From: Candidatus Woesearchaeota archaeon CG10_big_fil_rev_8_21_14_0_10_37_12
Lineage (GTDB): Archaea > Nanobdellota > Nanobdellia > Woesearchaeales > ARS49
Reading direction: 5' to 3'
NCBI GenBank assembly: GCA_002762795.1
Contig: PCYA01000017.1
Coordinates: 801 to 64,800 of the forward strand
Length of the DNA stretch: 64,000 nt
Below, piece by piece: positions 1 to 64,000 of the stretch (the first letter of the stretch is position 1; each line of letters starts with the position of its first letter). Made by a program: the position numbers and the translations under genes. Below the pieces are notes generated by a model. That model worked only from the letters and a program-made list of their open reading frames with translations, ran no database searches and was not told the DNA's origin.

Positions 1-225
1 CGAGACAAAACAAAAGATTTTGTCGAGCCTTTTAACCCCTGTTAGTTGCCCTGAGCCGAAGGCGAAGGTCGAGGAGCGACAGCGACGAGAAGTCGAGAAT
101 GAGTCGTTTTACTCAAAGCGAAGCTCTAAGAGAATAGTAGTGAGGGCAGGTTTGTTAAGAACTATTGGAGCGCAATAGAAAGTTTTAAAAGATCTGTTTT
201 TCAGAAAAATCATAGGTAAATTAAA

Positions 226-546
226 ATGGATAACTTGTCTCTGGAAAGAACATTAGATGATGGTTCGGTGCTTAAATTACGCAGTTACCAATTAGATGAT
301 ACTGGGGCTAATATATTAAATCGCCCTCCTAACTCTTATGAAACAGTATTAGTTTTAGAAACCAGCTTTGATATGCCACAAAGAACCTCTCCAAATGCAA
401 GTCGATACGTAGGACGAGATATTTTCGAGAGTTTATATGAATCAATAAAAGATAAAGAGGGATTTTATTTAGTATCCGGTTTCTTAAGTGAAGTTAAGTC
501 TAGGGTAAGCTTACTAGAAACACGTGAATTAGTAGACCGTCTCTAG
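226..546 (+). CDS. hypothetical protein
   Basis: 106-aa ORF with no recognisable motif; the GC-richer 1-225 region upstream may be the tail of a truncated gene. Confidence 0.3.
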   Translation: MDNLSLERTLDDGSVLKLRSYQLDDTGANILNRPPNSYETVLVLETSFDMPQRTSPNASRYVGRDIFESLYESIKDKEGFYLVSGFLSEVKSRVSLLETRELVDRL

Positions 547-687
547 ATATTACATTTCTTTACCTGCCCTCTATTTTTAACGACTCATTCTCGATTGCAA
601 CTAACAACTATTAAGCGAACAAAATGTTCGTTTAATATCACTATAAGAAGTATAAGGCGAACATTTATGGCTTGATGACTTTTCTCT

Positions 688-1494
688 TTGTTTATGGAAA
701 TAAATTGGAAGCAATTGGTTGAGCAAGAGGCATTGCTTAGGGGTTATTCAAAAAAGACTATTGAGAATTACATCTTTCAAATTGGTCGCTTTCTCAAGAG
801 TGGAAAACAAGCGCGCGAGTATTTGCTTCTTCTCATAAATCAAGGAAAATCCAACGAAACAATACGTCTAACAAATTTTGCAATAAAATTCTATTATTCC
901 GTTATTAATAGCACAGATGAAAACTTAGATTTGATCTTAAAAAATTTGCCGAACTCTAAAAGAGCTAAAACGCTGCCGAATATTCTCTCTAAAGAAGAAA
1001 TACAAAGAATGATTGAAGTAACAAAAAACATCAATCACAGGCTTATTATTCAGCTTGGCTATTCTGCGGGATTGAGAGTTAGTGAAATAATCAATCTGAG
1101 CTGGGAAAATATTGATTTTGACAGAAATATGGTTCACATAAAACAAGCAAAAGGCAAAAAGGACAGAGTTGTTATGCTTTCAACAAAAGTCAAAGAAGCT
1201 CTTGCCTCTTTTACTGCTGAAAAAATGGGGTTACTTTTCATAACAACAAGAGGAACAAAATACACACAAAGAACAATCCAAAAAATTCTAGAAAACGCAG
1301 CAAAAAAAGCTAAAATAAACAAACACGTAACACCACACACTCTTCGTCATAGCTTTGCGACACATTTGCTAGAACAAGGAACTGACATAAGATACATAAA
1401 GGATTTGTTGGGGCATTCGGATATTCGCACTACTATGATTTATACGAAAGTATCAAACAAAGACATATCAAAGATCAAAAGCCCTTTGGATTAA
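688..1494 (+). CDS. xerA: tyrosine recombinase (XerA/XerC-like integrase)
   Basis: C-terminal catalytic motifs LRVSE...HTLRHSFATHLLEQG...LGHSDIRTTMIYTKV (R..HxxR..Y) of the phage-integrase/Xer family; 268 aa as in archaeal XerA. Confidence 0.75.
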   Translation: MFMEINWKQLVEQEALLRGYSKKTIENYIFQIGRFLKSGKQAREYLLLLINQGKSNETIRLTNFAIKFYYSVINSTDENLDLILKNLPNSKRAKTLPNILSKEEIQRMIEVTKNINHRLIIQLGYSAGLRVSEIINLSWENIDFDRNMVHIKQAKGKKDRVVMLSTKVKEALASFTAEKMGLLFITTRGTKYTQRTIQKILENAAKKAKINKHVTPHTLRHSFATHLLEQGTDIRYIKDLLGHSDIRTTMIYTKVSNKDISKIKSPLD

Positions 1495-1571
1495 ATTAAA
1501 TAGTAAACTTTCAACAAAGATGTTTTGTACGTACACCACATTTTTAAACTTGTTTTCTTAAATGGTTTTTC

Positions 1572-2024
1572 GTGAAACAAATATCTCAAAAAGTTGGTGA
1601 GCAGGTAGTTTTTCAAATTATTAAATATGTTGCTGCAGCAGTGTACTTTGCAGGACTGGCATCATTAACTCCTTTGATTCCATTATTATTAACACCCACG
1701 GAACTTTTGCAAGCAAGACAAATAGTAATTACTGCATTTGGCTTTGTTATTGTTGCATTTTTACTCACGTTATGGGCGTCAAAAAACATGAAAATAGCAT
1801 TCAGGGCACTTGGTTACATGACTTTGTTTCCCGGTTTACTTACGGTCATTACAGCATACATTGGCGAGCGAAGAATGTTAGAATACTTATCTCACTTTGG
1901 TGAAATAACACCATACATTCAGGAATGGATACACCAGTACGTCCCAACAGCGTGGATAATTGCAGGAATTTATATTATTCTGGGAGTATTTTTTATTTGG
2001 TTAGGAGAGAAGTTTGGGAAATAA
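1572..2024 (+). CDS. hypothetical integral membrane protein
   Basis: 150 aa with 4 predicted hydrophobic helices. Confidence 0.4.
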   Translation: MKQISQKVGEQVVFQIIKYVAAAVYFAGLASLTPLIPLLLTPTELLQARQIVITAFGFVIVAFLLTLWASKNMKIAFRALGYMTLFPGLLTVITAYIGERRMLEYLSHFGEITPYIQEWIHQYVPTAWIIAGIYIILGVFFIWLGEKFGK

Positions 2025-2311
2025 TTAATAGGAAAAATTTAAATAATGCCTCTTTTACTCTGATCAATCATGGCTGAAAAAAATAATAACATAGCTTCTT
2101 TGCTTTTAACTAGCGTTCAGCCTATGCCCGCACAATAAGTGCAAAGCAGCTTTATTTGATACTTTTCATAAAATTTTCTACAAAACTATAGAGTAGCGTC
2201 ATACTTGATGCTTTCTCTTGAACCTTGGAGGCAGAAAAATGGAACTAGAAAAACGAACAGAAAACAAAGAACAAAACAAATACAGAGGGAGAATAACTTT
2301 CGGAAATACCG

Positions 2312-3100
2312 ATGGTTGTCTTCCTCGACAAGACAATAGGTGTAGTTGGAGCAGGCAGTATTGGAGAGGAAGTAATAAGTGCTTTATATGAAAAAGGTCA
2401 CAGAAATATTATTGCTACACGTCGCGATTCTGATGCTTTGCAAAGGCTAAGTAAAATCTACAAAGGCATAACTACAACTTCTGATAATTTGCATGCTGTA
2501 CGAAACGCAGAAGTGCTTGTTCTAGCCGTAAAACCTAAATCGATAAACGATGTACTTCAGGAGATGACCTTGCTATTAGATAAAAAACTCGTGTTGTCTT
2601 TAGCAGCGGCAAAACCTATTGCATCACTCGAACAAGCAGCAAATAATAAATCTATGCGAATAGGCAGAGTAATGACGGGGATTTATGTTGCCGAACAAAC
2701 AGCAATGTATGCTATGAGTGAATCTTGTACTTGTGAAGACAGAGAAATCGTAAAATATATTTTTGGCAAATGCGCGATGGAAAGAGAGGAAGCATTACTT
2801 GCGCACAGAACTTGGATTGCCTGCGCAACAGGGCTTTTACCTAACGCAATAGAAGAAGAAATAGCAGAACTTGAAAAACTGGGCATGAGTTCAGAAGATG
2901 CAAGGCAAATTTACGCAAGAGATTTAGAAGCAATAGCAAAACGCTTTCGTGAGGGACTCACTGGAAAGCAAATCCTTAATGCAGTTGGTGCACCAGGAAG
3001 TTTTACAAGAGGACTGACAGAACATCTTGAACGTGAAAGATATTATAGTTTGCTTCGGGAATGTGTAACAAAAACAGTAAATGCTTGTTCAGAAAAATGA
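2312..3100 (+). CDS. proC: pyrroline-5-carboxylate reductase-like NAD(P) oxidoreductase
   Basis: N-terminal GxGxxG (VGAGSIGEE), VLVLAVKP motif, C-terminal ...GAPGSFTRGL... resembling the P5CR dimerisation domain. Confidence 0.55.
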   Translation: MVVFLDKTIGVVGAGSIGEEVISALYEKGHRNIIATRRDSDALQRLSKIYKGITTTSDNLHAVRNAEVLVLAVKPKSINDVLQEMTLLLDKKLVLSLAAAKPIASLEQAANNKSMRIGRVMTGIYVAEQTAMYAMSESCTCEDREIVKYIFGKCAMEREEALLAHRTWIACATGLLPNAIEEEIAELEKLGMSSEDARQIYARDLEAIAKRFREGLTGKQILNAVGAPGSFTRGLTEHLERERYYSLLRECVTKTVNACSEK

Positions 3101-3122
3101 TTTTTTTTTTCTTTTTTATTCA
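3101..3122 (+). terminator. oligo-T tract downstream of the proC-like gene
   Basis: tgatttttttttttcttttttatt directly after the stop; archaeal intrinsic termination uses T-tracts. Confidence 0.4.
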
Positions 3123-3458
3123 AAAAGCACCATCTTTATTTGGACAGTTTGAAGGTATTGCTTGTCCTGTGTCCCACATTTCAACAATTTTCCCCTTCTT
3201 AAAACGGAACAAGTGCACAACACTTATATCGAGTTCGTCTTTACTGCGAACAAGACGAGAATGAACTGCAACCAAATCACCATCGCCGAGAATGTTCTTA
3301 ATGATTAATTTTTTGTTTGGAAGCTCTGCATGACTTTCTTTCATCGCAACCTGCAATACAGGAAATCCTTTTGGAAAATAGACATTATGGTGCTTGCCAG
3401 TCATATCAACATATTTTTTGTATGCTTCATCAATTTTTCCTTTCACAACCAACTGCAT
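3120..3458 (-). CDS. NTF2/SnoaL-like small protein
   Basis: 112 aa; length and hydrophobic pattern resemble SnoaL-like cyclase-fold proteins; weak. Confidence 0.35.
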   Translation of the reverse strand: MQLVVKGKIDEAYKKYVDMTGKHHNVYFPKGFPVLQVAMKESHAELPNKKLIIKNILGDGDLVAVHSRLVRSKDELDISVVHLFRFKKGKIVEMWDTGQAIPSNCPNKDGAF

Positions 3459-3491
3459 GAACGCTTTTGCCGATTTTTTGTTTTTTTTCAG

Positions 3492-3875
3492 TCACTTCCT
3501 TTCCTCAACAATTGTTTTAAACCCTCCATACGCAAACTTGTTCATGTCCATAATGTTCTTGAAACTATCTTTACATTCTTCTGCGTGTTTACGCATTTCT
3601 TTCATAACTTTTGCGTTTACTTGGTTTCTGTGCTGCTTTGATTTATAGATAATGAACGAGAAAAGAATAGTCTCATCTTTCTTTGCTTTTGTCATCTTTG
3701 GAAACATCAACGCTTTCATCCCGCCCATCTTTGGATTAAGATCATCTCCTATACACTCAAAATATTCTAATGCGCCATATTTTTTCCAAACCTCGCCAGC
3801 TTCTTTTGCCATCTTTGTGTATTCTTTTAACTTCCCTTTCTTTACTACTAGTACAAATCCATCAACATATTTCAT
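3492..3875 (-). CDS. DUF1428 family protein
   Basis: MKYVDGFVLVVKKGKLKEY...GALEYFECIGDDL matches the DUF1428 (YbaA-like) N-terminus. Confidence 0.6.
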   Translation of the reverse strand: MKYVDGFVLVVKKGKLKEYTKMAKEAGEVWKKYGALEYFECIGDDLNPKMGGMKALMFPKMTKAKKDETILFSFIIYKSKQHRNQVNAKVMKEMRKHAEECKDSFKNIMDMNKFAYGGFKTIVEERK

Positions 3876-3897
3876 TTTGGTTACCTCCTTTTAGCGT

Positions 3898-3980
3898 GTC
3901 AAGAACCACCCGTCAATAGACGGGTGGCATGAAGCGATAGCTTCATCTTCGCTTGTAATGACCAGTGGTTCTTGAGCACA
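3898..3980 (-). repeat. MITE-like element copy A (terminal inverted repeats CAAGAACCAC / GTGGTTCTTG) followed by a hairpin cluster to 4057
   Basis: Inverted repeats gtcaagaaccacc (3898-3910) and agtggttcttgag (3964-3977); internal hairpins CCACCCGTC..GACGGGTGG and GAAGCGATAGCTTC; reverse complement aligns with copies at 44663-44763 and 51441-51533. Confidence 0.6.
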
Positions 3981-4023
3981 CTCGGAATTCCACTTGTCTT
4001 CGTTAAGCACATACACGCTTCGC

Positions 4024-4437
4024 TTAACCACCAGTGAACACACTGGTGGAATTCCGATGTTTAAACAACACTTTGTATTTATCCCAGTATGCGTAACCGA
4101 GATATGCGTTAAGCAGGGCAATAACAATACCAATTGGTAAAAATATTGGAGCTAACATTGCATTAAACACAAGGATGCCAACAGATACTGGTGCTATCAA
4201 AATTGCAGCAAGAGCAGGCAGGAAGTTTAGCATAAGCATTAAACCAGTAACAATCTCAGTCACTTTGATCATTTGAAATAATCCTGCACTCCATAAATTT
4301 TTTGTTATGCTTGCCATTGGTTCTGGAATTCCGTCTGCATTTGGTCCCTGAACAAAACCCATTATGCCACTTGCTAAAAAAACCAGGCCAAATAAAATTC
4401 TTATGGTGTTTAGTAAATATTTGTTTCTAAAATTCAT
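4024..4437 (-). CDS. DoxX-family membrane protein
   Basis: 137 aa, 4 TM helices, DoxX-like pattern; the last 11 codons are encoded by the hairpin repeat at 4024-4060. Confidence 0.5.
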   Translation of the reverse strand: MNFRNKYLLNTIRILFGLVFLASGIMGFVQGPNADGIPEPMASITKNLWSAGLFQMIKVTEIVTGLMLMLNFLPALAAILIAPVSVGILVFNAMLAPIFLPIGIVIALLNAYLGYAYWDKYKVLFKHRNSTSVFTGG

Positions 4438-5477
4438 GCATTCACCTCGTTATTTAATTCTTTTTTAATCTCTTTCTTAAGTTCATCAATTCCGGTTTTT
4501 TCTTTCGCGCTAACTTTCATTGCTTTCTCAAACTCAACATTTTGATCTGCTTTGTTTGAAACTAAGATGATTGGCAGTTTGAATGCTTTCTTAATTTCCA
4601 GCAATAAGTTTTTTTGCTGTTTTACAGTATAACCGCAAGTCTCTGTTGGATCAATCACAAACAAAATAATCTTGGCAACATGCTTTAATGCAATAATTGC
4701 CTGCCGTTCAATAGGGTTTCTGGCTGACAAAGGACGATCAAGCAAACCAGGAGTATCAACATACTGGATTTCTTTGCCTTCATAACCCAAATTAAGCGTT
4801 TGCGTTGTAAACGGATAATGAGCAATTTTTGGAGTGCTTCCTGTCAAAGCAGCCAGTAAAGTTGTTTTGCCAACGTTTGGGAATCCTGCGATAACAACAG
4901 TATTAATATCGGTTTTTATTGAGGGAAAAGATTTCATTATTTTTCTTGCTTCCTCAAGATACTCAAGATTTTTTTTGATCTGTTTCATCACAGAACTTAC
5001 CCTGCCAGAAAAAGCAACACGAGCTTTTATTACGTGATCTGCTGTTCTTGCACCATACAGTCTGCCTTTCACTTCATACTGAACAGATTTGATTTGTTTG
5101 CCTGCCCAATTTAATGCACCTAAGCTTTTTTTTAACAACACATAATCAAGAGCGCATTTTATTAATTCCAGATAAAAAGGATCAAGATCATCAATACTTG
5201 GAAAACAACGCTCGATACGTCCAAGAGAGTCTGTTAAAGATCTTGTGATAGTATCTATTCTTTGACGTTCAGTTTCTTTTGTTTTTGCTAGCGGATCTTT
5301 TATTTTCAGTTTTTTTGTTTCAACAACACGAGCAGTACCTCTTTGGAAAGCAATATCTAAATACGTTTGAAATGATTCAATTTTCCCAAGTCCTTGAAGA
5401 TTCATAAAAAAATGAAAAGAAATTGGCTTTTTAAAGGTGTGTATTATAAATGGCCTGCATACCTGCTTTGCGAGCAC
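4434..5477 (-). CDS. NOG1-family GTP-binding protein
   Basis: G1 GFPNVGKTT, G3 DTPG, G4 NKAD, with a NOG1-type N-terminal domain; 4-nt overlap with the downstream gene. Confidence 0.75.
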   Translation of the reverse strand: MLAKQVCRPFIIHTFKKPISFHFFMNLQGLGKIESFQTYLDIAFQRGTARVVETKKLKIKDPLAKTKETERQRIDTITRSLTDSLGRIERCFPSIDDLDPFYLELIKCALDYVLLKKSLGALNWAGKQIKSVQYEVKGRLYGARTADHVIKARVAFSGRVSSVMKQIKKNLEYLEEARKIMKSFPSIKTDINTVVIAGFPNVGKTTLLAALTGSTPKIAHYPFTTQTLNLGYEGKEIQYVDTPGLLDRPLSARNPIERQAIIALKHVAKIILFVIDPTETCGYTVKQQKNLLLEIKKAFKLPIILVSNKADQNVEFEKAMKVSAKEKTGIDELKKEIKKELNNEVNA

Positions 5478-5637
5478 CGCGCAGGCATACAGGCTAGTAA
5501 TGCATGATTCTTATTATTAAGAAGCCTTGCGGCAGAAAGTCCGTAAAGATTACAATGTCTGCCAGAAACATTACGTGATTTTACAGGAAACGTTTAAAAA
5601 GAAAGAAAACTATTGTCGCTAAAAGAGAGATGATACT

Positions 5638-5988
5638 ATGGGTATATTACAAGGTTTAAGCAGATTACCGCGCATTCTTGCAGTAAACGAACAAAGTAAA
5701 CCCTCTTCTCAAGTCCAGCCTGAGCAGCAAGTATCACAAAGACCGATTGTTAATGATTATCACAAAGCATTTGTTCATGGAACTTCACAAGCAAATTTTG
5801 AAATAATGACGAAAGCAGTGCAATATTTTATTGCAAAAATCGCTCCGGAAGTTGAACGAGTTAAAGAATTATATAAAATTCTTGGCAAAACTGAATGGGA
5901 AAAAATCACTGATGAAATGATGGAACAAGTATTGCGCGAAGATAAAGACTCAGCAATAAAATGTCTTCAAATGTACAAATATATTTGA
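5638..5988 (+). CDS. hypothetical protein
   Basis: 116-aa ORF, no motif. Confidence 0.35.
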   Translation: MGILQGLSRLPRILAVNEQSKPSSQVQPEQQVSQRPIVNDYHKAFVHGTSQANFEIMTKAVQYFIAKIAPEVERVKELYKILGKTEWEKITDEMMEQVLREDKDSAIKCLQMYKYI

Positions 5989-6677
5989 ACAATATAGGCA
6001 GAGGCCTTGAGCGTATGGAATCTGAATACAGTCTTGTACAACACCTGCAACAAAATGGCTGCACAACAGAAGAAATAGCTTTTATTCAGGAACAAACTCG
6101 CAAATATTGGACACAGACATATGGTTTGCTTCGCTGGAAATTTAGAATTATACACAAAGATCTCATTTTGATGCATGACTTGCTTGAGAAACAACTAGAA
6201 AGACTTCAAGAAATAGATCACGAATCATACTTAAAAGCGCTCAGAACAGATAAAGAAATACAAAACATGTTTAATCAAGAATACGTTGCATTCTGGCAGC
6301 TTGTTGAACATGCAAAAATAACGGATGAACAAGTAGGAGGCATCTGGAATAGCATGCTTGTAGAAAAAGATAAACTACAAACACTGGTGAGAATTTACTT
6401 AACAGCCATTCAGCAAGAAGCTCGTGAAAACGTGTTTGAAAAAGAAACCAGATTAAAACAAGCAATAGCAGTTTTGTCATACCTTGTTGGAGCAGCAATA
6501 CTTTGTTACAGAATAAAACTAATACTTGCTGAATCAGTTGCAGGCAAAGTTCTTAGCTGGTTACGTTCAGATGTCAAACAGCAACAAAAACTTCAACTCA
6601 TATCTGATAAACTCAAAAATGTTAATAACGCGTTCGGACAAGATACACTAAAAGATTTGATGTTAGCTTTTGCTTAA
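5961..6677 (+). CDS. hypothetical protein (coiled-coil, C-terminal TM)
   Basis: 238 aa, overlaps the previous ORF by 28 nt in another frame. Confidence 0.4.
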   Translation: MSSNVQIYLNNIGRGLERMESEYSLVQHLQQNGCTTEEIAFIQEQTRKYWTQTYGLLRWKFRIIHKDLILMHDLLEKQLERLQEIDHESYLKALRTDKEIQNMFNQEYVAFWQLVEHAKITDEQVGGIWNSMLVEKDKLQTLVRIYLTAIQQEARENVFEKETRLKQAIAVLSYLVGAAILCYRIKLILAESVAGKVLSWLRSDVKQQQKLQLISDKLKNVNNAFGQDTLKDLMLAFA

Positions 6678-6742
6678 TGATTGTCTCGACAAACAAATAA
6701 GCTTAAATAATCAATCAGTTTTATTGTTGCTGAGGTGATATT

Positions 6743-7126
6743 ATGCCAGTATCTTTAGAAATACTTGCGACAATACTTGTTGTACTTGTAGCAATAAAAC
6801 TGTTATTTGTTTTATTTTCGCCAAAATCATGGCTGAACTTTGCAAAGGAACTTTACTCAAAACCAATAATAACACAAGTTGTTGCTGTTGTACTTGCGGC
6901 AATTGTGTTGTGTTATTTGCTCCAAGCAGGCTTAACAATCGTGCACATTCTTGCAGTGACATTGTTTTTATCTTTGGTGACTATCACAGGATTTGCACCA
7001 CATGGAAAACAACTTGTTTCATGGGCGAACAGACAAGGACTACAAAAATTATGCAAAGAACAATGGCTGCACATTGTTATATGGGTTGTTCTGATATTAT
7101 GGGGCATTAAAGAATTATTTTTTTAA
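6743..7126 (+). CDS. hypothetical membrane protein
   Basis: 127 aa, 3-4 TM helices. Confidence 0.4.
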   Translation: MPVSLEILATILVVLVAIKLLFVLFSPKSWLNFAKELYSKPIITQVVAVVLAAIVLCYLLQAGLTIVHILAVTLFLSLVTITGFAPHGKQLVSWANRQGLQKLCKEQWLHIVIWVVLILWGIKELFF

Positions 7127-7127
7127 T

Positions 7128-7406
7128 TTATTTTTCTCCAATTTTTAAAGGAACTAATTTAATGCTTTTTGCAAGACTTTCTAACAAATCAGTGCCTGCA
7201 TACCCTGCAACAAATGCCATGATTGTGCTGTTGCCGAGAACACTTCCAACAATTGCGCCAATAATAATTGCTATAAGAACTGTGCTCAGCAAATATGTAA
7301 ACACAAAAGTTCTGCCTTCAAGAAGGGCTTTTCTTACTCCAAGAAGACCTCTAACTAAGCCTCCAAGTCCGCCAAGCAATGCAAACATTACCCAGAGATT
7401 GATCAT
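7128..7406 (-). CDS. small membrane protein
   Basis: 92 aa, Gly-rich TM helices. Confidence 0.35.
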   Translation of the reverse strand: MINLWVMFALLGGLGGLVRGLLGVRKALLEGRTFVFTYLLSTVLIAIIIGAIVGSVLGNSTIMAFVAGYAGTDLLESLAKSIKLVPLKIGEK

Positions 7407-7588
7407 ACTGATGCAATATTGTTCAGGTATATAAATTTGTAGGAAGTTTGCAGTTTACAGTTTGCAGAATTAACAATAGAACTCTTAAATAGTTTGGAGT
7501 ATATAGAGAATGAAATAGGAGAAGAGATAAAGCCTAGTGTTGCGAGTGAAAAACCTGCACAAAGAATTATTGAAAAAATTCAGGCAAG

Positions 7589-7756
7589 AAATAAAAATCC
7601 CCGCCGCAAGCAGCGGGGTACAAGAAAATTCTTTGAATTTTCTGTACAGGAAAAGCATGCTTTTCCTTGTATTTTTAAAGTTATGATACTCCATCGATGG
7701 TAAGAAAAACAAGGACGAACCCAACCGCCCCAAGGAGCGGGGTATCATAACAAATG
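7589..7756 (+). repeat. structured ~165-bp repeat copy 1 (multi-hairpin, ends in ATGAA)
   Basis: Near-identical to the reverse complement of 45898-46042. Contains hairpin CCCCGC-CGCAAGCA-GCGGGG, hairpin GTACAAGAAAATTC-TTT-GAATTTTCTGTAC, and a 13-bp outer stem GTTATGATACTCC...GGGGTATCATAAC enclosing CCATCGATGG and CCGCCCC-AAGGA-GCGGGG. Confidence 0.55.
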
Positions 7757-7805
7757 AACAACGAAAAAAGAAAGAAGGATATATGGAGAAAAATTCTAAG
7801 CAACA

Positions 7806-7813
7806 TTTATAAA
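7806..7813 (+). promoter_or_regulatory. TATA box for metG (leaderless)
   Basis: tttataaa 24 bp upstream of the metG ATG at 7837. Confidence 0.4.
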
Positions 7814-7836
7814 CAAATCACCGTCAATAACAATTC

Positions 7837-9795
7837 ATGCCAAAGGAAACATATTATATTACAACTGCAATAGCATATCCTAATGCGAAACCACACATAG
7901 GGTATGCGTATGAGTTAATCATGGCTGATTTTCTTGCACGATGGAATTCTTTACTTGGGAAGGATGTTTTCTTTCTAACAGGAACAGATGAGCACGGACA
8001 AAAAATAGAAAACACTGCAAAAAAAGAAGGAAAAACACCAAAACAATTTGTTGATGAATATGTCACATACTTTCAAGAACTTTGCAAAAACCTAAACATT
8101 GCAAATAATAACTTTATACGAACAACAGAAAAAAGACATACAAAAACCTGTCAAGAAATATTCAAAAAAGTACAAGACAAAGGATTAATTTACAAAGGAA
8201 CATATGAAGGATTGTACTGCACAGGCTGCGAAGCATTCTATACTGAAAAAGACCTAAAAGAAGGTAAATGCCCAAATCATTTGAAAGTTCCAGAACTGCT
8301 TAAAGAAGAAAGCTACTTTTTCAAAATGTCAGTTTTCCAAGAACAATTAATCAAACACATCGAAAATCACCCAAATTTTATTTTTCCAGAATCACGACGA
8401 AAAGAAATATTGAACAGATTACAAGAACCACTTAAGGACTTAAGTGTAAGCAGAACATCCTTCAAATGGGGGATACCAGTACTGGGAGATACCAAGCATG
8501 TTATATATGTCTGGTTTGATGCACTTCTAAACTACATTAGCGGCATTGGATATCCCGGCAAAAAATTTCAAAAATACTGGCCAGCCAACTGTCATGTTGT
8601 CGGCAAAGACATCGCTTGGTTTCATACAGTAATATGGCAAACAATGCTCATGGCAGCAGACATCGAACTGTCAAAAACAGTGTACAGCCATGGATTTTTA
8701 ACAGTAGATGGGCAAAAAATGAGCAAAACATTGGGCAACGTGATTGACCCAATAGAAATATGTGATAAATATAATGCAGACTCAATACGCTATGTTCTCT
8801 TACGTGACGTAGTGCCGGGAGAAGATGGAGATTTCTCAGAAAAAAATTTGGTTAATAGAAACAACGCAGATTTAGCAGATGCACTGGGTAATTTATTGCA
8901 AAGAACATCCACATTAATTCATAAAAATTTCAATGGAAGCATTCCTGTTTGCGGTAAATTAATATCTAAGGAAAAAGAGCTTGAAAGTGCAATTCCAGAA
9001 ATAGCTGAGTTAAATAATTTGGTTGAGCAATATCAGTGGAACAAATTAATAGAGCTTGTCTGGCAATACATTCATCAATGCAACAAATATGTGAATGACA
9101 CTCAGCCATGGACTTTAGAGGGAGAACGATTGGCAACAGTTCTTTATACGTTAATTGAACATTTACGCATTATTAGCATTCTTGTCTGGCCAATAATTCC
9201 GGAAAGTGCAGAAAAACTAGCAGAAAAGCTTGGACAACCATTAGGAAAACTCAAAGATGCGAAGTTCAAAAAATCAACAAGAGGAATAGTGGCTGCACCA
9301 GAGCCGCTGTTCAAAAAGTTTGAGTATGCGGAAGAAGAAAAATCACTGCTGAACATCAAAGCAGGAAAAATAATCAGCGCACAAAAACATCCTGAAGCAG
9401 ACAAACTATACATCTTGCTCGTTGATATCGAAACAGAAAAAAGAACCATTGTTTCAGGACTAAGAGATTATTGCACAGAACAAGATCTGCTTGACAAAAC
9501 AATACTATTGCTTGTTAACCTAACACCTGCAAAAATAAGAGGCATAGAAAGCCAAGGAATGGTATTGACCTACGAACATGGCAGCGTAATAAAACCTGTT
9601 GAAATTAATGCAAAACCAGGAGAACAAATAACAATAGGAGAGCTAAAACCGCAAACGAAAAATATCTTGTTTAGTGAGTTTGAAAAACTAAAACTCCAAG
9701 TACAGAATAATAATTTGATTTGTGATGGAAAAATATTACAGATTAACGGAAAACCAATACACACAGACATGCCAAATGGAACAAAGATACGATAA
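7837..9795 (+). CDS. metG: methionyl-tRNA synthetase with C-terminal tRNA-binding (EMAP-like) domain
   Basis: HIGH motif (KPHIGYAYE), KMSKS (KMSKTLGN), zinc knuckle CTGCEAFYTEKDLKEGKCPNH, EMAP/Trbp111-like C-terminal domain. Confidence 0.95.
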   Translation: MPKETYYITTAIAYPNAKPHIGYAYELIMADFLARWNSLLGKDVFFLTGTDEHGQKIENTAKKEGKTPKQFVDEYVTYFQELCKNLNIANNNFIRTTEKRHTKTCQEIFKKVQDKGLIYKGTYEGLYCTGCEAFYTEKDLKEGKCPNHLKVPELLKEESYFFKMSVFQEQLIKHIENHPNFIFPESRRKEILNRLQEPLKDLSVSRTSFKWGIPVLGDTKHVIYVWFDALLNYISGIGYPGKKFQKYWPANCHVVGKDIAWFHTVIWQTMLMAADIELSKTVYSHGFLTVDGQKMSKTLGNVIDPIEICDKYNADSIRYVLLRDVVPGEDGDFSEKNLVNRNNADLADALGNLLQRTSTLIHKNFNGSIPVCGKLISKEKELESAIPEIAELNNLVEQYQWNKLIELVWQYIHQCNKYVNDTQPWTLEGERLATVLYTLIEHLRIISILVWPIIPESAEKLAEKLGQPLGKLKDAKFKKSTRGIVAAPEPLFKKFEYAEEEKSLLNIKAGKIISAQKHPEADKLYILLVDIETEKRTIVSGLRDYCTEQDLLDKTILLLVNLTPAKIRGIESQGMVLTYEHGSVIKPVEINAKPGEQITIGELKPQTKNILFSEFEKLKLQVQNNNLICDGKILQINGKPIHTDMPNGTKIR

Positions 9796-10339
9796 AAAAT
9801 TTGTTGTACTCGGAATTATTCTTTTCCCACTTTTTTGTTTATTGCTAAGCTTCACTATATTATATACGGATCCGGGATTTACATATTTGCTCCTTGAAAA
9901 AGAACATATTGCGGATACAAAACAACTCTTTTCCTATTTTGCAGGCGAATCAGACCTTCCTGCAGTTTTTAATGAACAGGAAAAAGCACATTTGCAAGAT
10001 GTCAGAAAGGTACTTAAGTCAGCGTTTGCTTTTTCATTAATAATTCTTATTAGCTTTTTAGCTTGCTTTTTTACTAACTGGAGAAAAATCACAAAATACG
10101 GATTTCACTTATTTATTTCTATTTGCTTATTGGCGTTTATCGTACCATTTGACTCGCTATTTACAAAGTTTCACCACGTATTTTTCCCACAAGGAAACTG
10201 GCAGTTTTCCGTTAGCAGCACCATAATTTCATACTACTCGCAAACTTTTTTTATCAGCTACTTTCACGCAATTATTATTCACGCTTTGCTGATCGCAATC
10301 AGTTTCTTTGTGTTTGAATTTGTCTCAAGAAAGCGATAA
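9776..10339 (+). CDS. hypothetical polytopic membrane protein
   Basis: ORF track gives 9722, but the first in-frame ATG is 9776, overlapping the metG end by 20 nt; 5-6 TM helices. Confidence 0.4.
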   Translation: MEQRYDKKFVVLGIILFPLFCLLLSFTILYTDPGFTYLLLEKEHIADTKQLFSYFAGESDLPAVFNEQEKAHLQDVRKVLKSAFAFSLIILISFLACFFTNWRKITKYGFHLFISICLLAFIVPFDSLFTKFHHVFFPQGNWQFSVSSTIISYYSQTFFISYFHAIIIHALLIAISFFVFEFVSRKR

Positions 10340-10475
10340 AAAATTCTGCCCTATGTAACCCTTATTTCAAATACTATTTTTTTTACAATATCTTTTTCAC
10401 TACGTATAAACTTAAATAGGGTATGAGTATTTGAGAATAGTAACAAAATTACCAACTACGTAAAGGGGGTTTCCG

Positions 10476-11714
10476 ATGAAAAAAACAGTATTACTAGCGG
10501 CTATCGCGATTTTGCTTTTAGTTGTTGCATGCGCACCGACAGCACCAGATAATGGAACAAACGAAACAACAGAAGAACCAATAAATAATTCTGCAGATAC
10601 AACAGTAGATACAACGGATGCTGAGGATTCAAATGGCGCAGAAGAACAAACACAAGAAATTTCAGAATCAGAAGAAGCTGAATCTGCAGAAGAAGTTGAC
10701 CTTAGTGATGTTCCAAAGAAACAAGTTACAGAAGGGGACCTTGTCGGCTTTCCTAACTTACGCGCAGTAGACCCTGACGGAGACCCAATCATATATACTT
10801 TCACTGCGCCACTTAATGAGAATGGCGAGTGGAGAACAAAAGAAGGAGATGCAGGAGAACATGTTGTTACTATTACAGCAAGTGACGGAACACACACAGT
10901 ATCTCAGCAAGTTCTCATAACTGTGTTGGCAAAAAATAAAGCACCAGTAATAATGCTTGATCAAGAAGAACCAATAGTTGCATTAGAAGGGGAAACATTC
11001 ACACTTACATCAACTGTTACAGACCCTGACGGAGATGATGTTAAAGTGACATACTCTGGATGGATGACTTCTGACACGCGGGAAGTAAGTTATGATGAAG
11101 CAGGATTGCGCAAAGTTGTAATAACAGCAACAGACGGTAGCGCAACCACAGCAAAAGAAGTACTTATACAAGTAGAAAACGTTAACAGAGCACCAACAAT
11201 ATCCTCAATAAACAATGTAGAAATCAAAGAAGGAGAAAAAATTATTGTTCGACCAACGACACAAGATCCAGATGGTGACAAACTCGTTATAACATACAGT
11301 GAACAGTTTGATGATCTTGGCGTATGGATCACAGAAGCAGGCGATGCAGGAGAATACACGATTACTATAACAGTAAGTGATGGTGAATTTACAGCAGAAG
11401 AAACGTTTAACGTCAAAATAAACGAAATTAATAAAGCACCAGTAATTGAGTTAGACAGCCCAATACAAGTCAGAGAAGGAGAAACAGTGACATTGACACC
11501 AACAATCACAGACAAAGAAGGAGATGAAATAAGAGTAACTTACTCTGGCTGGATGAATAGCAACACAAAAAGAACAACATACGATGATGCAGGAGACCAT
11601 ACAGTAACAATAACAGCAAGAGACTCAGCAGGCAACGAAGCAAAAATGGATGTTGTAATTTCTGTTGAAAATGTAAACAGACAGCCAATCTTTGGAGCAG
11701 GAAGCTTTAATTAA
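10476..11714 (+). CDS. cell-surface protein with four tandem cadherin-like repeats
   Basis: Signal peptide ending in a lipobox-like VVAC, acidic linker, then four ~85-aa repeats each with DPDGD and VENVNRAP-type (cadherin DxNDN-AP-like) motifs; strong SD aaggggg upstream. Confidence 0.7.
   Translation: MKKTVLLAAIAILLLVVACAPTAPDNGTNETTEEPINNSADTTVDTTDAEDSNGAEEQTQEISESEEAESAEEVDLSDVPKKQVTEGDLVGFPNLRAVDPDGDPIIYTFTAPLNENGEWRTKEGDAGEHVVTITASDGTHTVSQQVLITVLAKNKAPVIMLDQEEPIVALEGETFTLTSTVTDPDGDDVKVTYSGWMTSDTREVSYDEAGLRKVVITATDGSATTAKEVLIQVENVNRAPTISSINNVEIKEGEKIIVRPTTQDPDGDKLVITYSEQFDDLGVWITEAGDAGEYTITITVSDGEFTAEETFNVKINEINKAPVIELDSPIQVREGETVTLTPTITDKEGDEIRVTYSGWMNSNTKRTTYDDAGDHTVTITARDSAGNEAKMDVVISVENVNRQPIFGAGSFN
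10731..11705 (+). repeat. intragenic tandem repeats (4 x ~250 bp) encoding the cadherin-like domains
   Basis: Periodic recurrence of gacccwgayggwgay and gaaaaygtwaacag(a)gcacca. Confidence 0.5.
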
Positions 11715-11761
11715 CTTTTATTTTTTTTAATTACTTTTTTTAGTATTTTTTTCTCAGAGGG

Positions 11762-11769
11762 TTTATAAG
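11762..11769 (+). promoter_or_regulatory. TATA box for the sigma-54-type AAA+ gene (leaderless)
   Basis: tttataag 23 bp upstream of the ATG at 11792, preceded by a T-rich terminator of the upstream gene. Confidence 0.35.
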
Positions 11770-11791
11770 TCAACAATATTTTAATAAGAAC

Positions 11792-12949
11792 ATGAGTGGA
11801 GCAGGAACTAGTAGAGGCATATCTCACTATGACCCATATACGGGAAGATATTCTGTAAATGGATCTGAAGGAAAAAGAAATGCTATTATTGGCAAATCTG
11901 GGCCTATGATTGGCCTTTTTTATGTTGTAGATGGACTAGCAAACGGAAATTGTCCTGTCAGGATTCATGGAGAAACAGGCACTGGAAAAGAATCAGTGGC
12001 GCGTGCTTTACATTATAATGGTAAACGTGCTCAGTTCCCTTTCGTTATTGAAAATTGTGGAGGAGTGCCTCCTCAGCTTTTAGAAGATAGACTATTTGGT
12101 CACGTAAAAGGCGCGTTTACAGGTGCAGTCAATTCATATTCTGGAAGTATTGTTAACGCAAATGGAGGCACGCTGTTTTTGGATGAAATTGGTGATATGC
12201 CTCTTGAATTGCAGGGTAAACTTCTTCGTGTGCTTGAAGAACGTGAAGTTGTTCCATTGGGAAGTACAACACCTGTGCCTGTTGATTTTCGTCTTGTTAC
12301 TGCAACACATAGAGATTTAGAAGAATTAACTCGAGAAAGAAGGTTCAGAAAAGATTTGTTTTACCGAATTTCTGGCTGGAACTTAGATGTTCCTTCACTG
12401 AGTGAACGAGAAGATGATGTATTGCAGCTAACAGATTATTTTCTTTCACGATACGCCCCAGATAAAGATATTGCATTATCCAACAAATTAATTCAGGAGT
12501 TGAAGCATCATTCTTGGCCAGGCAACATACGCCAATTGGAATCCGCAGTGCACCGAGCAGTAACAGCGCATTATGGATTTTTTAACTCGCAAAATGATAT
12601 TTTATTAGTTTCTGATTTTGAACCTAACTTTGGTGCACATACAACTCTCGATACAAAACAAACTCCGCGCCTTCACTATCTGAAAGTAGGCGTTGTCTCA
12701 TATTCAGAACTACAACAAATTGATGGCGTCCTTACTGGAAATGCACTCCGTCAAGTTCTTTCTGCGCATGGACAACCAATTTCTCAAAATGGAAACGCAC
12801 CAGAACTCTATGTTGTTACCGAAAGAACACTTCCTTACTTGGTTTCACCACAAGCAGCAAACCGTTCTGCAACAGTAGGAAGACTAGATGTTCTGCTTAC
12901 AGAAAGAGACGCAGTTATACAAGCTTTAAGAACCTCTCTTAATACCTAA
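11792..12949 (+). CDS. sigma-54 interaction (bEBP-type AAA+) domain protein, no receiver or HTH domain
   Basis: Walker A GETGTGKE, ...NCGGVPPQLLEDRLFGHVKGAFTGA with an intact GAFTGA loop, Walker B GGTLFLDEIGDM, Arg fingers, WPGNIRQL; CGT/CTT-rich codon usage unlike neighbours. Confidence 0.85.
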   Translation: MSGAGTSRGISHYDPYTGRYSVNGSEGKRNAIIGKSGPMIGLFYVVDGLANGNCPVRIHGETGTGKESVARALHYNGKRAQFPFVIENCGGVPPQLLEDRLFGHVKGAFTGAVNSYSGSIVNANGGTLFLDEIGDMPLELQGKLLRVLEEREVVPLGSTTPVPVDFRLVTATHRDLEELTRERRFRKDLFYRISGWNLDVPSLSEREDDVLQLTDYFLSRYAPDKDIALSNKLIQELKHHSWPGNIRQLESAVHRAVTAHYGFFNSQNDILLVSDFEPNFGAHTTLDTKQTPRLHYLKVGVVSYSELQQIDGVLTGNALRQVLSAHGQPISQNGNAPELYVVTERTLPYLVSPQAANRSATVGRLDVLLTERDAVIQALRTSLNT

Positions 12950-13582
12950 CACTTTTAATTTTCTGTGTAAAGTTTCAAATCGCAAACCGATTTTTCTGGC
13001 AGTTTTGGAAATATTCCATTTGTTTTCTTCTAATGCTTTTTCAAAATACATTTTTTCAAACTCTAATTCTGCTTCTTTTAATGTTGCAGGTTTTTCAGGA
13101 AGTTCTTTGCTAATGTCTTCAGAAAGTTGTGGAGCTTCAGCATAAAATGCTTTGTATCGATCAAGACTTAACGCGCTTTTGTACTGTTCTAAAGAGTCTT
13201 GAATTATGTCTTGCACGGCCAAGCGCTTCACGTATTTTCCTTTTTGCATGATGTCGCGAAATTTTTCAACTTCAATTTTCATTTCAGCAATAAAGCGATG
13301 AATGCTTCGCCTATCAACATTGGCAAATTTTGCAACATCTGCAACATTGCCAAAATTTAATTGCAATAGCTTAGCAACATATTCTTTTTTGAATTTCTTT
13401 TTTGCTTGCTTGAACTTTAAATTTGTATTAATTTCAAAATCCAGCAAGCTGCTTTTTTTGAGCTTGTCAGAAATATCGCTTTCTAGCTCAGTAATTGTAA
13501 TGCCGAGTTTTGTGTGCATAGCATCTTCTAACAAAGGTTTAATTTTTTGTTCTACAAGGCGCTCTAATTGCTCATCAATCAT
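12926..13582 (-). CDS. protein with two Fis-type HTH_8 domains
   Basis: FGNVADVAKFANVDRRSIHRF and EENKWNISKTARKIGLRFETLHRKLK both match the HTH_8 consensus (GN.s.AA..LGisR.TLyRKLK); convergent with, and overlapping by 24 nt, the AAA+ gene. Confidence 0.7.
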   Translation of the reverse strand: MIDEQLERLVEQKIKPLLEDAMHTKLGITITELESDISDKLKKSSLLDFEINTNLKFKQAKKKFKKEYVAKLLQLNFGNVADVAKFANVDRRSIHRFIAEMKIEVEKFRDIMQKGKYVKRLAVQDIIQDSLEQYKSALSLDRYKAFYAEAPQLSEDISKELPEKPATLKEAELEFEKMYFEKALEENKWNISKTARKIGLRFETLHRKLKVLGIKRGS

Positions 13583-13645
13583 GACTGAATTGTCACAGTT
13601 TTATTATTTAAATGTTTTGCAAAAACTGTGACAAAAAAAGCACAT

Positions 13646-14491
13646 TTACTTAAATAGCCAGCCAAATAAACTTCTAAAAAAATCAGTAATTGCAGAAGTA
13701 GCTTTAATTGTTGCAGACTCTTCAAAATTTTTGCCTTCTAAATCAATAGTTTCTTCTTCAACAGTTTCGGGCTGTTCACTACTTTCTTCTTTTTTGTCTT
13801 CTTTCTTTGGGCGAGCAGAATCTTTCATCTGTTCGATTTCCTCAGCAGACAATTCCTTCACACAAGAACAAGAAGAGCAAACAGCATTGTCTTCACAATT
13901 GTCATCTGTTTCACATTCTTCAGGACTGTCAACATAACCATCACCACAGGAAACAACTCGTTTTTCCAAAGCAGCTTTTGCAATATCGCATGTGCACTTT
14001 GAATTGCACGTTCCGTACTCTGCACTTGAACGTCCAAAACAAATCTCTCCAGGAGGATCGCATGATTCGCCTTTATCTTTTTCCACAATATCGTTTCCAC
14101 AACTGTTTTGTGGAACATTTGTTGTTCTTCTAGTCGTTGATGTATTTGCTGAGCTGCTAGTTTTTACGCAAGCACCAGCATAACATTTGTCATAACCTTG
14201 ACGAACACAATCATAAACTTCACTCTTTCTCTGATCTTGAGAATTGCAAAAATATTCACGTAACCAAACACCTGTTTCAATAGACACACCATCTCTACTG
14301 GTCAAACAAGTATCATACATGGGAGTAATTCCGTATTTAACGTTGCCTTTTGTTTCCAAGGCTACATCGTTACTATCTCCTCCGCCATTGTCAGAATCAG
14401 TGCATAATTTCGGAGGATCTGCAGCCAATACTGAAACTGCTAAACTCAAAAATATAAATATTGCCAACCATCTCATATTTTGGAACAACAT
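13646..14491 (-). CDS. secreted cysteine-rich protein
   Basis: Signal peptide, 28 Cys, acidic C-terminal tail. Confidence 0.45.
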   Translation of the reverse strand: MLFQNMRWLAIFIFLSLAVSVLAADPPKLCTDSDNGGGDSNDVALETKGNVKYGITPMYDTCLTSRDGVSIETGVWLREYFCNSQDQRKSEVYDCVRQGYDKCYAGACVKTSSSANTSTTRRTTNVPQNSCGNDIVEKDKGESCDPPGEICFGRSSAEYGTCNSKCTCDIAKAALEKRVVSCGDGYVDSPEECETDDNCEDNAVCSSCSCVKELSAEEIEQMKDSARPKKEDKKEESSEQPETVEEETIDLEGKNFEESATIKATSAITDFFRSLFGWLFK

Positions 14492-14560
14492 GAAACAAGC
14501 TTATAAAGATTACGCTTTATCTCCGAAACACATATAAACTAATTTAATGGCAGATACTAC

Positions 14561-15475
14561 ATGAAATCAAGGTGGCTTTTTGGGGTACTTATCAGCATTT
14601 TTCTATTTCCTATCGCTTTTGCAGCAAACATCAATGAATCATCAACACTGTTAATCATGGATGATTCTCTTACAATAAATACTTTGTTTGATCTGTATAC
14701 AGAAGAACCAATCAAGAACCTTACACTCATCCTTCCTGAACAAAGCAAAAACCTTGACGTTCAAATAGATAACCAAGAAAGAAAATGTTTGCTTCAGGCA
14801 ACCTTTGCGCGATGCGGAGAACTAGAAAAAGGAAATCACATGATAAATTATAGTTATTTTTCTAAATACCCCATTGCAAAACTGGGCGAAAATACAGTAA
14901 TAAAATACGTTGATGAACTGCCATACACAGCAAATAGTCAAAAAGTAGAATTACAACTTCCTGTAGGTTATGTCATTCCAAGAGAAACCGGAAAAGACGA
15001 ACGATTTTACATTAACCCAAAACCAGAAGGAGTTCATTCTGATGGACAAAGAATCATATTAACTTGGCGACAAAAAGGACAAATGCTGAGCATATCTGTT
15101 CTTACAAAAAAACTCACAACATTGTCAACGGGCTGGATTGCTTTTTTTATCTTGCTAGCAATTGTTCTCGCAGCAATAGTTGCGTTCTTTGTTCTGCGGA
15201 CAGACCACAAAAAAATACAGAAAAAATCTGAACAAAAAATCAAACCAAAACAAAAACCAAAAGAAGAAGTCATTCCAGGCTTAATGGAAGCAGAACAAAA
15301 AGTAGTAGATATTCTCAAAGAAAAAGGAGAAATCTGGCAAAAACAATTACTACAAGAAACAGGATTCTCCAAAGCAAAACTCAGCAGAACGATCCGTAAC
15401 TTAGAACAGCGAGAAGTTGTTACAAGAACGATTTATGGCAATGCGAACAAGATTTCATTAAAAAATAGACAGTAA
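14561..15475 (+). CDS. membrane-anchored winged-helix protein (extracellular domain, TM, cytoplasmic wHTH)
   Basis: Signal peptide, ~170-aa ectodomain, TM helix (WIAFFILLAIVLAAIVAFFVL), then C-terminal MarR/TrmB-like wHTH (EIWQKQLLQETGFSKAKLSRTIRNLEQREVV). Confidence 0.5.
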   Translation: MKSRWLFGVLISIFLFPIAFAANINESSTLLIMDDSLTINTLFDLYTEEPIKNLTLILPEQSKNLDVQIDNQERKCLLQATFARCGELEKGNHMINYSYFSKYPIAKLGENTVIKYVDELPYTANSQKVELQLPVGYVIPRETGKDERFYINPKPEGVHSDGQRIILTWRQKGQMLSISVLTKKLTTLSTGWIAFFILLAIVLAAIVAFFVLRTDHKKIQKKSEQKIKPKQKPKEEVIPGLMEAEQKVVDILKEKGEIWQKQLLQETGFSKAKLSRTIRNLEQREVVTRTIYGNANKISLKNRQ

Positions 15476-15722
15476 GTATCATGAGGCAAACCGTTGACTG
15501 CTTACTGCATACCTCTTGCTGTTTACTATGTCGTTCCACTTTGTTCCATATTGTTTCACGAAGTTATTAAATACTCTCACATATGCTATGATCTTAGAAG
15601 CCACCATCCACGAGTATGCGAAGGGTTCAGCAATGGACCCTCGCTACTCTATTTTCTAAAACTATCTGTTTTACTATACAAACAATTTTAAATACCTCTT
15701 TTGCTTTGTTTATTGAAGTACT

Positions 15723-16964
15723 ATGGTTAGTGATGCAGGACTTGAAAAGATTCTTAGTATTGGTTCAGAAATCACGCTAACTGATTTTAGACGAATTATT
15801 GAACTCATGCGTATAGAGAATATGCGAGTCATATCTTGTAGAGCAGGACAAGAAATCGCAAACAGAATTACAGATCATTTATCTGCCAACATTCGCAAAG
15901 AATTCGGATCAAAATTTCCTAAACTTGCTGACGGTCTAGTTGATACAAGCTCGCGTTTATTGCCTGTGGGAATCAAAAATCATCCTGATGGTGAAACATA
16001 TGCACGGATAGATGCGGATGTAAGTGGACGAGATGTCTATGTTGTCCAAACCTTTCCAAATCCAAATGAAGATATTATGGAACTAGTTACAATGTGTGAT
16101 GCTCTTCATCGTTCTGGCGCAGATAACATTACGATAGTCGCCCCCTATTTACCTTATCAACGGCAAGACAGACAAGTAGGACACCGTGAACCTATAACTG
16201 CAACAGCCCTTTTTCGCTTGTTAGAATCTGTTGGAAAAGGAATATATAGATTTATCACATTTGATTTGCATTCTCCTCAAGTACAAGGAAGTCCAAGCGC
16301 GCCTGTTCAAAATTTATCAGCAGTTCCCCTTTTTGCAGCGCATTACCGTCAAACACTTGCACATCTTTATGACCACGCTTCTGGCGGAGGCAATGGTTTC
16401 TTAGAACGTAATTTATCTGTATTTTCTCCAGATGCAGGAGGAGTTCCACGCGCAGCAAAATTAGCAGAATTATTGGGAGTTGCTCCACGAGCACTTCTTA
16501 AAAGAAGACCTGCACAAGGAGAAGTTAGTACTGATATGTACGTTTTTGACTGGGATCATGATGATGGCGCAAGTGTCATTCTTGTTGATGATATGGTTGA
16601 CACAGGAGGAACAATAGCAGCTGCAGCGTCTTATCTAAGAGATAAAGGTCTCCGAGTATATCTTTGTGCAACTCACGCTCTTATGAGTGAAAAAGAACAG
16701 AAGGGAACGGTTATTCGTGCATATAAAGACAATATTAAACCCTCAGGAGCACACTTTCTCACTACAGATTCTTTGCCAGAAAGAGGTGAGCTTTACGCAC
16801 AAAATGACGTTACTGTAGTTTCACTTGCGTACGATCTTGCATATGCAATATTTGCAAGACAAGCACGAAGATCTATCAGGCGCTTTTTAGAAGCAAGAGA
16901 AACAACAAAATTAACATCTCACAAACTTGACATTCTTACATCAGGCAATCAAAGAATACGCTAA
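15723..16964 (+). CDS. prs: ribose-phosphate pyrophosphokinase (PRPP synthetase)
   Basis: DGETYARIDADVSGRDVYVVQTF, IVAPYLPYQRQDRQ, VDDMVDTGGTIAAAASYL PRPP-binding loop; N-terminal ~35 aa may be an over-extension. Confidence 0.85.
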   Translation: MVSDAGLEKILSIGSEITLTDFRRIIELMRIENMRVISCRAGQEIANRITDHLSANIRKEFGSKFPKLADGLVDTSSRLLPVGIKNHPDGETYARIDADVSGRDVYVVQTFPNPNEDIMELVTMCDALHRSGADNITIVAPYLPYQRQDRQVGHREPITATALFRLLESVGKGIYRFITFDLHSPQVQGSPSAPVQNLSAVPLFAAHYRQTLAHLYDHASGGGNGFLERNLSVFSPDAGGVPRAAKLAELLGVAPRALLKRRPAQGEVSTDMYVFDWDHDDGASVILVDDMVDTGGTIAAAASYLRDKGLRVYLCATHALMSEKEQKGTVIRAYKDNIKPSGAHFLTTDSLPERGELYAQNDVTVVSLAYDLAYAIFARQARRSIRRFLEARETTKLTSHKLDILTSGNQRIR

Positions 16965-16982
16965 ATATACTTTATTTTAGAA

Positions 16983-18872
16983 TTATCTGATCCGTACCGT
17001 CTCCAAATTCTTTGGAGCAACTGTTTCAATTCTGCCAAGCTTATGAATTGCTGACGCAAGATCAAGTACTTTTGTACTTTCGCCATGCTGAACAATAACT
17101 TTTTTAGGTCTTGGCTGGCATTTAAATACAAAATTCATCAATTGCTTTCTGTCAGAGTGATCAGTAACTGCAATTTTACAAACTTCAAGTTTCACAGGAA
17201 CCACTTCTTGTTTATTTCCGTTTTTGAAAATAATCTCGCTTTCACCACCAAAGATTCTTCTGCTTAATGTTCCTGGAGGCAAATAACACGTAAAAATAAT
17301 GCTGTTCTTCGGATTATCAGCAAGATGTTTAAAGTACTCAACAGAAGGACCACCAACCATCATACCAGACGTTGCCATAATGATGGCAGGTCCGGAATCC
17401 TCAATCACTTGCTTTCTTTCTTTTGCACTACCAACACGCTTGAAAATAGGATTCAAAAACGGGTTCTGATCTTTATGGAAAATAAGCTTCCTCAAACTAC
17501 TGTTCAGATATTCAGGGTATGCAGTATGAATTGCAGTAATATCCCAAACCATGCCATCAATATACACAGGAACTTCTTCAAGCTCACCACGACGGACCAT
17601 GCTCTCAACCATAACCATAATATCCTGAGCTCTGCCACTACCAAGAACAGGCATAAGTACTTTACCACCACGTTTTAACGTTAATTTAATCTGAGAACAT
17701 AACTGCTCATCTGCTTCATGCGCAGGAACACCAATATCAGTCTTACCACCATACGTACCTTCCATAATAACTGTCTCAAGACGAGGAAAAATTGTATGTG
17801 CAGGATCAAGCAAAGGAGTTTTACCATACTTCAAATCACCAGTGTACAACAAATTATGCAAACCATTACCAATATGCAAATGAGCCATTGAACTGCCAAG
17901 AATATGACCGGCACAATACAATGTTAAACGAACATCAGGAGTAATGTCAGAAACTTCCTCCCAATTTAAAGTTATACAATGTTTTACAAATTCTTTTACA
18001 TCATCAGTATCAAACAAAGGCTCTTTATTTTCAGACTTCATAATTTTTACCATGTCTAACATAAGCAATGCCGCAACATCACGTGTTGGTTCAGTACAGT
18101 ACACAGGACCTCTAAAACCCATTTTATAAAGATACGGGATAAACCCAGAGTGATCAATATGGGCGTGTGTTAAAACAATAGCATCAAGCTGCTGAATATT
18201 GAACTCAGGAGCGTCAAGAATAGGATATGCTTCAACACCTTCAGAAGAAACATCAATGCCACAATCAAGCAAAATTCTTGACTCAGGTGTCTGCAAAAAA
18301 ATACAACTCCTTCCAACTTGCCTAGCAGCACCAAGATGAGTTACACGAATCCATTCATGTTTTTTCTCTCTTAACCAGCCATCGTAAACTCTATGGCCTG
18401 TTTTATCCAAAAATTTTCTTCTTTCCTCGCTGTTTTCATGCAATACTGCCCTGATATTTTCTATCAGCTGTGATTTTAGTGCAGGAGTTCTTCTTATTTG
18501 AGGAATCCAAAAAGTTTTTTCACGAATATCCTTAAGCAAAGAACCTTGTTTGCCAATAGCTAGACCAGGTTTATCTGCTTCAATGATCACTATAGATCTT
18601 TTTTCGTCGAATAATACTTGAGAAACGCCGGCTTCTTCAGGCAAAATCTTGCGAATTTCTTTCTCTGATTTATCTTTATCTTCAGTAATGCTAGGATCAG
18701 GACGAAGCTCAACACGTTTTTTAAACTCATTCACAACTTCACGAATAATGTTAGAACTATCTAAGAAAAACTTTTTATCCTTTGTGTACAGCACAATGTT
18801 TGCACCCTCAAAAGATGCATCATCTATTTTACCTGATGGTAAAAACTTTAAGATTTCTTTAATGATTTCCAT
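16983..18872 (-). CDS. aCPSF1/FttA beta-CASP ribonuclease with N-terminal KH domains
   Basis: Two KH-like domains, metallo-beta-lactamase HAHIDHSG, beta-CASP and RMMBL C-terminal region; 629 aa typical of aCPSF1. Confidence 0.9.
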   Translation of the reverse strand: MEIIKEILKFLPSGKIDDASFEGANIVLYTKDKKFFLDSSNIIREVVNEFKKRVELRPDPSITEDKDKSEKEIRKILPEEAGVSQVLFDEKRSIVIIEADKPGLAIGKQGSLLKDIREKTFWIPQIRRTPALKSQLIENIRAVLHENSEERRKFLDKTGHRVYDGWLREKKHEWIRVTHLGAARQVGRSCIFLQTPESRILLDCGIDVSSEGVEAYPILDAPEFNIQQLDAIVLTHAHIDHSGFIPYLYKMGFRGPVYCTEPTRDVAALLMLDMVKIMKSENKEPLFDTDDVKEFVKHCITLNWEEVSDITPDVRLTLYCAGHILGSSMAHLHIGNGLHNLLYTGDLKYGKTPLLDPAHTIFPRLETVIMEGTYGGKTDIGVPAHEADEQLCSQIKLTLKRGGKVLMPVLGSGRAQDIMVMVESMVRRGELEEVPVYIDGMVWDITAIHTAYPEYLNSSLRKLIFHKDQNPFLNPIFKRVGSAKERKQVIEDSGPAIIMATSGMMVGGPSVEYFKHLADNPKNSIIFTCYLPPGTLSRRIFGGESEIIFKNGNKQEVVPVKLEVCKIAVTDHSDRKQLMNFVFKCQPRPKKVIVQHGESTKVLDLASAIHKLGRIETVAPKNLETVRIR

Positions 18873-18899
18873 TTTACAAGAATTTTTTATTATTCAAAT

Positions 18900-19547
18900 T
18901 TATATTTGAGGCATCACGATATTTAGCTCTTCATCAAGCGCTACTTTGATTCCTTTCTCGTCAATAATCCAAATTTCAATACCGTTGCCTGTTGCAGTAT
19001 CACGTTGTAATGCTGCGCTCAAGGCCCTCATTGCTAGTTTCACTCCGTCATCAACAGCTAATCCTTTTTTGTACAATGCTTCTAAAACACCAATTGCAAA
19101 AATACTTCCAGAACCATCAGAAACATAATCTTTCACGTTTGTAATACTTCCGTCAATACCTAAATCATACAAGTGTGAACCTTCATGATCAGAACCACCA
19201 AGCAAAAAGCTTACGATACCCGGAACCATACTTGGTTGTCTGATATTCGCGTACAACATATTTGCCAGCAAATTTGCTGTTTCTCGTACAGTTACATCAC
19301 GCAAAGTCTGCAAACTCTTTAATTTAACTTCAGCACGGATAAGTTTAATCATAAGTTGCGCATCAGAAACCAAACCAGCCATTGTTACAGCCATCTTGTC
19401 AGTAACTTTGTGCACCTTCTCTGCGTGCTTGTTCACAATAAAACCAGCAGTAGCACGTCTATCTGCAGCAAGAACAATACCGTTCTTACACACAATGCCT
19501 ACTGTAGTTGTTCCTTTCTGAAATTTTGCTTCAGCATCCATAATCAT
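18900..19547 (-). CDS. psmB: proteasome subunit beta
   Basis: Propeptide then TTTVGIVCKNGIVLAADRRATAG (active-site Thr), 215 aa. Confidence 0.9.
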   Translation of the reverse strand: MIMDAEAKFQKGTTTVGIVCKNGIVLAADRRATAGFIVNKHAEKVHKVTDKMAVTMAGLVSDAQLMIKLIRAEVKLKSLQTLRDVTVRETANLLANMLYANIRQPSMVPGIVSFLLGGSDHEGSHLYDLGIDGSITNVKDYVSDGSGSIFAIGVLEALYKKGLAVDDGVKLAMRALSAALQRDTATGNGIEIWIIDEKGIKVALDEELNIVMPQI

Positions 19548-19653
19548 AAACCCCTGAAGAATAATACCTCTTGGATTATCTGTGTTTGAGGGAGTATTTA
19601 AATGTTTTGGTTTTGATGGTGGTTTGGTGAAGAAACAATTTTAAGGCACATAC

Positions 19654-20175
19654 GTGTTTCTTACAATTATGGAACCAAACTTGCTAGTAAAATATAGCTC
19701 ACAAAGCGGCTATTTGACAGGCAGATCCGAAGTACATGGAATTATCAATAGATTAGGAGATAAAAATAGTGAACAAGAATTGTTAGCTCCTGGGATTATG
19801 GCAGTGCAAACAGAACTTAAAGCACGCAAAGTAACAGAAGAACTAAGAGATATGTACGCAACTGATCCAGACTCAATAAGGCACACAACACTTTGGTTAC
19901 CGGTTGACAATTGGTGCGATGCAAGTGAGATAGCGATCAGAAAAAGTTTAGAAGAAGACATAAAACCATTGTTTACGGAAAGTGATCAATATAGAATTGA
20001 AATTTATTGTCACAAAGGAGAATTAACTGCAGAGAAACTGAAGCGGCTTGTTTTGCTTTTTTTGAAAGGAACAATTAACGAAGAAAACCCACAAAAAATA
20101 CTGCGCATGGACTTGTTTTTAGAGAATGTAGCAATAACAGTTATGCGGCCAAAAGATATTTTTTCAAGAGCGTAA
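19654..20175 (+). CDS. hypothetical protein
   Basis: 173 aa, no motif. Confidence 0.4.
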   Translation: MFLTIMEPNLLVKYSSQSGYLTGRSEVHGIINRLGDKNSEQELLAPGIMAVQTELKARKVTEELRDMYATDPDSIRHTTLWLPVDNWCDASEIAIRKSLEEDIKPLFTESDQYRIEIYCHKGELTAEKLKRLVLLFLKGTINEENPQKILRMDLFLENVAITVMRPKDIFSRA

Positions 20176-20184
20176 TTTGTTTAA

Positions 20185-20964
20185 TCAATCATATTGTTTC
20201 TTCTTTTTCTTCTTAATCAAATCTTTTCCAATTTCAACCTTTCCTTTCTGTTCTTTTTCACTTGTGATAATGTCTTCTTTTATTTCCTTGGCCTTTTTGA
20301 CTAAGTTCTTAGCAGTTCCACGCAATTCTTTTGCTTCATCCTCTCTTGCAACATTTGCTTTTTTGCGTAAATGCTTTGCTTCTTTTTGCATTTCCTTTAC
20401 TTTTTCAACAGACTTAACCTGCCAATACATTACAAGCCATCTCTCAACTAGCTGTGCAAGCGTCAAAAAAATTAACCATCCAAGAAACAGCACTATTGCT
20501 GCAAACAATAAAAACCAAGTAGAATTCAACTGCAAATATACAACGCAAGCAATCACATACGCTTGTACATTAACAGGCAGAGGAGATGCTAAGAAAAACA
20601 TAATATGTTTTGGGAGTGCATGAGTGAACGCGAAATAAAACAGCAGCAGGGCTTCAATAAGAATTATGCAAACAAGTAAAAGAGTTTCCCAGAAAAAAAG
20701 AAAATTTTCAAAAGATGCAGGGCGAGTATAGTGATATAATGTTCGCAGCAAATCAATGCCCACAAACAACAAAACAATTGTGTTGCCCAGCGCAGTATTC
20801 CAGCCAAGTTCTTCTTTTTTGTACAAGCCAAAATAAAAACTCATCACAAGCAAAGTAAAAAGCAAAGGGGCAGCAACCCACCACAATTCAGGCGCCAAAC
20901 GCGGTGCGTTTATTAAGATAAACAATTGCTCCAAAATTCTTTCTAAAAAAACATTTTCTAACAT
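20185..20964 (-). CDS. membrane protein with charged coiled-coil C-terminal tail
   Basis: 6 TM helices then a Lys/Glu-rich tail. Confidence 0.45.
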   Translation of the reverse strand: MLENVFLERILEQLFILINAPRLAPELWWVAAPLLFTLLVMSFYFGLYKKEELGWNTALGNTIVLLFVGIDLLRTLYHYTRPASFENFLFFWETLLLVCIILIEALLLFYFAFTHALPKHIMFFLASPLPVNVQAYVIACVVYLQLNSTWFLLFAAIVLFLGWLIFLTLAQLVERWLVMYWQVKSVEKVKEMQKEAKHLRKKANVAREDEAKELRGTAKNLVKKAKEIKEDIITSEKEQKGKVEIGKDLIKKKKKKQYD

Positions 20965-21041
20965 TCACACCTCTTTTAAATTGATAAAACACGCGTTGTA
21001 TTTAAATTTTTATCACAAATATGTTTAAATAGATACAGCAA

Positions 21042-21788
21042 ATGCTTCAAATCATGAAACTGATAATTGTTTTTTTGTTGTTAATTGCAACAGCGACAGC
21101 ATACACCATATCGGATTATCCTTCTTTTTTTGTACAAGATAACAAATTCAAAGCAGTGTATGTGATAGGAGAAGAAGCAGAATCATTGGATGTTGTGTCT
21201 GCAACAGAAATATCAACAGCACTTGCAAAATATCCCAACTTGACAATTACTATAGGAACATCAAAACTTGACTCAGAAATAACAGACATAAAAACATACA
21301 ATGCAATTGTTATTGGAAGCCCGTGCGATAACAGAGCAGCATATGATTTACAGGGAAATCCAGATCCTTGCTACAAAAATCTCGGAGGCAGCAGCGGTTA
21401 CATTGAGCTATATAGCAACAACGGAAGAACGCAGCTGCTTATAACAGGATTAACTGCAGAGGACAGATATGCTGCAGCAAAATTCCTTGCAACAAAAACA
21501 CTGACGAGTTTAAACACAAAACAATATATTATTTCAACAAACACAGGATCACGGCCACCATTTTTTGCACAAAAACCAAACAACAAAACAAAAACAACAC
21601 AACCAGTTGAAACACCGAAAACATCCAACGAGACAGTAGAGACTGCAAAGACACAAAAAACTCAAGAGCAACAAATACAACAAAAAAGAACTATTGAACC
21701 AGGACCTTATGAACCAATAGAAAAAATTCCTGAACAAAAAAGTTTTTTTGGAAAAATATTGCGGTGGATAACGAACTTATTCACTTAG
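21042..21788 (+). CDS. secreted hypothetical protein with Thr/Gln-rich linker
   Basis: Signal peptide, ~170-aa globular domain, T/Q/K-rich low-complexity region. Confidence 0.45.
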   Translation: MLQIMKLIIVFLLLIATATAYTISDYPSFFVQDNKFKAVYVIGEEAESLDVVSATEISTALAKYPNLTITIGTSKLDSEITDIKTYNAIVIGSPCDNRAAYDLQGNPDPCYKNLGGSSGYIELYSNNGRTQLLITGLTAEDRYAAAKFLATKTLTSLNTKQYIISTNTGSRPPFFAQKPNNKTKTTQPVETPKTSNETVETAKTQKTQEQQIQQKRTIEPGPYEPIEKIPEQKSFFGKILRWITNLFT

Positions 21789-21850
21789 CGTAAAGAAAAG
21801 AAACATTTTTAATAACTTAAACATTTTAATGAGTATAAAGAGGTGCTTTT

Positions 21851-22228
21851 ATGGCAAAAAGAAAATCGAAAAGGTCAAAATCAAGAAACATAGTAGCAAG
21901 CGCTGCAAAAACAACAAAAACCGATACGAAAAGCAGAGTGTACGCGTTCTTAGGAACTCTCCTGCCAGTTATTGGATGGATAATATCTTACTTTGCGTGT
22001 AAAGAAGATAAATACGCAAGTTATTATGGGCGACAAGGTACTTGGCTGCTTGTATGCGCAGTAGTGTTACACTTTGTGTTAATCTTCTCAATAATAGGTA
22101 TTGCACTCATCCCATTACTGTGGGTTATCGCAGTAATCTTATGGGTGATAGGAATTATCAACGCATTAAGCGGCAAAACAAGACCAATACCAATTACTGG
22201 CAGATTTGCAGAGAAGCTAAAACTTTAA
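21851..22228 (+). CDS. small basic-N-terminus membrane protein
   Basis: Basic N-terminus then 3 TM helices. Confidence 0.45.
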   Translation: MAKRKSKRSKSRNIVASAAKTTKTDTKSRVYAFLGTLLPVIGWIISYFACKEDKYASYYGRQGTWLLVCAVVLHFVLIFSIIGIALIPLLWVIAVILWVIGIINALSGKTRPIPITGRFAEKLKL

Positions 22229-22252
22229 TTTTTTCTTTTTACCTTATTTTTA

Positions 22253-22687
22253 TTGGTGTTTGTTATGAAAGAATTTGGCAAGAGAGCAAAAAGAGAATAT
22301 TCAGAAGAAATAAAAACAACTGCATCAGAAGCAACAATCCATTACAAACACGCTTTTCTTATTTTGCGCCTTGGTCTTGGGTTACTATTTTTCTGGTTTG
22401 GCATAGACAAACTAATTCACCCTGCAAATTGGCAACAATTCATACCTTCTTTTCTCGCATTTATTTCAAATGAAATGATTCTCCTTGCACAAGGAATAAT
22501 AGAAACAACTCTTGGACTGTTATTGCTTGCAGGAAAATTTATTCGGATTGCAGCATTTTTCACAGCGATTATTTTCGCACTTATGATTTTTATGTTTTTT
22601 ATGCAGGGAAACATTAACGGGACAATTGTTCACATAGCACTTATTTCATTAAGTATGGCTTTGCTTTTGGCAAGTGATACGAAGTAA
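22253..22687 (+). CDS. DoxX-like membrane protein
   Basis: 4 TM helices, LGLGLLFFWFGIDKL DoxX-like. Confidence 0.45.
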   Translation: MVFVMKEFGKRAKREYSEEIKTTASEATIHYKHAFLILRLGLGLLFFWFGIDKLIHPANWQQFIPSFLAFISNEMILLAQGIIETTLGLLLLAGKFIRIAAFFTAIIFALMIFMFFMQGNINGTIVHIALISLSMALLLASDTK

Positions 22688-22734
22688 AGCATATACAAAG
22701 TCAGAGGATTAATCGTAATCTTTAAATACCACAC

Positions 22735-23481
22735 TTGCTAACAAACATAAAAAAAGGTGACATGATGAATTTATTATCAATTGGAGGCAGTTCTATGAAT
22801 AAGAAAGCAAACTCAGGAATAGCGCTAGTTATATTCGGCGTTGTAGGAATAATAGCAGTTATAGGTCTTGTACTTTTGTTCACTCGTGCAAGCGCAGCAG
22901 GAGCAGCCGTTGGCAATTCTTATGGATGGCAAGGAGAGCAACGAGGTATTGCAGAAACGTATGAGCAAATACCGGGAGGATACTCTTACGCACCAGAACT
23001 TGTTTATCCAGGATATGACTTGCCACCAATCACTGCTGAAACAGCAGGCAGAACTCCAATTTATATCATTCGGGGAGCAAGAGGCTTAGAAAATATGCCG
23101 TCTTGCAACTATGATGTTGGTATTATAACTGGTATGGCTGCACCATCAGACTTGTTAAGTTGTTATGTTGTACCAACAAGTGGAAAGTCTCAGACAAGCG
23201 ATGCATCAGGAAATTTTAACAGAGCAAGCGCGGCAGAAATAAGAGAACCACATGGAACACTTGGACGAACAGGAGGACATGTTTTCTGCTACTTTAACAG
23301 TCCGGGATCAGCATATTATGATGAGGACATGGCGAGACAAACACTCAATCAAAAAATAAGATACAATCAACAATCAGGTAAAAAACCAGGTATCGCAAAT
23401 GTCTGGAGCTTTACATATGTTAACGGAGTAGAAGTGGCAGAATGCGGCAGCTCAACAGAGGCATACGTATTCCCACAATAA
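22735..23481 (+). CDS. secreted/anchored protein, possible class-III (pilin-like) signal, C-terminal YVFPQ
   Basis: MNKKANSGIALVIFGVVGIIAVIGLVLLF N-terminus (basic then hydrophobic), ends EAYVFPQ. Confidence 0.45.
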   Translation: MLTNIKKGDMMNLLSIGGSSMNKKANSGIALVIFGVVGIIAVIGLVLLFTRASAAGAAVGNSYGWQGEQRGIAETYEQIPGGYSYAPELVYPGYDLPPITAETAGRTPIYIIRGARGLENMPSCNYDVGIITGMAAPSDLLSCYVVPTSGKSQTSDASGNFNRASAAEIREPHGTLGRTGGHVFCYFNSPGSAYYDEDMARQTLNQKIRYNQQSGKKPGIANVWSFTYVNGVEVAECGSSTEAYVFPQ

Positions 23482-23491
23482 AGGTGATACT

Positions 23492-24022
23492 ATGAAAAAA
23501 GGAAACACAAAAGTCGGATTAACATTATTAGCAGCAGTAGCACTAACTGCACTAGCAGGATTAGTGTTTACGTTCACTGGAGTTAATGGTGTACAAGGAG
23601 CAGTAAGCATACAACCATCGACTGCACCATTAAATGCGCCATATTATGATGCTGGCAACACAGCAATTGTGCCGCAAAGAGAACCTCCACTCTACTTAAT
23701 TTTAGCTCCGAGAGATATGCCTATGCTTGAAGCAAAACGACTTTGCCAACAGCAAATAGCAGTGCAGGGCACTTCAAGATACGGACAATTAGAAGGGCAA
23801 ACAAGTTGTTTTGCAACAGAAGCACGATTGATTGAACAACTCAAAAATACTCCTGGAAACGAGCTTGACAGAACACTTCTTCGAGAAGGGAATTACTGGA
23901 GAGTTATGAGTTGTTTTGCACAGGGAACCATAACAAAAGAACACATTTTCCAACAAACAGGTTGGTCAGGAGTTCTGGGAATCCCTGTCTGTAAACTGGA
24001 ACCTTATGTGTTCGCACAATAA
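23492..24022 (+). CDS. secreted/anchored protein, possible class-III signal, C-terminal YVFAQ
   Basis: MKKGNTKVGLTLLAAVALTALAGLVF N-terminus, ends EPYVFAQ; 10-nt gap from the previous gene, SD aaaggtga. Confidence 0.45.
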   Translation: MKKGNTKVGLTLLAAVALTALAGLVFTFTGVNGVQGAVSIQPSTAPLNAPYYDAGNTAIVPQREPPLYLILAPRDMPMLEAKRLCQQQIAVQGTSRYGQLEGQTSCFATEARLIEQLKNTPGNELDRTLLREGNYWRVMSCFAQGTITKEHIFQQTGWSGVLGIPVCKLEPYVFAQ

Positions 24023-24054
24023 GTTTTTATTCTTTTCTTGTTTTCTATTTTACT

Positions 24055-24405
24055 ATGGCTGATTATAAACAAGTCATTCTTGTACGAAATGACTTAAAAC
24101 TAAGCAAGGGCAAAATGGCAGCACAAGCAAGCCATGCAAGTGTAGATGCAGTTCTCAAATCAGACGAAACACTTGTTAAAAAATGGAAACAGCAAGGCAT
24201 GCCTAAAATAGTTCTGAAAGTAGATAATGAAAAAGAGCTTATCAAATATTTTCAAAAAACAAAAGATGAAGGATTAATTGCTGTGTTAATCACAGATGCA
24301 GGTCATACTCACATTGCACCTGGAACAAAAACGTGCGTTGGCATAGGGCCAGATGACGAAGAAAAAATAGATCAAATCACTGGTGAATTGAAATTAATGA
24401 GTTAA
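24055..24405 (+). CDS. pth2: peptidyl-tRNA hydrolase, archaeal type (PTH2)
   Basis: KQVILVRNDLKLSKGKMAAQASHAS...GPDDEEKIDQITGELKLM; 116 aa. Confidence 0.9.
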   Translation: MADYKQVILVRNDLKLSKGKMAAQASHASVDAVLKSDETLVKKWKQQGMPKIVLKVDNEKELIKYFQKTKDEGLIAVLITDAGHTHIAPGTKTCVGIGPDDEEKIDQITGELKLMS

Positions 24406-24444
24406 TAGTAAACAGTTTGCAGAAGAAAATTTGAGGCAAGAGGA

Positions 24445-25323
24445 ATGAAATTTCTAATTATTGGAGATTTGCATGGAGCAAAACCAAAAATTTTTGTTAA
24501 GGATTTTGATGTAATAATTGCACCAGGAGATTTTTGTTCAGACGGGTTGCGCAAGTACATGTTTCAAGCACTAATAAAACGTATGAAAACTGACGAGGAT
24601 ATTGATTGGTATGATTTTATCTCAAGACAAAAAGCAAAACAAGCAATTCAAAAATCACTTCGTGATGGAAGAAAAATACTGAACTTCCTCAATTCATTTA
24701 ACAAACCTGTTTATGTCCTGCCGGGAAATTGGGACTGGACACCCCACGAAACAAAGTGGAAGTACCTTCAACAGAACCACTGGAAGAAAATTGTTGGTGA
24801 TCTGAAAAACATAAAAGACTGCCATTTTAAAAATGTCCAATTTAAAAAATTACAATTTGTTGGTCACGGTATTTCAAGCGGGCCAGAAAAATTAATTGTT
24901 TCAAAAAGACTTGAAAGCGAACAGGCATCTCTGTTCAAAGCGTATAATAAATATTTCAAAAAAATCAGTACGTTATTTATGCGTGCAAAAAAGAACAAAA
25001 AACCAGTCATTTTTCTGTCTCATAATGTGCCATATTATACGAAACTTGATAAAGTAATCAACAAGAAATCTCCTCGAAATGGTGAACATTGCGGGTCAAT
25101 CTTGGCACGAGAACTTATTTTAAAACACAAACCGCTTGTTTGCATAGGTGGGCACATGCACGAACATTTTGGTAAAGATAAAATTGGCAAAACAATTGTT
25201 ATTAATGCAGGATTTGGAAAAAATGTGAACACGCTGCTTGAAATTAAAAATGGAAAAATAACAAAACTTCAATTTTATCTGAACAAGAAAAAAACAAAAG
25301 AAAAACATGGACGGTATTGGTGA
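24445..25323 (+). CDS. calcineurin-like metallophosphoesterase
   Basis: GDLHG, PGDF, GNWDW, GHMHEHF metal-binding motifs. Confidence 0.7.
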   Translation: MKFLIIGDLHGAKPKIFVKDFDVIIAPGDFCSDGLRKYMFQALIKRMKTDEDIDWYDFISRQKAKQAIQKSLRDGRKILNFLNSFNKPVYVLPGNWDWTPHETKWKYLQQNHWKKIVGDLKNIKDCHFKNVQFKKLQFVGHGISSGPEKLIVSKRLESEQASLFKAYNKYFKKISTLFMRAKKNKKPVIFLSHNVPYYTKLDKVINKKSPRNGEHCGSILARELILKHKPLVCIGGHMHEHFGKDKIGKTIVINAGFGKNVNTLLEIKNGKITKLQFYLNKKKTKEKHGRYW

Positions 25324-25332
25324 GTAAGAGTT

Positions 25333-25767
25333 TTATTTAAGACTACCATAGAACTCGCTTGGTCTGTTTGCAGGGCGTTGATGCACACCAGATTTTACTT
25401 GCACATCTTTAACATCTGTAACGCCTGACAAATTTGTAGTAATTTTTGCTGCAAGTTCTCGTGCACGTCTTTCCAAGTCAGTATCGCCTTCAATCGTTAA
25501 AAGAATTTCAGGACTTCTTGATGCACCAGAAGTGTATGTTTTTGCACTATATGCAACTGCTGCTTGATCAACAGCTTGTGCAACAGTATCTAAATATCGT
25601 TGTCTTTCTGTACTTGTTCCTTCAACTTTAAATTCAAGAACAACAGCTCCAACAGGACTTGTTGTTTGTTCAAATGCCCAGTAGCCTTTAAAACCAGTGT
25701 CAGTGTCGTATCTGGTGTCTTTTTGTTCTGTAATCTCTGTTCTTGATAGTCTTGTTGAATTATTCAT
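25333..25767 (-). CDS. hypothetical protein
   Basis: 144 aa; strong SD acggggg upstream; composition looks GC-richer than average. Confidence 0.4.
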   Translation of the reverse strand: MNNSTRLSRTEITEQKDTRYDTDTGFKGYWAFEQTTSPVGAVVLEFKVEGTSTERQRYLDTVAQAVDQAAVAYSAKTYTSGASRSPEILLTIEGDTDLERRARELAAKITTNLSGVTDVKDVQVKSGVHQRPANRPSEFYGSLK

Positions 25768-25834
25768 TTTTACCCCCGTACGGGTTTATAGAATAAAGAA
25801 CTATATAAAGGTTTCTTAAATTGTCACTGGTTAG

Positions 25835-26785
25835 TTAAGAACTTCTTCGGTCGCCGTTGAATCTGCCTGTTGTTTTACCGTATGCTTTTCCAGCAGCAGC
25901 CAACAAACGAGTGGTATATTTTTTTAAACGGCTTGTTTCTGGCTTAATATGCAACGGAATTGGTCTTACTGATTCTCCAACTTCGACGATGCGAACTGCA
26001 TTTCGCTCGTGTTTGGAGTCAAGTAAAGCTTCGTCAGCAGCAGTTCGCAATCCAGCAAACCGCTCAAGCATATACGGTTCATCGCCGTGTTCAATACGGA
26101 TGACATCTTCTGCAGTAGGTTTCCATAATGCAACTCCGACGCTGATTGTAACGGGAATTCTCGCATTTTCTCCATATCTTAAACTATCGTGCTTGAATTC
26201 GTAGCCAGCAACACGTTCAACCAATTGTTTTGCACGATGATATGCGACTTCTGCAGGAGTATTGTACTTAGCCCTTTTTAAATCAATTTGGTCCATCACT
26301 GCAGCAAACTCATCACCGCCAATGTGACCCAGCGCATCACCTTTTCTTGCCCACGCTTCCATGTGTCTACCAAGTCCAATTATTACGTAATCGCCTGCAT
26401 CATGGCCATGATGATCATTAATTTGTTTAAATTTATCTCCGTCGAGAAAAACAACTGCAAGAGGTCTCCTTGTTTTTCTGTATTCTCGCATCCCTCTGCT
26501 TAATGCATTTGGACCAGCAACTTCTTGAAAATAGGTTTTGTTAAACAAGCCAGTCATAGGATCAATAGCAACTCTGCGTTCTAAGGCATAAACTTTTGCT
26601 TCTAAAGCTTCTTTTTGATATTTGAGGAGGTCTCTTTCTGTTGTAACTCTTCGTAAATCGCGTTCAGCAGTGTTAACCCACCAGCTATTAAATTCAGCAA
26701 CATCAGCAAGAGCTATGCGTTCTGCTAAGTGTCTGTCTTCTTTGTTTTGATATGCTTCGTAGGTTTCTTCACCCATTTTCTTCAC
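25835..26785 (-). CDS. GGDEF-domain diguanylate cyclase with N-terminal coiled-coil
   Basis: DPMTGLFNK...RPLAVVFLDGDKFKQINDHHGHDAGDYVI...RKGDALGHIGGDEFAAV: intact GGDEF active site and RxxD I-site five residues upstream; no TM or sensor domain. Confidence 0.85.
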   Translation of the reverse strand: MKKMGEETYEAYQNKEDRHLAERIALADVAEFNSWWVNTAERDLRRVTTERDLLKYQKEALEAKVYALERRVAIDPMTGLFNKTYFQEVAGPNALSRGMREYRKTRRPLAVVFLDGDKFKQINDHHGHDAGDYVIIGLGRHMEAWARKGDALGHIGGDEFAAVMDQIDLKRAKYNTPAEVAYHRAKQLVERVAGYEFKHDSLRYGENARIPVTISVGVALWKPTAEDVIRIEHGDEPYMLERFAGLRTAADEALLDSKHERNAVRIVEVGESVRPIPLHIKPETSRLKKYTTRLLAAAGKAYGKTTGRFNGDRRSS

Positions 26786-27014
26786 TCACTTTATTTGAGA
26801 GTTAGCAGGCTGTTTAAAAAACTTTCGCCATGTTACTACGAATAAGTGATTTTTCTAACATTGTTTCTTTTTTGTTGTTCTTTTGAGTATTCTTTTCCAC
26901 ATTTAAGACTCACTGAACTGTCTTTTATTGAATAAGAATCATCCTCGAAACATTTATAAAAGAAACTGCCTTTAAAAAGCAACGAGCCTGAACAGGGTGA
27001 AAAAAGGGGTATAA

Positions 27015-29030
27015 ATGCACAAGCGGGCACAGCTTACGATATTTATCATCATAGGCATAATTCTTCTTATCAGCATAGCAACAGTTGTCTACTTCACGCA
27101 GAAAAAAGCAACACAACCGCTGGAACACATAAGCCCTGTTCCAGAAGACGTTAAACCAGTTTATGATTACGTAACGACTTGTTTAAATCAAATAAGCAAA
27201 GATGGAATTAACTTGCTTGGAGCACAAGGCGGTCACATAAACATCCCGTCAATAATTGAACGGACACCAACAGCATACATTGCAAATGATCCAGCAGAAA
27301 TATCAAAACTCCCGCACTGGTATTATGAAGGAGAAGACAGAACACCAACGCTGGAATTCATGCAAACAGAGTTATCGAGATATGTTCGTGATAACTTGCC
27401 GGAATGTATTAACAACTTTGCAGCATTTCAACCAAGATATTCTATAAGACCAATCACTAACAGCGTTCCTGTTATAACAATTGCAGACGAAACAGTGCTT
27501 GTGCAACTCAATTGGATCCTTCAAGTTGACACTCCAGAACGAACAACACAAATTGAAACATTCATCACAAACCATCCAGTAAAACTCAAACAAGCATGGC
27601 AGCTTGCAAAAGATGTCATGGAAACAGAAAACAAAGAAGACTGGCTAGAAAACTTAACAATAGATTTCATGAGTGCGAACACAAACATACCAATAAGTGG
27701 AATGGAATTCAGTTGTGGAAGAAAAAGATGGCTGCTCAGTCAAGTAAAAAAAGAATTGCAAGACATGCTTTATTACAATGTTCCATACATAAGACTTGCG
27801 AACACAAATTTGCCCGAACCAATAGAATCAGAAAGAACATATGAAAACTTGAAAAAAGAAAAACAAAAAATTCACAATGATTTGTTGAAAGGAAATCAAC
27901 CAGACTGGCCAGAAGACACGCCAACAGATGCATATGAAATTAACAGAATGACATGGAATACGGGCACGAGAAAAACAGATCTTAAAGCAGCATTTCAATA
28001 CCAGCCGCAATGGACAATGCAATTAAACGCGCAACCAAACTCAGGAAATCAATTAGTAAGCGGTAAATTTCAAGGAGCACGAAAATACCTCAGATTCTTC
28101 TGCATAAATCAGTGGCATTTTACATACGATGTGATTTACCCAATAAAACTTGCAATCAAAGATGAAACTGCATTTTATGGAGATGGCTATTTGTTCCAAA
28201 TGAGCTTCCCTGTTATTATCCAAGATAATGCGCCAAGCAGAGCATACTATGGCCACAGACGATTTGATGATATAATAACAGACGGAGAATTCTGCACTAC
28301 ATTCAGCAACCAACGAGCAGACATCAGAGTCAGAGGTTTGGAAGAAGGCGCAATTTTTGCAGAAGAACTTGAAGAAGTAAACATAAGCTATTCATGCTTT
28401 AATCAATATTGCACATTAGGACAAACACGAGCAGACTCTGCAGGAATCATTCGCTTGCAAACATATCTTCCGCAAGGTTGCGGCAATCCAGTAATTCATG
28501 CAGAAAAAGAAGGTTATATTCCAGCGCAAATACATGCAACAGAAGAAAACGTTGAACTCACACTAACACAACTCAAAAAAATGAATTACACAATCATGGT
28601 TCACCCATACAATCCTGTAACAAACACATGGCTGGACAGTCAGATAACAACTATATCACCGACTAGAGATCCAACAAGAAAAGCAAGTATTGCAGTTATT
28701 GTAAACACAGCAGATTATGAGCAATACTATGAATATCCAAGCCCGCAAAACAATACTCAAGCAGATTTTGTATACGGAGATGCTAGATATGATCTTGATA
28801 TAATTTTGCTTAAAGGCGAAAACCCAATAGGCGGCTATCACGCAGAAAACATCAGCATAACATACGAAGAGGTTGCAGGAATGAATAATGCAATATTCCA
28901 TGTCATAGAATGGCAAGGTGCACTCGACAGAAACTTTGATCCGGTAAACATGTTTGAGTTCATCTACGAAACAGGAATGCACAGAGGCAAACAATACGCA
29001 GAAGTACTCAAACCAACATTCACACCATGA
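27015..29030 (+). CDS. large N-terminally anchored extracellular protein
   Basis: 671 aa, one N-terminal TM helix, many N-glycosylation sequons and paired Cys; stop overlaps the next start (ATGA). Confidence 0.6.
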   Translation: MHKRAQLTIFIIIGIILLISIATVVYFTQKKATQPLEHISPVPEDVKPVYDYVTTCLNQISKDGINLLGAQGGHINIPSIIERTPTAYIANDPAEISKLPHWYYEGEDRTPTLEFMQTELSRYVRDNLPECINNFAAFQPRYSIRPITNSVPVITIADETVLVQLNWILQVDTPERTTQIETFITNHPVKLKQAWQLAKDVMETENKEDWLENLTIDFMSANTNIPISGMEFSCGRKRWLLSQVKKELQDMLYYNVPYIRLANTNLPEPIESERTYENLKKEKQKIHNDLLKGNQPDWPEDTPTDAYEINRMTWNTGTRKTDLKAAFQYQPQWTMQLNAQPNSGNQLVSGKFQGARKYLRFFCINQWHFTYDVIYPIKLAIKDETAFYGDGYLFQMSFPVIIQDNAPSRAYYGHRRFDDIITDGEFCTTFSNQRADIRVRGLEEGAIFAEELEEVNISYSCFNQYCTLGQTRADSAGIIRLQTYLPQGCGNPVIHAEKEGYIPAQIHATEENVELTLTQLKKMNYTIMVHPYNPVTNTWLDSQITTISPTRDPTRKASIAVIVNTADYEQYYEYPSPQNNTQADFVYGDARYDLDIILLKGENPIGGYHAENISITYEEVAGMNNAIFHVIEWQGALDRNFDPVNMFEFIYETGMHRGKQYAEVLKPTFTP

Positions 29031-32000
29031 AACAAACAAAATTATTGCTATTCATTTTTATTTTGCTAGCAACGCTTGTAAACGCGCAAGAAATAAACAT
29101 AACAAACGTGAATGTTAATCACACAAACCAAACAAGTGTTATCACATGGCAAACACAGCCAGCAGCAACAAGCCTTCTTCAATACGGCATTAATAATCTT
29201 GCACAAAACGCATCAGACAACAACGTAACAGTGCAACATAGAATAGAAATACCAACAACGCCAGGAGAAACATACCAGTACATCATTACAAGCTGTGCAA
29301 ACCAAAACTGCACAAGCATGCAACCAGCAACATTCACTGCAGGAAACTTCTTTGTCACAGCAGACATACCAACACATGTACGAACAGCAAATATTGATAT
29401 TACAGGAAGAACACAATCAGGAGCAACAATAAGATTAATACTTAACGGAAGAGACTTGCGAACATTAACCACGCAAACAAATACATTCTTGTTCCGAGAT
29501 ATTCAGCTCGACTCATCTAATAATACAATCATTATCCGCGCAACATCAGCAACAGGAGAAACAACACAAAAAAACTATCCTGTACGACTTGATAACTCTC
29601 CAGCAAGAGTATCAATAAACACAACTGCATTCACAACAGAAAAACCAGCACCATTGCGAATAGTAACTTCAGAGCCAGTACAATTGAACATCACAATACA
29701 ACAACTGGATGATGGAAATGAAACAAAAGAAGTGCAACATAATATCACTCTCGCAGGAACAATACAAATTCCAGTAGAATTATACGATGGAAGAAACAGG
29801 ATCAGCATTATTGCAACAGATTATGCAGGATTCACAACACACACAGAAACAGAAATTTATTATGATTTTGGACCGCCACAATTCTTAGAAACAAACCTTA
29901 ACCAATTAACGCCAAGCTACAGCAGATTAATACGCGTAAAAGGAACACTCAGCGAACCAGCAAGCGTGACAGTATTTCTCAACAATGAACCAGAAGAAAC
30001 AGTACAAACAGACAGCAACAATAAGTTCAACATACCAATAAACCTCAAACAATTCGCACAACTTGACAGAAGCCAAGCACCAAACAGAACAACATTGGAA
30101 ACAGGACTAGCATGGCGAAACAACATAAGATTAGAAGCAATAGATGCAGCAGGAAGAATAACAGCAATACAAGGAGATGTTGTTTACGCAAGCTGTTCAC
30201 AAGATGGACTCATAGATGTTGTTGTAACAGAGCCGCTGCCAGACATACTGAACACAAGATTATTAGTGGAAGGATTGCAGCAAGTCGGATTGTCGTTTAA
30301 CTACAGTTACAGAGGAGATCAGGAAGCAATCATCAGACCAGCAGACATAAGAATGCATAAACTCACACCAGGACAGGCATTCCAAAATGAATATGACAAC
30401 GCGCTCGCTACAGTTGCAAAACCAGGAGTAAAAGCAGCAAGCCAAACAGACGGCATAGGATATATCCAAGTAAACTTCAACTCCATAGAAGATCCATGGG
30501 CATTACCAGAAACAGGAAACGCGCCGCAAGCAACAGAACCTCCTTCAAATAATCCAACACTGTTTGACAAAGAAGATAGACTATCAGATCATAGAAAAGG
30601 AGACTGCTTGCTTCCGGGCTTTGGATGCATGCGAATTCTACTACAAATAGAAATACCATACCAAGAAAGCAGCGCAAGATATTACACAGGATCACAAAGA
30701 ACAACAACACAAACAGGGCAACAACCATTAGCACAAGATCTTGTTGACCTAAATGAACGCGTGCACAGAACATGCTTACCAATAGAAGTAGCAATAGACA
30801 GAAGAATACCTCCAGAAAAACTCGGAAGCAGTTTCCTGAACCACACATCAAGAGTTCTTGGCGAAATTGTAGAGAACATAGACAAAGTACTCAAACCAGT
30901 GGAAAATGTTGGACGATTCTTGTTCTACTCCTGTCTTGCAAGCACAGGATTAATGTACTTGCCAAGCCTAAACGAAAGATGGACGTGCAAATACAGCAAC
31001 GCTGTAAACTTATTTAACAGAGACCTAGACGAATCAGCAACATTCAATGAGGGAGTTGCTGCAATAGGAAAATGTGAAGATTTCTACACAGGAGAAGCAC
31101 TTGAAAACTGCAAATCGTGCAGCGAAGCAAAAACAACATTCAACAATTACAAATACTATTACCAGCAAATCTGCGACAGAGTAATGTGCGGAGCAGCACC
31201 AAGCTTACAAACTTACTTGCGAGTAAAAGGACGAACAACACTCGAAAAAATAGAAGGATCAGGATATGAAGCAGGAAGCGACTGTGCAATGTGGATGAAA
31301 GAAAAAGGCAAAATCGGCACAGGAAAAAGAGGAGCAGTTATTTTTTCGTATCAGGAAATAGAAGGAATATACAAAGACTGGTTGGAACACCAAAGTGATG
31401 ATGCAGATGACACAGGATTTTCAGGGGAAGTGAACTGTGCAGGGTTGCACCCAGCTGACGCAAGCTGTTGCGGATATGAATACATGCAGGAATGGAGCAG
31501 CGCTTGCGGAGTAAGCATAGGTGGTGGAGGTCTTGACTTATTCGATGAAATTAAAGAAAGCACATGCTTGAGTGCGCAAAACGCAAACAAAAATGAAATA
31601 CCGGGAGCAGGAGACACAACGATACAATGCAGCAGATTAACAAATGCTCTCAGTGGATTCTGTGATGCAAATGGAGGACCGCCACTAGAACCAATACGAG
31701 TTATGCACTTTGAAGGCGGAGACTCAGGAGTAACAGGCAAAGTACGCCAATTAGGATTAGCAACTAACAAGGAAAAATTCATGTACGTCCTAATAAAAGA
31801 AAATACAGGAGGGCAAACACAAGAAAAGCACTCAATAATGCTTGGATTTGTAGCTGAGAAAGTAAAATACGCACAAACACCGCAATCAGCAACATTTGCA
31901 GAAGAAGATATATTCAGCATTAATACGCAAACAGAAGCAAGAGTTATGCCTGGAGGGTATGAGCTACAACAACAATTCTTCAGAGAAGAACAAACAGCAG

Positions 32001-35000
32001 CTTATTATCAAGGACAGCTTGATGATAACTTTTACACACAATTCGGCAACTATCTTTGTAACCAAGCAGGATATTCTGGACTGCCTTGCCAAGATGGAGA
32101 CTTTACACGAGATGATGCCAAAGACGTTTACGCAAGAGTCATGCAATACATTGGAGATCCAGAACAAGAATACATTGTCAACCCAAGCTCTGGAGTAATA
32201 AATGCAGCACGATGCTTGTGCTTCCCAACACTCATTAGCTTCCTAAAAACTTGGAGGAATATACTGCAAGCAGTGCAAAACTGCGTTAACAGCATAATAT
32301 TAACAGGAGACGGAGATGCAGGAATCTGCCAAGAAGGAGTAACAATACCAATGTGCGATTTGTTATACGATGCAATTGCGTGTTTCACACAACGATTCGG
32401 AGCAGGAGGAGGACGAATAGGACTAGGAGGAGGAGATCCAATAGGAGCTCTCACCAGCGCAGGGGCACAAGTATCACGAACAGTAGAAAGCAGATACGGT
32501 ACGACAAACATGTATCAGGCAACATTCGGAGACAGAAAACTTGTGCATAGCATTTGTTTGTTTGCATTCACAGGAACATGGAACCTTGATCCTTCTGCAT
32601 TATTTGACCAAGCACTCGAAGACGTTCCAACAGAAAGTTATACATTGTTGTATCCTTGTCAGAGAAGGTACGTAAGCTATGATCCTACAACAACACCGGG
32701 AGGTTTAGTAACATGGGTGTACAATTTCGGTGCAGGAATAGCAGCAGGAGCAAACTTAGACGTAGACTTTAAACTCAAATGCAGTGCAGACAGAAGTTGT
32801 CTTCCATCAGAAGGTTTTGAAGGCGGCAAGTGTGATTGTGAAGAATCAGGACAAGAAAAATACTTGCCAATCAGACCACAAGGAACACCAACAAGAGTAG
32901 CAAAAGGAGAAATTTTCAATCAACCAGTGTACTTCACGTTAAAGGGTAATCCAAGAGATGGTTCAACAAGATATGATACGTTAATTATGACTCACAGATG
33001 GAGAGATCAAGGGAAAATAGCAGAAAAACAAACAGAATGCAAAATAGGCCAGGCAGGAGGACCGTTAAGCGTGCCTCCGCATTGTAAATTTGACGCGGCA
33101 ACATTAAGCTTTAGGTGCATGCTTGGAGAAGACGAAGGAGCAATCAGTTTATTGGGCTCAACAGTAGATGCACAGCACAACATACCAAACCCGGCATTTG
33201 CATTAGGAGAAGAACTCAACATTACGCTCGATGTAAGGCAAGCATACCCAAGACAAGACGCAATGTTCAACAAATATTTGGAGTACGCAGTCATGAATTC
33301 AGCAGGGCAAACAGTTGCAACAAATAAAGACGAAGCACTGCATCCCTTGACAACAAACGGCGATTACAAAATAAGAACAACAAACAGAGGAATATTCAGA
33401 ACACAATTAACTGTTACAGAAGACTGGTTCGGAACGCAGCAACAAACAGGCAGAAATTACCAGACAAGCACATGGAACAAAAATGAGCCTAGTGTGTTGT
33501 CGCCAAATGATGAAGGATTAATCGCAGATGTTTTGTTAACAGATGCTACAGGAAATACAAAAACAGAACAATCAGCGTTTGTTATCGAATTTTCCAATGA
33601 AAATGACCAAACAACATGGAAACTATTTGATGGAGGATCAAGAAGAAAATCAGCAGCAGGAATACAAAAAGGAAACCAATTAACAGGAGGAGTGTATAAC
33701 CCAACAACCACAATCATCTTCTATCAGGGAACAACAGCACAATCACAAATTGTCAGAGATCCAAATGCACCAGCAGGAGTACGAGTTGTACAAAGTGCAA
33801 ACGCAAATATCAGAATAACATTCAACAATATGCCTGTGCTTGCGCCAGGAGAACGAAAACAAATCTTAGTAGAATGGCAAAAACAACCAGAACTCGGAGC
33901 ATGCACTGACGAAACAAAAAGACAACAACCACAAAGATTCACCATAACATTCTCAGCATTTGATGCTGACGAAAACGGAAACCCAAGCAACCAAGTAAGC
34001 GTAGATCCAAACACAGGAACACCAGCACAATTGCAAGTACCATTTTTTGCAGTATGTTCAGAACCTTCAGCAATTGCACATTTGGAAACAGCAAACAATG
34101 AAACAATGATCAAACAATTCATGAGAGACATCCACGACGAATTTGGAAAAGCAAAAATAGAACAACAAGAATATCTTACAAGAATTGATGCATTTTTAGC
34201 ATCATCATACCCATTAGATACTCAGCAAGGAAAAGGAGATGTAGTATCAAGATTAGAGGCATTATTAACATATGAATCATTACATTACAACAAAATACAA
34301 GGATTTGTTAATAGACTAACAAGCTTGCCTACAGAGAACAGAATAGCAGGAGTTGATGAATTTGAAACACTTCTGAACAGATATAATGTTGAATTAGGAG
34401 TTGCAATTAGAGTAATCAGAGGAATGAAAGATGACATCAGACAAAGCAGTTTAAGACAAGAAATAGGACCAGCATTACTAGAGATTAAAACAAAACTTAC
34501 AGAATTAATGCAGACTAAAGACCAAGCAATACAGGCAACACAAGAAATAATCTTATTCAGACCAACAACTACAACACAACAATTAAGCCAAAGAGACCCA
34601 GCAACAACACCTTTGTTAGCAAATGATAGGAAAATATTGGAAGAAATAAAAAGATTGATTGAACGTCATCAACAAATAACTCCCATTTCCGCAAAAAATA
34701 GTCAAATAATAGAAATAAATAGGCTTTTCAACTATACTTTTACAGGTGTCACTGTTGAGTATGTTTATAACTTTATTAAAGCAATTAATATAACACAAAC
34801 CACACATTCTCAAACATATAGTGGGCACATAGGCAGACTTTCTTCAGAAGAACGAACAACCAGCATAGTTCAACTTGAAATAGAACTCATGCAATTCTTA
34901 ACACATACAAGATCAGTGCTGCCAAACCTTCAATTAACTGCGTATAAACAACAATTACAACAAATAAATTCAAGTTTCACACAAATCACACAAGCAGAAG

Positions 35001-35830
35001 ACGCAGTGCTAGCATACATTACTCAAAGATTAACAGCGCCAGAAGCGCAAGTAACAGCACAACCAACAATAGACGCGTCAACAAAAGAAGGACAATTGCA
35101 AGCACTCAAAACAGCAATAGAAACAGCAAGACGTGATCGAGAACCTTATTTGCTTACTTTCCAAGATTATGTAACTAATCCAGCAACAATGCCAAATGAT
35201 CATGTACAATTTAGAAATAGTTACGCGAGAGCGCAACAAGTAGAAATACAAAACATGCAAGCATTAGAAACAATACAAATAAATCAATTACCAGACATAA
35301 TTAAACAAGACGTAGAATTGCTTAAGTTCAATATGGGAACAATTACAACAGGAAGTATTGGCAGGTTTATACAGAACATACAAAGTGCTGATTTGCAACA
35401 ACTTAAGAGTCAAGTTCCTGAAATGCACCAGAAATATCAGCTAATAACTGGCCAAGAAGATAGCATTCTCAGACAAATAGACCAAGAACTCAGTTCTTCT
35501 GGATCGGGTGGAGCAGCAGGACCACCACAAGTTCAAACACCTCCGGCACAACCACAACAAACAACACTAGAAGATCAACAAAAACTTGGTGCACTCAAAA
35601 TCATCATTGAAGCAAACCAACAAATAAGAACTAATCACAAACAAAGAATAACAACATATCTCCCGGCACTTGCACCTGGAAATAAAGAAACAGTCAGAAA
35701 CCTAATACGAGCAATACAAGAAACAGAAAGCAGATACGCGAGAAATGTTGAATTAGCTCATATTGGGTTGTCCAGTCAAGAGTTAAGAGCAATACCACAA
35801 CTTGCAGCATTAAAATTCACAACAGACTAA
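29027..35830 (+). CDS. giant secreted surface protein (2267 aa): sequon-rich N-terminus, Cys-rich middle, Gln-rich coiled-coil C-terminal third
   Basis: Signal peptide MKQTKLLLFIFILLATLVNAQE, >60 NxS/T sequons, dense Cys clusters between aa 600-1300, Q-rich heptad-like region aa 1550-2260. Confidence 0.7.
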   Translation: MKQTKLLLFIFILLATLVNAQEINITNVNVNHTNQTSVITWQTQPAATSLLQYGINNLAQNASDNNVTVQHRIEIPTTPGETYQYIITSCANQNCTSMQPATFTAGNFFVTADIPTHVRTANIDITGRTQSGATIRLILNGRDLRTLTTQTNTFLFRDIQLDSSNNTIIIRATSATGETTQKNYPVRLDNSPARVSINTTAFTTEKPAPLRIVTSEPVQLNITIQQLDDGNETKEVQHNITLAGTIQIPVELYDGRNRISIIATDYAGFTTHTETEIYYDFGPPQFLETNLNQLTPSYSRLIRVKGTLSEPASVTVFLNNEPEETVQTDSNNKFNIPINLKQFAQLDRSQAPNRTTLETGLAWRNNIRLEAIDAAGRITAIQGDVVYASCSQDGLIDVVVTEPLPDILNTRLLVEGLQQVGLSFNYSYRGDQEAIIRPADIRMHKLTPGQAFQNEYDNALATVAKPGVKAASQTDGIGYIQVNFNSIEDPWALPETGNAPQATEPPSNNPTLFDKEDRLSDHRKGDCLLPGFGCMRILLQIEIPYQESSARYYTGSQRTTTQTGQQPLAQDLVDLNERVHRTCLPIEVAIDRRIPPEKLGSSFLNHTSRVLGEIVENIDKVLKPVENVGRFLFYSCLASTGLMYLPSLNERWTCKYSNAVNLFNRDLDESATFNEGVAAIGKCEDFYTGEALENCKSCSEAKTTFNNYKYYYQQICDRVMCGAAPSLQTYLRVKGRTTLEKIEGSGYEAGSDCAMWMKEKGKIGTGKRGAVIFSYQEIEGIYKDWLEHQSDDADDTGFSGEVNCAGLHPADASCCGYEYMQEWSSACGVSIGGGGLDLFDEIKESTCLSAQNANKNEIPGAGDTTIQCSRLTNALSGFCDANGGPPLEPIRVMHFEGGDSGVTGKVRQLGLATNKEKFMYVLIKENTGGQTQEKHSIMLGFVAEKVKYAQTPQSATFAEEDIFSINTQTEARVMPGGYELQQQFFREEQTAAYYQGQLDDNFYTQFGNYLCNQAGYSGLPCQDGDFTRDDAKDVYARVMQYIGDPEQEYIVNPSSGVINAARCLCFPTLISFLKTWRNILQAVQNCVNSIILTGDGDAGICQEGVTIPMCDLLYDAIACFTQRFGAGGGRIGLGGGDPIGALTSAGAQVSRTVESRYGTTNMYQATFGDRKLVHSICLFAFTGTWNLDPSALFDQALEDVPTESYTLLYPCQRRYVSYDPTTTPGGLVTWVYNFGAGIAAGANLDVDFKLKCSADRSCLPSEGFEGGKCDCEESGQEKYLPIRPQGTPTRVAKGEIFNQPVYFTLKGNPRDGSTRYDTLIMTHRWRDQGKIAEKQTECKIGQAGGPLSVPPHCKFDAATLSFRCMLGEDEGAISLLGSTVDAQHNIPNPAFALGEELNITLDVRQAYPRQDAMFNKYLEYAVMNSAGQTVATNKDEALHPLTTNGDYKIRTTNRGIFRTQLTVTEDWFGTQQQTGRNYQTSTWNKNEPSVLSPNDEGLIADVLLTDATGNTKTEQSAFVIEFSNENDQTTWKLFDGGSRRKSAAGIQKGNQLTGGVYNPTTTIIFYQGTTAQSQIVRDPNAPAGVRVVQSANANIRITFNNMPVLAPGERKQILVEWQKQPELGACTDETKRQQPQRFTITFSAFDADENGNPSNQVSVDPNTGTPAQLQVPFFAVCSEPSAIAHLETANNETMIKQFMRDIHDEFGKAKIEQQEYLTRIDAFLASSYPLDTQQGKGDVVSRLEALLTYESLHYNKIQGFVNRLTSLPTENRIAGVDEFETLLNRYNVELGVAIRVIRGMKDDIRQSSLRQEIGPALLEIKTKLTELMQTKDQAIQATQEIILFRPTTTTQQLSQRDPATTPLLANDRKILEEIKRLIERHQQITPISAKNSQIIEINRLFNYTFTGVTVEYVYNFIKAINITQTTHSQTYSGHIGRLSSEERTTSIVQLEIELMQFLTHTRSVLPNLQLTAYKQQLQQINSSFTQITQAEDAVLAYITQRLTAPEAQVTAQPTIDASTKEGQLQALKTAIETARRDREPYLLTFQDYVTNPATMPNDHVQFRNSYARAQQVEIQNMQALETIQINQLPDIIKQDVELLKFNMGTITTGSIGRFIQNIQSADLQQLKSQVPEMHQKYQLITGQEDSILRQIDQELSSSGSGGAAGPPQVQTPPAQPQQTTLEDQQKLGALKIIIEANQQIRTNHKQRITTYLPALAPGNKETVRNLIRAIQETESRYARNVELAHIGLSSQELRAIPQLAALKFTTD

Positions 35831-36073
35831 TTTAATGAAGCAAACATTCAAAACAATCAATATCTTATTCACGAAACACAAACAAGAATTAGTACTCCTC
35901 CAAGTCAACTAACTCCAGAACTGCTCAGAACTACATTAAACAAAATAAATCAATATTGCACGGCTGTTGAAAGAATAGAAACAACATTATTACAACAAAT
36001 AAATCAAAAATTACCTACACAAGCACAACCACCAGCACAATCACAACAAGACCACGTAGCGGATATACGGCTG

Positions 36074-36526
36074 GTGGGACAATATGTGGTTGATAATGGG
36101 CGTAGAATCCAATACGCAAGTAGTGTTGATTACACATTTGATTTGCTCATTAAGAAAGACGATGTGACTTACTCGTTTAGTGTCTCATTTAATGCTAGGC
36201 AGGATTACACTCCGGACATAGCGAAAATTGAAGCAGGAGTTCTTGTTGGTCGAGTGCACTATGTTTCCGTTAGGGATGGTAAACTTGATGGTCTTTTCTC
36301 AACAAATGAGCCAATGGACGAGCTTGCTAATTTCTGGGATGGCTGGCCTGATACAACAAATTTCGATGAAGCCGTTTTAATTGATAAAAATTCACCAGAA
36401 AGTAAGAAAAATGAAGCAAGACAACAATATGCTCGATTCATGAATGAAATAGCAGAGTTAATACGAACAGGAGATTTGGTCGTAACTGAAACAGAGTCGC
36501 ATAAAATAGCTGCGCTTCCAGAATAA
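36074..36526 (+). CDS. hypothetical globular domain; probably the C-terminal extension of the giant protein, same frame
   Basis: GTG-initiated ORF; the 243 bp between the giant gene's TAA (35828-35830) and 36074 are open in the same frame, have no ATG/GTG/TTG, and encode Q-rich sequence like the giant protein's C-terminus. Confidence 0.4.
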   Translation: MGQYVVDNGRRIQYASSVDYTFDLLIKKDDVTYSFSVSFNARQDYTPDIAKIEAGVLVGRVHYVSVRDGKLDGLFSTNEPMDELANFWDGWPDTTNFDEAVLIDKNSPESKKNEARQQYARFMNEIAELIRTGDLVVTETESHKIAALPE

Positions 36527-36527
36527 A

Positions 36528-36576
36528 ATGATAACCAAAACCTCGCCAAACGCGTGGAATTTGTTTGTTAAACACA
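36528..36576 (+). repeat. direct repeat 1 (49 bp): duplicated 5' end of the membrane-protein gene flanking the TA cassette
   Basis: atgataaccaaaacctcgccaaacgcgtggaatttgtttgttaaacaca; encodes MITKTSPNAWNLFVKHK then terminates; nearly identical to 37639-37690. Confidence 0.6.
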
Positions 36577-36610
36577 AAAAAAGAAACCTTTAAATACTAT
36601 TGGTTCATAT

Positions 36611-37168
36611 TTGGCACATATGGTTCAAAAAAGAAACAATGTTGAGTTGGAAATTATAGATCTATTGTTTAAAAAAGAGAATCATGTCAGAGGAATATCT
36701 AAAAAACTAAATGAATCTCATTCTACAATATCGAGAAAATTAAACTATCTTAAAGATGAAAACGCGATTGATTATGTGCGGGAAGGAAAAAATAAGGTGT
36801 TTTTTCTGAAAAAAAACATCGTTGCACAAAGTTACATTCTAACCTCAGAAATACACAAACTAATAAAATTATTGAGAATATGCCCAGAATTAAGCGTTAT
36901 TTTTGAAGAAATGCTAAATAAAACAGATGAAAAATTAATCATTCTTTTCGGATCCTACGCAAAAGGGCTTGCTAAAAAAGACAGCGATATAGATGTTTAT
37001 ATTGAGACAAAAAACAAAACCGTTAAAAAAATTGTTGAGGATATAAATTCAAAAATCAGTGTTAAAATTGGTACATTCGATATTGACTCTCCGCTCGTTA
37101 AGGAAATAATAAAAGATCACATAATTATCAGAGGAGTTGAAAAATTTTATGAAAAACAATTTTCTTGA
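36611..37168 (+). CDS. winged-HTH fused to a minimal nucleotidyltransferase (MNT antitoxin-like)
   Basis: N-terminal wHTH (HVRGISKKLNESHSTISRKLNYL), then LFGSYAKGLAKKDSDIDVYIE = GSx9-10DxD Pol-beta NTase motif. Confidence 0.7.
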   Translation: MAHMVQKRNNVELEIIDLLFKKENHVRGISKKLNESHSTISRKLNYLKDENAIDYVREGKNKVFFLKKNIVAQSYILTSEIHKLIKLLRICPELSVIFEEMLNKTDEKLIILFGSYAKGLAKKDSDIDVYIETKNKTVKKIVEDINSKISVKIGTFDIDSPLVKEIIKDHIIIRGVEKFYEKQFS

Positions 37169-37628
37169 AAAACTAAAAAAAGAAGAAAAACTAGAACTGA
37201 TCGACCCTTCAGAGAACATCCATGATTCTTACTTGGAAAAATCCAATAACTGTATGAAAGCAGCAAAATTATTGTTGCAAAACAAATTATATGAGAACTC
37301 TATCGGGATGTCTTATTATGCGATGTATGACTTGCTTGTAGCATTATTATTCAGAGTAGGAATTAAATGCGAGAATCACTCAGCAGCAATTCTATTGCTC
37401 AAATCACTATTTGAAAATGATGAATTGTTTAAACTTATTTCGAATGCAAAAAAAGAAAGAATTGATAAACAATATTATATAACGACTGAAAAAGATACTG
37501 TGACTGAAGAAATAGCAAAAGAATTATTAACTCATGCGGAATACTTTGTTTTAAATCTGAAATCAATTATTGCCAGATTAAAAAACGAGGATGTTCCTAA
37601 AATCAGAGAAAAATTCAAAACATTATAA
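37137..37628 (+). CDS. HEPN-domain protein (toxin-like partner of the MNT)
   Basis: All-helical 163 aa; overlaps the MNT gene by 32 nt; HEPN-MNT gene order; Rx4-6H not clearly assignable. Confidence 0.55.
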   Translation: MKNFMKNNFLEKLKKEEKLELIDPSENIHDSYLEKSNNCMKAAKLLLQNKLYENSIGMSYYAMYDLLVALLFRVGIKCENHSAAILLLKSLFENDELFKLISNAKKERIDKQYYITTEKDTVTEEIAKELLTHAEYFVLNLKSIIARLKNEDVPKIREKFKTL

Positions 37629-37638
37629 CACTGGAAAA

Positions 37639-37690
37639 ATGATCCTTACAAAAACCTTACCAAACGCGTGGAATTTGTTTGTTAAACACA
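37639..37690 (+). repeat. direct repeat 2 (52 bp) matching 36528-36576
   Basis: atgatccttacaaaaaccttaccaaacgcgtggaatttgtttgttaaacaca. Confidence 0.6.
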
Positions 37691-38448
37691 AGCAATACCT
37701 TATATTATTTGTATTGTTAGACTTTGTCTTTTTGTTCTTTACAGCACAAGCCCATTTAACTTATTTTATTCCGACAGCAGATGCGGCAAACAGAGCAGGA
37801 GAAATTATCACGCAAGAACTGCAAACACTGCAAATGACAGATGCATACCAACTGGACGCTATTCTAATGCAAAATTCGCAGTTTAAACAAGCATATCATG
37901 ACTTATTGCAAGGCATAATTTACTTTTTTATCACCATGTTTATCATCTGGATAGTTATCAGGTCAGCAATCTGGCACATCAGCTACAAAATAATTCATAA
38001 AAAAACAAACTGGAAAACAAACGTGCTCAAATTTGCACTGTTTAGCCTTTTTTGGTTTGTTGTTGTTGCAATCGTGTTCGTTCTTTACAGTATATCAACA
38101 GGAAGCACAGCAACATTGTTACCAATAGTTGGAAATCCGTTAATTAGCATATTGATGATTGCTCTGTTTGTTCTAATTTATTATTTCAGTCAGATAAGTT
38201 TTGCTCTTGTGCCGGTACAACAAAGTTTTAATAAGACCTTTGCTTACGGAGTAAAATATGCCAAGAAATTTGTTCCAGTGGCACTTATAAATGCAATAAT
38301 TGTGTTCCTTGCACTCAGTCTGCCACTTAACTGGCTGCAAACATACCCAATAATATCACTTGCAATAATCATAATCATCAGCATACCAGCACTCGCATTT
38401 GCACGAGTGCATATAATCGGAGCAACAGAATGGGTAAAAAAATATTAA
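37639..38448 (+). CDS. polytopic membrane protein
   Basis: Start set at ATG 37639 (MILTKTLPNAWNLF), since this N-terminus is what is duplicated at 36528; ORF track extends to 37591; 6 TM helices. Confidence 0.5.
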   Translation: MILTKTLPNAWNLFVKHKQYLILFVLLDFVFLFFTAQAHLTYFIPTADAANRAGEIITQELQTLQMTDAYQLDAILMQNSQFKQAYHDLLQGIIYFFITMFIIWIVIRSAIWHISYKIIHKKTNWKTNVLKFALFSLFWFVVVAIVFVLYSISTGSTATLLPIVGNPLISILMIALFVLIYYFSQISFALVPVQQSFNKTFAYGVKYAKKFVPVALINAIIVFLALSLPLNWLQTYPIISLAIIIIISIPALAFARVHIIGATEWVKKY

Positions 38449-39104
38449 TAGCACTTGTTTGTCTGGTAATAATAGTTATTTTATTACTTCTTGCACTGCA
38501 ATATCCAGTTATACAACAAACAAAAACAGTGCAGACAACACCACAACAATATCCTGAACAACAGGAAATGGTTGAACAAGAACAACTATTAGAATTACCA
38601 ACTGAATTGGAGATACCAACGCCAAGAAGCCCTGCACTGGAAACAAGACCGGCAGCAACACCAAAAGCACCGGAGCCAGAACTATCACCGACAGGAGTTT
38701 CAATAGACAAAGTATTCCCACAAACAGTGCAGTTCTGGGTAAATACAATCAAAGTACCTGACACTACAGGTGCAACTGAGTACACGTACAATTACATTCC
38801 GGTACAAGCAAGAGAACTCAAAACATTTGCCGGAAGTTTCGGACCATATGCAGAAGACCCAATAGAACACATAATAATACTTCTTTGTGCAGAACTTACA
38901 AAAATAACAGCAGCACCATCATGTCAGCCAGTCAACATTGTATTCAGAGATGGTTATGTGAGCTTTGCAAAAGGCTACCAATATGACGAATATATTGGTG
39001 GGATGGCTGCAAAAGATTATACGGCTTACTATGAAATACACTTAAAAGAAACAGACACAATCATCAGAACAAGCAACAAAGCGTTTGTGAGAACAGTTAA
39101 TTAA
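38430..39104 (+). CDS. secreted protein with Pro/Glu/Gln-rich linker
   Basis: N-terminal TM/signal, PEQQEMVEQEQLLELPTELEIPTPRSP linker, ~120-aa C-terminal domain. Confidence 0.45.
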   Translation: MGKKILIALVCLVIIVILLLLALQYPVIQQTKTVQTTPQQYPEQQEMVEQEQLLELPTELEIPTPRSPALETRPAATPKAPEPELSPTGVSIDKVFPQTVQFWVNTIKVPDTTGATEYTYNYIPVQARELKTFAGSFGPYAEDPIEHIIILLCAELTKITAAPSCQPVNIVFRDGYVSFAKGYQYDEYIGGMAAKDYTAYYEIHLKETDTIIRTSNKAFVRTVN

Positions 39105-39125
39105 AAAACTAAAAAATATAATAAT

Positions 39126-39344
39126 TTATTTTTTCTTTACAGCTTGCTTCTCAATCTTTTTTCCACACTTGCCTGCAAAATCTTTGCTTACAACACGCCA
39201 GCATTCATGCGGACCTGATTTTGATTTTGCAACTGCAAAAAATCTGCCGCCTTTGTCAACGATCTTGTAATCGTCAGTTTTAAATTTGCCTTTACTTTTT
39301 ACGTCAAAAAATTCAACTTGTTCTGCCATTATGCTCACCTCCAC
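39126..39344 (-). CDS. small basic protein, possible nucleic-acid binder
   Basis: 72 aa, Lys-rich with beta-strand pattern; no confident family. Confidence 0.35.
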   Translation of the reverse strand: MEVSIMAEQVEFFDVKSKGKFKTDDYKIVDKGGRFFAVAKSKSGPHECWRVVSKDFAGKCGKKIEKQAVKKK

Positions 39345-39449
39345 GAACCAATCGTGATACTTTCTTGTTCATGCAGGCTTTTATAAACTTTTGGGTAACT
39401 TTCCAGAGAATAGTTGCTATTACTGAGTGATGCTTGTCTGTTTCATTAA

Positions 39450-40037
39450 CTACATATCTACAAAAATTTTGTGTTTTTCATCACCAGAAAGCTCTTTCAG
39501 AATTCTCTTTACAATAGCTTTTTCAGGATCAGGAATTAACTTAACACGCTCACGCAGGTCTTTGAAACTTTCGAATTTTTTCTCGTCGCGTTTTTCAAGA
39601 ACATCCCACATATGCTTTTTGCCAAAACCGGGAACCAGCTCAAGCTGATGCATTCTTGTCGTTAACGGTTTTGCTGTGTTGAAAAAATTTACAAAGAAAT
39701 TTTCATTTTTCTGAACTAAATCCTTAATTACAAAATCAAGTTCATTTTTTGCAGTAACTGTAAGTTTATCTATTGAAAGCTTGCCTGAAATGTGATGGAT
39801 TTGGTCACGCTTTCCCTCACCAATATATGCTTCCTGCAGAGGCTGAAGAAAAATGTCTTTTTTGGGTACTAATTCCAATAATACAAAATGCTTCGTGCCT
39901 ATTGCTTGAACAATTGCGGTTTTTCTATGAGAAGGCCTAGTGTCATGCGGGTAACCATGCGGCAAGAAGTCTAGCACAATCACTGTTTCTTCCCGAACTT
40001 TGTGTTCGAGTACCTGGTCTCGTGTAGCTCCTTCCAT
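39450..40037 (-). CDS. COG1491/DUF655-type OB-fold plus HhH nucleic-acid-binding protein
   Basis: Conserved archaeal gene order L21e-RpoF-COG1491; N-terminal OB-like VIVLDFLPHGYP, C-terminal HhH-like region. Confidence 0.55.
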   Translation of the reverse strand: MEGATRDQVLEHKVREETVIVLDFLPHGYPHDTRPSHRKTAIVQAIGTKHFVLLELVPKKDIFLQPLQEAYIGEGKRDQIHHISGKLSIDKLTVTAKNELDFVIKDLVQKNENFFVNFFNTAKPLTTRMHQLELVPGFGKKHMWDVLEKRDEKKFESFKDLRERVKLIPDPEKAIVKRILKELSGDEKHKIFVDM

Positions 40038-40152
40038 TTCCGTATGGTTTACTGTCTAACATTGTAGTTTACAGAATTGTTAAGGATAGGATATATAAAT
40101 AGTTAGTGGTTAATTAGTAGGAAGTTAACATTAAGCAGTTCACAGAAAATTG

Positions 40153-40503
40153 TTATTTCTTTGAGGCAAATTCTGCAACAACATCCGCAATCTTTTTGCA
40201 GTTTTCATTCGTAACAGTAATGTTATATCCTTGCAAGACAACTTTGACATCTTTCTCTGTGATGGGAAGAACATCAATTAATTTGTTAAAATGCACGTCT
40301 CTTAAACGAGGAACATCTAATGCAGTAAGTTTCTGCTCAAGCTCTTTTGCTTTTTTTACGTCAATGAAATGCATTGACTCAAGATAATCCACTGTTTTCT
40401 GTGCTCTAAAACCAAGTTCATCATCGCGTTTTTTTATTCTTTTTAACTCATCATGCAGCTCTGCTGCGCTGATTGGTGTTTGTGAAATGATTGTTTGAGT
40501 CAT
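40153..40503 (-). CDS. rpoF: DNA-directed RNA polymerase subunit F (Rpo4)
   Basis: 116 aa; ISAAELHDELKRI...AKELEQKL...KLIDVLP...DVKVVL...IADVVAEF matches the RpoF pattern; sits next to L21e as in most archaea. Confidence 0.6.
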   Translation of the reverse strand: MTQTIISQTPISAAELHDELKRIKKRDDELGFRAQKTVDYLESMHFIDVKKAKELEQKLTALDVPRLRDVHFNKLIDVLPITEKDVKVVLQGYNITVTNENCKKIADVVAEFASKK

Positions 40504-40793
40504 TGTAATCTCCTCAAATGAACTGGATGAACGATGATCAATTTTTTCTGATTACCGTCTTTAATCTGTACTTCATAACAATTGCCGCGCTTTCCTGTCA
40601 CAACTCCTGGTCTGCTGTGAAATCTTCTGTGATAAAGGTTTTTTTGCACAGCAGGTTCTGCAGAAAGTATTGTTTTGTCGCCTACTTTGAACGCAGTGAA
40701 AAACTTTGTTAAAGATATCTTTCCTTTAGTTCTCGGATGCTTACGAAACAAGCGCCTTGTACCAGCGCGAGAACCGCCTTTTCTTTTACCCAT
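40500..40793 (-). CDS. rpl21e: 50S ribosomal protein L21e
   Basis: MGKRKGGSRAGTRRLFRKHPRTKGKISLTKFF...GKRGNCYEVQI...IVHPVHLRRL. Confidence 0.85.
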   Translation of the reverse strand: MGKRKGGSRAGTRRLFRKHPRTKGKISLTKFFTAFKVGDKTILSAEPAVQKNLYHRRFHSRPGVVTGKRGNCYEVQIKDGNQKKLIIVHPVHLRRLQ

Positions 40794-40893
40794 ACACGAT
40801 GATTTAAATGAGGGGTTTATAAAGGTATCGGATTTGCTTTTTGTTGTTAAACTGAGTAGAAAAACTTAAATAATTTTGCTTTAACGATTAATT

Positions 40894-41283
40894 ATGCCAA
40901 GATGGGAAGATGATAGTTGGGAAGTGGAAGCAGATGAATATTTGGCAGGACGAAGAGGAGAAATAGCAGTGGGATGTCTGTCGTCCAGAAGACCAACACA
41001 AGTTTACTTAGATCCTCATCAATTAAAAATAAGCCAAGATGCATCTAGACAAGGATGGATTCTTCATCGTGATTATCAATGGGAGGGTGCGATTGCAGCA
41101 AATCACGTTGACGCTCCTCCTGAACCGGACTCAGACGAACTTCAAGGAAGAATAGAATGGGCTGAAACAAGCCATCTGTATGTTGTTGGTTATGATTTAA
41201 AAGATCGTCTGGCTGTAGCTCGTGATTTAAGATGTATGCAAAAGGCAAGAAGAGATTTTGAATCATATAAATCGCCCGATTAA
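40894..41283 (+). CDS. hypothetical protein
   Basis: 129 aa, Trp-rich, no motif. Confidence 0.4.
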   Translation: MPRWEDDSWEVEADEYLAGRRGEIAVGCLSSRRPTQVYLDPHQLKISQDASRQGWILHRDYQWEGAIAANHVDAPPEPDSDELQGRIEWAETSHLYVVGYDLKDRLAVARDLRCMQKARRDFESYKSPD

Positions 41284-41373
41284 AAATATGGCTTTTTTGT
41301 CACTAAGAATTATATCTTAAAAAGACTTCTCACTATATATTGTGACTAAATTGTCAAGGGTGTGAACTACTGA

Positions 41374-41622
41374 TTGGAGATGAAGGAGGAAAACATGGCA
41401 GAAAACAAAGATGAGCAGATTGGCTTTCATAAAGGATCATTAACAACGCTTGCAAAAGAAAGACAAGAACTTGCACGCATGCTTCAAATAGTTGAACAAT
41501 TAATGCAAGCACACATCAAAGCACTTAAAGATTTGGGCGTTGATTTAGAAGCACAAGCAAAGCAAGCAAAAGAACCAGTTAAAGAAAGTAAACCATTAGA
41601 AGAGGCAATCAGAAAAGCATGA
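41374..41622 (+). CDS. small coiled-coil protein
   Basis: 82 aa, heptad pattern; stop overlaps the next start. Confidence 0.35.
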   Translation: MEMKEENMAENKDEQIGFHKGSLTTLAKERQELARMLQIVEQLMQAHIKALKDLGVDLEAQAKQAKEPVKESKPLEEAIRKA

Positions 41623-42368
41623 ATTACGGAACAGGAGGGTACAGCCCAGTAAGCGGTTACGGAGCAGGATTTCAACACAGCTCTGGCAGTTATACGCTTC
41701 CTACAGCAACCTACAGCTCAGTTAGTAGCGGATACAACTCAGCAAACAATTATGAAAGCTCTTCGCTAAAACCATATGCTGCACAAGAACACGCACACTT
41801 TTCTTTCGCAGAGAGTTTTCTTGTAGAAAACAGGCCAACAACGCAATTTGTCTCGGAATTAGGAGAAGTACGGGAAATTGTAGAAGAAACATACTGCAAG
41901 ATAACAGGACAGGAATTTCCACACGATGACATCAAAATAGTTATTTGCAATTCAGAACAATTAAAATCAATTCATGAACAATCAGGAAGCAGATGGAGTC
42001 CTGGAATATTGGGATTCAGTTTCAACAAATACGCTAAAGGAGTGTCTGAAATTTACGTCAAAGAAGACCACCTGGACAGTTTACTGCTCACAATCGGACA
42101 TGAGATAGGACACGTATTAAGCCCAACGTTACTTAATGCACAAGATGAAGAAGCAAAAGCACACGCATTCAGCTTAGCATGGATGGAAACAATCAGAGAC
42201 AACAACATTGGGGGCTTGCAGCCAAACATATCATTAAATCCTGCACAAAACGGATTGCATGACGTTGCATTTGATTACGTAAAATATTTACTTCGCACAG
42301 GAAGCTCATCATTTGACATATTTCAAACCCTTGCACACGGATTAACCAGTATAATAGCACGAACCTGA
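41619..42368 (+). CDS. HExxH zinc-metallopeptidase-like protein (ImmA/IrrE-DUF955-like) with Gly/Ser/Tyr-rich N-terminus
   Basis: LLLTIGHEIGHVLSP HExxH motif in an all-helical context; low-complexity G/S/Y N-terminal 60 aa. Confidence 0.5.
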   Translation: MNYGTGGYSPVSGYGAGFQHSSGSYTLPTATYSSVSSGYNSANNYESSSLKPYAAQEHAHFSFAESFLVENRPTTQFVSELGEVREIVEETYCKITGQEFPHDDIKIVICNSEQLKSIHEQSGSRWSPGILGFSFNKYAKGVSEIYVKEDHLDSLLLTIGHEIGHVLSPTLLNAQDEEAKAHAFSLAWMETIRDNNIGGLQPNISLNPAQNGLHDVAFDYVKYLLRTGSSSFDIFQTLAHGLTSIIART

Positions 42369-42376
42369 GGTGGAAA

Positions 42377-44383
42377 ATGGCAGCAAAAAAACAAATAGAG
42401 AATTTTGAAAAATCATCAGAAAATAGTCAAAATTCTCTAAGCAGTGCTTTGAATAATAAAAAAAGTAACCAGCCAAAGCACTCAGCAAAGAAAACAGAAA
42501 CATACGAAAAACAGGAAAAACCAGAACAATCATATGGTCAAAAACAAACAACAAAAACAGAACAAAAAGAAGACTTTATTCCACTAAGTGTACCAAAAGA
42601 AGTTGTGGAGCAACTCAAACCAATCAAAGACAAACTTGTCAAGTTTCAAAAAACAATTACTGAAAAATTTGACAAATACATCATGGGTATTGCGTTATTA
42701 CCACCACCATTACCACCTCTGAAAAATTTACCTCCAGATATACTGGCACAAGAACAAAAAAGATACGATCAGGAAAAAGACAAATACCACACCTTAGTTC
42801 TCATAGATGATACAGAACCAACACGAATGAGCAAACTTGAGTTAAAAGATAAATTAACTGCAATCATGGATAAATCAGCAATAGAAATTGACCAAAAAAT
42901 ATACCCTCAGCCACTATTGCTCACAGAACTCTGGCAAAACTGTTATGATGGGAAATATGACTTGCTCAAACTTATAGGGATGAGTGCTCCTATTTATGAC
43001 ACTGGAATGCTTGGAGCAGTACGCATTGCAGAAATGCACAAAAATATGGTTCTCAAAAAATTTGAGAAGTACATTGTAACATACGTTCTTGCAGGATCAT
43101 TAGTACAAGGACGAGCAACAAAAGAATCAGACATAGATGTCTTTATTGTTATTGATGATACTGACGTTAAGAAAATGTCACGAACAGAACTTCGTGACAA
43201 ATTGCGAGCGATTATTCTAGGAATGGGTGCAGAAGCAGGTGAATTAACAGGCATCAGAAACAAAATCAACATTCAACCGTACATCCTAACAGACTTCTGG
43301 GATATGATACGAGAAAGTAATCCTGTTATATTTACTTTCCTGAGAGATGGAGTTCCTTTCCACGACAGAGGAATATTCATGCCATGGAAACAACTGCTCA
43401 AAATGGGCAAGATAAAACCATCAACAGAAGCAATAGACATCTTCATGAGCTCAGGAGAACAAACGCTAAACAAAGTCAAACTGCGATTGCGAGACATTGG
43501 AGTAGAGGATTTTTTCTGGGGAATTCACACACCAACACAAGCAGCATTGATGTTATATGGTGTTGCACCACCCGCACCTAAAGAAACGTGTGGAGTACTT
43601 CGAGACTTATTTGTCAAAAAAGAAAAACTGCTTGAAGAAGATTATGTAAAAATCCTTGAAAATGTTATTCAGGTCAGAAAAGACATAGAACACGGAACAA
43701 AAAAAGAAATCACAGGCAAAGAAATAGACCAATTGCTTGCAGACTCTGAAAAATACATGAAAAGACTCAAAAAATTATTTACACAAATCGAAAAAATTAA
43801 GGAAGAAGAAAGCATGTTGCACATATATGACACCATGCAAACAATGCTACGCGATGTACTGAAAGTAGAGGGTGTTGATAGGGCAGCAGAAGGGGAATTA
43901 GCGCATGTTTTCGAGGAAGAATTAATTAGTACTGGAAAAGTTCCTGCTAAGTATTTGAGAACTCTGCATGACTTGCTAAAAGCAAAAGCAGACAGTGACA
44001 AAGGAAAACTTGGCAAAACAGAAATTGATCAGGTGCGCAAACAAGCAAATGAGCTAATCAGATATCTGGTTGATTACACACAACGCAAAAGAGTACGCGC
44101 ATTTGAACGAAGCAAAATCAAGGTAAAACACGGCAATAAATACGGCGAAATAGTGTTGCTTGGTGATTCAGCGTTCATAATTACTGACATGGATGCAAAA
44201 GAACGCGTTGTAGAAGAAGCACCAGTGAAAGAAGACGGAAGTTTTGGAACAGCAAAAAAAATAAAACCAGAAGAGTTTGAAGAAGCAATGACAAAACTCT
44301 CACCAAGAAAAGTAACATTGACTTCGAATTTGTTTGAGAGCATAACAAAAATATTCGGTAAAGATTGCGAAGTGCTTTATTGA
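42377..44383 (+). CDS. large Lys/Glu-rich protein with tandem Pol-beta-type nucleotidyltransferase domains (first degenerate) and helical C-terminal region
   Basis: YHTLVLIDDTEPTRMSKLELKDKLTAI (degenerate copy) and YVLAGSLVQGRATKESDIDVFIVIDDTDVKKMSRTELRDKLRAI (intact GS..DxD); 300-aa helical C-terminus. Confidence 0.55.
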   Translation: MAAKKQIENFEKSSENSQNSLSSALNNKKSNQPKHSAKKTETYEKQEKPEQSYGQKQTTKTEQKEDFIPLSVPKEVVEQLKPIKDKLVKFQKTITEKFDKYIMGIALLPPPLPPLKNLPPDILAQEQKRYDQEKDKYHTLVLIDDTEPTRMSKLELKDKLTAIMDKSAIEIDQKIYPQPLLLTELWQNCYDGKYDLLKLIGMSAPIYDTGMLGAVRIAEMHKNMVLKKFEKYIVTYVLAGSLVQGRATKESDIDVFIVIDDTDVKKMSRTELRDKLRAIILGMGAEAGELTGIRNKINIQPYILTDFWDMIRESNPVIFTFLRDGVPFHDRGIFMPWKQLLKMGKIKPSTEAIDIFMSSGEQTLNKVKLRLRDIGVEDFFWGIHTPTQAALMLYGVAPPAPKETCGVLRDLFVKKEKLLEEDYVKILENVIQVRKDIEHGTKKEITGKEIDQLLADSEKYMKRLKKLFTQIEKIKEEESMLHIYDTMQTMLRDVLKVEGVDRAAEGELAHVFEEELISTGKVPAKYLRTLHDLLKAKADSDKGKLGKTEIDQVRKQANELIRYLVDYTQRKRVRAFERSKIKVKHGNKYGEIVLLGDSAFIITDMDAKERVVEEAPVKEDGSFGTAKKIKPEEFEEAMTKLSPRKVTLTSNLFESITKIFGKDCEVLY

Positions 44384-44535
44384 TTTTTTATCTCAAATGT
44401 TGGGTCTAATACAAAGAAAATTCTCAGAGTTTTCTGTGCGCGAAAAATGTATTTTTCGCTGTAGAAAAATGAACGATACCAATAAAATTCTTAGAATTTT
44501 ATGGCGCCAAAAAATGCTTTGAATTTTTTGAGCGA

Positions 44536-44580
44536 AATACCCTGACCTTCAGGTCGGGGAATGGTGCGTTTTTCTTTATT
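44536..44580. repeat. GC-hairpin plus T-tract element copy 1 (CCTGACCTTCAGGTCGGGGAATGGTGCGTTTTTCTTTAT)
   Basis: ~90% identical to 49991-50035; sits between convergent gene ends. Confidence 0.5.
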
Positions 44581-44662
44581 TTATACGTCAGAAATATACC
44601 ATCAGTCTATTTGACTGATGGACAACGTCCCTATTACTATAGTAATCTGGTATATTTCTGAG

Positions 44663-44763
44663 CATGCTCAAGAACCACTGGACTATATTTTCTTATAACT
44701 TTCTGAACAGTCATGCCACTGGTGTTTAGCGACGAAGGAGCGATCACCAGTGGTTCTTGACAT
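44663..44763 (+). repeat. MITE-like element copy B
   Basis: Inverted repeats ctcaagaaccactgg (44668-44681) and ccagtggttcttgac (44747-44761); internal sequence ~80% identical to copy C; preceded by nested hairpins 44589-44660. Confidence 0.6.
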
Positions 44764-44790
44764 ATTTGATAAGATTTGAGTAGAAGCAAC

Positions 44791-45900
44791 TTAACTCTTC
44801 TTCGCAAACAAATCAACCATTTTTGCAAATACTTTTGAAATTGGTGTTATTATTGATGTTTTGTATTCGCTTAACACTAATTTTTCAATTGCATGTTTAA
44901 TAAGTGCAGGCAATCGTCCAGTAATTACTTTTTTATTTGGCAAAGTCAATATTGCATTATGATCTCCTAAACTTATTACAAGCGGAGCACTTTTTGGAAT
45001 ATACTTCTTTAATGTCTCTTTTCTCTCCAAACAAAGAATATTCCTGACAATCGTGTGCGCATGACGCTCTGCATTCTGAGCAGTCTTTTCCTCTTTAACA
45101 TTATTTATGTCACCGCCAACAAAAATGTTCTTTGTACCTTCTAACTGCAAATAATTATTTACCTTTAACGCACTTCGTTCGTCGCAAAACTTTTCTTTGT
45201 TTTTCATAAACCAAGGGTTGTATCTGATTCCTGCACACCACAACGCAGTATCTGCAACAATTTTTTTTCCTTTATCAGTTAAATACGTTTTTTTTCCTTT
45301 ATGTTTTTTAACTCGTTCACCAAATATGATTTTAACGTTATGGGCTTTCAAAAAATTTTCTGCATAAGTTGATGCTTTTACAGGATTTCTTTCAAGCAAA
45401 CGTTCTTTTGGATGAACAAGTGTGACATTTACTTTTGGAGCTTTTGTAATAAGTTCGCCAGTAATTTCTGTACCAACAAGACCTCCACCAACAATTAAAA
45501 GATTCTTGCTTTTACAGATATATTTTCCAATTCTCGTAGCCTCGCTGCCTGATTTTAGCGTGTACACATTTGTTTTATTTTCTAAAAAAACAGGATAATC
45601 AATTCCTGTGCAAACTATCAAATAATCAAAGTTTAGTGTTTCTTTGGCTGTTTTGACGTGTTTTTCTGTAACTTCCAGTAGTTTGTCCGTTACTATTCTT
45701 GTACGTTTTAGAAAATTTTTGAAAGGAACAATTATTTTTTTGTGATATTTTGAATCAAAAATAATTCTGTGAATGCTCGGCGTGTATTCAAAATAATTTT
45801 TCTTATCAATTAAAATAACTTGAAAATCAGGCAAAACATTAAGTTTCTTTGCAGCTAATGCTCCGCAAAAACCTCCACCAAGGATAATTATTTTTTTCAT
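44791..45900 (-). CDS. FAD-dependent pyridine nucleotide-disulfide oxidoreductase (NDH-2/SQR-like)
   Basis: Two Rossmann motifs IILGGGFCGALAA and LLIVGGGLVGTEI, 369 aa. Confidence 0.7.
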   Translation of the reverse strand: MKKIIILGGGFCGALAAKKLNVLPDFQVILIDKKNYFEYTPSIHRIIFDSKYHKKIIVPFKNFLKRTRIVTDKLLEVTEKHVKTAKETLNFDYLIVCTGIDYPVFLENKTNVYTLKSGSEATRIGKYICKSKNLLIVGGGLVGTEITGELITKAPKVNVTLVHPKERLLERNPVKASTYAENFLKAHNVKIIFGERVKKHKGKKTYLTDKGKKIVADTALWCAGIRYNPWFMKNKEKFCDERSALKVNNYLQLEGTKNIFVGGDINNVKEEKTAQNAERHAHTIVRNILCLERKETLKKYIPKSAPLVISLGDHNAILTLPNKKVITGRLPALIKHAIEKLVLSEYKTSIITPISKVFAKMVDLFAKKS

Positions 45901-46042
45901 TTGTTATGATGCCCCACTCCTTGGGACGGTTGGGTTCGTCCTTGTTTTTCTTACCATCGATGGGGTATCATAACTTTAAACCCGAGAAAATTCAAAGAAT
46001 TTTCTTGTACCCCACTGCTTGCGGTGGTTGGGATTTTTATTT
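45898..46042 (-). repeat. structured repeat copy 2 (reverse orientation), abuts the start codon of the oxidoreductase gene
   Basis: Reverse complement aligns with 7589-7756 but lacks a ~30-bp internal segment; its terminal ATGAA supplies the start codon of the 44791-45900 gene. Confidence 0.55.
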
Positions 46043-46480
46043 AAAATCAAAACCATAACGTTTTTTCCATTTTGTAAGGTTATTAAATATATTTGTAACA
46101 TCCTTGTTTTCTTTTGTGAGCATAAAAACATATGCTGCAAGCTCAACAGAACTCAAATCTTTTGTCAAGTCATACAAGCTCTCTCTTTTGTTTTTTGCAT
46201 AATCAATGCCCTCTTTACAAACAGCATCCACTAAGACCCCTACTTTTTCATCTTTTATTTGTCTTACCAAATCATCTTTAAGTTGGGAAATCATATCAAT
46301 CATTTTTTCAGAGAATAGTTCAGCAAGTTCTTTTGGCTTGTTTAAGACGGAAATTATCGCATCTTCATCATTTTGAGTTAGTCCTTCAAAATATTCAAGA
46401 ACAGGTTCTGCAAACAAACTAAGAGAAATAACAGAGCTATTCAACAAAATATTCCTAACTTTTTCCTGAAGAGCATTCAT
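46037..46480 (-). CDS. hypothetical acidic helical protein
   Basis: 147 aa, no motif. Confidence 0.4.
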   Translation of the reverse strand: MNALQEKVRNILLNSSVISLSLFAEPVLEYFEGLTQNDEDAIISVLNKPKELAELFSEKMIDMISQLKDDLVRQIKDEKVGVLVDAVCKEGIDYAKNKRESLYDLTKDLSSVELAAYVFMLTKENKDVTNIFNNLTKWKKRYGFDFK

Positions 46481-46588
46481 TTACTCTGTTATTTCTCGCT
46501 TACTTAAAATACCTTTCTTTTTTAGAAAACAGTATGAATTTTTTGTGAAAAAAATAAAAAAGAACAAGTTGCTAAAGAATAAAAAGAC

Positions 46589-46663
46589 CTATCGTCTCTT
46601 CTTCTTAGTTGCTTTTTTCTTTGCTGGTTTCTTTGCAGCTTTTCTTCTCTTCTTTGCAGCCAT
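46589..46663 (-). CDS. possible 24-aa Lys/Arg-rich micro-protein
   Basis: MAAKKRRKAAKKPAKKKATKKKRR* with SD gaggtga 5 nt upstream and a TATA-like tttttaaatg ~60 nt upstream; too short for statistical support. Confidence 0.25.
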   Translation of the reverse strand: MAAKKRRKAAKKPAKKKATKKKRR

Positions 46664-47022
46664 ACTTTTCACCTCTTTTTTGATTTCAAACCATGAAATG
46701 TGGTTTTTCACCAATAATTTATATCATAAGCATTAATCATTTAAAAAGTTAACTGAAATTTTAACACGAAGTACGTTTTCGAACTTTTTGAAAAAACAAA
46801 ATTCATTTTGTATTTTTTTGTTTTTGTTTTTTCGTTTTTGAAATTCTCCGACGATAAACTTGTGAAAAGTTAACTCTGTGCAATTTTTAGTTTTAAACTT
46901 TGAAATTTTCTCGCGATTTTTCACAAATGCTAATTATTAGACTTTTTTTAGTAAACTCGCAAAAAAATGTTTTTTTTTTAATTTTTTTGATTAGACATAT
47001 TTTTTTGATGACGAAACATACT

Positions 47023-47454
47023 TTATCTTGCCTTATCTGATAATTGTTCAACATAATTTTTTTTCTCAGCGTTCAAATAACTTTGACAGGCAAGAACAAC
47101 TGCTTGTTCAATTTTTTTAGCAACGGATCCAACATCAGTCATATCAGAACCGATCTTAACTTGAGCATCTGTGAAGTTATTTCTGTCTCGAGTTAAATAA
47201 CCTAATCTCACATTGATTTTATCATCTATGCAAAATTTCCATTCAACTGCAACACCAAGTTGTGTTCTTCTCGCTCCGCGATGTTCTAACTCTCTCCCAG
47301 AATCTTTCAACGCATATAATGTTTCAAGAGTAACATATGCAAGACCTTGTCTTAACTCATCGCCATCAGATTTTCCATCATCCTGAAGAATGTTCACTAG
47401 TTCAGTTTTTAGAGATATCCTTTGCTGAAATCTATATCTGTAGCTCATAAACAC
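47023..47454 (-). CDS. hypothetical protein with alternating beta-strand pattern
   Basis: 143 aa, no signal peptide, amphipathic strands. Confidence 0.35.
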   Translation of the reverse strand: MFMSYRYRFQQRISLKTELVNILQDDGKSDGDELRQGLAYVTLETLYALKDSGRELEHRGARRTQLGVAVEWKFCIDDKINVRLGYLTRDRNNFTDAQVKIGSDMTDVGSVAKKIEQAVVLACQSYLNAEKKNYVEQLSDKAR

Positions 47455-47651
47455 ATCTCTAAAAAAGCACTATAAAATACTTTGTTTCGTATCTTGCGAA
47501 AAAGTGCAATGTCTTATTTTCAGAAACATTTATATTTGCTTGCTGTTTTCTTTGACATATGGCGAACAGAGTTGATTGTCTTCATCATTGATGATTTTTT
47601 TCTAGATAACATTATATACAAATACAGTAAACAACAAGGAGTTGATACACT

Positions 47652-48914
47652 ATGAACTATCAAAAACCAAAAGGTACGACTGACTTTTATCCAAAAGAAA
47701 AAGCAGTTTATGAATATTTGCGCAATACAATATCTGAAGAGTGCAAAAAATTTGGCTTTCAACAGGTGAACAGCCCAGCATTTGAAACAGTAGAGTTATT
47801 GACTGCAAAAAGCGGAGAAGAAATAAAACAACAGCTTTTCGTCATGGAAAAGCGAAGTAATGAACAATTTGCCTTACGATTCGACTTAACTGTTCCTTTA
47901 ACGCGCATGTTTGTAACAAAGCAAAAAGAATTGCCAAAACCAGTCAAATGGTTTGCAATCGAGCCAATGTGGCGCTACGAAGCTCCACAAAAAGGACGGG
48001 AAAGAGAGTTCACACAAGCAGATGTTGAGATATTTGGATCAAACACTCCAGAAACAGATGCACAAGTCATTAACTTAATTATTTCTTGCTTTGAGCGTTT
48101 TGGAATAACAAACAAAGACATTGCAGTTAAAATTAACAACAGAAAACTACTTGAAGGATTGCTGCAAGAAATTGCACCAAAAGACAAATTAGATGATGTT
48201 GTTCGCATTATAGACAAATCTGCAAAAATAAGTGAATCACAATTTGTTGAAGAATTATTGCAAATTGGCATCGATAGGCAAAAAATCGAAGTTGTCAAAA
48301 AAATAATCAAGTGCAGAGGAGAACCCAGCATTATTCAATCTATCAAACAAGAACTACCATTAAATGATCTTGCACAAGAAGGATTAGCAGAATTGGCAGC
48401 AATTTTGCCACTCATCACTCCTGGATTTGCAATCGTTGACTTAAGCGTAGCGCGAGGACTAGCATACTATACAGGCACTGTGTTTGAATTTTTTGACAAA
48501 AACGGAGAGTTCAGAGCACTAGCAGGTGGCGGAAGGTATGATAGCCTTATTGAATTATTTGGTGGAGATCCTTGCCCAGCAACAGGATTCGGGTTTGGAT
48601 TCTCAACACTTACATTATTTTTGGAATCAAAAGGAAAACTTCCAGCAATTGATTTGGGCCCTGAATATTATGTAGCACCAGTTAATGAACAACTATTGAC
48701 TAAATCACTTGAGATAACAGAAAAACTGCGTGAAAAGACATCAGCAGACGTTGATTTAATGCGCAGAAGCCTATCAAAACAAATAGAATACGCAAATAGT
48801 ATTGGAGCAAAAAAAATTGTTATAGTTGGCGAAAAAGACCTCAAAGAAGGAAAAGTAACAGTTCGAGACTTGCAAAGTGGGAAAGAAGATAAAGTTGAGG
48901 TTGATGAATTATGA
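47652..48914 (+). CDS. hisS: histidyl-tRNA synthetase
   Basis: Class II motifs, RFDLTVPLTRMF, GGGRYDSLIELFGG, C-terminal anticodon-binding domain; SD aaggag and a TATA-like tract upstream. Confidence 0.9.
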   Translation: MNYQKPKGTTDFYPKEKAVYEYLRNTISEECKKFGFQQVNSPAFETVELLTAKSGEEIKQQLFVMEKRSNEQFALRFDLTVPLTRMFVTKQKELPKPVKWFAIEPMWRYEAPQKGREREFTQADVEIFGSNTPETDAQVINLIISCFERFGITNKDIAVKINNRKLLEGLLQEIAPKDKLDDVVRIIDKSAKISESQFVEELLQIGIDRQKIEVVKKIIKCRGEPSIIQSIKQELPLNDLAQEGLAELAAILPLITPGFAIVDLSVARGLAYYTGTVFEFFDKNGEFRALAGGGRYDSLIELFGGDPCPATGFGFGFSTLTLFLESKGKLPAIDLGPEYYVAPVNEQLLTKSLEITEKLREKTSADVDLMRRSLSKQIEYANSIGAKKIVIVGEKDLKEGKVTVRDLQSGKEDKVEVDEL

Positions 48915-49544
48915 TCTTGGATCAAGTCCTGTTTTATCACTATGACTTGTTAAATAAACCTCTAACTCGTCTAGAAAACCAGCTTTTACTTCAGAATAAC
49001 ATTTACTGATATAAGGCTCTAAACAGGTTTCTCTCACAAGCTCTTCAAGAATCTCACGCTCTCGTATCATAGACTCTTCAAACTGATCATCTGCCTCGTC
49101 AATCAATGCACGTGCAGTAAAATATCTTTCGATAGGAGACCCACCAAACATTGGCTCTTTAGGATCACCGTCTAAATTTAACGTTTCTACAAAGGCATCT
49201 CTCTCAGCTAATGCATCAATCGCATCACCAGTTGCAGCCAAACCAGCACTTTTTGCTTCATCATATGCTTTGTTTCCTTTTGCTTCAAATAGACTCGTTA
49301 CGTAAATATAGCCGTCCTGCGAAACTGACATAGCAAAATGATATTGTTCAGCAAAACTAAATACCTCGAATTCAAGACCTATCAGAGTTTCTGTCAAGGT
49401 AAACCTTGCTCGATCATTCTCAGCATATACTGCTTTAATATCAGAGTCGTCATCAAATGTAATATCTTCAGCAAATACAAGACTATATACTTCTAATCTT
49501 GCTTGTAAATCAACCTGCGCTTCTTTATATGCATCCATGCACAA
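48909..49544 (-). CDS. hypothetical acidic protein
   Basis: 211 aa, no motif. Confidence 0.4.
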   Translation of the reverse strand: MCMDAYKEAQVDLQARLEVYSLVFAEDITFDDDSDIKAVYAENDRARFTLTETLIGLEFEVFSFAEQYHFAMSVSQDGYIYVTSLFEAKGNKAYDEAKSAGLAATGDAIDALAERDAFVETLNLDGDPKEPMFGGSPIERYFTARALIDEADDQFEESMIREREILEELVRETCLEPYISKCYSEVKAGFLDELEVYLTSHSDKTGLDPRS

Positions 49545-49608
49545 GTTCTTTTAAATTTATTATAAAAAAGTATCTTTGAATTTTTTAGTCAAAAAGGAGC
49601 TGTTAACT

Positions 49609-49923
49609 TTAAGAATACTTCCACTTAACACCAATCTGAACAATACTAATCACCAATGCAACAATATTGCACAATACAACTGGAATTGCAGCGATAAGAA
49701 AGCCATAAATTGCCCACAGCAAACAATTAAATAAATATAACGTAAGCATAAGCCAAGACAAATCTTGCACACTCTTTGTTCTTATTGACTTAATCACTTG
49801 AGGCAACATTAAGGCAGTGCCAATTATTGCAGCAAGATATCCTATTACGTTTATTATTGCAAAGTTCGCAAGAACTTTGTAGATGGGTTTAATACAAGGA
49901 AAAGCAGAGCTTTTCCTGTACAC
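49609..49923 (-). CDS. SemiSWEET/PQ-loop family small transporter
   Basis: 104 aa, 3 TM helices, LMLPQVIKSIRTKSVQDLS PQ-loop motif; GTG start. Confidence 0.55.
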   Translation of the reverse strand: MYRKSSAFPCIKPIYKVLANFAIINVIGYLAAIIGTALMLPQVIKSIRTKSVQDLSWLMLTLYLFNCLLWAIYGFLIAAIPVVLCNIVALVISIVQIGVKWKYS

Positions 49924-49975
49924 AAAAATCTTTGATTTTTGTTGTACCCCGCCCTTTAGGGCGAACTTTGCAAGT

Positions 49976-50035
49976 AGAAAAACGCACGATAAAATACCCC
50001 GACCTTCAGGTCGGGGAATAGTGCGTTTTTCTTTA
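49976..50035. repeat. GC-hairpin plus T-tract element copy 2 (AAAAACGCAC...CCCCGACCTTCAGGTCGGGG...GTGCGTTTTT), likely bidirectional terminator between ftsZ and the SemiSWEET gene
   Basis: Nested perfect stems CCCCGACC/GGTCGGGG and AAAAACGCAC/GTGCGTTTTT flanked by T-runs on both strands; a second hairpin CCCCGCCCTTTAGGGCG at 49947-49963. Confidence 0.5.
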
Positions 50036-50110
50036 TAATTGCATTCATTGTTTACCTGAAAAAAGGATATTCACAAAATTAAAAATAGTTAATAAAAAAG
50101 AAAATAAAAA

Positions 50111-51175
50111 TTACAGCATTTCAATGCCAAGATCTCTGTTTAATGCTTGTCTTTGAGGACTTCCTTGTTTTCCGCTTTGTTTGCCAAGAAGCCAGGGTGA
50201 GTTAACTCCTGTTATAATGGTCATCACCATAAGTTTTCCTTTCATGTCATCAGAGACTCGTGCTCCCCAGATTACATTTGCATCTTCGTCCATTGTTTCA
50301 GTAACAAGTTGACCAACTTGGCTGATTTCTTCTAATGTTAAGTCAGGACCGCCTGAAACATGAATTAATGCTCCAGTTGCACCGTGGTAATTGATATCTA
50401 ACAAGGGGTTTGCTAATGCGCCTTTAACTGCTTCTTCGACTTTGTTGTTAGTGTCAGAACTTCCAACACCAATAGCTGCAACACCACCGTTTGTCATAAT
50501 TGCTTTAACATCAGCATAGTCTAAGTTGACTAATGATGGTACTGCGATTGTTTCAACAATGCCTTTGATCATTGTGCTTACTAATTCGTTTGCAACTGCA
50601 AACGCTTGCTGTACTGGCAAATTGCCTGCTATTTGCACTAAACGGTTATTGTCAATTACTACGACAGTGTCGCAAACTTGTCTTAATTGTTGCAAGCCAA
50701 ATTCTGCTTTGTCAATTCTTGCGCGTTCAATGTTGAATGGCATTGTTACTGTGCCAATAACAATTGAACCCATTTCTTTTGCAACACTTGCAACAACAGG
50801 TGCTGCACCTGTGCCAGTACCGCCGCCCATTCCTGCACAGACGAAAATCATGTCAGATCCTCTTAATGATTCTTTGATTTGCATCAAAGATTCCTGAGCA
50901 GCTTCTGCACCTTTTTGTGGAAAACCGCCGCAGCCAAGACCGCGAGTTAAATCACGACCTATCATGAACTTTTTATCACCTTCAGAAATATCAACGTGCT
51001 GTTTATCTGTATTGCACACAATTACTTCTGCACCTTTCACGCCTTTTTTGTACAGCCAGGAAACCATATTGTTTCCAGCGCCGCCAACGCCTACTACTTT
51101 AATGTTTGCCTGACCGAAGTCAGCTTCTTGTGTTGTTGTTTCTTGTGCTAAAGCACTTTTTACTAGGAATTCCAT
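50111..51175 (-). CDS. ftsZ: cell division GTPase FtsZ
   Basis: GVGGAGNN, tubulin signature AGMGGGTGTGAAPVVA, T7 loop NVDFAD-like; SD aggagg upstream. Confidence 0.95.
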   Translation of the reverse strand: MEFLVKSALAQETTTQEADFGQANIKVVGVGGAGNNMVSWLYKKGVKGAEVIVCNTDKQHVDISEGDKKFMIGRDLTRGLGCGGFPQKGAEAAQESLMQIKESLRGSDMIFVCAGMGGGTGTGAAPVVASVAKEMGSIVIGTVTMPFNIERARIDKAEFGLQQLRQVCDTVVVIDNNRLVQIAGNLPVQQAFAVANELVSTMIKGIVETIAVPSLVNLDYADVKAIMTNGGVAAIGVGSSDTNNKVEEAVKGALANPLLDINYHGATGALIHVSGGPDLTLEEISQVGQLVTETMDEDANVIWGARVSDDMKGKLMVMTIITGVNSPWLLGKQSGKQGSPQRQALNRDLGIEML

Positions 51176-51440
51176 CTTTGCAGCCTCCTCTTTTATTTAC
51201 GGGATCACTCCCTGTAAGCATAAAAGGCTCTCCATGTTTGTGGGTTTGGGGGGTGGATATGGGGAAAGAAACAGTGGAGAGCCCATTTTGAGCATGAAAT
51301 GAGACGCTGATTCAGTGTCTCGGAATATATTACCTCTCTTTCCCTTTTTTCATATGTCGGAATGTCACTCGTCGGCATTCCGAGCATGATCAAGCCAAGA
51401 AAATGCAAAGCATTTTCTGGCCCAGAAAATCCTCTGGATT

Positions 51441-51533
51441 TTCTTGGGAACCGCTGGTCATTTTTTCTTATGATTTTCTGACCAGACACTGGTGTTGAGC
51501 ACCGCATTGCGATCACCAGTGGTTCTTGACATG
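51441..51533 (+). repeat. MITE-like element copy C
   Basis: Inverted repeats cttgggaaccgctggtc and gatcaccagtggttcttgacat; right half ...cactggtgttgagcacc..gcgatcaccagtggttcttgacat near-identical to copy B; hairpins 51330-51440 precede it. Confidence 0.6.
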
Positions 51534-51682
51534 TGACAACCAGTTGCCTAATGTACTAATTGTCACAATTGTGTATACTGGTAGCTAAGCTAGTATTTAA
51601 AGGTTGCGATTCAGCACAAAATTAATATACGAGTACACTATAAGGCTATACTGGGGTGTGTATAGACTAAATCAGGTGTGCA

Positions 51683-52078
51683 ATGGTAATACTATATGAT
51701 AGATATAATTTGCCTGAAGATGTGTACGAGATTATTTTCTCGACGAGTCAACAGATTATTGTAGCAAAAGAACTCATCAAATACATGGCGAAGAAAAAAG
51801 GAGAAATTAGCAAAACAGAGATGAGTGACTTTGCAACAAGGCTGCATGACGGCAATTATGAATGTGTTCTAGATGAGCCACCCTATAAGGGAAAACGGGT
51901 AAAGCTTTCTTACAACAAACGGCAGTTTTATGACAGAATATTAACTCCTATGAAAGCCATGGGACTTATCGACTACGATCTATATAAAAAAACATATAAA
52001 TTGTCAGCGAAATTTGCGTTAGAAATGGTTCAAATAGGCGAAAAGTGGAAAAAAGAACTACAAAAGTTCAATTTATGA
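51683..52078 (+). CDS. hypothetical protein (possible wHTH)
   Basis: 131 aa. Confidence 0.4.
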   Translation: MVILYDRYNLPEDVYEIIFSTSQQIIVAKELIKYMAKKKGEISKTEMSDFATRLHDGNYECVLDEPPYKGKRVKLSYNKRQFYDRILTPMKAMGLIDYDLYKKTYKLSAKFALEMVQIGEKWKKELQKFNL

Positions 52079-52147
52079 GTCGAAAACTCTTAATTTTAGT
52101 ATTTTATTCTAAAAGGATTTATATGTTTTCCAATTTTAAATTTACTT

Positions 52148-53566
52148 GTGGGTGGTGACATGAAAAAGCTAGTGGACAAACTTTGGTTAGCAGACGACCT
52201 TGAGGAAATCAATAGATTATCGACAAGATTGTATGCAGTAGTTAGAGGAACTTCACAAGAGGCTCTTGCACATTGGCAATCGCGGGAAGCAATCGGTAGA
52301 TTTGTGATGAGCAGAGCAAAAACAAAAGATGCACAATTCGAAACCAGACTCGATGATCTGCTCGGGCAAGACAAACAAACTAGAAACAACTACATTACTA
52401 ATCTTTTAGAACAGTTAGAACAAGACGAACCAGACATATGCCCGCTATTGGTTCTTCACAATGTAGATAACAATGATATTTTTGCAGGCGCACTACGAGA
52501 TGAAGTATATGCTGTTGCAAACGAACTTCAAGATGTTATACTCACACACAGCATTGCACACAAATACGAAGGTAAAGCAAACATAACACTTGACCCAGAC
52601 CTGGAAACAGTAACGGGAAACACACCAAATATAGACAGAGTATTGCGCCTTCTTAACGAAACTCGATTCTTAGACAATTGGCTACTTGAATACGCAGTTC
52701 TACTTACTGGAGCAGAAGATGCACTCACAAAACTTGAACAATTAGGACTTGAAAGCAACAGACCACAAGAACTCCTCAGACAAGACTACGGAACAATCGG
52801 AGCATTAGCATATGCAGCAGTAAACACAATCCTTGATGAGTATGAAGCAGGCAGAGCAGAAGACTTGGTAGCAGAAGACACTGAAACAGGATTCATGGCA
52901 TTATACTCAGTTGCACTACATTACTTACGACGTGCAAACGCAACAAAATATGAAACAGAACTTACAGATAGATTAGCAACACATGAGTTTCCTATACAAA
53001 TACCAGAGGAAAGACAAGAACAAAGCAGGATAGATCTTTACGACAAACGATTACAAAGAACATTTGACGCGTTACCTGTTGAAAAAAGACTTGAGTTATT
53101 ATATGAACAAGCACAAGCAGCAGCAGAACAAGCAGGAGACAGAAGATACCACCAAACAAAAATGGCCTTTGTAGACTTTGCGGAAAAATATCAATTGGAA
53201 CGTTGTATGGGAGAATCAGATGTTATTGATGCGGTAACTGAGCTGGATGTTTTACGAGTTCATTCATTGATGCATAGAGTTAAGGAAGCACAATCAGAAG
53301 ATGACTGTACTGATTATTTCATAGGAGACATTCAAGCAGGAACAGAAAAAGCTCTTGATGAGTTTGGTTCAGTTCATACAGAAAGAAAGCTGTACGACCA
53401 AGCAAAAATCACAGCACAATTTGGAGGAAAAAATAGATACTTAGAACTAGCAATGACTTATGCAGTCCTTGTAAGAAACTATGGCAAAGAATTAGAAATG
53501 ACAGAACGTGATCTTGCAGAAAAACTTCAAGAACTTGCAGCACTACGACAAAGTGCAATGAATTAA
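52148..53566 (+). CDS. hypothetical acidic helical protein
   Basis: 472 aa, no motif. Confidence 0.4.
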   Translation: MGGDMKKLVDKLWLADDLEEINRLSTRLYAVVRGTSQEALAHWQSREAIGRFVMSRAKTKDAQFETRLDDLLGQDKQTRNNYITNLLEQLEQDEPDICPLLVLHNVDNNDIFAGALRDEVYAVANELQDVILTHSIAHKYEGKANITLDPDLETVTGNTPNIDRVLRLLNETRFLDNWLLEYAVLLTGAEDALTKLEQLGLESNRPQELLRQDYGTIGALAYAAVNTILDEYEAGRAEDLVAEDTETGFMALYSVALHYLRRANATKYETELTDRLATHEFPIQIPEERQEQSRIDLYDKRLQRTFDALPVEKRLELLYEQAQAAAEQAGDRRYHQTKMAFVDFAEKYQLERCMGESDVIDAVTELDVLRVHSLMHRVKEAQSEDDCTDYFIGDIQAGTEKALDEFGSVHTERKLYDQAKITAQFGGKNRYLELAMTYAVLVRNYGKELEMTERDLAEKLQELAALRQSAMN

Positions 53567-53820
53567 CGAGTTCTTTTTGGCTCAGGACGCTTATGTGCGT
53601 GCGTCAAACCGTAAATAGCAATCGCAACCCACGCAGCATTCAGAAGCAATGCAGGATATGATGTTCTTATCCATCCTTCAAACACTAACGCAGCAGCACC
53701 AATTAAGTTCAATCCAAGATACGTTTTTGAATGCGAATGAATGACTTTATGGGTTAATAACCAGAACGCTAACAAAATCAAAAATGCTCCCAGCCAGCCG
53801 ATAAGATCTATTGGATTCAT
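53563..53820 (-). CDS. small membrane protein
   Basis: 85 aa, 2-3 TM helices. Confidence 0.35.
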   Translation of the reverse strand: MNPIDLIGWLGAFLILLAFWLLTHKVIHSHSKTYLGLNLIGAAALVFEGWIRTSYPALLLNAAWVAIAIYGLTHAHKRPEPKRTR

Positions 53821-53929
53821 AAAACCTCTTTAAGTAACAAGTAGGTAGTAAGTGGTTTTAAATGTTGTTCTTTCTGCAAAAGTTTTGAAAATAAAAACAT
53901 TTAAATAATTGAATAATGTAAATGTTTGT

Positions 53930-54169
53930 ATGGTGACAATAACTGTGAATGTGGATGATGAAACAGATGCTAGATTTAGAGAAACCGTAAAAGAAAAACT
54001 TGGAACTGGAAAAGGAACTCTCGGAACTGCAATAGCAGAGGCACTCAACAACTGGGTAAATGAAAAACAGGAAGAAGAAATAACCAAAAGACAGTTGTAT
54101 TTGCTGCATAAATCTCGAAAACTAGTGAAATATGTTTTCAACAGAGAGGATGCATATGGCCGATACTAA
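53930..54169 (+). CDS. VapB-like antitoxin
   Basis: ~80 aa directly upstream of, and overlapping, the PIN gene; TATA tttaaata 25 bp upstream of ATG 53930; ORF track start 53909 is TTG. Confidence 0.45.
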   Translation: MVTITVNVDDETDARFRETVKEKLGTGKGTLGTAIAEALNNWVNEKQEEEITKRQLYLLHKSRKLVKYVFNREDAYGRY

Positions 54170-54599
54170 CAGACAAATTTTTTTTATTGACACGAACATT
54201 TTAGTTTATGCATACAACAAAACCGATACTCGAAAACAAGCCGTTGCGATTAAGCTATTAGAGCGTTGCTGGCAAAAACAAGCAGCATACGCGCTCTCTT
54301 CTCAAAATCTTGCTGAGTTTTTTAATGTTTCAATATACAAAATACGTGAATCCTTATCCATTGATGAGGCTGAAAAAATAATAAAAGACATTTGCACATT
54401 CTCTCATTGGAGCATTTTCAATTACGATCACGAGACTGTTCAACACGCTATAGGCTTATGCAAAAGCAAAAATACTCACTTTTGGGATGCAGTACTTGCA
54501 GCAACCATGCTTGAAACAGGCGTTCTACATATTTACACAGAAAATGTGAAAGATTTTAGCAAATTTGATGGGATAACTGCAGTGAATCCGTTTGAGTAA
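54156..54599 (+). CDS. vapC: PIN-domain ribonuclease (VapC toxin)
   Basis: IFFIDTNILVYAY (first acidic residue), central E, HFWDAVLAATML, C-terminal D; start trimmed to ATG 54156, overlapping vapB by 14 nt. Confidence 0.8.
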   Translation: MADTNRQIFFIDTNILVYAYNKTDTRKQAVAIKLLERCWQKQAAYALSSQNLAEFFNVSIYKIRESLSIDEAEKIIKDICTFSHWSIFNYDHETVQHAIGLCKSKNTHFWDAVLAATMLETGVLHIYTENVKDFSKFDGITAVNPFE

Positions 54600-54751
54600 G
54601 TTTTATCTGATTAAACAAAAATAACACATTTATTTTATTGATCTTTAAACTGACTTAATTTGCATCTAAAAGTTCTTCAATTTCCTTTAATTTCTCCGTG
54701 GTCAATTAATAAATCACCATCTTTATTAACTCTCTGTTTTTCTGTTACTTT

Positions 54752-55306
54752 ATGATTACTAAAAAACAGAGGATTCTTTTGTGGGGGAGTACTCTTTGGT
54801 ATTTAGGGGAAGGGATGCTCGGACCTTTGTTTGCAGTGTTTGCCCAGCGAATAGGAGGAGACCTTCTGGAGATAACTTGGGGATGGGCAACGTATCTTTT
54901 TGTAATGGGAGTCCTCACAATAATTTTTGGACATTATTCTGATAAATTAGATCAGAAGAAAGTAATGCTTTTTGGTTATGGTCTTAACGCGCTGTTTACT
55001 TTCGCCTACGTTTTTATTTCCACACCAACACATTTATTCATGGTACAAGCAGGATTAGGATTTGCAACAGCATTATCTACGCCAACATGGAGTGCGCTTT
55101 ATGCAAAATATGCAGCAAAAAATAAACATGGTGCAGCATGGGGGCTTGCAAACGGATTGCCAGATGTCATAACTGCAATCGCAGTAATCATCGGAGGACT
55201 TATTGTACAGTATTTTTCGTTTACTCTTCTGTTTCTTATTATGGGGAGCATACAAATAATAGCAACAATTTATCAGGCAGAAATACTTTATGGAGATAAT
55301 AAATAA
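54752..55306 (+). CDS. MFS-like 6-TM half-transporter, possibly a truncated gene
   Basis: 184 aa with 6 TM helices resembling one MFS half; no partner half upstream. Confidence 0.4.
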   Translation: MITKKQRILLWGSTLWYLGEGMLGPLFAVFAQRIGGDLLEITWGWATYLFVMGVLTIIFGHYSDKLDQKKVMLFGYGLNALFTFAYVFISTPTHLFMVQAGLGFATALSTPTWSALYAKYAAKNKHGAAWGLANGLPDVITAIAVIIGGLIVQYFSFTLLFLIMGSIQIIATIYQAEILYGDNK

Positions 55307-55324
55307 GTATTCTATAAAACACCA

Positions 55325-56797
55325 ATGTTTTTAAATCACACATTCTATTCACATATTATGTCGAAAGAATCTTCAAAAAAAGAAGAACAAGGAATAACAG
55401 TCAAAAAATCAGAAAACATATCTGAATGGTACACGCAAGTAATTCAAAAAGCAGAACTTCTTGAGTACACAGATGTAAGTGGTTGTATGATTTACCGCCC
55501 AAGAGCATATGCAATCTGGGAAAAAATACAACAATTTTTGGATGGAGAAATCAAGAAATTAGGCGTGCAAAACTCTTACTTTCCAATATTTATTCCAGAA
55601 AAATTATTGACAAAAGAAAAAGAACACGTTGAAGGATTTGCGCCAGAAGTCGCATGGGTGACTCATGGAGGAAATTCAAAACTAAATGAACGCCTTGCAG
55701 TCAGACCGACAAGTGAAACAATAATGTATGATGCGTACGCAAAATGGATAAGAAGCCACAGAGATCTGCCGCTCAAATTAAACCAGTGGAACAATGTAGT
55801 AAGGTGGGAATTCAAGCATCCGACTCCCTTCCTTCGAGGAAGAGAATTTCTTTGGCAAGAAGGCCACACAGCATTTGCAGCAAAACAAGAAGCAGACAAA
55901 GAGGTGCTTGACATTCTTGAACTTTACAGACAAGTTTTCGAGGATTATTTGGCAGTTCCAGTTATTTTAGGCAAAAAAACAGAGGAAGAAAAATTTGCAG
56001 GAGCAGATTATTCAATGAGTGCAGAAACTTTAACGCCAAGCGGTAAAGCAGTGCAGGCATGTACGAGCCACCATCTTGGACAACGATTTGCAAAAAGTTT
56101 CGACATAGAATTTCTTGACGAAAAAGGCAACAAAGCATACCCTTATCAAAACAGTTGGGGAATCTCCACCAGATCGATAGGAGCAATGATTATCTATCAC
56201 GGAGACGACAAAGGTTTAGTGCTTCCTCCAAAAGTCGCACCATTACAAGTAGTAATCGTGCCGATATTGTTTGATGATTCAAAGAAAAAAGTTTTAGAAG
56301 AGTCCGCTAAACTTGTAAAACAATTTGAAAAAGCAGGAATCAGCGTTAAACTTGACAATAGAGAAGGCTATACAGCAGGATGGAAATTCAATGAGTGGGA
56401 ACTAAAAGGCGTTTGCATTAGAATAGAGCTTGGACCTAAAGATTTAGAGAAAAAACAAGCAATTGTTGTACGAAGAGACAACAACAAAAAAGAAGCAGTA
56501 AAACTTGACGACATAGTCAAATTTGCTTCAAAAGAACTTGAACAAATGCAAAAAGATATGTTTGAAAAAGCAAAAAAATGGATGTCCGAAAATACAGTGC
56601 ATGTCGGAACTGTTGAGAAACTAATTGAAGCAGTGAACCAACACAAAATGGCAGTTATTGAATGGGACAAAGCAAAAAATCGTATTGACGAAATTAAGGA
56701 GAAAGCAGCAGGCAAATGTTTGAATCTGCCGTTTAAAGAATATTTCATGATTGATAAAGAAGACAAAGAATACGCAATATTTGCGAAGAGTTATTGA
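55325..56797 (+). CDS. proS: prolyl-tRNA synthetase (archaeal/eukaryotic type)
   Basis: Class II motifs 1-3, C-terminal zinc-binding-like domain; probable true start ATG 55358, 22 bp after TATA gtttttaaat. Confidence 0.9.
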   Translation: MFLNHTFYSHIMSKESSKKEEQGITVKKSENISEWYTQVIQKAELLEYTDVSGCMIYRPRAYAIWEKIQQFLDGEIKKLGVQNSYFPIFIPEKLLTKEKEHVEGFAPEVAWVTHGGNSKLNERLAVRPTSETIMYDAYAKWIRSHRDLPLKLNQWNNVVRWEFKHPTPFLRGREFLWQEGHTAFAAKQEADKEVLDILELYRQVFEDYLAVPVILGKKTEEEKFAGADYSMSAETLTPSGKAVQACTSHHLGQRFAKSFDIEFLDEKGNKAYPYQNSWGISTRSIGAMIIYHGDDKGLVLPPKVAPLQVVIVPILFDDSKKKVLEESAKLVKQFEKAGISVKLDNREGYTAGWKFNEWELKGVCIRIELGPKDLEKKQAIVVRRDNNKKEAVKLDDIVKFASKELEQMQKDMFEKAKKWMSENTVHVGTVEKLIEAVNQHKMAVIEWDKAKNRIDEIKEKAAGKCLNLPFKEYFMIDKEDKEYAIFAKSY

Positions 56798-57046
56798 AGG
56801 CGGTGTAAAATTCAAGACAATAAAATGTATAAAATTTGAGATAATGCGGATAAAAATAACATATAAAATCCCCAGTAATAATCTATCTTTTGTTTGATTA
56901 AACTATCTTTTAAAAAAGAATTTCCACCAAACATGGTTGAGGTCTCTAAAACAATTTGATATTTTGTTTTAAATGCCCCTTTAACTAGGAAAAATGCGGA
57001 AGCTAAACTAAAAACAAAACTTATTCATTGCAAATTTTTAATTCCA

Positions 57047-57277
57047 TCAGAGAGGCTTCAGCAATGGTATGTTTGTGTATTTCGTCATCATATATGTTGC
57101 TGTAAAGATCAAAAGCATAATAACAGCTATCTTAACCAATTGATTGTTTTGCAGTTTTTCAACAAGTTTAACATCTCCTTGAAGATTCAATCTTTCACAT
57201 TCACTTTTGTGGTAACGCCTTTCTTTGCCAAGATTTTCCTTAATCCAATAAATAAATGAATAGGGTTTGCAACTCAT
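57047..57277 (-). CDS. hypothetical small protein
   Basis: 76 aa. Confidence 0.3.
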   Translation of the reverse strand: MSCKPYSFIYWIKENLGKERRYHKSECERLNLQGDVKLVEKLQNNQLVKIAVIMLLIFTATYMMTKYTNIPLLKPL

Positions 57278-57281
57278 ATTT

Positions 57282-57569
57282 TCAATCTACCGTAAACAAC
57301 ACATTATCGCCATCTACGTCAAACAATCCTATTCGTGCTCCGGCATCTAACCAACCATGTGCGTAATTTAATGCTGCAAATGCAGTCACAACATCGCCTT
57401 TCTCGGCAAAGTGCTTGGCATCATCAAAATATCTTTGTGCCATGTCTAAGAAATCTTTTGCGGATTTTTCACAATCAATTTCTATAGAACAAGCAATCTT
57501 TACTTTTGCAAGAGCGCGTGAGGTCACATCAAAATATTTTTCCAGTTTTTGTTTTGTTATTTTGTCCAT
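57282..57569 (-). CDS. conserved uncharacterised archaeal protein (superoperon member)
   Basis: 95 aa, immediately downstream of rpoK. Confidence 0.35.
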   Translation of the reverse strand: MDKITKQKLEKYFDVTSRALAKVKIACSIEIDCEKSAKDFLDMAQRYFDDAKHFAEKGDVVTAFAALNYAHGWLDAGARIGLFDVDGDNVLFTVD

Positions 57570-57612
57570 TGTATTTGCTGATCGAGTAACTATGATAAAG
57601 AAAAAAATAAAA

Positions 57613-57849
57613 TCAAGCTGCTGCTTTAGCTTCTTTTTTCACAGCTTTTCTTTCGTGATATTTTATTGTGATTGGGAGCAAATCAGCATCAAATTCCTTC
57701 TTTGCAATTTCAATTGGGTTATACCCGATTGCTTCCAAATCTTTCTCAGAGAGCTTCACCAAAAATGGCGCACCCATACTGATCTGCAATGCTCTGCTTC
57801 CAATCAATCGAGCTTTTTCATATTTTGTGTATTTCTTCATTTTGGCCAC
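57613..57849 (-). CDS. rpoK: DNA-directed RNA polymerase subunit K (Rpo6)
   Basis: [24 protein letters not shown] matches the RpoK/Rpb6 signature. Confidence 0.75.
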
Positions 57850-57853
57850 CTGT

Positions 57854-58627
57854 TCATAATGCTTTTCTCAACTTTTGTGCAGCTTTTTGCGCAATTTTTA
57901 TCATTTCATCAACATCTTTTAGTGTAAGAGGGGACTGGCCGCCTTTTTGCAAAGCACAAACAGTGTCCTTCTCAGTAACACCAACAGTTAATCTTGCTTC
58001 AACTACTTTTTCTTCATCTGAAAGAGGGTCAACAAAGAACTGATCACCTACTTTCAAAACAGTAACTTCCAAAGGTTCACGCTTTAGAGGCAACTTATTT
58101 TTCGTTCTTTCTTCATAATTTGCTTTGCCCTCTTTCGTTAAACCAGGAAACTTTGCATCTTTCAATGCTGCAAGAGCAGCCAATGCAGCAGCATCAAACA
58201 AATTGCCTGCATCGTTTATTGAACAAACATCAATCATTACTCCCCAGGCATTCTCTCCGGGAGAAATGCACAATTTCTTAACATCGATAGATTTGCTTTC
58301 TCTTATGCTCCTGTCAACAACACGGGCGAGTTCTGTTGCTTGATCACCAGGAGGACCTGGTTCAAATTCAGGATTGCTCATTGGCAACAATTCAGCGTTA
58401 ACCATTAAATTACCTTCATTAGGTCTGTCTGGGTATGGAGTTGCTGTTTCTAATTTAATTCCTGCAATCACTTCAGTTTCTCCAATTTTGACTCTTGCAG
58501 AACCTTCTGCACTTCTTGAAATCCCGTATTCTACTGTTATCTCTCTGTAATCAAAAGGTTTTCTGCCATCATATCTGCAATTCTTTTTTAATGCTGCCAA
58601 TAAATGCGCTTTTCTTTCACTGTTCAT
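57854..58627 (-). CDS. rrp42: exosome complex component Rrp42
   Basis: RNase PH-like, 257 aa, [13 protein letters not shown], lacks the Rrp41 catalytic motifs; 4-nt overlap with rrp41. Confidence 0.85.
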
Positions 58628-59328
58628 TTTTTCACCTGTGTAAACTTTTCTTTCAGTGCAACTTTTTGCACATCATAAATTTGCTTTGCAGTATTATTTG
58701 CAAGCTTCAATGCATCACTCAGCATCTCAGCAGAAATTTCTCCGTCCATCTGAAGTAAAGTAACTTCTCCTGTGCTTGGCAAAATCGCCATTGGAATGTC
58801 ACATCCATCTTCATGTGAATCTTCTAAATAATTCAAGTCGATAACAACTTTATCTTCAACTCTGCCTGCAGCAATTGCACAAACAAGATCTTTCATTGTA
58901 AGACCGGCATCAGCTAAAGCCATAGATGCAGCATTTAGTCCTGCACAGCGTGTTCCTGCATCTGTCTGAGGAAACTCAATAAACACATCAACCACTGCAT
59001 TTGGATAGTCTTTCAAATCAAGAACAGGTGTTAATGCATTTTGCATTACCATACAAATTTCTTTGCTTCTTCTTCCGCCGCCAGGACGAACTCTATCTCC
59101 ATGACCTGAAAAAGGCATCATATTATAATGCACTCTCAAAATTCCTGTAGATGGATTTTGCATAAATTTTGGATGTAAATCACGAGGACCATATACTGCT
59201 GCATACGCAATGGTGTCTCCTGCTTGAAACATTGCAGAACCATCTGCACGAGGAATGATGCCAACTTTTGCAATCATAGGTCTTGTTTCATCAAACTTTC
59301 TGCCGTCAAATCTTTTTGTGTAAGTCAT
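58624..59328 (-). CDS. rrp41: exosome complex exonuclease Rrp41
   Basis: RFDGRKFDETRPM, AVYGPRD, phosphate-binding GxxGRR-like SGHGDRVRPGGGRRSKE. Confidence 0.9.
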   Translation of the reverse strand: MTYTKRFDGRKFDETRPMIAKVGIIPRADGSAMFQAGDTIAYAAVYGPRDLHPKFMQNPSTGILRVHYNMMPFSGHGDRVRPGGGRRSKEICMVMQNALTPVLDLKDYPNAVVDVFIEFPQTDAGTRCAGLNAASMALADAGLTMKDLVCAIAAGRVEDKVVIDLNYLEDSHEDGCDIPMAILPSTGEVTLLQMDGEISAEMLSDALKLANNTAKQIYDVQKVALKEKFTQVKK

Positions 59329-60017
59329 TGTGAACCTCCATTAGCAAGCATTTCGCTTACTCTTTCTGTCAAACCACTCAAATGTGCCTGTTGTTCAATA
59401 GTTTTAATCGTGTTAACTGCAACAACTTCTTGATGTGGCTCTCCTGAAATCCAAACCAATCCGTTTTGTCCAACAACAATATCACAGCCAGTTTTTTCTT
59501 TGATCAGAGTTACCATGCTGCCTTCTTTGCCTATAATCCTTGGGACTTTTTTTGGTGAAACAGAAATAATTCTTCCACCTCGCAATTTTCTCAAGCCAGG
59601 ACCTTTTGTTGCAATATCAACAAGTTTCTGGCTTGTCACATTTGTAATCATGCCAATCGCATAATCGCTGATGTTAAAATATTGCGTTAAATCAGCACCT
59701 CTAGGAATAAACTCACTCACAGCGTCTTTCATGTTAAGTACTGCAGAGTAAGGGCAGTTAATGTCAAATCTCCACCCAGTCATCAGCACATCAACAACGC
59801 GACCAATAACACGATCTTTTACTTTCGGATCATATTTGCCGGACAATGTGATTAATTTAATCACTTTTCCATCAACAGAAACCATTCCCAGCTTCTGTGC
59901 AACAATATTTGATTCATACCTATACGTTCCTGGACCAGGAAGAAAACTCATTCCTGTTGCAATTGTTTCTCCAGGAACAACAATATCTTTGTCATTCACT
60001 TTTAATTCTTCTTTCAT
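59325..60017 (-). CDS. rrp4: exosome complex RNA-binding protein Rrp4 (S1 plus KH)
   Basis: N-terminal domain, S1 domain, KH GxxG IIGKEGSMV. Confidence 0.85.
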   Translation of the reverse strand: MKEELKVNDKDIVVPGETIATGMSFLPGPGTYRYESNIVAQKLGMVSVDGKVIKLITLSGKYDPKVKDRVIGRVVDVLMTGWRFDINCPYSAVLNMKDAVSEFIPRGADLTQYFNISDYAIGMITNVTSQKLVDIATKGPGLRKLRGGRIISVSPKKVPRIIGKEGSMVTLIKEKTGCDIVVGQNGLVWISGEPHQEVVAVNTIKTIEQQAHLSGLTERVSEMLANGGSQ

Positions 60018-60748
60018 TCGTCTTCACCTTTCACTTTAAGAACAGTTGCCTGCACGTTTCCGTGAGTAATCTTGTTCAATTTATCATACAATTCACTTTC
60101 TAAACCGCCTGGAATTTCAATAGTGCCATACCATGCGCCGTTACTTCCCCATTTTTCTCTCAAAATCTTAGCAAAGTTTTTCACAACAGAAAAAGATTTG
60201 CTGGCATATTCTGCAGGAATTGTAATATCGATTTCTTTTGTTACGAGCTTTATTGGCAGAATAGGACGTAACGCTTTGAGAAGAACAGGAATTTGCTCTT
60301 CTGCTGTTTTTTGCGGATCAATTTTTGCATGAGCTTCGTCTAATGCTGATTCAATCCTGCCAATAGGATGAGGCAATTTCGTTCGAGGATCAACACCTTG
60401 TCTGTGCAACAAGTCAATAATTCTTCTTTTTTTCTGCTCAACTTGCTGTTTTCTAAATTCAGCAGTGATCTGAATTTCTCCTTTCTGAATAATCTGCTTT
60501 GCAACTTCAAGATAATCATCAGTTCCAAATAACTCGGACATTTTTTCTTCAGAAGCAAGCAAACCTTTCTTAGCATCAGAATACACTTTTGGATAAACAA
60601 GAGCGTCGCTTACACTAGCATTTCCTGATTTGCATTTGATTGCCATATCAGGATGAATAACTATTTCAAAATGCTCGTTGCCTTTTTTAATTCTTGCAAC
60701 GTTTATATGTTCGCTTTTATTTTTTTTATTTTGTACGTGTTCGCTCAT
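60014..60748 (-). CDS. SBDS/Sdo1 ribosome maturation protein
   Basis: VARIKKGNEHFEIVIHPDMA FYSH domain; conserved position between psmA and rrp4. Confidence 0.8.
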   Translation of the reverse strand: MSEHVQNKKNKSEHINVARIKKGNEHFEIVIHPDMAIKCKSGNASVSDALVYPKVYSDAKKGLLASEEKMSELFGTDDYLEVAKQIIQKGEIQITAEFRKQQVEQKKRRIIDLLHRQGVDPRTKLPHPIGRIESALDEAHAKIDPQKTAEEQIPVLLKALRPILPIKLVTKEIDITIPAEYASKSFSVVKNFAKILREKWGSNGAWYGTIEIPGGLESELYDKLNKITHGNVQATVLKVKGEDE

Positions 60749-61494
60749 TTCTTCTTTGCATCTTTCAATGCCTTCTCAAGTTTATCTTTTTTCACAGAGG
60801 TAAATTTCAAATCGTCTTTCTTGATGTATGCTGCATCAACACGATCAATATTAAACTCGTGATCAAGTACAGTATTCAGCGCATTGACTGCTAACAATAA
60901 GCCTTCATCTATTGTCATTTTTGAATTGAATTTCTTATCAAGAATTTCTTCTATCTCAAGCTCTCCCTCTCCAATAACTGTTGCTCTGTACTGGAAATAA
61001 ATTCCTGTAGGATCAGTCTCAAATAGTTTTGGACCGTCACTGTCAACACCGGCAATAATAACAGACACGCCAAAAGGTCTCAAGCCGCCAGATTGCGTAC
61101 ACATTTGTTTTAATGAACAAATGTCTTTGACAACAGTAACTGTGTCAATAGGAGTATCATAAGTAACTCTGTGCTGTTGCGCTTTTACCTGGCCGCGCTC
61201 AATTAAAACACGCGCATCAGACAAAATTCCGCTTGCAGTTGCTCCAATATGTTCATCAATCTGAAAAATTTTTTCAACACTTTCGGGAATAACAAGCTTA
61301 TCAACAATACGCTTGTCTGCAACAAGCAACACGCCATCGGAACAAACCATGCCAATAGCTGTAGAACCTTGTCTTACAGTTTTTTTTGCATACTCAACTT
61401 GCAATAATCTGCCATCAGGCGAGAACATTGTAATAGCTCGATCATAACCCATTAATTGATGGGGCATCGGTTGCATACTCTCTTCTTTCACCAT
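60745..61494 (-). CDS. psmA: proteasome subunit alpha
   Basis: GYDRAITMFSPDGRLLQVEYAKK alpha-subunit N-terminal signature. Confidence 0.92.
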   Translation of the reverse strand: MVKEESMQPMPHQLMGYDRAITMFSPDGRLLQVEYAKKTVRQGSTAIGMVCSDGVLLVADKRIVDKLVIPESVEKIFQIDEHIGATASGILSDARVLIERGQVKAQQHRVTYDTPIDTVTVVKDICSLKQMCTQSGGLRPFGVSVIIAGVDSDGPKLFETDPTGIYFQYRATVIGEGELEIEEILDKKFNSKMTIDEGLLLAVNALNTVLDHEFNIDRVDAAYIKKDDLKFTSVKKDKLEKALKDAKKK

Positions 61495-61503
61495 TTTTTC
61501 CTC

Positions 61504-61983
61504 CTAAACCACATATTTTTTCTCAGCTTTCGTTAACATGCCAGAAATTCCAACAGATCTGACAATAACATCTTGATTGTTAATTTTTGTTACTAGTGCT
61601 AAACTTGCCTTCATTTCATCTACACTCATATGTGATACTTTGATTAAACCTCTTTGTTTATTTTGATTAAACTTATCTGCAAAATGCTTAACGCCTATTC
61701 TAGCAGCACCTCTTGTTCCAACAAATGCAAGAACAGAATGCCAGATTGCTCTTGAAACATCAGCAAAAGAAAACCTGCTGCTGCTTATAACTTCAAATGC
61801 AACATAGCGCTTTTTCTCTTTTAATGTTGGCAAAATTGGTTTTAAGCGTTTGCTAATCTTTGTCACGTTTGAACACCTATGTTTTAGGTGCGAAAGAACT
61901 ATTTTTTCCCTCTCGCTCCTGTCTCTCGTACAGGACGTATTAAAAAATGATCCTTTATAAATGTTGTGGATTTGCCTCGCCAT
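61504..61983 (-). CDS. RNase P protein component Pop5 (Rpp14-like); 5' end uncertain
   Basis: KRYVAFEVIS...VIVRSVGISGMLTKAEKKY resembles Pop5; conserved position upstream of psmA; first ~45 aa may be over-extension. Confidence 0.5.
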   Translation of the reverse strand: MARQIHNIYKGSFFNTSCTRDRSEREKIVLSHLKHRCSNVTKISKRLKPILPTLKEKKRYVAFEVISSSRFSFADVSRAIWHSVLAFVGTRGAARIGVKHFADKFNQNKQRGLIKVSHMSVDEMKASLALVTKINNQDVIVRSVGISGMLTKAEKKYVV

Positions 61984-62911
61984 TATGAATCCACCACTTA
62001 TTCAGAGTAACCTATTTAAAAGACTGCATTTTAAGCAAATTATGCCTAGAGATTATTACAAACTCATTGAAACACCACTTGGAACATTTTCTTTGCAACA
62101 AAAACTTGGTGGAAAGGGCGATAATTGGCTTGGCAAAAACCAAGATGATAAAACACACTATGTGGTCTTTAAATTTGACACGGGATCATCACAATTTAAC
62201 AGAGAAGCTGTTGCGTTAACCTGCTTAGGTCAATCAGGTAATCACCCAAATATTACAACACCTCTCGGAGAATACTCTGACTCAGATGGAAACTACTTGA
62301 TGTTGGCGCATATTCCAGGAAGATCACTCAATCGCATAAAAACAAATCAAAACCCACAAAGTCTTCGTGTGCTATTGCCAGTACTAGATGCTCTTGATCA
62401 TTGTGCACGTTCAGGGGTTGTTCATAACGATCTAAAACCAGAAAATCTTGTTGTTCAACTTTCTGGATCACGCTACCAATCTGCACACGTTGTCGTAGTT
62501 GATTTTGGCAGTTCAGAACATGTCACCCAACCACCGAGCCTTATTATTTATGGTTCGCCCATATACATTGCTCCAGAACGTTTTAACCTGAACAACAAAC
62601 CCCATATTCGCAGTGACTTGTTTTCTGTTGGAAGTATAGGATGTAAGCTGCTTACTGGTATGGGTCCTTACGCACAAACAACAACAGAAGTTTTTCGATG
62701 TGTTGATGATTTAATTATGATGCGCGCAAAACAAATTGACCCAAGAACAATAAATAGAAGAATATCTCCACGCTTAAATGCAGTTCTTAGAAAAAGTGTA
62801 ACTGTTGATCCTGACAAACGTTTTCAAGAACCACGTGAACTTAAAGCAGCACTAGAAGACGTATTGACGGACAGAAGCTGGTTTAGTTTATCTCTTAGAA
62901 GAAACTGTTAG
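61961..62911 (+). CDS. Hanks-type Ser/Thr protein kinase
   Basis: Catalytic loop VHNDLKPENL (HRD replaced by HND), DFG (VVDFGSS), APE (IAPERF); beta3 Lys in HYVVFKF. Confidence 0.75.
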   Translation: MLWICLAIMNPPLIQSNLFKRLHFKQIMPRDYYKLIETPLGTFSLQQKLGGKGDNWLGKNQDDKTHYVVFKFDTGSSQFNREAVALTCLGQSGNHPNITTPLGEYSDSDGNYLMLAHIPGRSLNRIKTNQNPQSLRVLLPVLDALDHCARSGVVHNDLKPENLVVQLSGSRYQSAHVVVVDFGSSEHVTQPPSLIIYGSPIYIAPERFNLNNKPHIRSDLFSVGSIGCKLLTGMGPYAQTTTEVFRCVDDLIMMRAKQIDPRTINRRISPRLNAVLRKSVTVDPDKRFQEPRELKAALEDVLTDRSWFSLSLRRNC

Positions 62912-62947
62912 ACTTATTATTTAATAAGATAAAAAAATAATAAAAAA

Positions 62948-63202
62948 TTAACGGCATTTGCCGCATGCTTTCATTTTGATACATTTTGCAATGCACCAGA
63001 GCAAGAAACCGCCTGCATACCAGAGGGTTACTTGCGACCATACAAAACCTGCTGTTTGCATTTGCCAGCCTGCTACTAACATCCACAAGCCACCTGCAGT
63101 AAGCAAGATTGCTATCAAGACCAAAATAATACATTTTGGTCCGCATGCTTCCGGAGCACATGTAGGTGCAGCCATCATAGGTGCACTTCTTTTTTTCGCC
63201 AT
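62948..63202 (-). CDS. small membrane protein with C-terminal Cys cluster
   Basis: 84 aa, 2 TM helices, CIAKCIKMKACGKCR. Confidence 0.3.
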   Translation of the reverse strand: MAKKRSAPMMAAPTCAPEACGPKCIILVLIAILLTAGGLWMLVAGWQMQTAGFVWSQVTLWYAGGFLLWCIAKCIKMKACGKCR

Positions 63203-63334
63203 TGAATATCACCTCTTAAAAGATTTACAGGAAGATTATTTGTTTTGTATTTAAGTTTTGCGTAATATTCTGACACTTCTTTTGAGGAATAACGAGGAGA
63301 AGGTTTTTTATTTGTCAAGCATATTCATAACATC

Positions 63335-63736
63335 ATGCTAAACGAGATTTTGCTTGCGTTATACGATGCTGAGTTAGATGTGTTTGTTGAAGCAAAACTT
63401 CAGGAACATACTGGTGAACTGTATAGAAGAGAACCATTAACGACCCTTGCTGGATGGGATGACATTCTTCGCAATGAAAAAGGAAAAGTAAGTAGCCCGG
63501 GTTATTTTACTGCACGAGACCGAGAAAGTTCTGAAGCACTTCATCAACGCAGCGCGTTATATTTTGCAACTCAATATTGGGCAGTAAGACAAGGAATCAA
63601 CGCAACATTTGTCACAACAGAACAGTTTGATGCAGAACCGATAGGCAAACAAAGATTTTCAGGAAAATTCTTTCGGAGACAAGCAGAACGCTGGATAACA
63701 ACCGCAACTGCTTACGCATTAAAATCAAGAAAATGA
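63335..63736 (+). CDS. hypothetical protein adjacent to tRNA-Lys
   Basis: 133 aa. Confidence 0.4.
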   Translation: MLNEILLALYDAELDVFVEAKLQEHTGELYRREPLTTLAGWDDILRNEKGKVSSPGYFTARDRESSEALHQRSALYFATQYWAVRQGINATFVTTEQFDAEPIGKQRFSGKFFRRQAERWITTATAYALKSRK

Positions 63737-63757
63737 TTAATTCAAAGTTGCCTTTAC

Positions 63758-63852
63758 GGACCGTAGGGGCTTCGAACCCCCGACCACTCGGTATCTGTCT
63801 TGAGTATATCAAGCTAAGAGCCGAGTGCTCTACCAGACTGAGCTAACGGTCC
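63758..63852 (-). tRNA. tRNA-Lys(CUU) with a 22-nt intron at the canonical 37/38 position
   Basis: Reverse complement GGACCGT-TA-GCTC-AGTCTGGTA-GAGC-A-CTCGG-CUCUUA-[GCTTGATATACTCAAGACAGAT]-A-CCGAG-TGGTC-GGGGG-TTCGAAG-CCCCT-ACGGTCC gives a perfect 7-bp acceptor, D, anticodon and T stems, U33, anticodon CUU; no encoded CCA. Confidence 0.8.
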
Positions 63853-64000
63853 AATATAAAGAAAAACAAGCGTTTCTTTTAAATATCTTGCGCAGTTATT
63901 TCCTTAACTTTTTAATTTGCAATCTAAAAAATTTCTTTACTTCTTTCACAACAGAATCTGTACTTGCAAAGAAGTCAAACAAACTTCCTATGAAAAGTGT

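Follow-up and report, generated by a model that had tools for sequence, protein, structure and literature searches.

Three inverted-repeat elements in the window (the whole stretch of DNA that was analysed, 64 kb in length) belong to a family of short non-coding repeats with many dispersed copies, which lie in both orientations, in intergenic contexts of all kinds, and are gained in single lineages. With moderate confidence, we identify it as a non-autonomous palindromic mobile DNA repeat family of DPANN, mainly Woesearchaeota, whose members would be mobilised in trans, by copying or by movement, through an enzyme probably recognising hairpins. The family is closest to the SMR-A elements of haloarchaea and to REPINs, and is not a MITE in the strict sense.

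An earlier sequence-only reading of this DNA had placed three copies at 3898-3980 (minus strand), 44663-44763 and 51441-51533, and inverted-repeat elements were found at all three positions (copies A, B and C). Their exact 14-mer CCAGTGGTTCTTGA occurs 4 times in the 64 kb against about 0.0005 expected by chance, and when up to 3 mismatches were allowed, the 14 matches observed in the window were reached in none of 100 shuffles. The arms TCAAGAACCAC(TGG)/(CCA)GTGGTTCTTGA are perfect in copies A and B, while copy C combines a perfect right arm (51516-51529) with a degenerate left arm (GGGAACCGCTGG, 51446-51457). In copy A, the element strand of which is the minus strand of the window, TCAAGAACCAC at 3899-3909 is paired with CCAGTGGTTCTTGA at 3962-3975, and the corresponding arms of copy B lie at 44668-44681 and 44747-44760. 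The near-exact sharing of sequence suggested for copies B and C was also recovered, in the form of an identical 24-mer, GCGATCACCAGTGGTTCTTGACAT.

To define borders and architecture, 72 copies from other genomes were aligned with their flanks, and copies were then aligned within single genomes. The within-genome alignments showed sharp borders and a two-hairpin architecture, and the ~90-100-bp unit that had been taken for the whole element proved to be one half of a composite, which measures ~170-190 bp in the window and 140-190 bp across the family (Table 1). Likewise, the additional hairpins in which each copy had been said to be embedded are real, and one is present beside copy B as well, but they are not separate structures; they are the other half of the composite. 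Read on the element strand, the composite consists of a left motif (TTNAWATG), a first hairpin (H1), a palindromic linker that is usually GCATGC, a second hairpin (H2) and then CA, with the terminal sequences TGTCRGAA…TTCTTGACA (also written TGTCRGAA…GGTTCTTGACA). H2 corresponds to TCAAGAACCAC…GTGGTTCTTGA and has a full foot of 11-16 bp, TCAAGAACCAC(TGGTC)…(GACCA)GTGGTTCTTGA. H1, recognisable at 75 of 91 copies, has the foot TCRGAA…TTCYGA, and its sequence varies among subfamilies while always remaining self-complementary. The basic unit is a foldback of 65-100 bp with a variable middle, and a REP-like hairpin, CCACNNGTC-loop-GACNNGTGG, lies directly against the 3' foot of H2. In many subfamilies H1 resembles an inverted copy of an H2-type unit, with H1 bearing such a CCACNNGTC-loop-GACNNGTGG hairpin beside its 5' foot and H2 bearing one beside its 3' foot. 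Because the CCAC…GTGG hairpins are mirrored in this way at the outer feet of H1 and H2, the composite can be read as a head-to-head pair of like units. In addition, the left ATG or ACA covaries with the CAT or TGT of the linker, indicating that the H1 stem extends into both the left motif and the linker. Conservation of the borders is one-sided: six of the eight positions in the left flank, TTNAWATG, have 0.8-1.3 bits each, and at the right flank only CA is conserved. Between the foot of the 3' hairpin and the end of the element there are 9-10 nt, a spacing that resembles the right end of IS608. Nesting is also seen, as in copy C, where an arm contains two small hairpins that are inverted copies of one another (88% complementary), and dimers and tandem copies occur.

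Table 1. Positions in the window of the three composites, their internal parts and the genes beside them.
Feature	Positions	Strand	Description
Copy A, full composite	3896-4066	-	171 nt; left motif, H1, linker GTGTGC, H2, then CAC
Copy A, H2 (unit of the sequence-only reading)	3899-3975	-	Foot TCAAGAACCAC/GTGGTTCTTGA; inner hairpins CATGAAGC-TATC-GCTTCATG and CCACCCGTC-TATT-GACGGGTGG
Copy A, H1	3982-4057	-	Foot TCGGAATTCCAC/GTGGAATTCCGA; inner hairpin CCACCAGTG-TGTT-CACTGGTGG
Copy A, left border motif	4058-4066	-	GTTTAAACA on element strand
DoxX-family ORF	4024-4437	-	Stop codon 4024-4026; end overlapped by copy A H1
Nucleotidyltransferase-domain protein	42377-44383	+	Flanks copy B
Copy B, full composite	44579-44763	+	185 nt
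Copy B, H1	44588-44661	+	Foot TCAGAAATATACCA/TGGTATATTTCTGA, perfect 14 bp
Copy B, REP-like hairpin within H1	44599-44622		CCATCAGTC-TATTT-GACTGATGG
Copy B, H2 (unit of the sequence-only reading)	44668-44760	+	Preceded by linker GCATGC at 44662-44667
Pyridine-nucleotide disulphide oxidoreductase	44791-45900	-	Flanks copy B
ftsZ	50111-51175	-	Copy C in its upstream region
Copy C, full composite	51345-51533	+	189 nt; region upstream of ftsZ
Copy C, H1	51357-51383	+	TCGGAATG…CATTCCGA, then linker GCATGA 51384-51389
Copy C, H2	51390-51529	+	Outer foot TCAAG…CTTGA; left arm degenerate
Copy C, nested small hairpins in H2 left arm	51395-51420 and 51421-51448	+	CCAAGAAAATGC-AAA-GCATTTTCTGG and CCCAGAAAATCC-TCT-GGATTTTCTTGGG

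Folding and covariation both identify this structure as a conserved property of the family. As single-stranded DNA, composites A, B and C fold with z = -6.8, -7.0 and -6.2, respectively, relative to shuffled sequence, and each H2 unit folds as a long hairpin, that of copy A reaching -45.3 kcal/mol as RNA (z = -7.5). RNAalifold picked the H2 subterminal hairpin, in which 94.5% of cells pair across 74 sequences against at most 55% in slid controls, and double-sided changes numbered 95 against 34±5 in shuffles, with none of 500 shuffles reaching the observed value. The H2 subterminal hairpin is kept by compensatory changes, and it is structure, not sequence alone, that is conserved. Wobble pairs were also in excess, in part as an artefact of the 3' arm fixed by the search pattern; outside the four pattern-fixed pairs the counts were 26 versus 15. 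Comparison of the two strands gave no folding difference for H2 alone (p = 0.17), while H1 and H2 together fold better by 1.9 kcal/mol on the element strand (p = 0.002). This asymmetry is weak, and is compatible with recognition of single-stranded or double-stranded DNA alike.

The family extends well beyond this contig. Scanning the pattern CAAGAACCAC-N45-75-GTGGTTCTTG against one genome per species (185,579 species) returned at least 108 loci. At least ~93 of them share flanks and interior, and ~15 among the matches listed are unrelated bacterial sequences, a number that fits chance because about 17 chance matches are calculated for the 596 Gb scanned. The shared loci are labelled Woesearchaeota, Nanoarchaeota, Aenigmarchaeota, 'archaeon' and, in 26 cases, 'uncultured Methanosarcinales'; these 26 may be mislabelled DPANN MAGs. 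A restriction of the copies to the present contig, which the sequence-only reading had named as evidence against a mobile family, was thus not observed: at least ~93 loci, labelled mainly as DPANN, carry the family. Several MAGs hold at least 3-6 copies each among the matches listed, and the window holds 3. The foot remains constant while the GC content of the host loci ranges from 29 to 54%, and identity between species reaches 90%: the H2 half of copy A is 90% identical over 89 nt to locus L062 and 88-89% identical to loci L025 and L060, the three loci being in different MAGs. No match was found in 2.9 million viral contigs, and spread by viruses was rejected on that basis.

The three copies stand in different relations to their neighbouring genes. 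H1 and the left motif of copy A supply the C-terminal 13 residues (FKHRNSTSVFTGG) of a DoxX-family ORF together with its stop codon, rather than its last 11 codons as had been counted from the hairpin. The terminal-inverted-repeat unit itself, H2, had been assigned to the inside of the 3' end of this gene but lies downstream of the stop codon, so that only the adjacent hairpin supplies the gene end. A DUF1428 gene has its start codon 20 nt downstream of the end of copy A. Copy B sits between convergent genes, in a 400-nt spacer crowded with other hairpin repeats. Copy C is located, as had been proposed, upstream of ftsZ, in the 507-nt spacer between g131 and ftsZ, where it falls between a promoter-like box (51593-51605) and a conserved ftsZ leader hairpin (51226-51284). 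From this placement we infer that copy C is inside the predicted ftsZ 5' leader and that the ftsZ mRNA would carry it reversed. All three copies in the window are probably passive insertions. The window itself is archaeal, with genes for FttA, for proteasome and exosome subunits, for SBDS, for a GTPase of the NOG1 type and for XerA, and with a tRNA that contains an intron.

Across the family, orientation relative to the flanking ORFs is random (16, 13, 13 and 13 copies in the four flank classes), and the contexts (16 divergent, 13 convergent and 26 tandem) occur as often as chance would predict. When 772 ORFs near copies were clustered all against all, no neighbour gene recurred; the few shared neighbours were AsnC/Lrp regulators and P-type ATPases at a few loci, and a linked gene was rejected on these results. 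We then compared orthologous sites. A metagenome search with FtsZ identified 80 orthologous loci (74-90% identity), 16 of which keep the divergent g131-ftsZ arrangement, with g131 67-76% and FtsZ 76-89% identical and with spacers of 268-566 nt versus 507 nt in the window. Copy C is absent at 16 of 16 of these syntenic intergenic regions. In the window its 189-nt composite sits between conserved anchors, the GTGACAATT…GGTTGTCA hairpin and GGGAAAGAGAGGT, and the closest relatives have 42-46 nt of unrelated sequence in its place. Because other sequence was replaced at the ftsZ site, copy C does not represent a simple insertion, and its junctions are not clean. No clean pair of filled and empty sites was found among the loci compared, and a search for the empty site of another copy, L139, found no syntenic relative. 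A profile search with H2 detected 3 copies in the 64-kb window versus 1 full copy (L139) in 800 kb of relatives. Copy C is supported as a lineage-specific gain. Contigs with the exact FtsZ protein came only from the same strain and were broken at the repeat, and in three other samples short contigs of this strain are likewise broken, either at or within the repeats that flank ftsZ.

Neither a protein nor a catalogued RNA was found to account for the repeats. Lengths from the left ATG to the right TGA are spread evenly over the three frames (14, 18 and 12 copies by length modulo 3), and most copies contain stops; small ORFs beginning with MSRTTGDR… (reverse strand) and MSE… (from the left-border ATG) were rejected because of stops in most copies and lengths out of frame. 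It had been considered that the copies might be fragments of a tRNA or ncRNA gene family. Rfam and tRNA scans gave no match to them: the only gathering-level match in the window is a tRNA at 63757-63852, and permissive scans of the three loci returned sub-threshold noise. Inspection for C/D box, H/ACA, hammerhead and hairpin-ribozyme motifs and for a canonical bulge-helix-bulge (BHB) site found none. Origin-recognition boxes were rejected because of copy number and context.

The search for target-site duplications, which should reveal themselves as shared flank words, gave no signal in the 57 copies that have both borders. The longest word shared between the two flanks of a copy averaged 4.35, compared with 4.14±0.14 for permuted flanks, and none of 507 combinations of offset and length stood out. 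The exception (1 of 57) is the copy at L107, which lies at a promoter and is flanked by a convincing 10-bp direct repeat, TTATAAACCT, with a calculated chance probability of ~1e-4 per copy. The statement that the window holds no transposase, and hence that its copies are non-autonomous, agrees with Pfam scans of the 50 window ORFs, none of which is one. The only recombinase in the window, encoded at 688-1494 and thus 2.4 kb away from copy A, is XerA-like; with 213.5 bits against an equivalog cut-off of 220, it scores as an ordinary archaeal XerA. A cognate IS or transposase with matching ends was found neither in the window nor in ~1.7 Mb of related loci. Within this related DNA, left and right ends spaced 260-5000 bp apart yielded nothing convincing as an autonomous copy, and no transposase adjoins copies among the ~93 loci listed. 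A tblastn search of the ~1.7 Mb for Y1/RAYT proteins returned nothing below E = 2.6, although this test, with IS608 TnpA and E. coli YafM as queries, is a weak one. The original designation of a MITE-like family holds for a short, non-coding, multi-copy inverted repeat, but not for target-site duplication, symmetric borders, a matching transposon in the DNA searched or a ~90-bp unit.

Small non-autonomous palindromic repeats are already known in bacteria and haloarchaea, and several systems bear comparison. The SMR-A elements of Haloquadratum walsbyi (HqIRS42, HqIRS43 and HqIRS55; Dyall-Smith et al. 2011) are ~110 bp long with prominent inverted terminal repeats, and have no target duplication and no known transposase, their mobilisation being called 'enigmatic' (PMC3119063). 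The present family shares with them the small unit, the prominent terminal inverted repeats, the lack of target duplication, an archaeal host, occurrence inside or beside other palindromic elements and the lack of a transposon with related ends (here in the window and ~1.7 Mb of related DNA). By contrast, there is no sequence relationship between the two and the host phylum differs; the DPANN unit is in most cases coupled to another hairpin bearing the same kind of foot, and the family is present in many species while descriptions of SMR-A families are confined to a single species. SMR-A elements also insert preferentially into the palindromes of other mobile elements, such as those of IS605 type; in the DPANN family, the nesting observed is that of the small hairpins within an arm of copy C.

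REP, REPIN and BIME elements resemble the family in their short hairpins with compensatory changes, in inverted doublets that form a larger hairpin, in mosaic arrays with fixed linkers, in their extragenic location, in the lack of target-site duplication and in persistence across related species. REP-RAYT systems are, as far as we know, described from bacteria only. The DPANN units differ in being longer and branched, and no RAYT/Y1 gene was found near the family in the weak tblastn search of ~1.7 Mb. REP palindromes are characterised by a conserved GTAG or CGTC tag at one end (PMC3733652). No such tag is conserved in the DPANN alignments, where the hairpins start with CCAC and end with GTGG. 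PATEs, which are non-autonomous IS200/IS605 derivatives of haloarchaea (PMC3119063), are alike in having palindromes near both ends, no target duplication and a conserved short oligonucleotide (a 4-6 nt targeting sequence) immediately 5' only; the counterpart in the DPANN family is the conserved left flank TTNAWATG, of which TTNAW is a candidate target or element sequence. However, PATEs are without terminal inverted repeats whereas those of the DPANN element are strong, and neither an IS605-type parent nor a strong strand asymmetry was found for the DPANN family. IS200/IS605 is the commonest IS family in archaea (PMC13343696). Finally, classical prokaryotic MITEs such as Correia/NEMIS share the terminal inverted repeats, a length below 200 bp, and a non-coding, multi-copy and mostly intergenic nature, and can likewise extend or alter neighbouring ORFs and leaders; the Sulfolobus SM elements are another example of this class. 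The DPANN family departs from them in having neither target-site duplication nor a known cognate IS, and in conserving internal structure rather than the ends only.

These comparisons bear directly on the competing explanations. If the family were composed of such MITEs, its members would be deletion derivatives or mimics of a DDE-type IS, with the transposase binding the 11-16 bp terminal inverted repeats, moving the element by cut-and-paste and duplicating the target. The strong inverted repeats and the 5'-TG…CA-3' ends of the composite agree with this, as do its small size, AT-rich flanks, intergenic position and multiple copies, and the direct repeat at L107 is what such a mechanism would leave behind. 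We nevertheless think it unlikely, since the 57 copies as a whole and the 507 offset and length combinations carry no signal of target duplication, border conservation is asymmetric, the internal hairpin keeps its structure and not its sequence, and a transposase was found neither in the window nor near the ~93 listed copies; a DDE cut-and-paste transposase would be the less likely mobiliser. An improbable alternative is that the repeats are a functional structured RNA or an RNA-level cis element under selection, either an sRNA gene with TTNAWA as its promoter or a bidirectional hairpin that stabilises or terminates transcripts. Covarying stems conserved across genomes of 29-54% GC would be expected of such an RNA, the left motif resembles an archaeal TATA box, H1 and H2 together fold better on the element strand, the opposite-strand loops are GAAA or GATA in some copies, and copy C would be transcribed in the ftsZ leader. 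Yet orientation is random with respect to genes, with divergent, convergent and tandem spacers equally used, and a selected RNA is hard to reconcile with absence at 16 of 16 orthologous ftsZ sites and near absence in 800 kb of close relatives. Moreover, the TATA-like box lacks a T at position 3 and has no conserved BRE beside it, the box abuts the hairpin so that a start ~25 nt downstream would truncate H1, H2 alone has no strand preference, and no Rfam family matches.

The idea that the repeats are folded sites of a tyrosine recombinase, comparable to integron attC or to the attP of the Xer-exploiting CTX phage, with units exchanged by site-specific recombination, draws on the fact that every junction consists of inverted arms around a 4-6 bp CATG/GCATGC core. 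Retention of structure while sequence varies, as in attC, the lack of target-site duplication and the gene similar to XerA and integron integrases in the window would all fit. This explanation is nonetheless very doubtful, because the recombinase scores as an ordinary archaeal XerA and is unlinked to copies elsewhere, cassette arrays are lacking (the copies being solitary and in both orientations), conservation of the right-hand core is limited to CA, and by inspection the foot CAAGAAC/GTTCTTG misfits the attC R''/R' consensus RYYYAAC/GTTRRRY.

We return to the mobile palindromic repeat as the favoured reading. An enzyme encoded elsewhere in the genome would copy or move the element in trans, and by analogy with the HUH/Y1 enzymes of IS200/IS605 and REP elements it would probably recognise the hairpin structure in single-stranded DNA. 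HUH/Y1 systems (IS200/IS605 and REP-RAYT) are marked by the lack of target-site duplication, a conserved oligonucleotide on the 5' side only and conservation at the level of structure. IS200/IS605 derivatives are normally without terminal inverted repeats, and the strong inverted repeats of the element fit that family poorly. A host function is another possible reason for the identity of up to 90% that is seen between species. Within the mobile-repeat reading, we tentatively raise, as a minority possibility, an archaeal counterpart of REPIN-RAYT or a new hairpin-recognising route, in which a single-copy host enzyme would read, in single-stranded DNA, the covarying CCAC…GTGG hairpin together with the TTCTTGACA tail. 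We know of no REPIN-RAYT-like or hairpin-structure route of this kind described in Archaea. Taken together, strong inverted repeats, covarying subterminal hairpins and the lack of target duplication point to a way of mobilising DNA that has yet to be characterised in archaea.

DPANN genomes are small and gene-dense, and their mobile DNA is poorly described. Our literature search found no published description of the present family, the sole mention of DPANN MITEs being a census figure of 105 MITEs per Mb in one Woesearchaeal genome (PMC11602168). The family provides a searchable signature for repeat annotation in Woesearchaeota MAGs, and it explains contig breaks, as in the case of three short same-strain contigs that terminate at or within the intergenic repeats on the flanks of ftsZ. 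It also matters for gene models, in that its copies remodel the ends of genes and their leaders, as at the C-terminus of a DoxX protein and in the leader of ftsZ, an essential division gene. If the REPIN-RAYT-like or the new hairpin-recognising reading is true, the host enzyme would have maintained the elements throughout Woesearchaeota over a very long period, and they may also serve the host by structuring transcripts or the chromosome.

Among the 57 element copies with both borders in which target-site duplications were looked for, only the one in L107, a locus fetched from another assembly, had a clear duplication-like feature: it is flanked by a 10-bp direct repeat, TTATAAACCT, and separates a TATA-like box from the gene that begins downstream. 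In L093, also from another assembly, there is a tandem pair of identical H2 units spaced 114 nt apart, both of them with an H1-type hairpin ahead, which shows that the element can form arrays as well. Three 1.4-kb contigs from three samples (L109, L110 and L111) encode an FtsZ identical to that of the window, and their ends fall at or within the repeats on both sides of ftsZ, so the elements fragment short-read assemblies of this organism.

Two further hairpin repeats were observed in the window. A family of about 160 nt, rich in hairpins, is represented by two inverted copies with 94-95% identity; it contains GC-rich tetraloop-like hairpins together with small CAAGAAAAT/CAGAAAAT-type hairpins, each with a 1-nt A bulge, and no copy was found in the other loci examined outside the window. 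The third repeat (45 nt, 96% identical) possesses the hairpin CCCNGACC-TTCA-GGTCGGGG, and one of its copies directly adjoins the left end of composite B, an H1-linker-H2 arrangement of the element.

Coordinates of additional features (window positions unless a locus is named)
Feature	Position	Strand
XerA-type tyrosine recombinase	688-1494	+
Sigma-54-interaction AAA+ protein	11792-12949	+
HTH_8 (Fis-type) protein	12926-13582	-
GGDEF protein	25835-26785	-
Very large ORF, 2267 aa	29027-35830	+
Direct repeats, 44 nt, 93% identical	36534-36577; 37648-37691	
Nucleotidyltransferase-HEPN gene pair	36611-37628	
Conserved ftsZ leader element	51226-51284	-
tRNA gene with intron	63756-63853	-
Second repeat family, mutually inverted copies	7601-7761; 45893-46027	
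Second repeat family, partial copies	49909-49963; 44414-44463	
Third repeat	44535-44579; 49992-50036; L182 17825-17872	
Element copy with direct-repeat flanks	L107 4267-4386	
Tandem H2 units	L093 3681-3859	

The 44-nt direct repeats enclose a nucleotidyltransferase-HEPN gene pair that looks like a toxin-antitoxin module, so the bracketed segment may be a small mobile cassette. Three signalling proteins of bacterial type (sigma-54-interaction AAA+, HTH_8 and GGDEF) are encoded within the otherwise archaeal window. On the XerA model of NCBIfam the tyrosine recombinase reached 213.5 bits, slightly below the equivalog cut-off of 220, and the integron-integrase model gave a good score as well. The intron-containing tRNA gene was recognized by Rfam as tRNA (53.9 bits), and no anticodon could be assigned to it by ARAGORN.

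The ftsZ leader element consists of a C-rich loop, CCACCCCCCAAACCCAC, closed by the stem GGGCTCTCC/GGAGAGCC, and has no match in Rfam. In 16 related loci from metagenomes it likewise precedes ftsZ, and changes in its stem there are compensatory (for example, GGGCTCTCT…AGAGAGCCC). This leader element may act as an RNA that regulates the division gene in cis.
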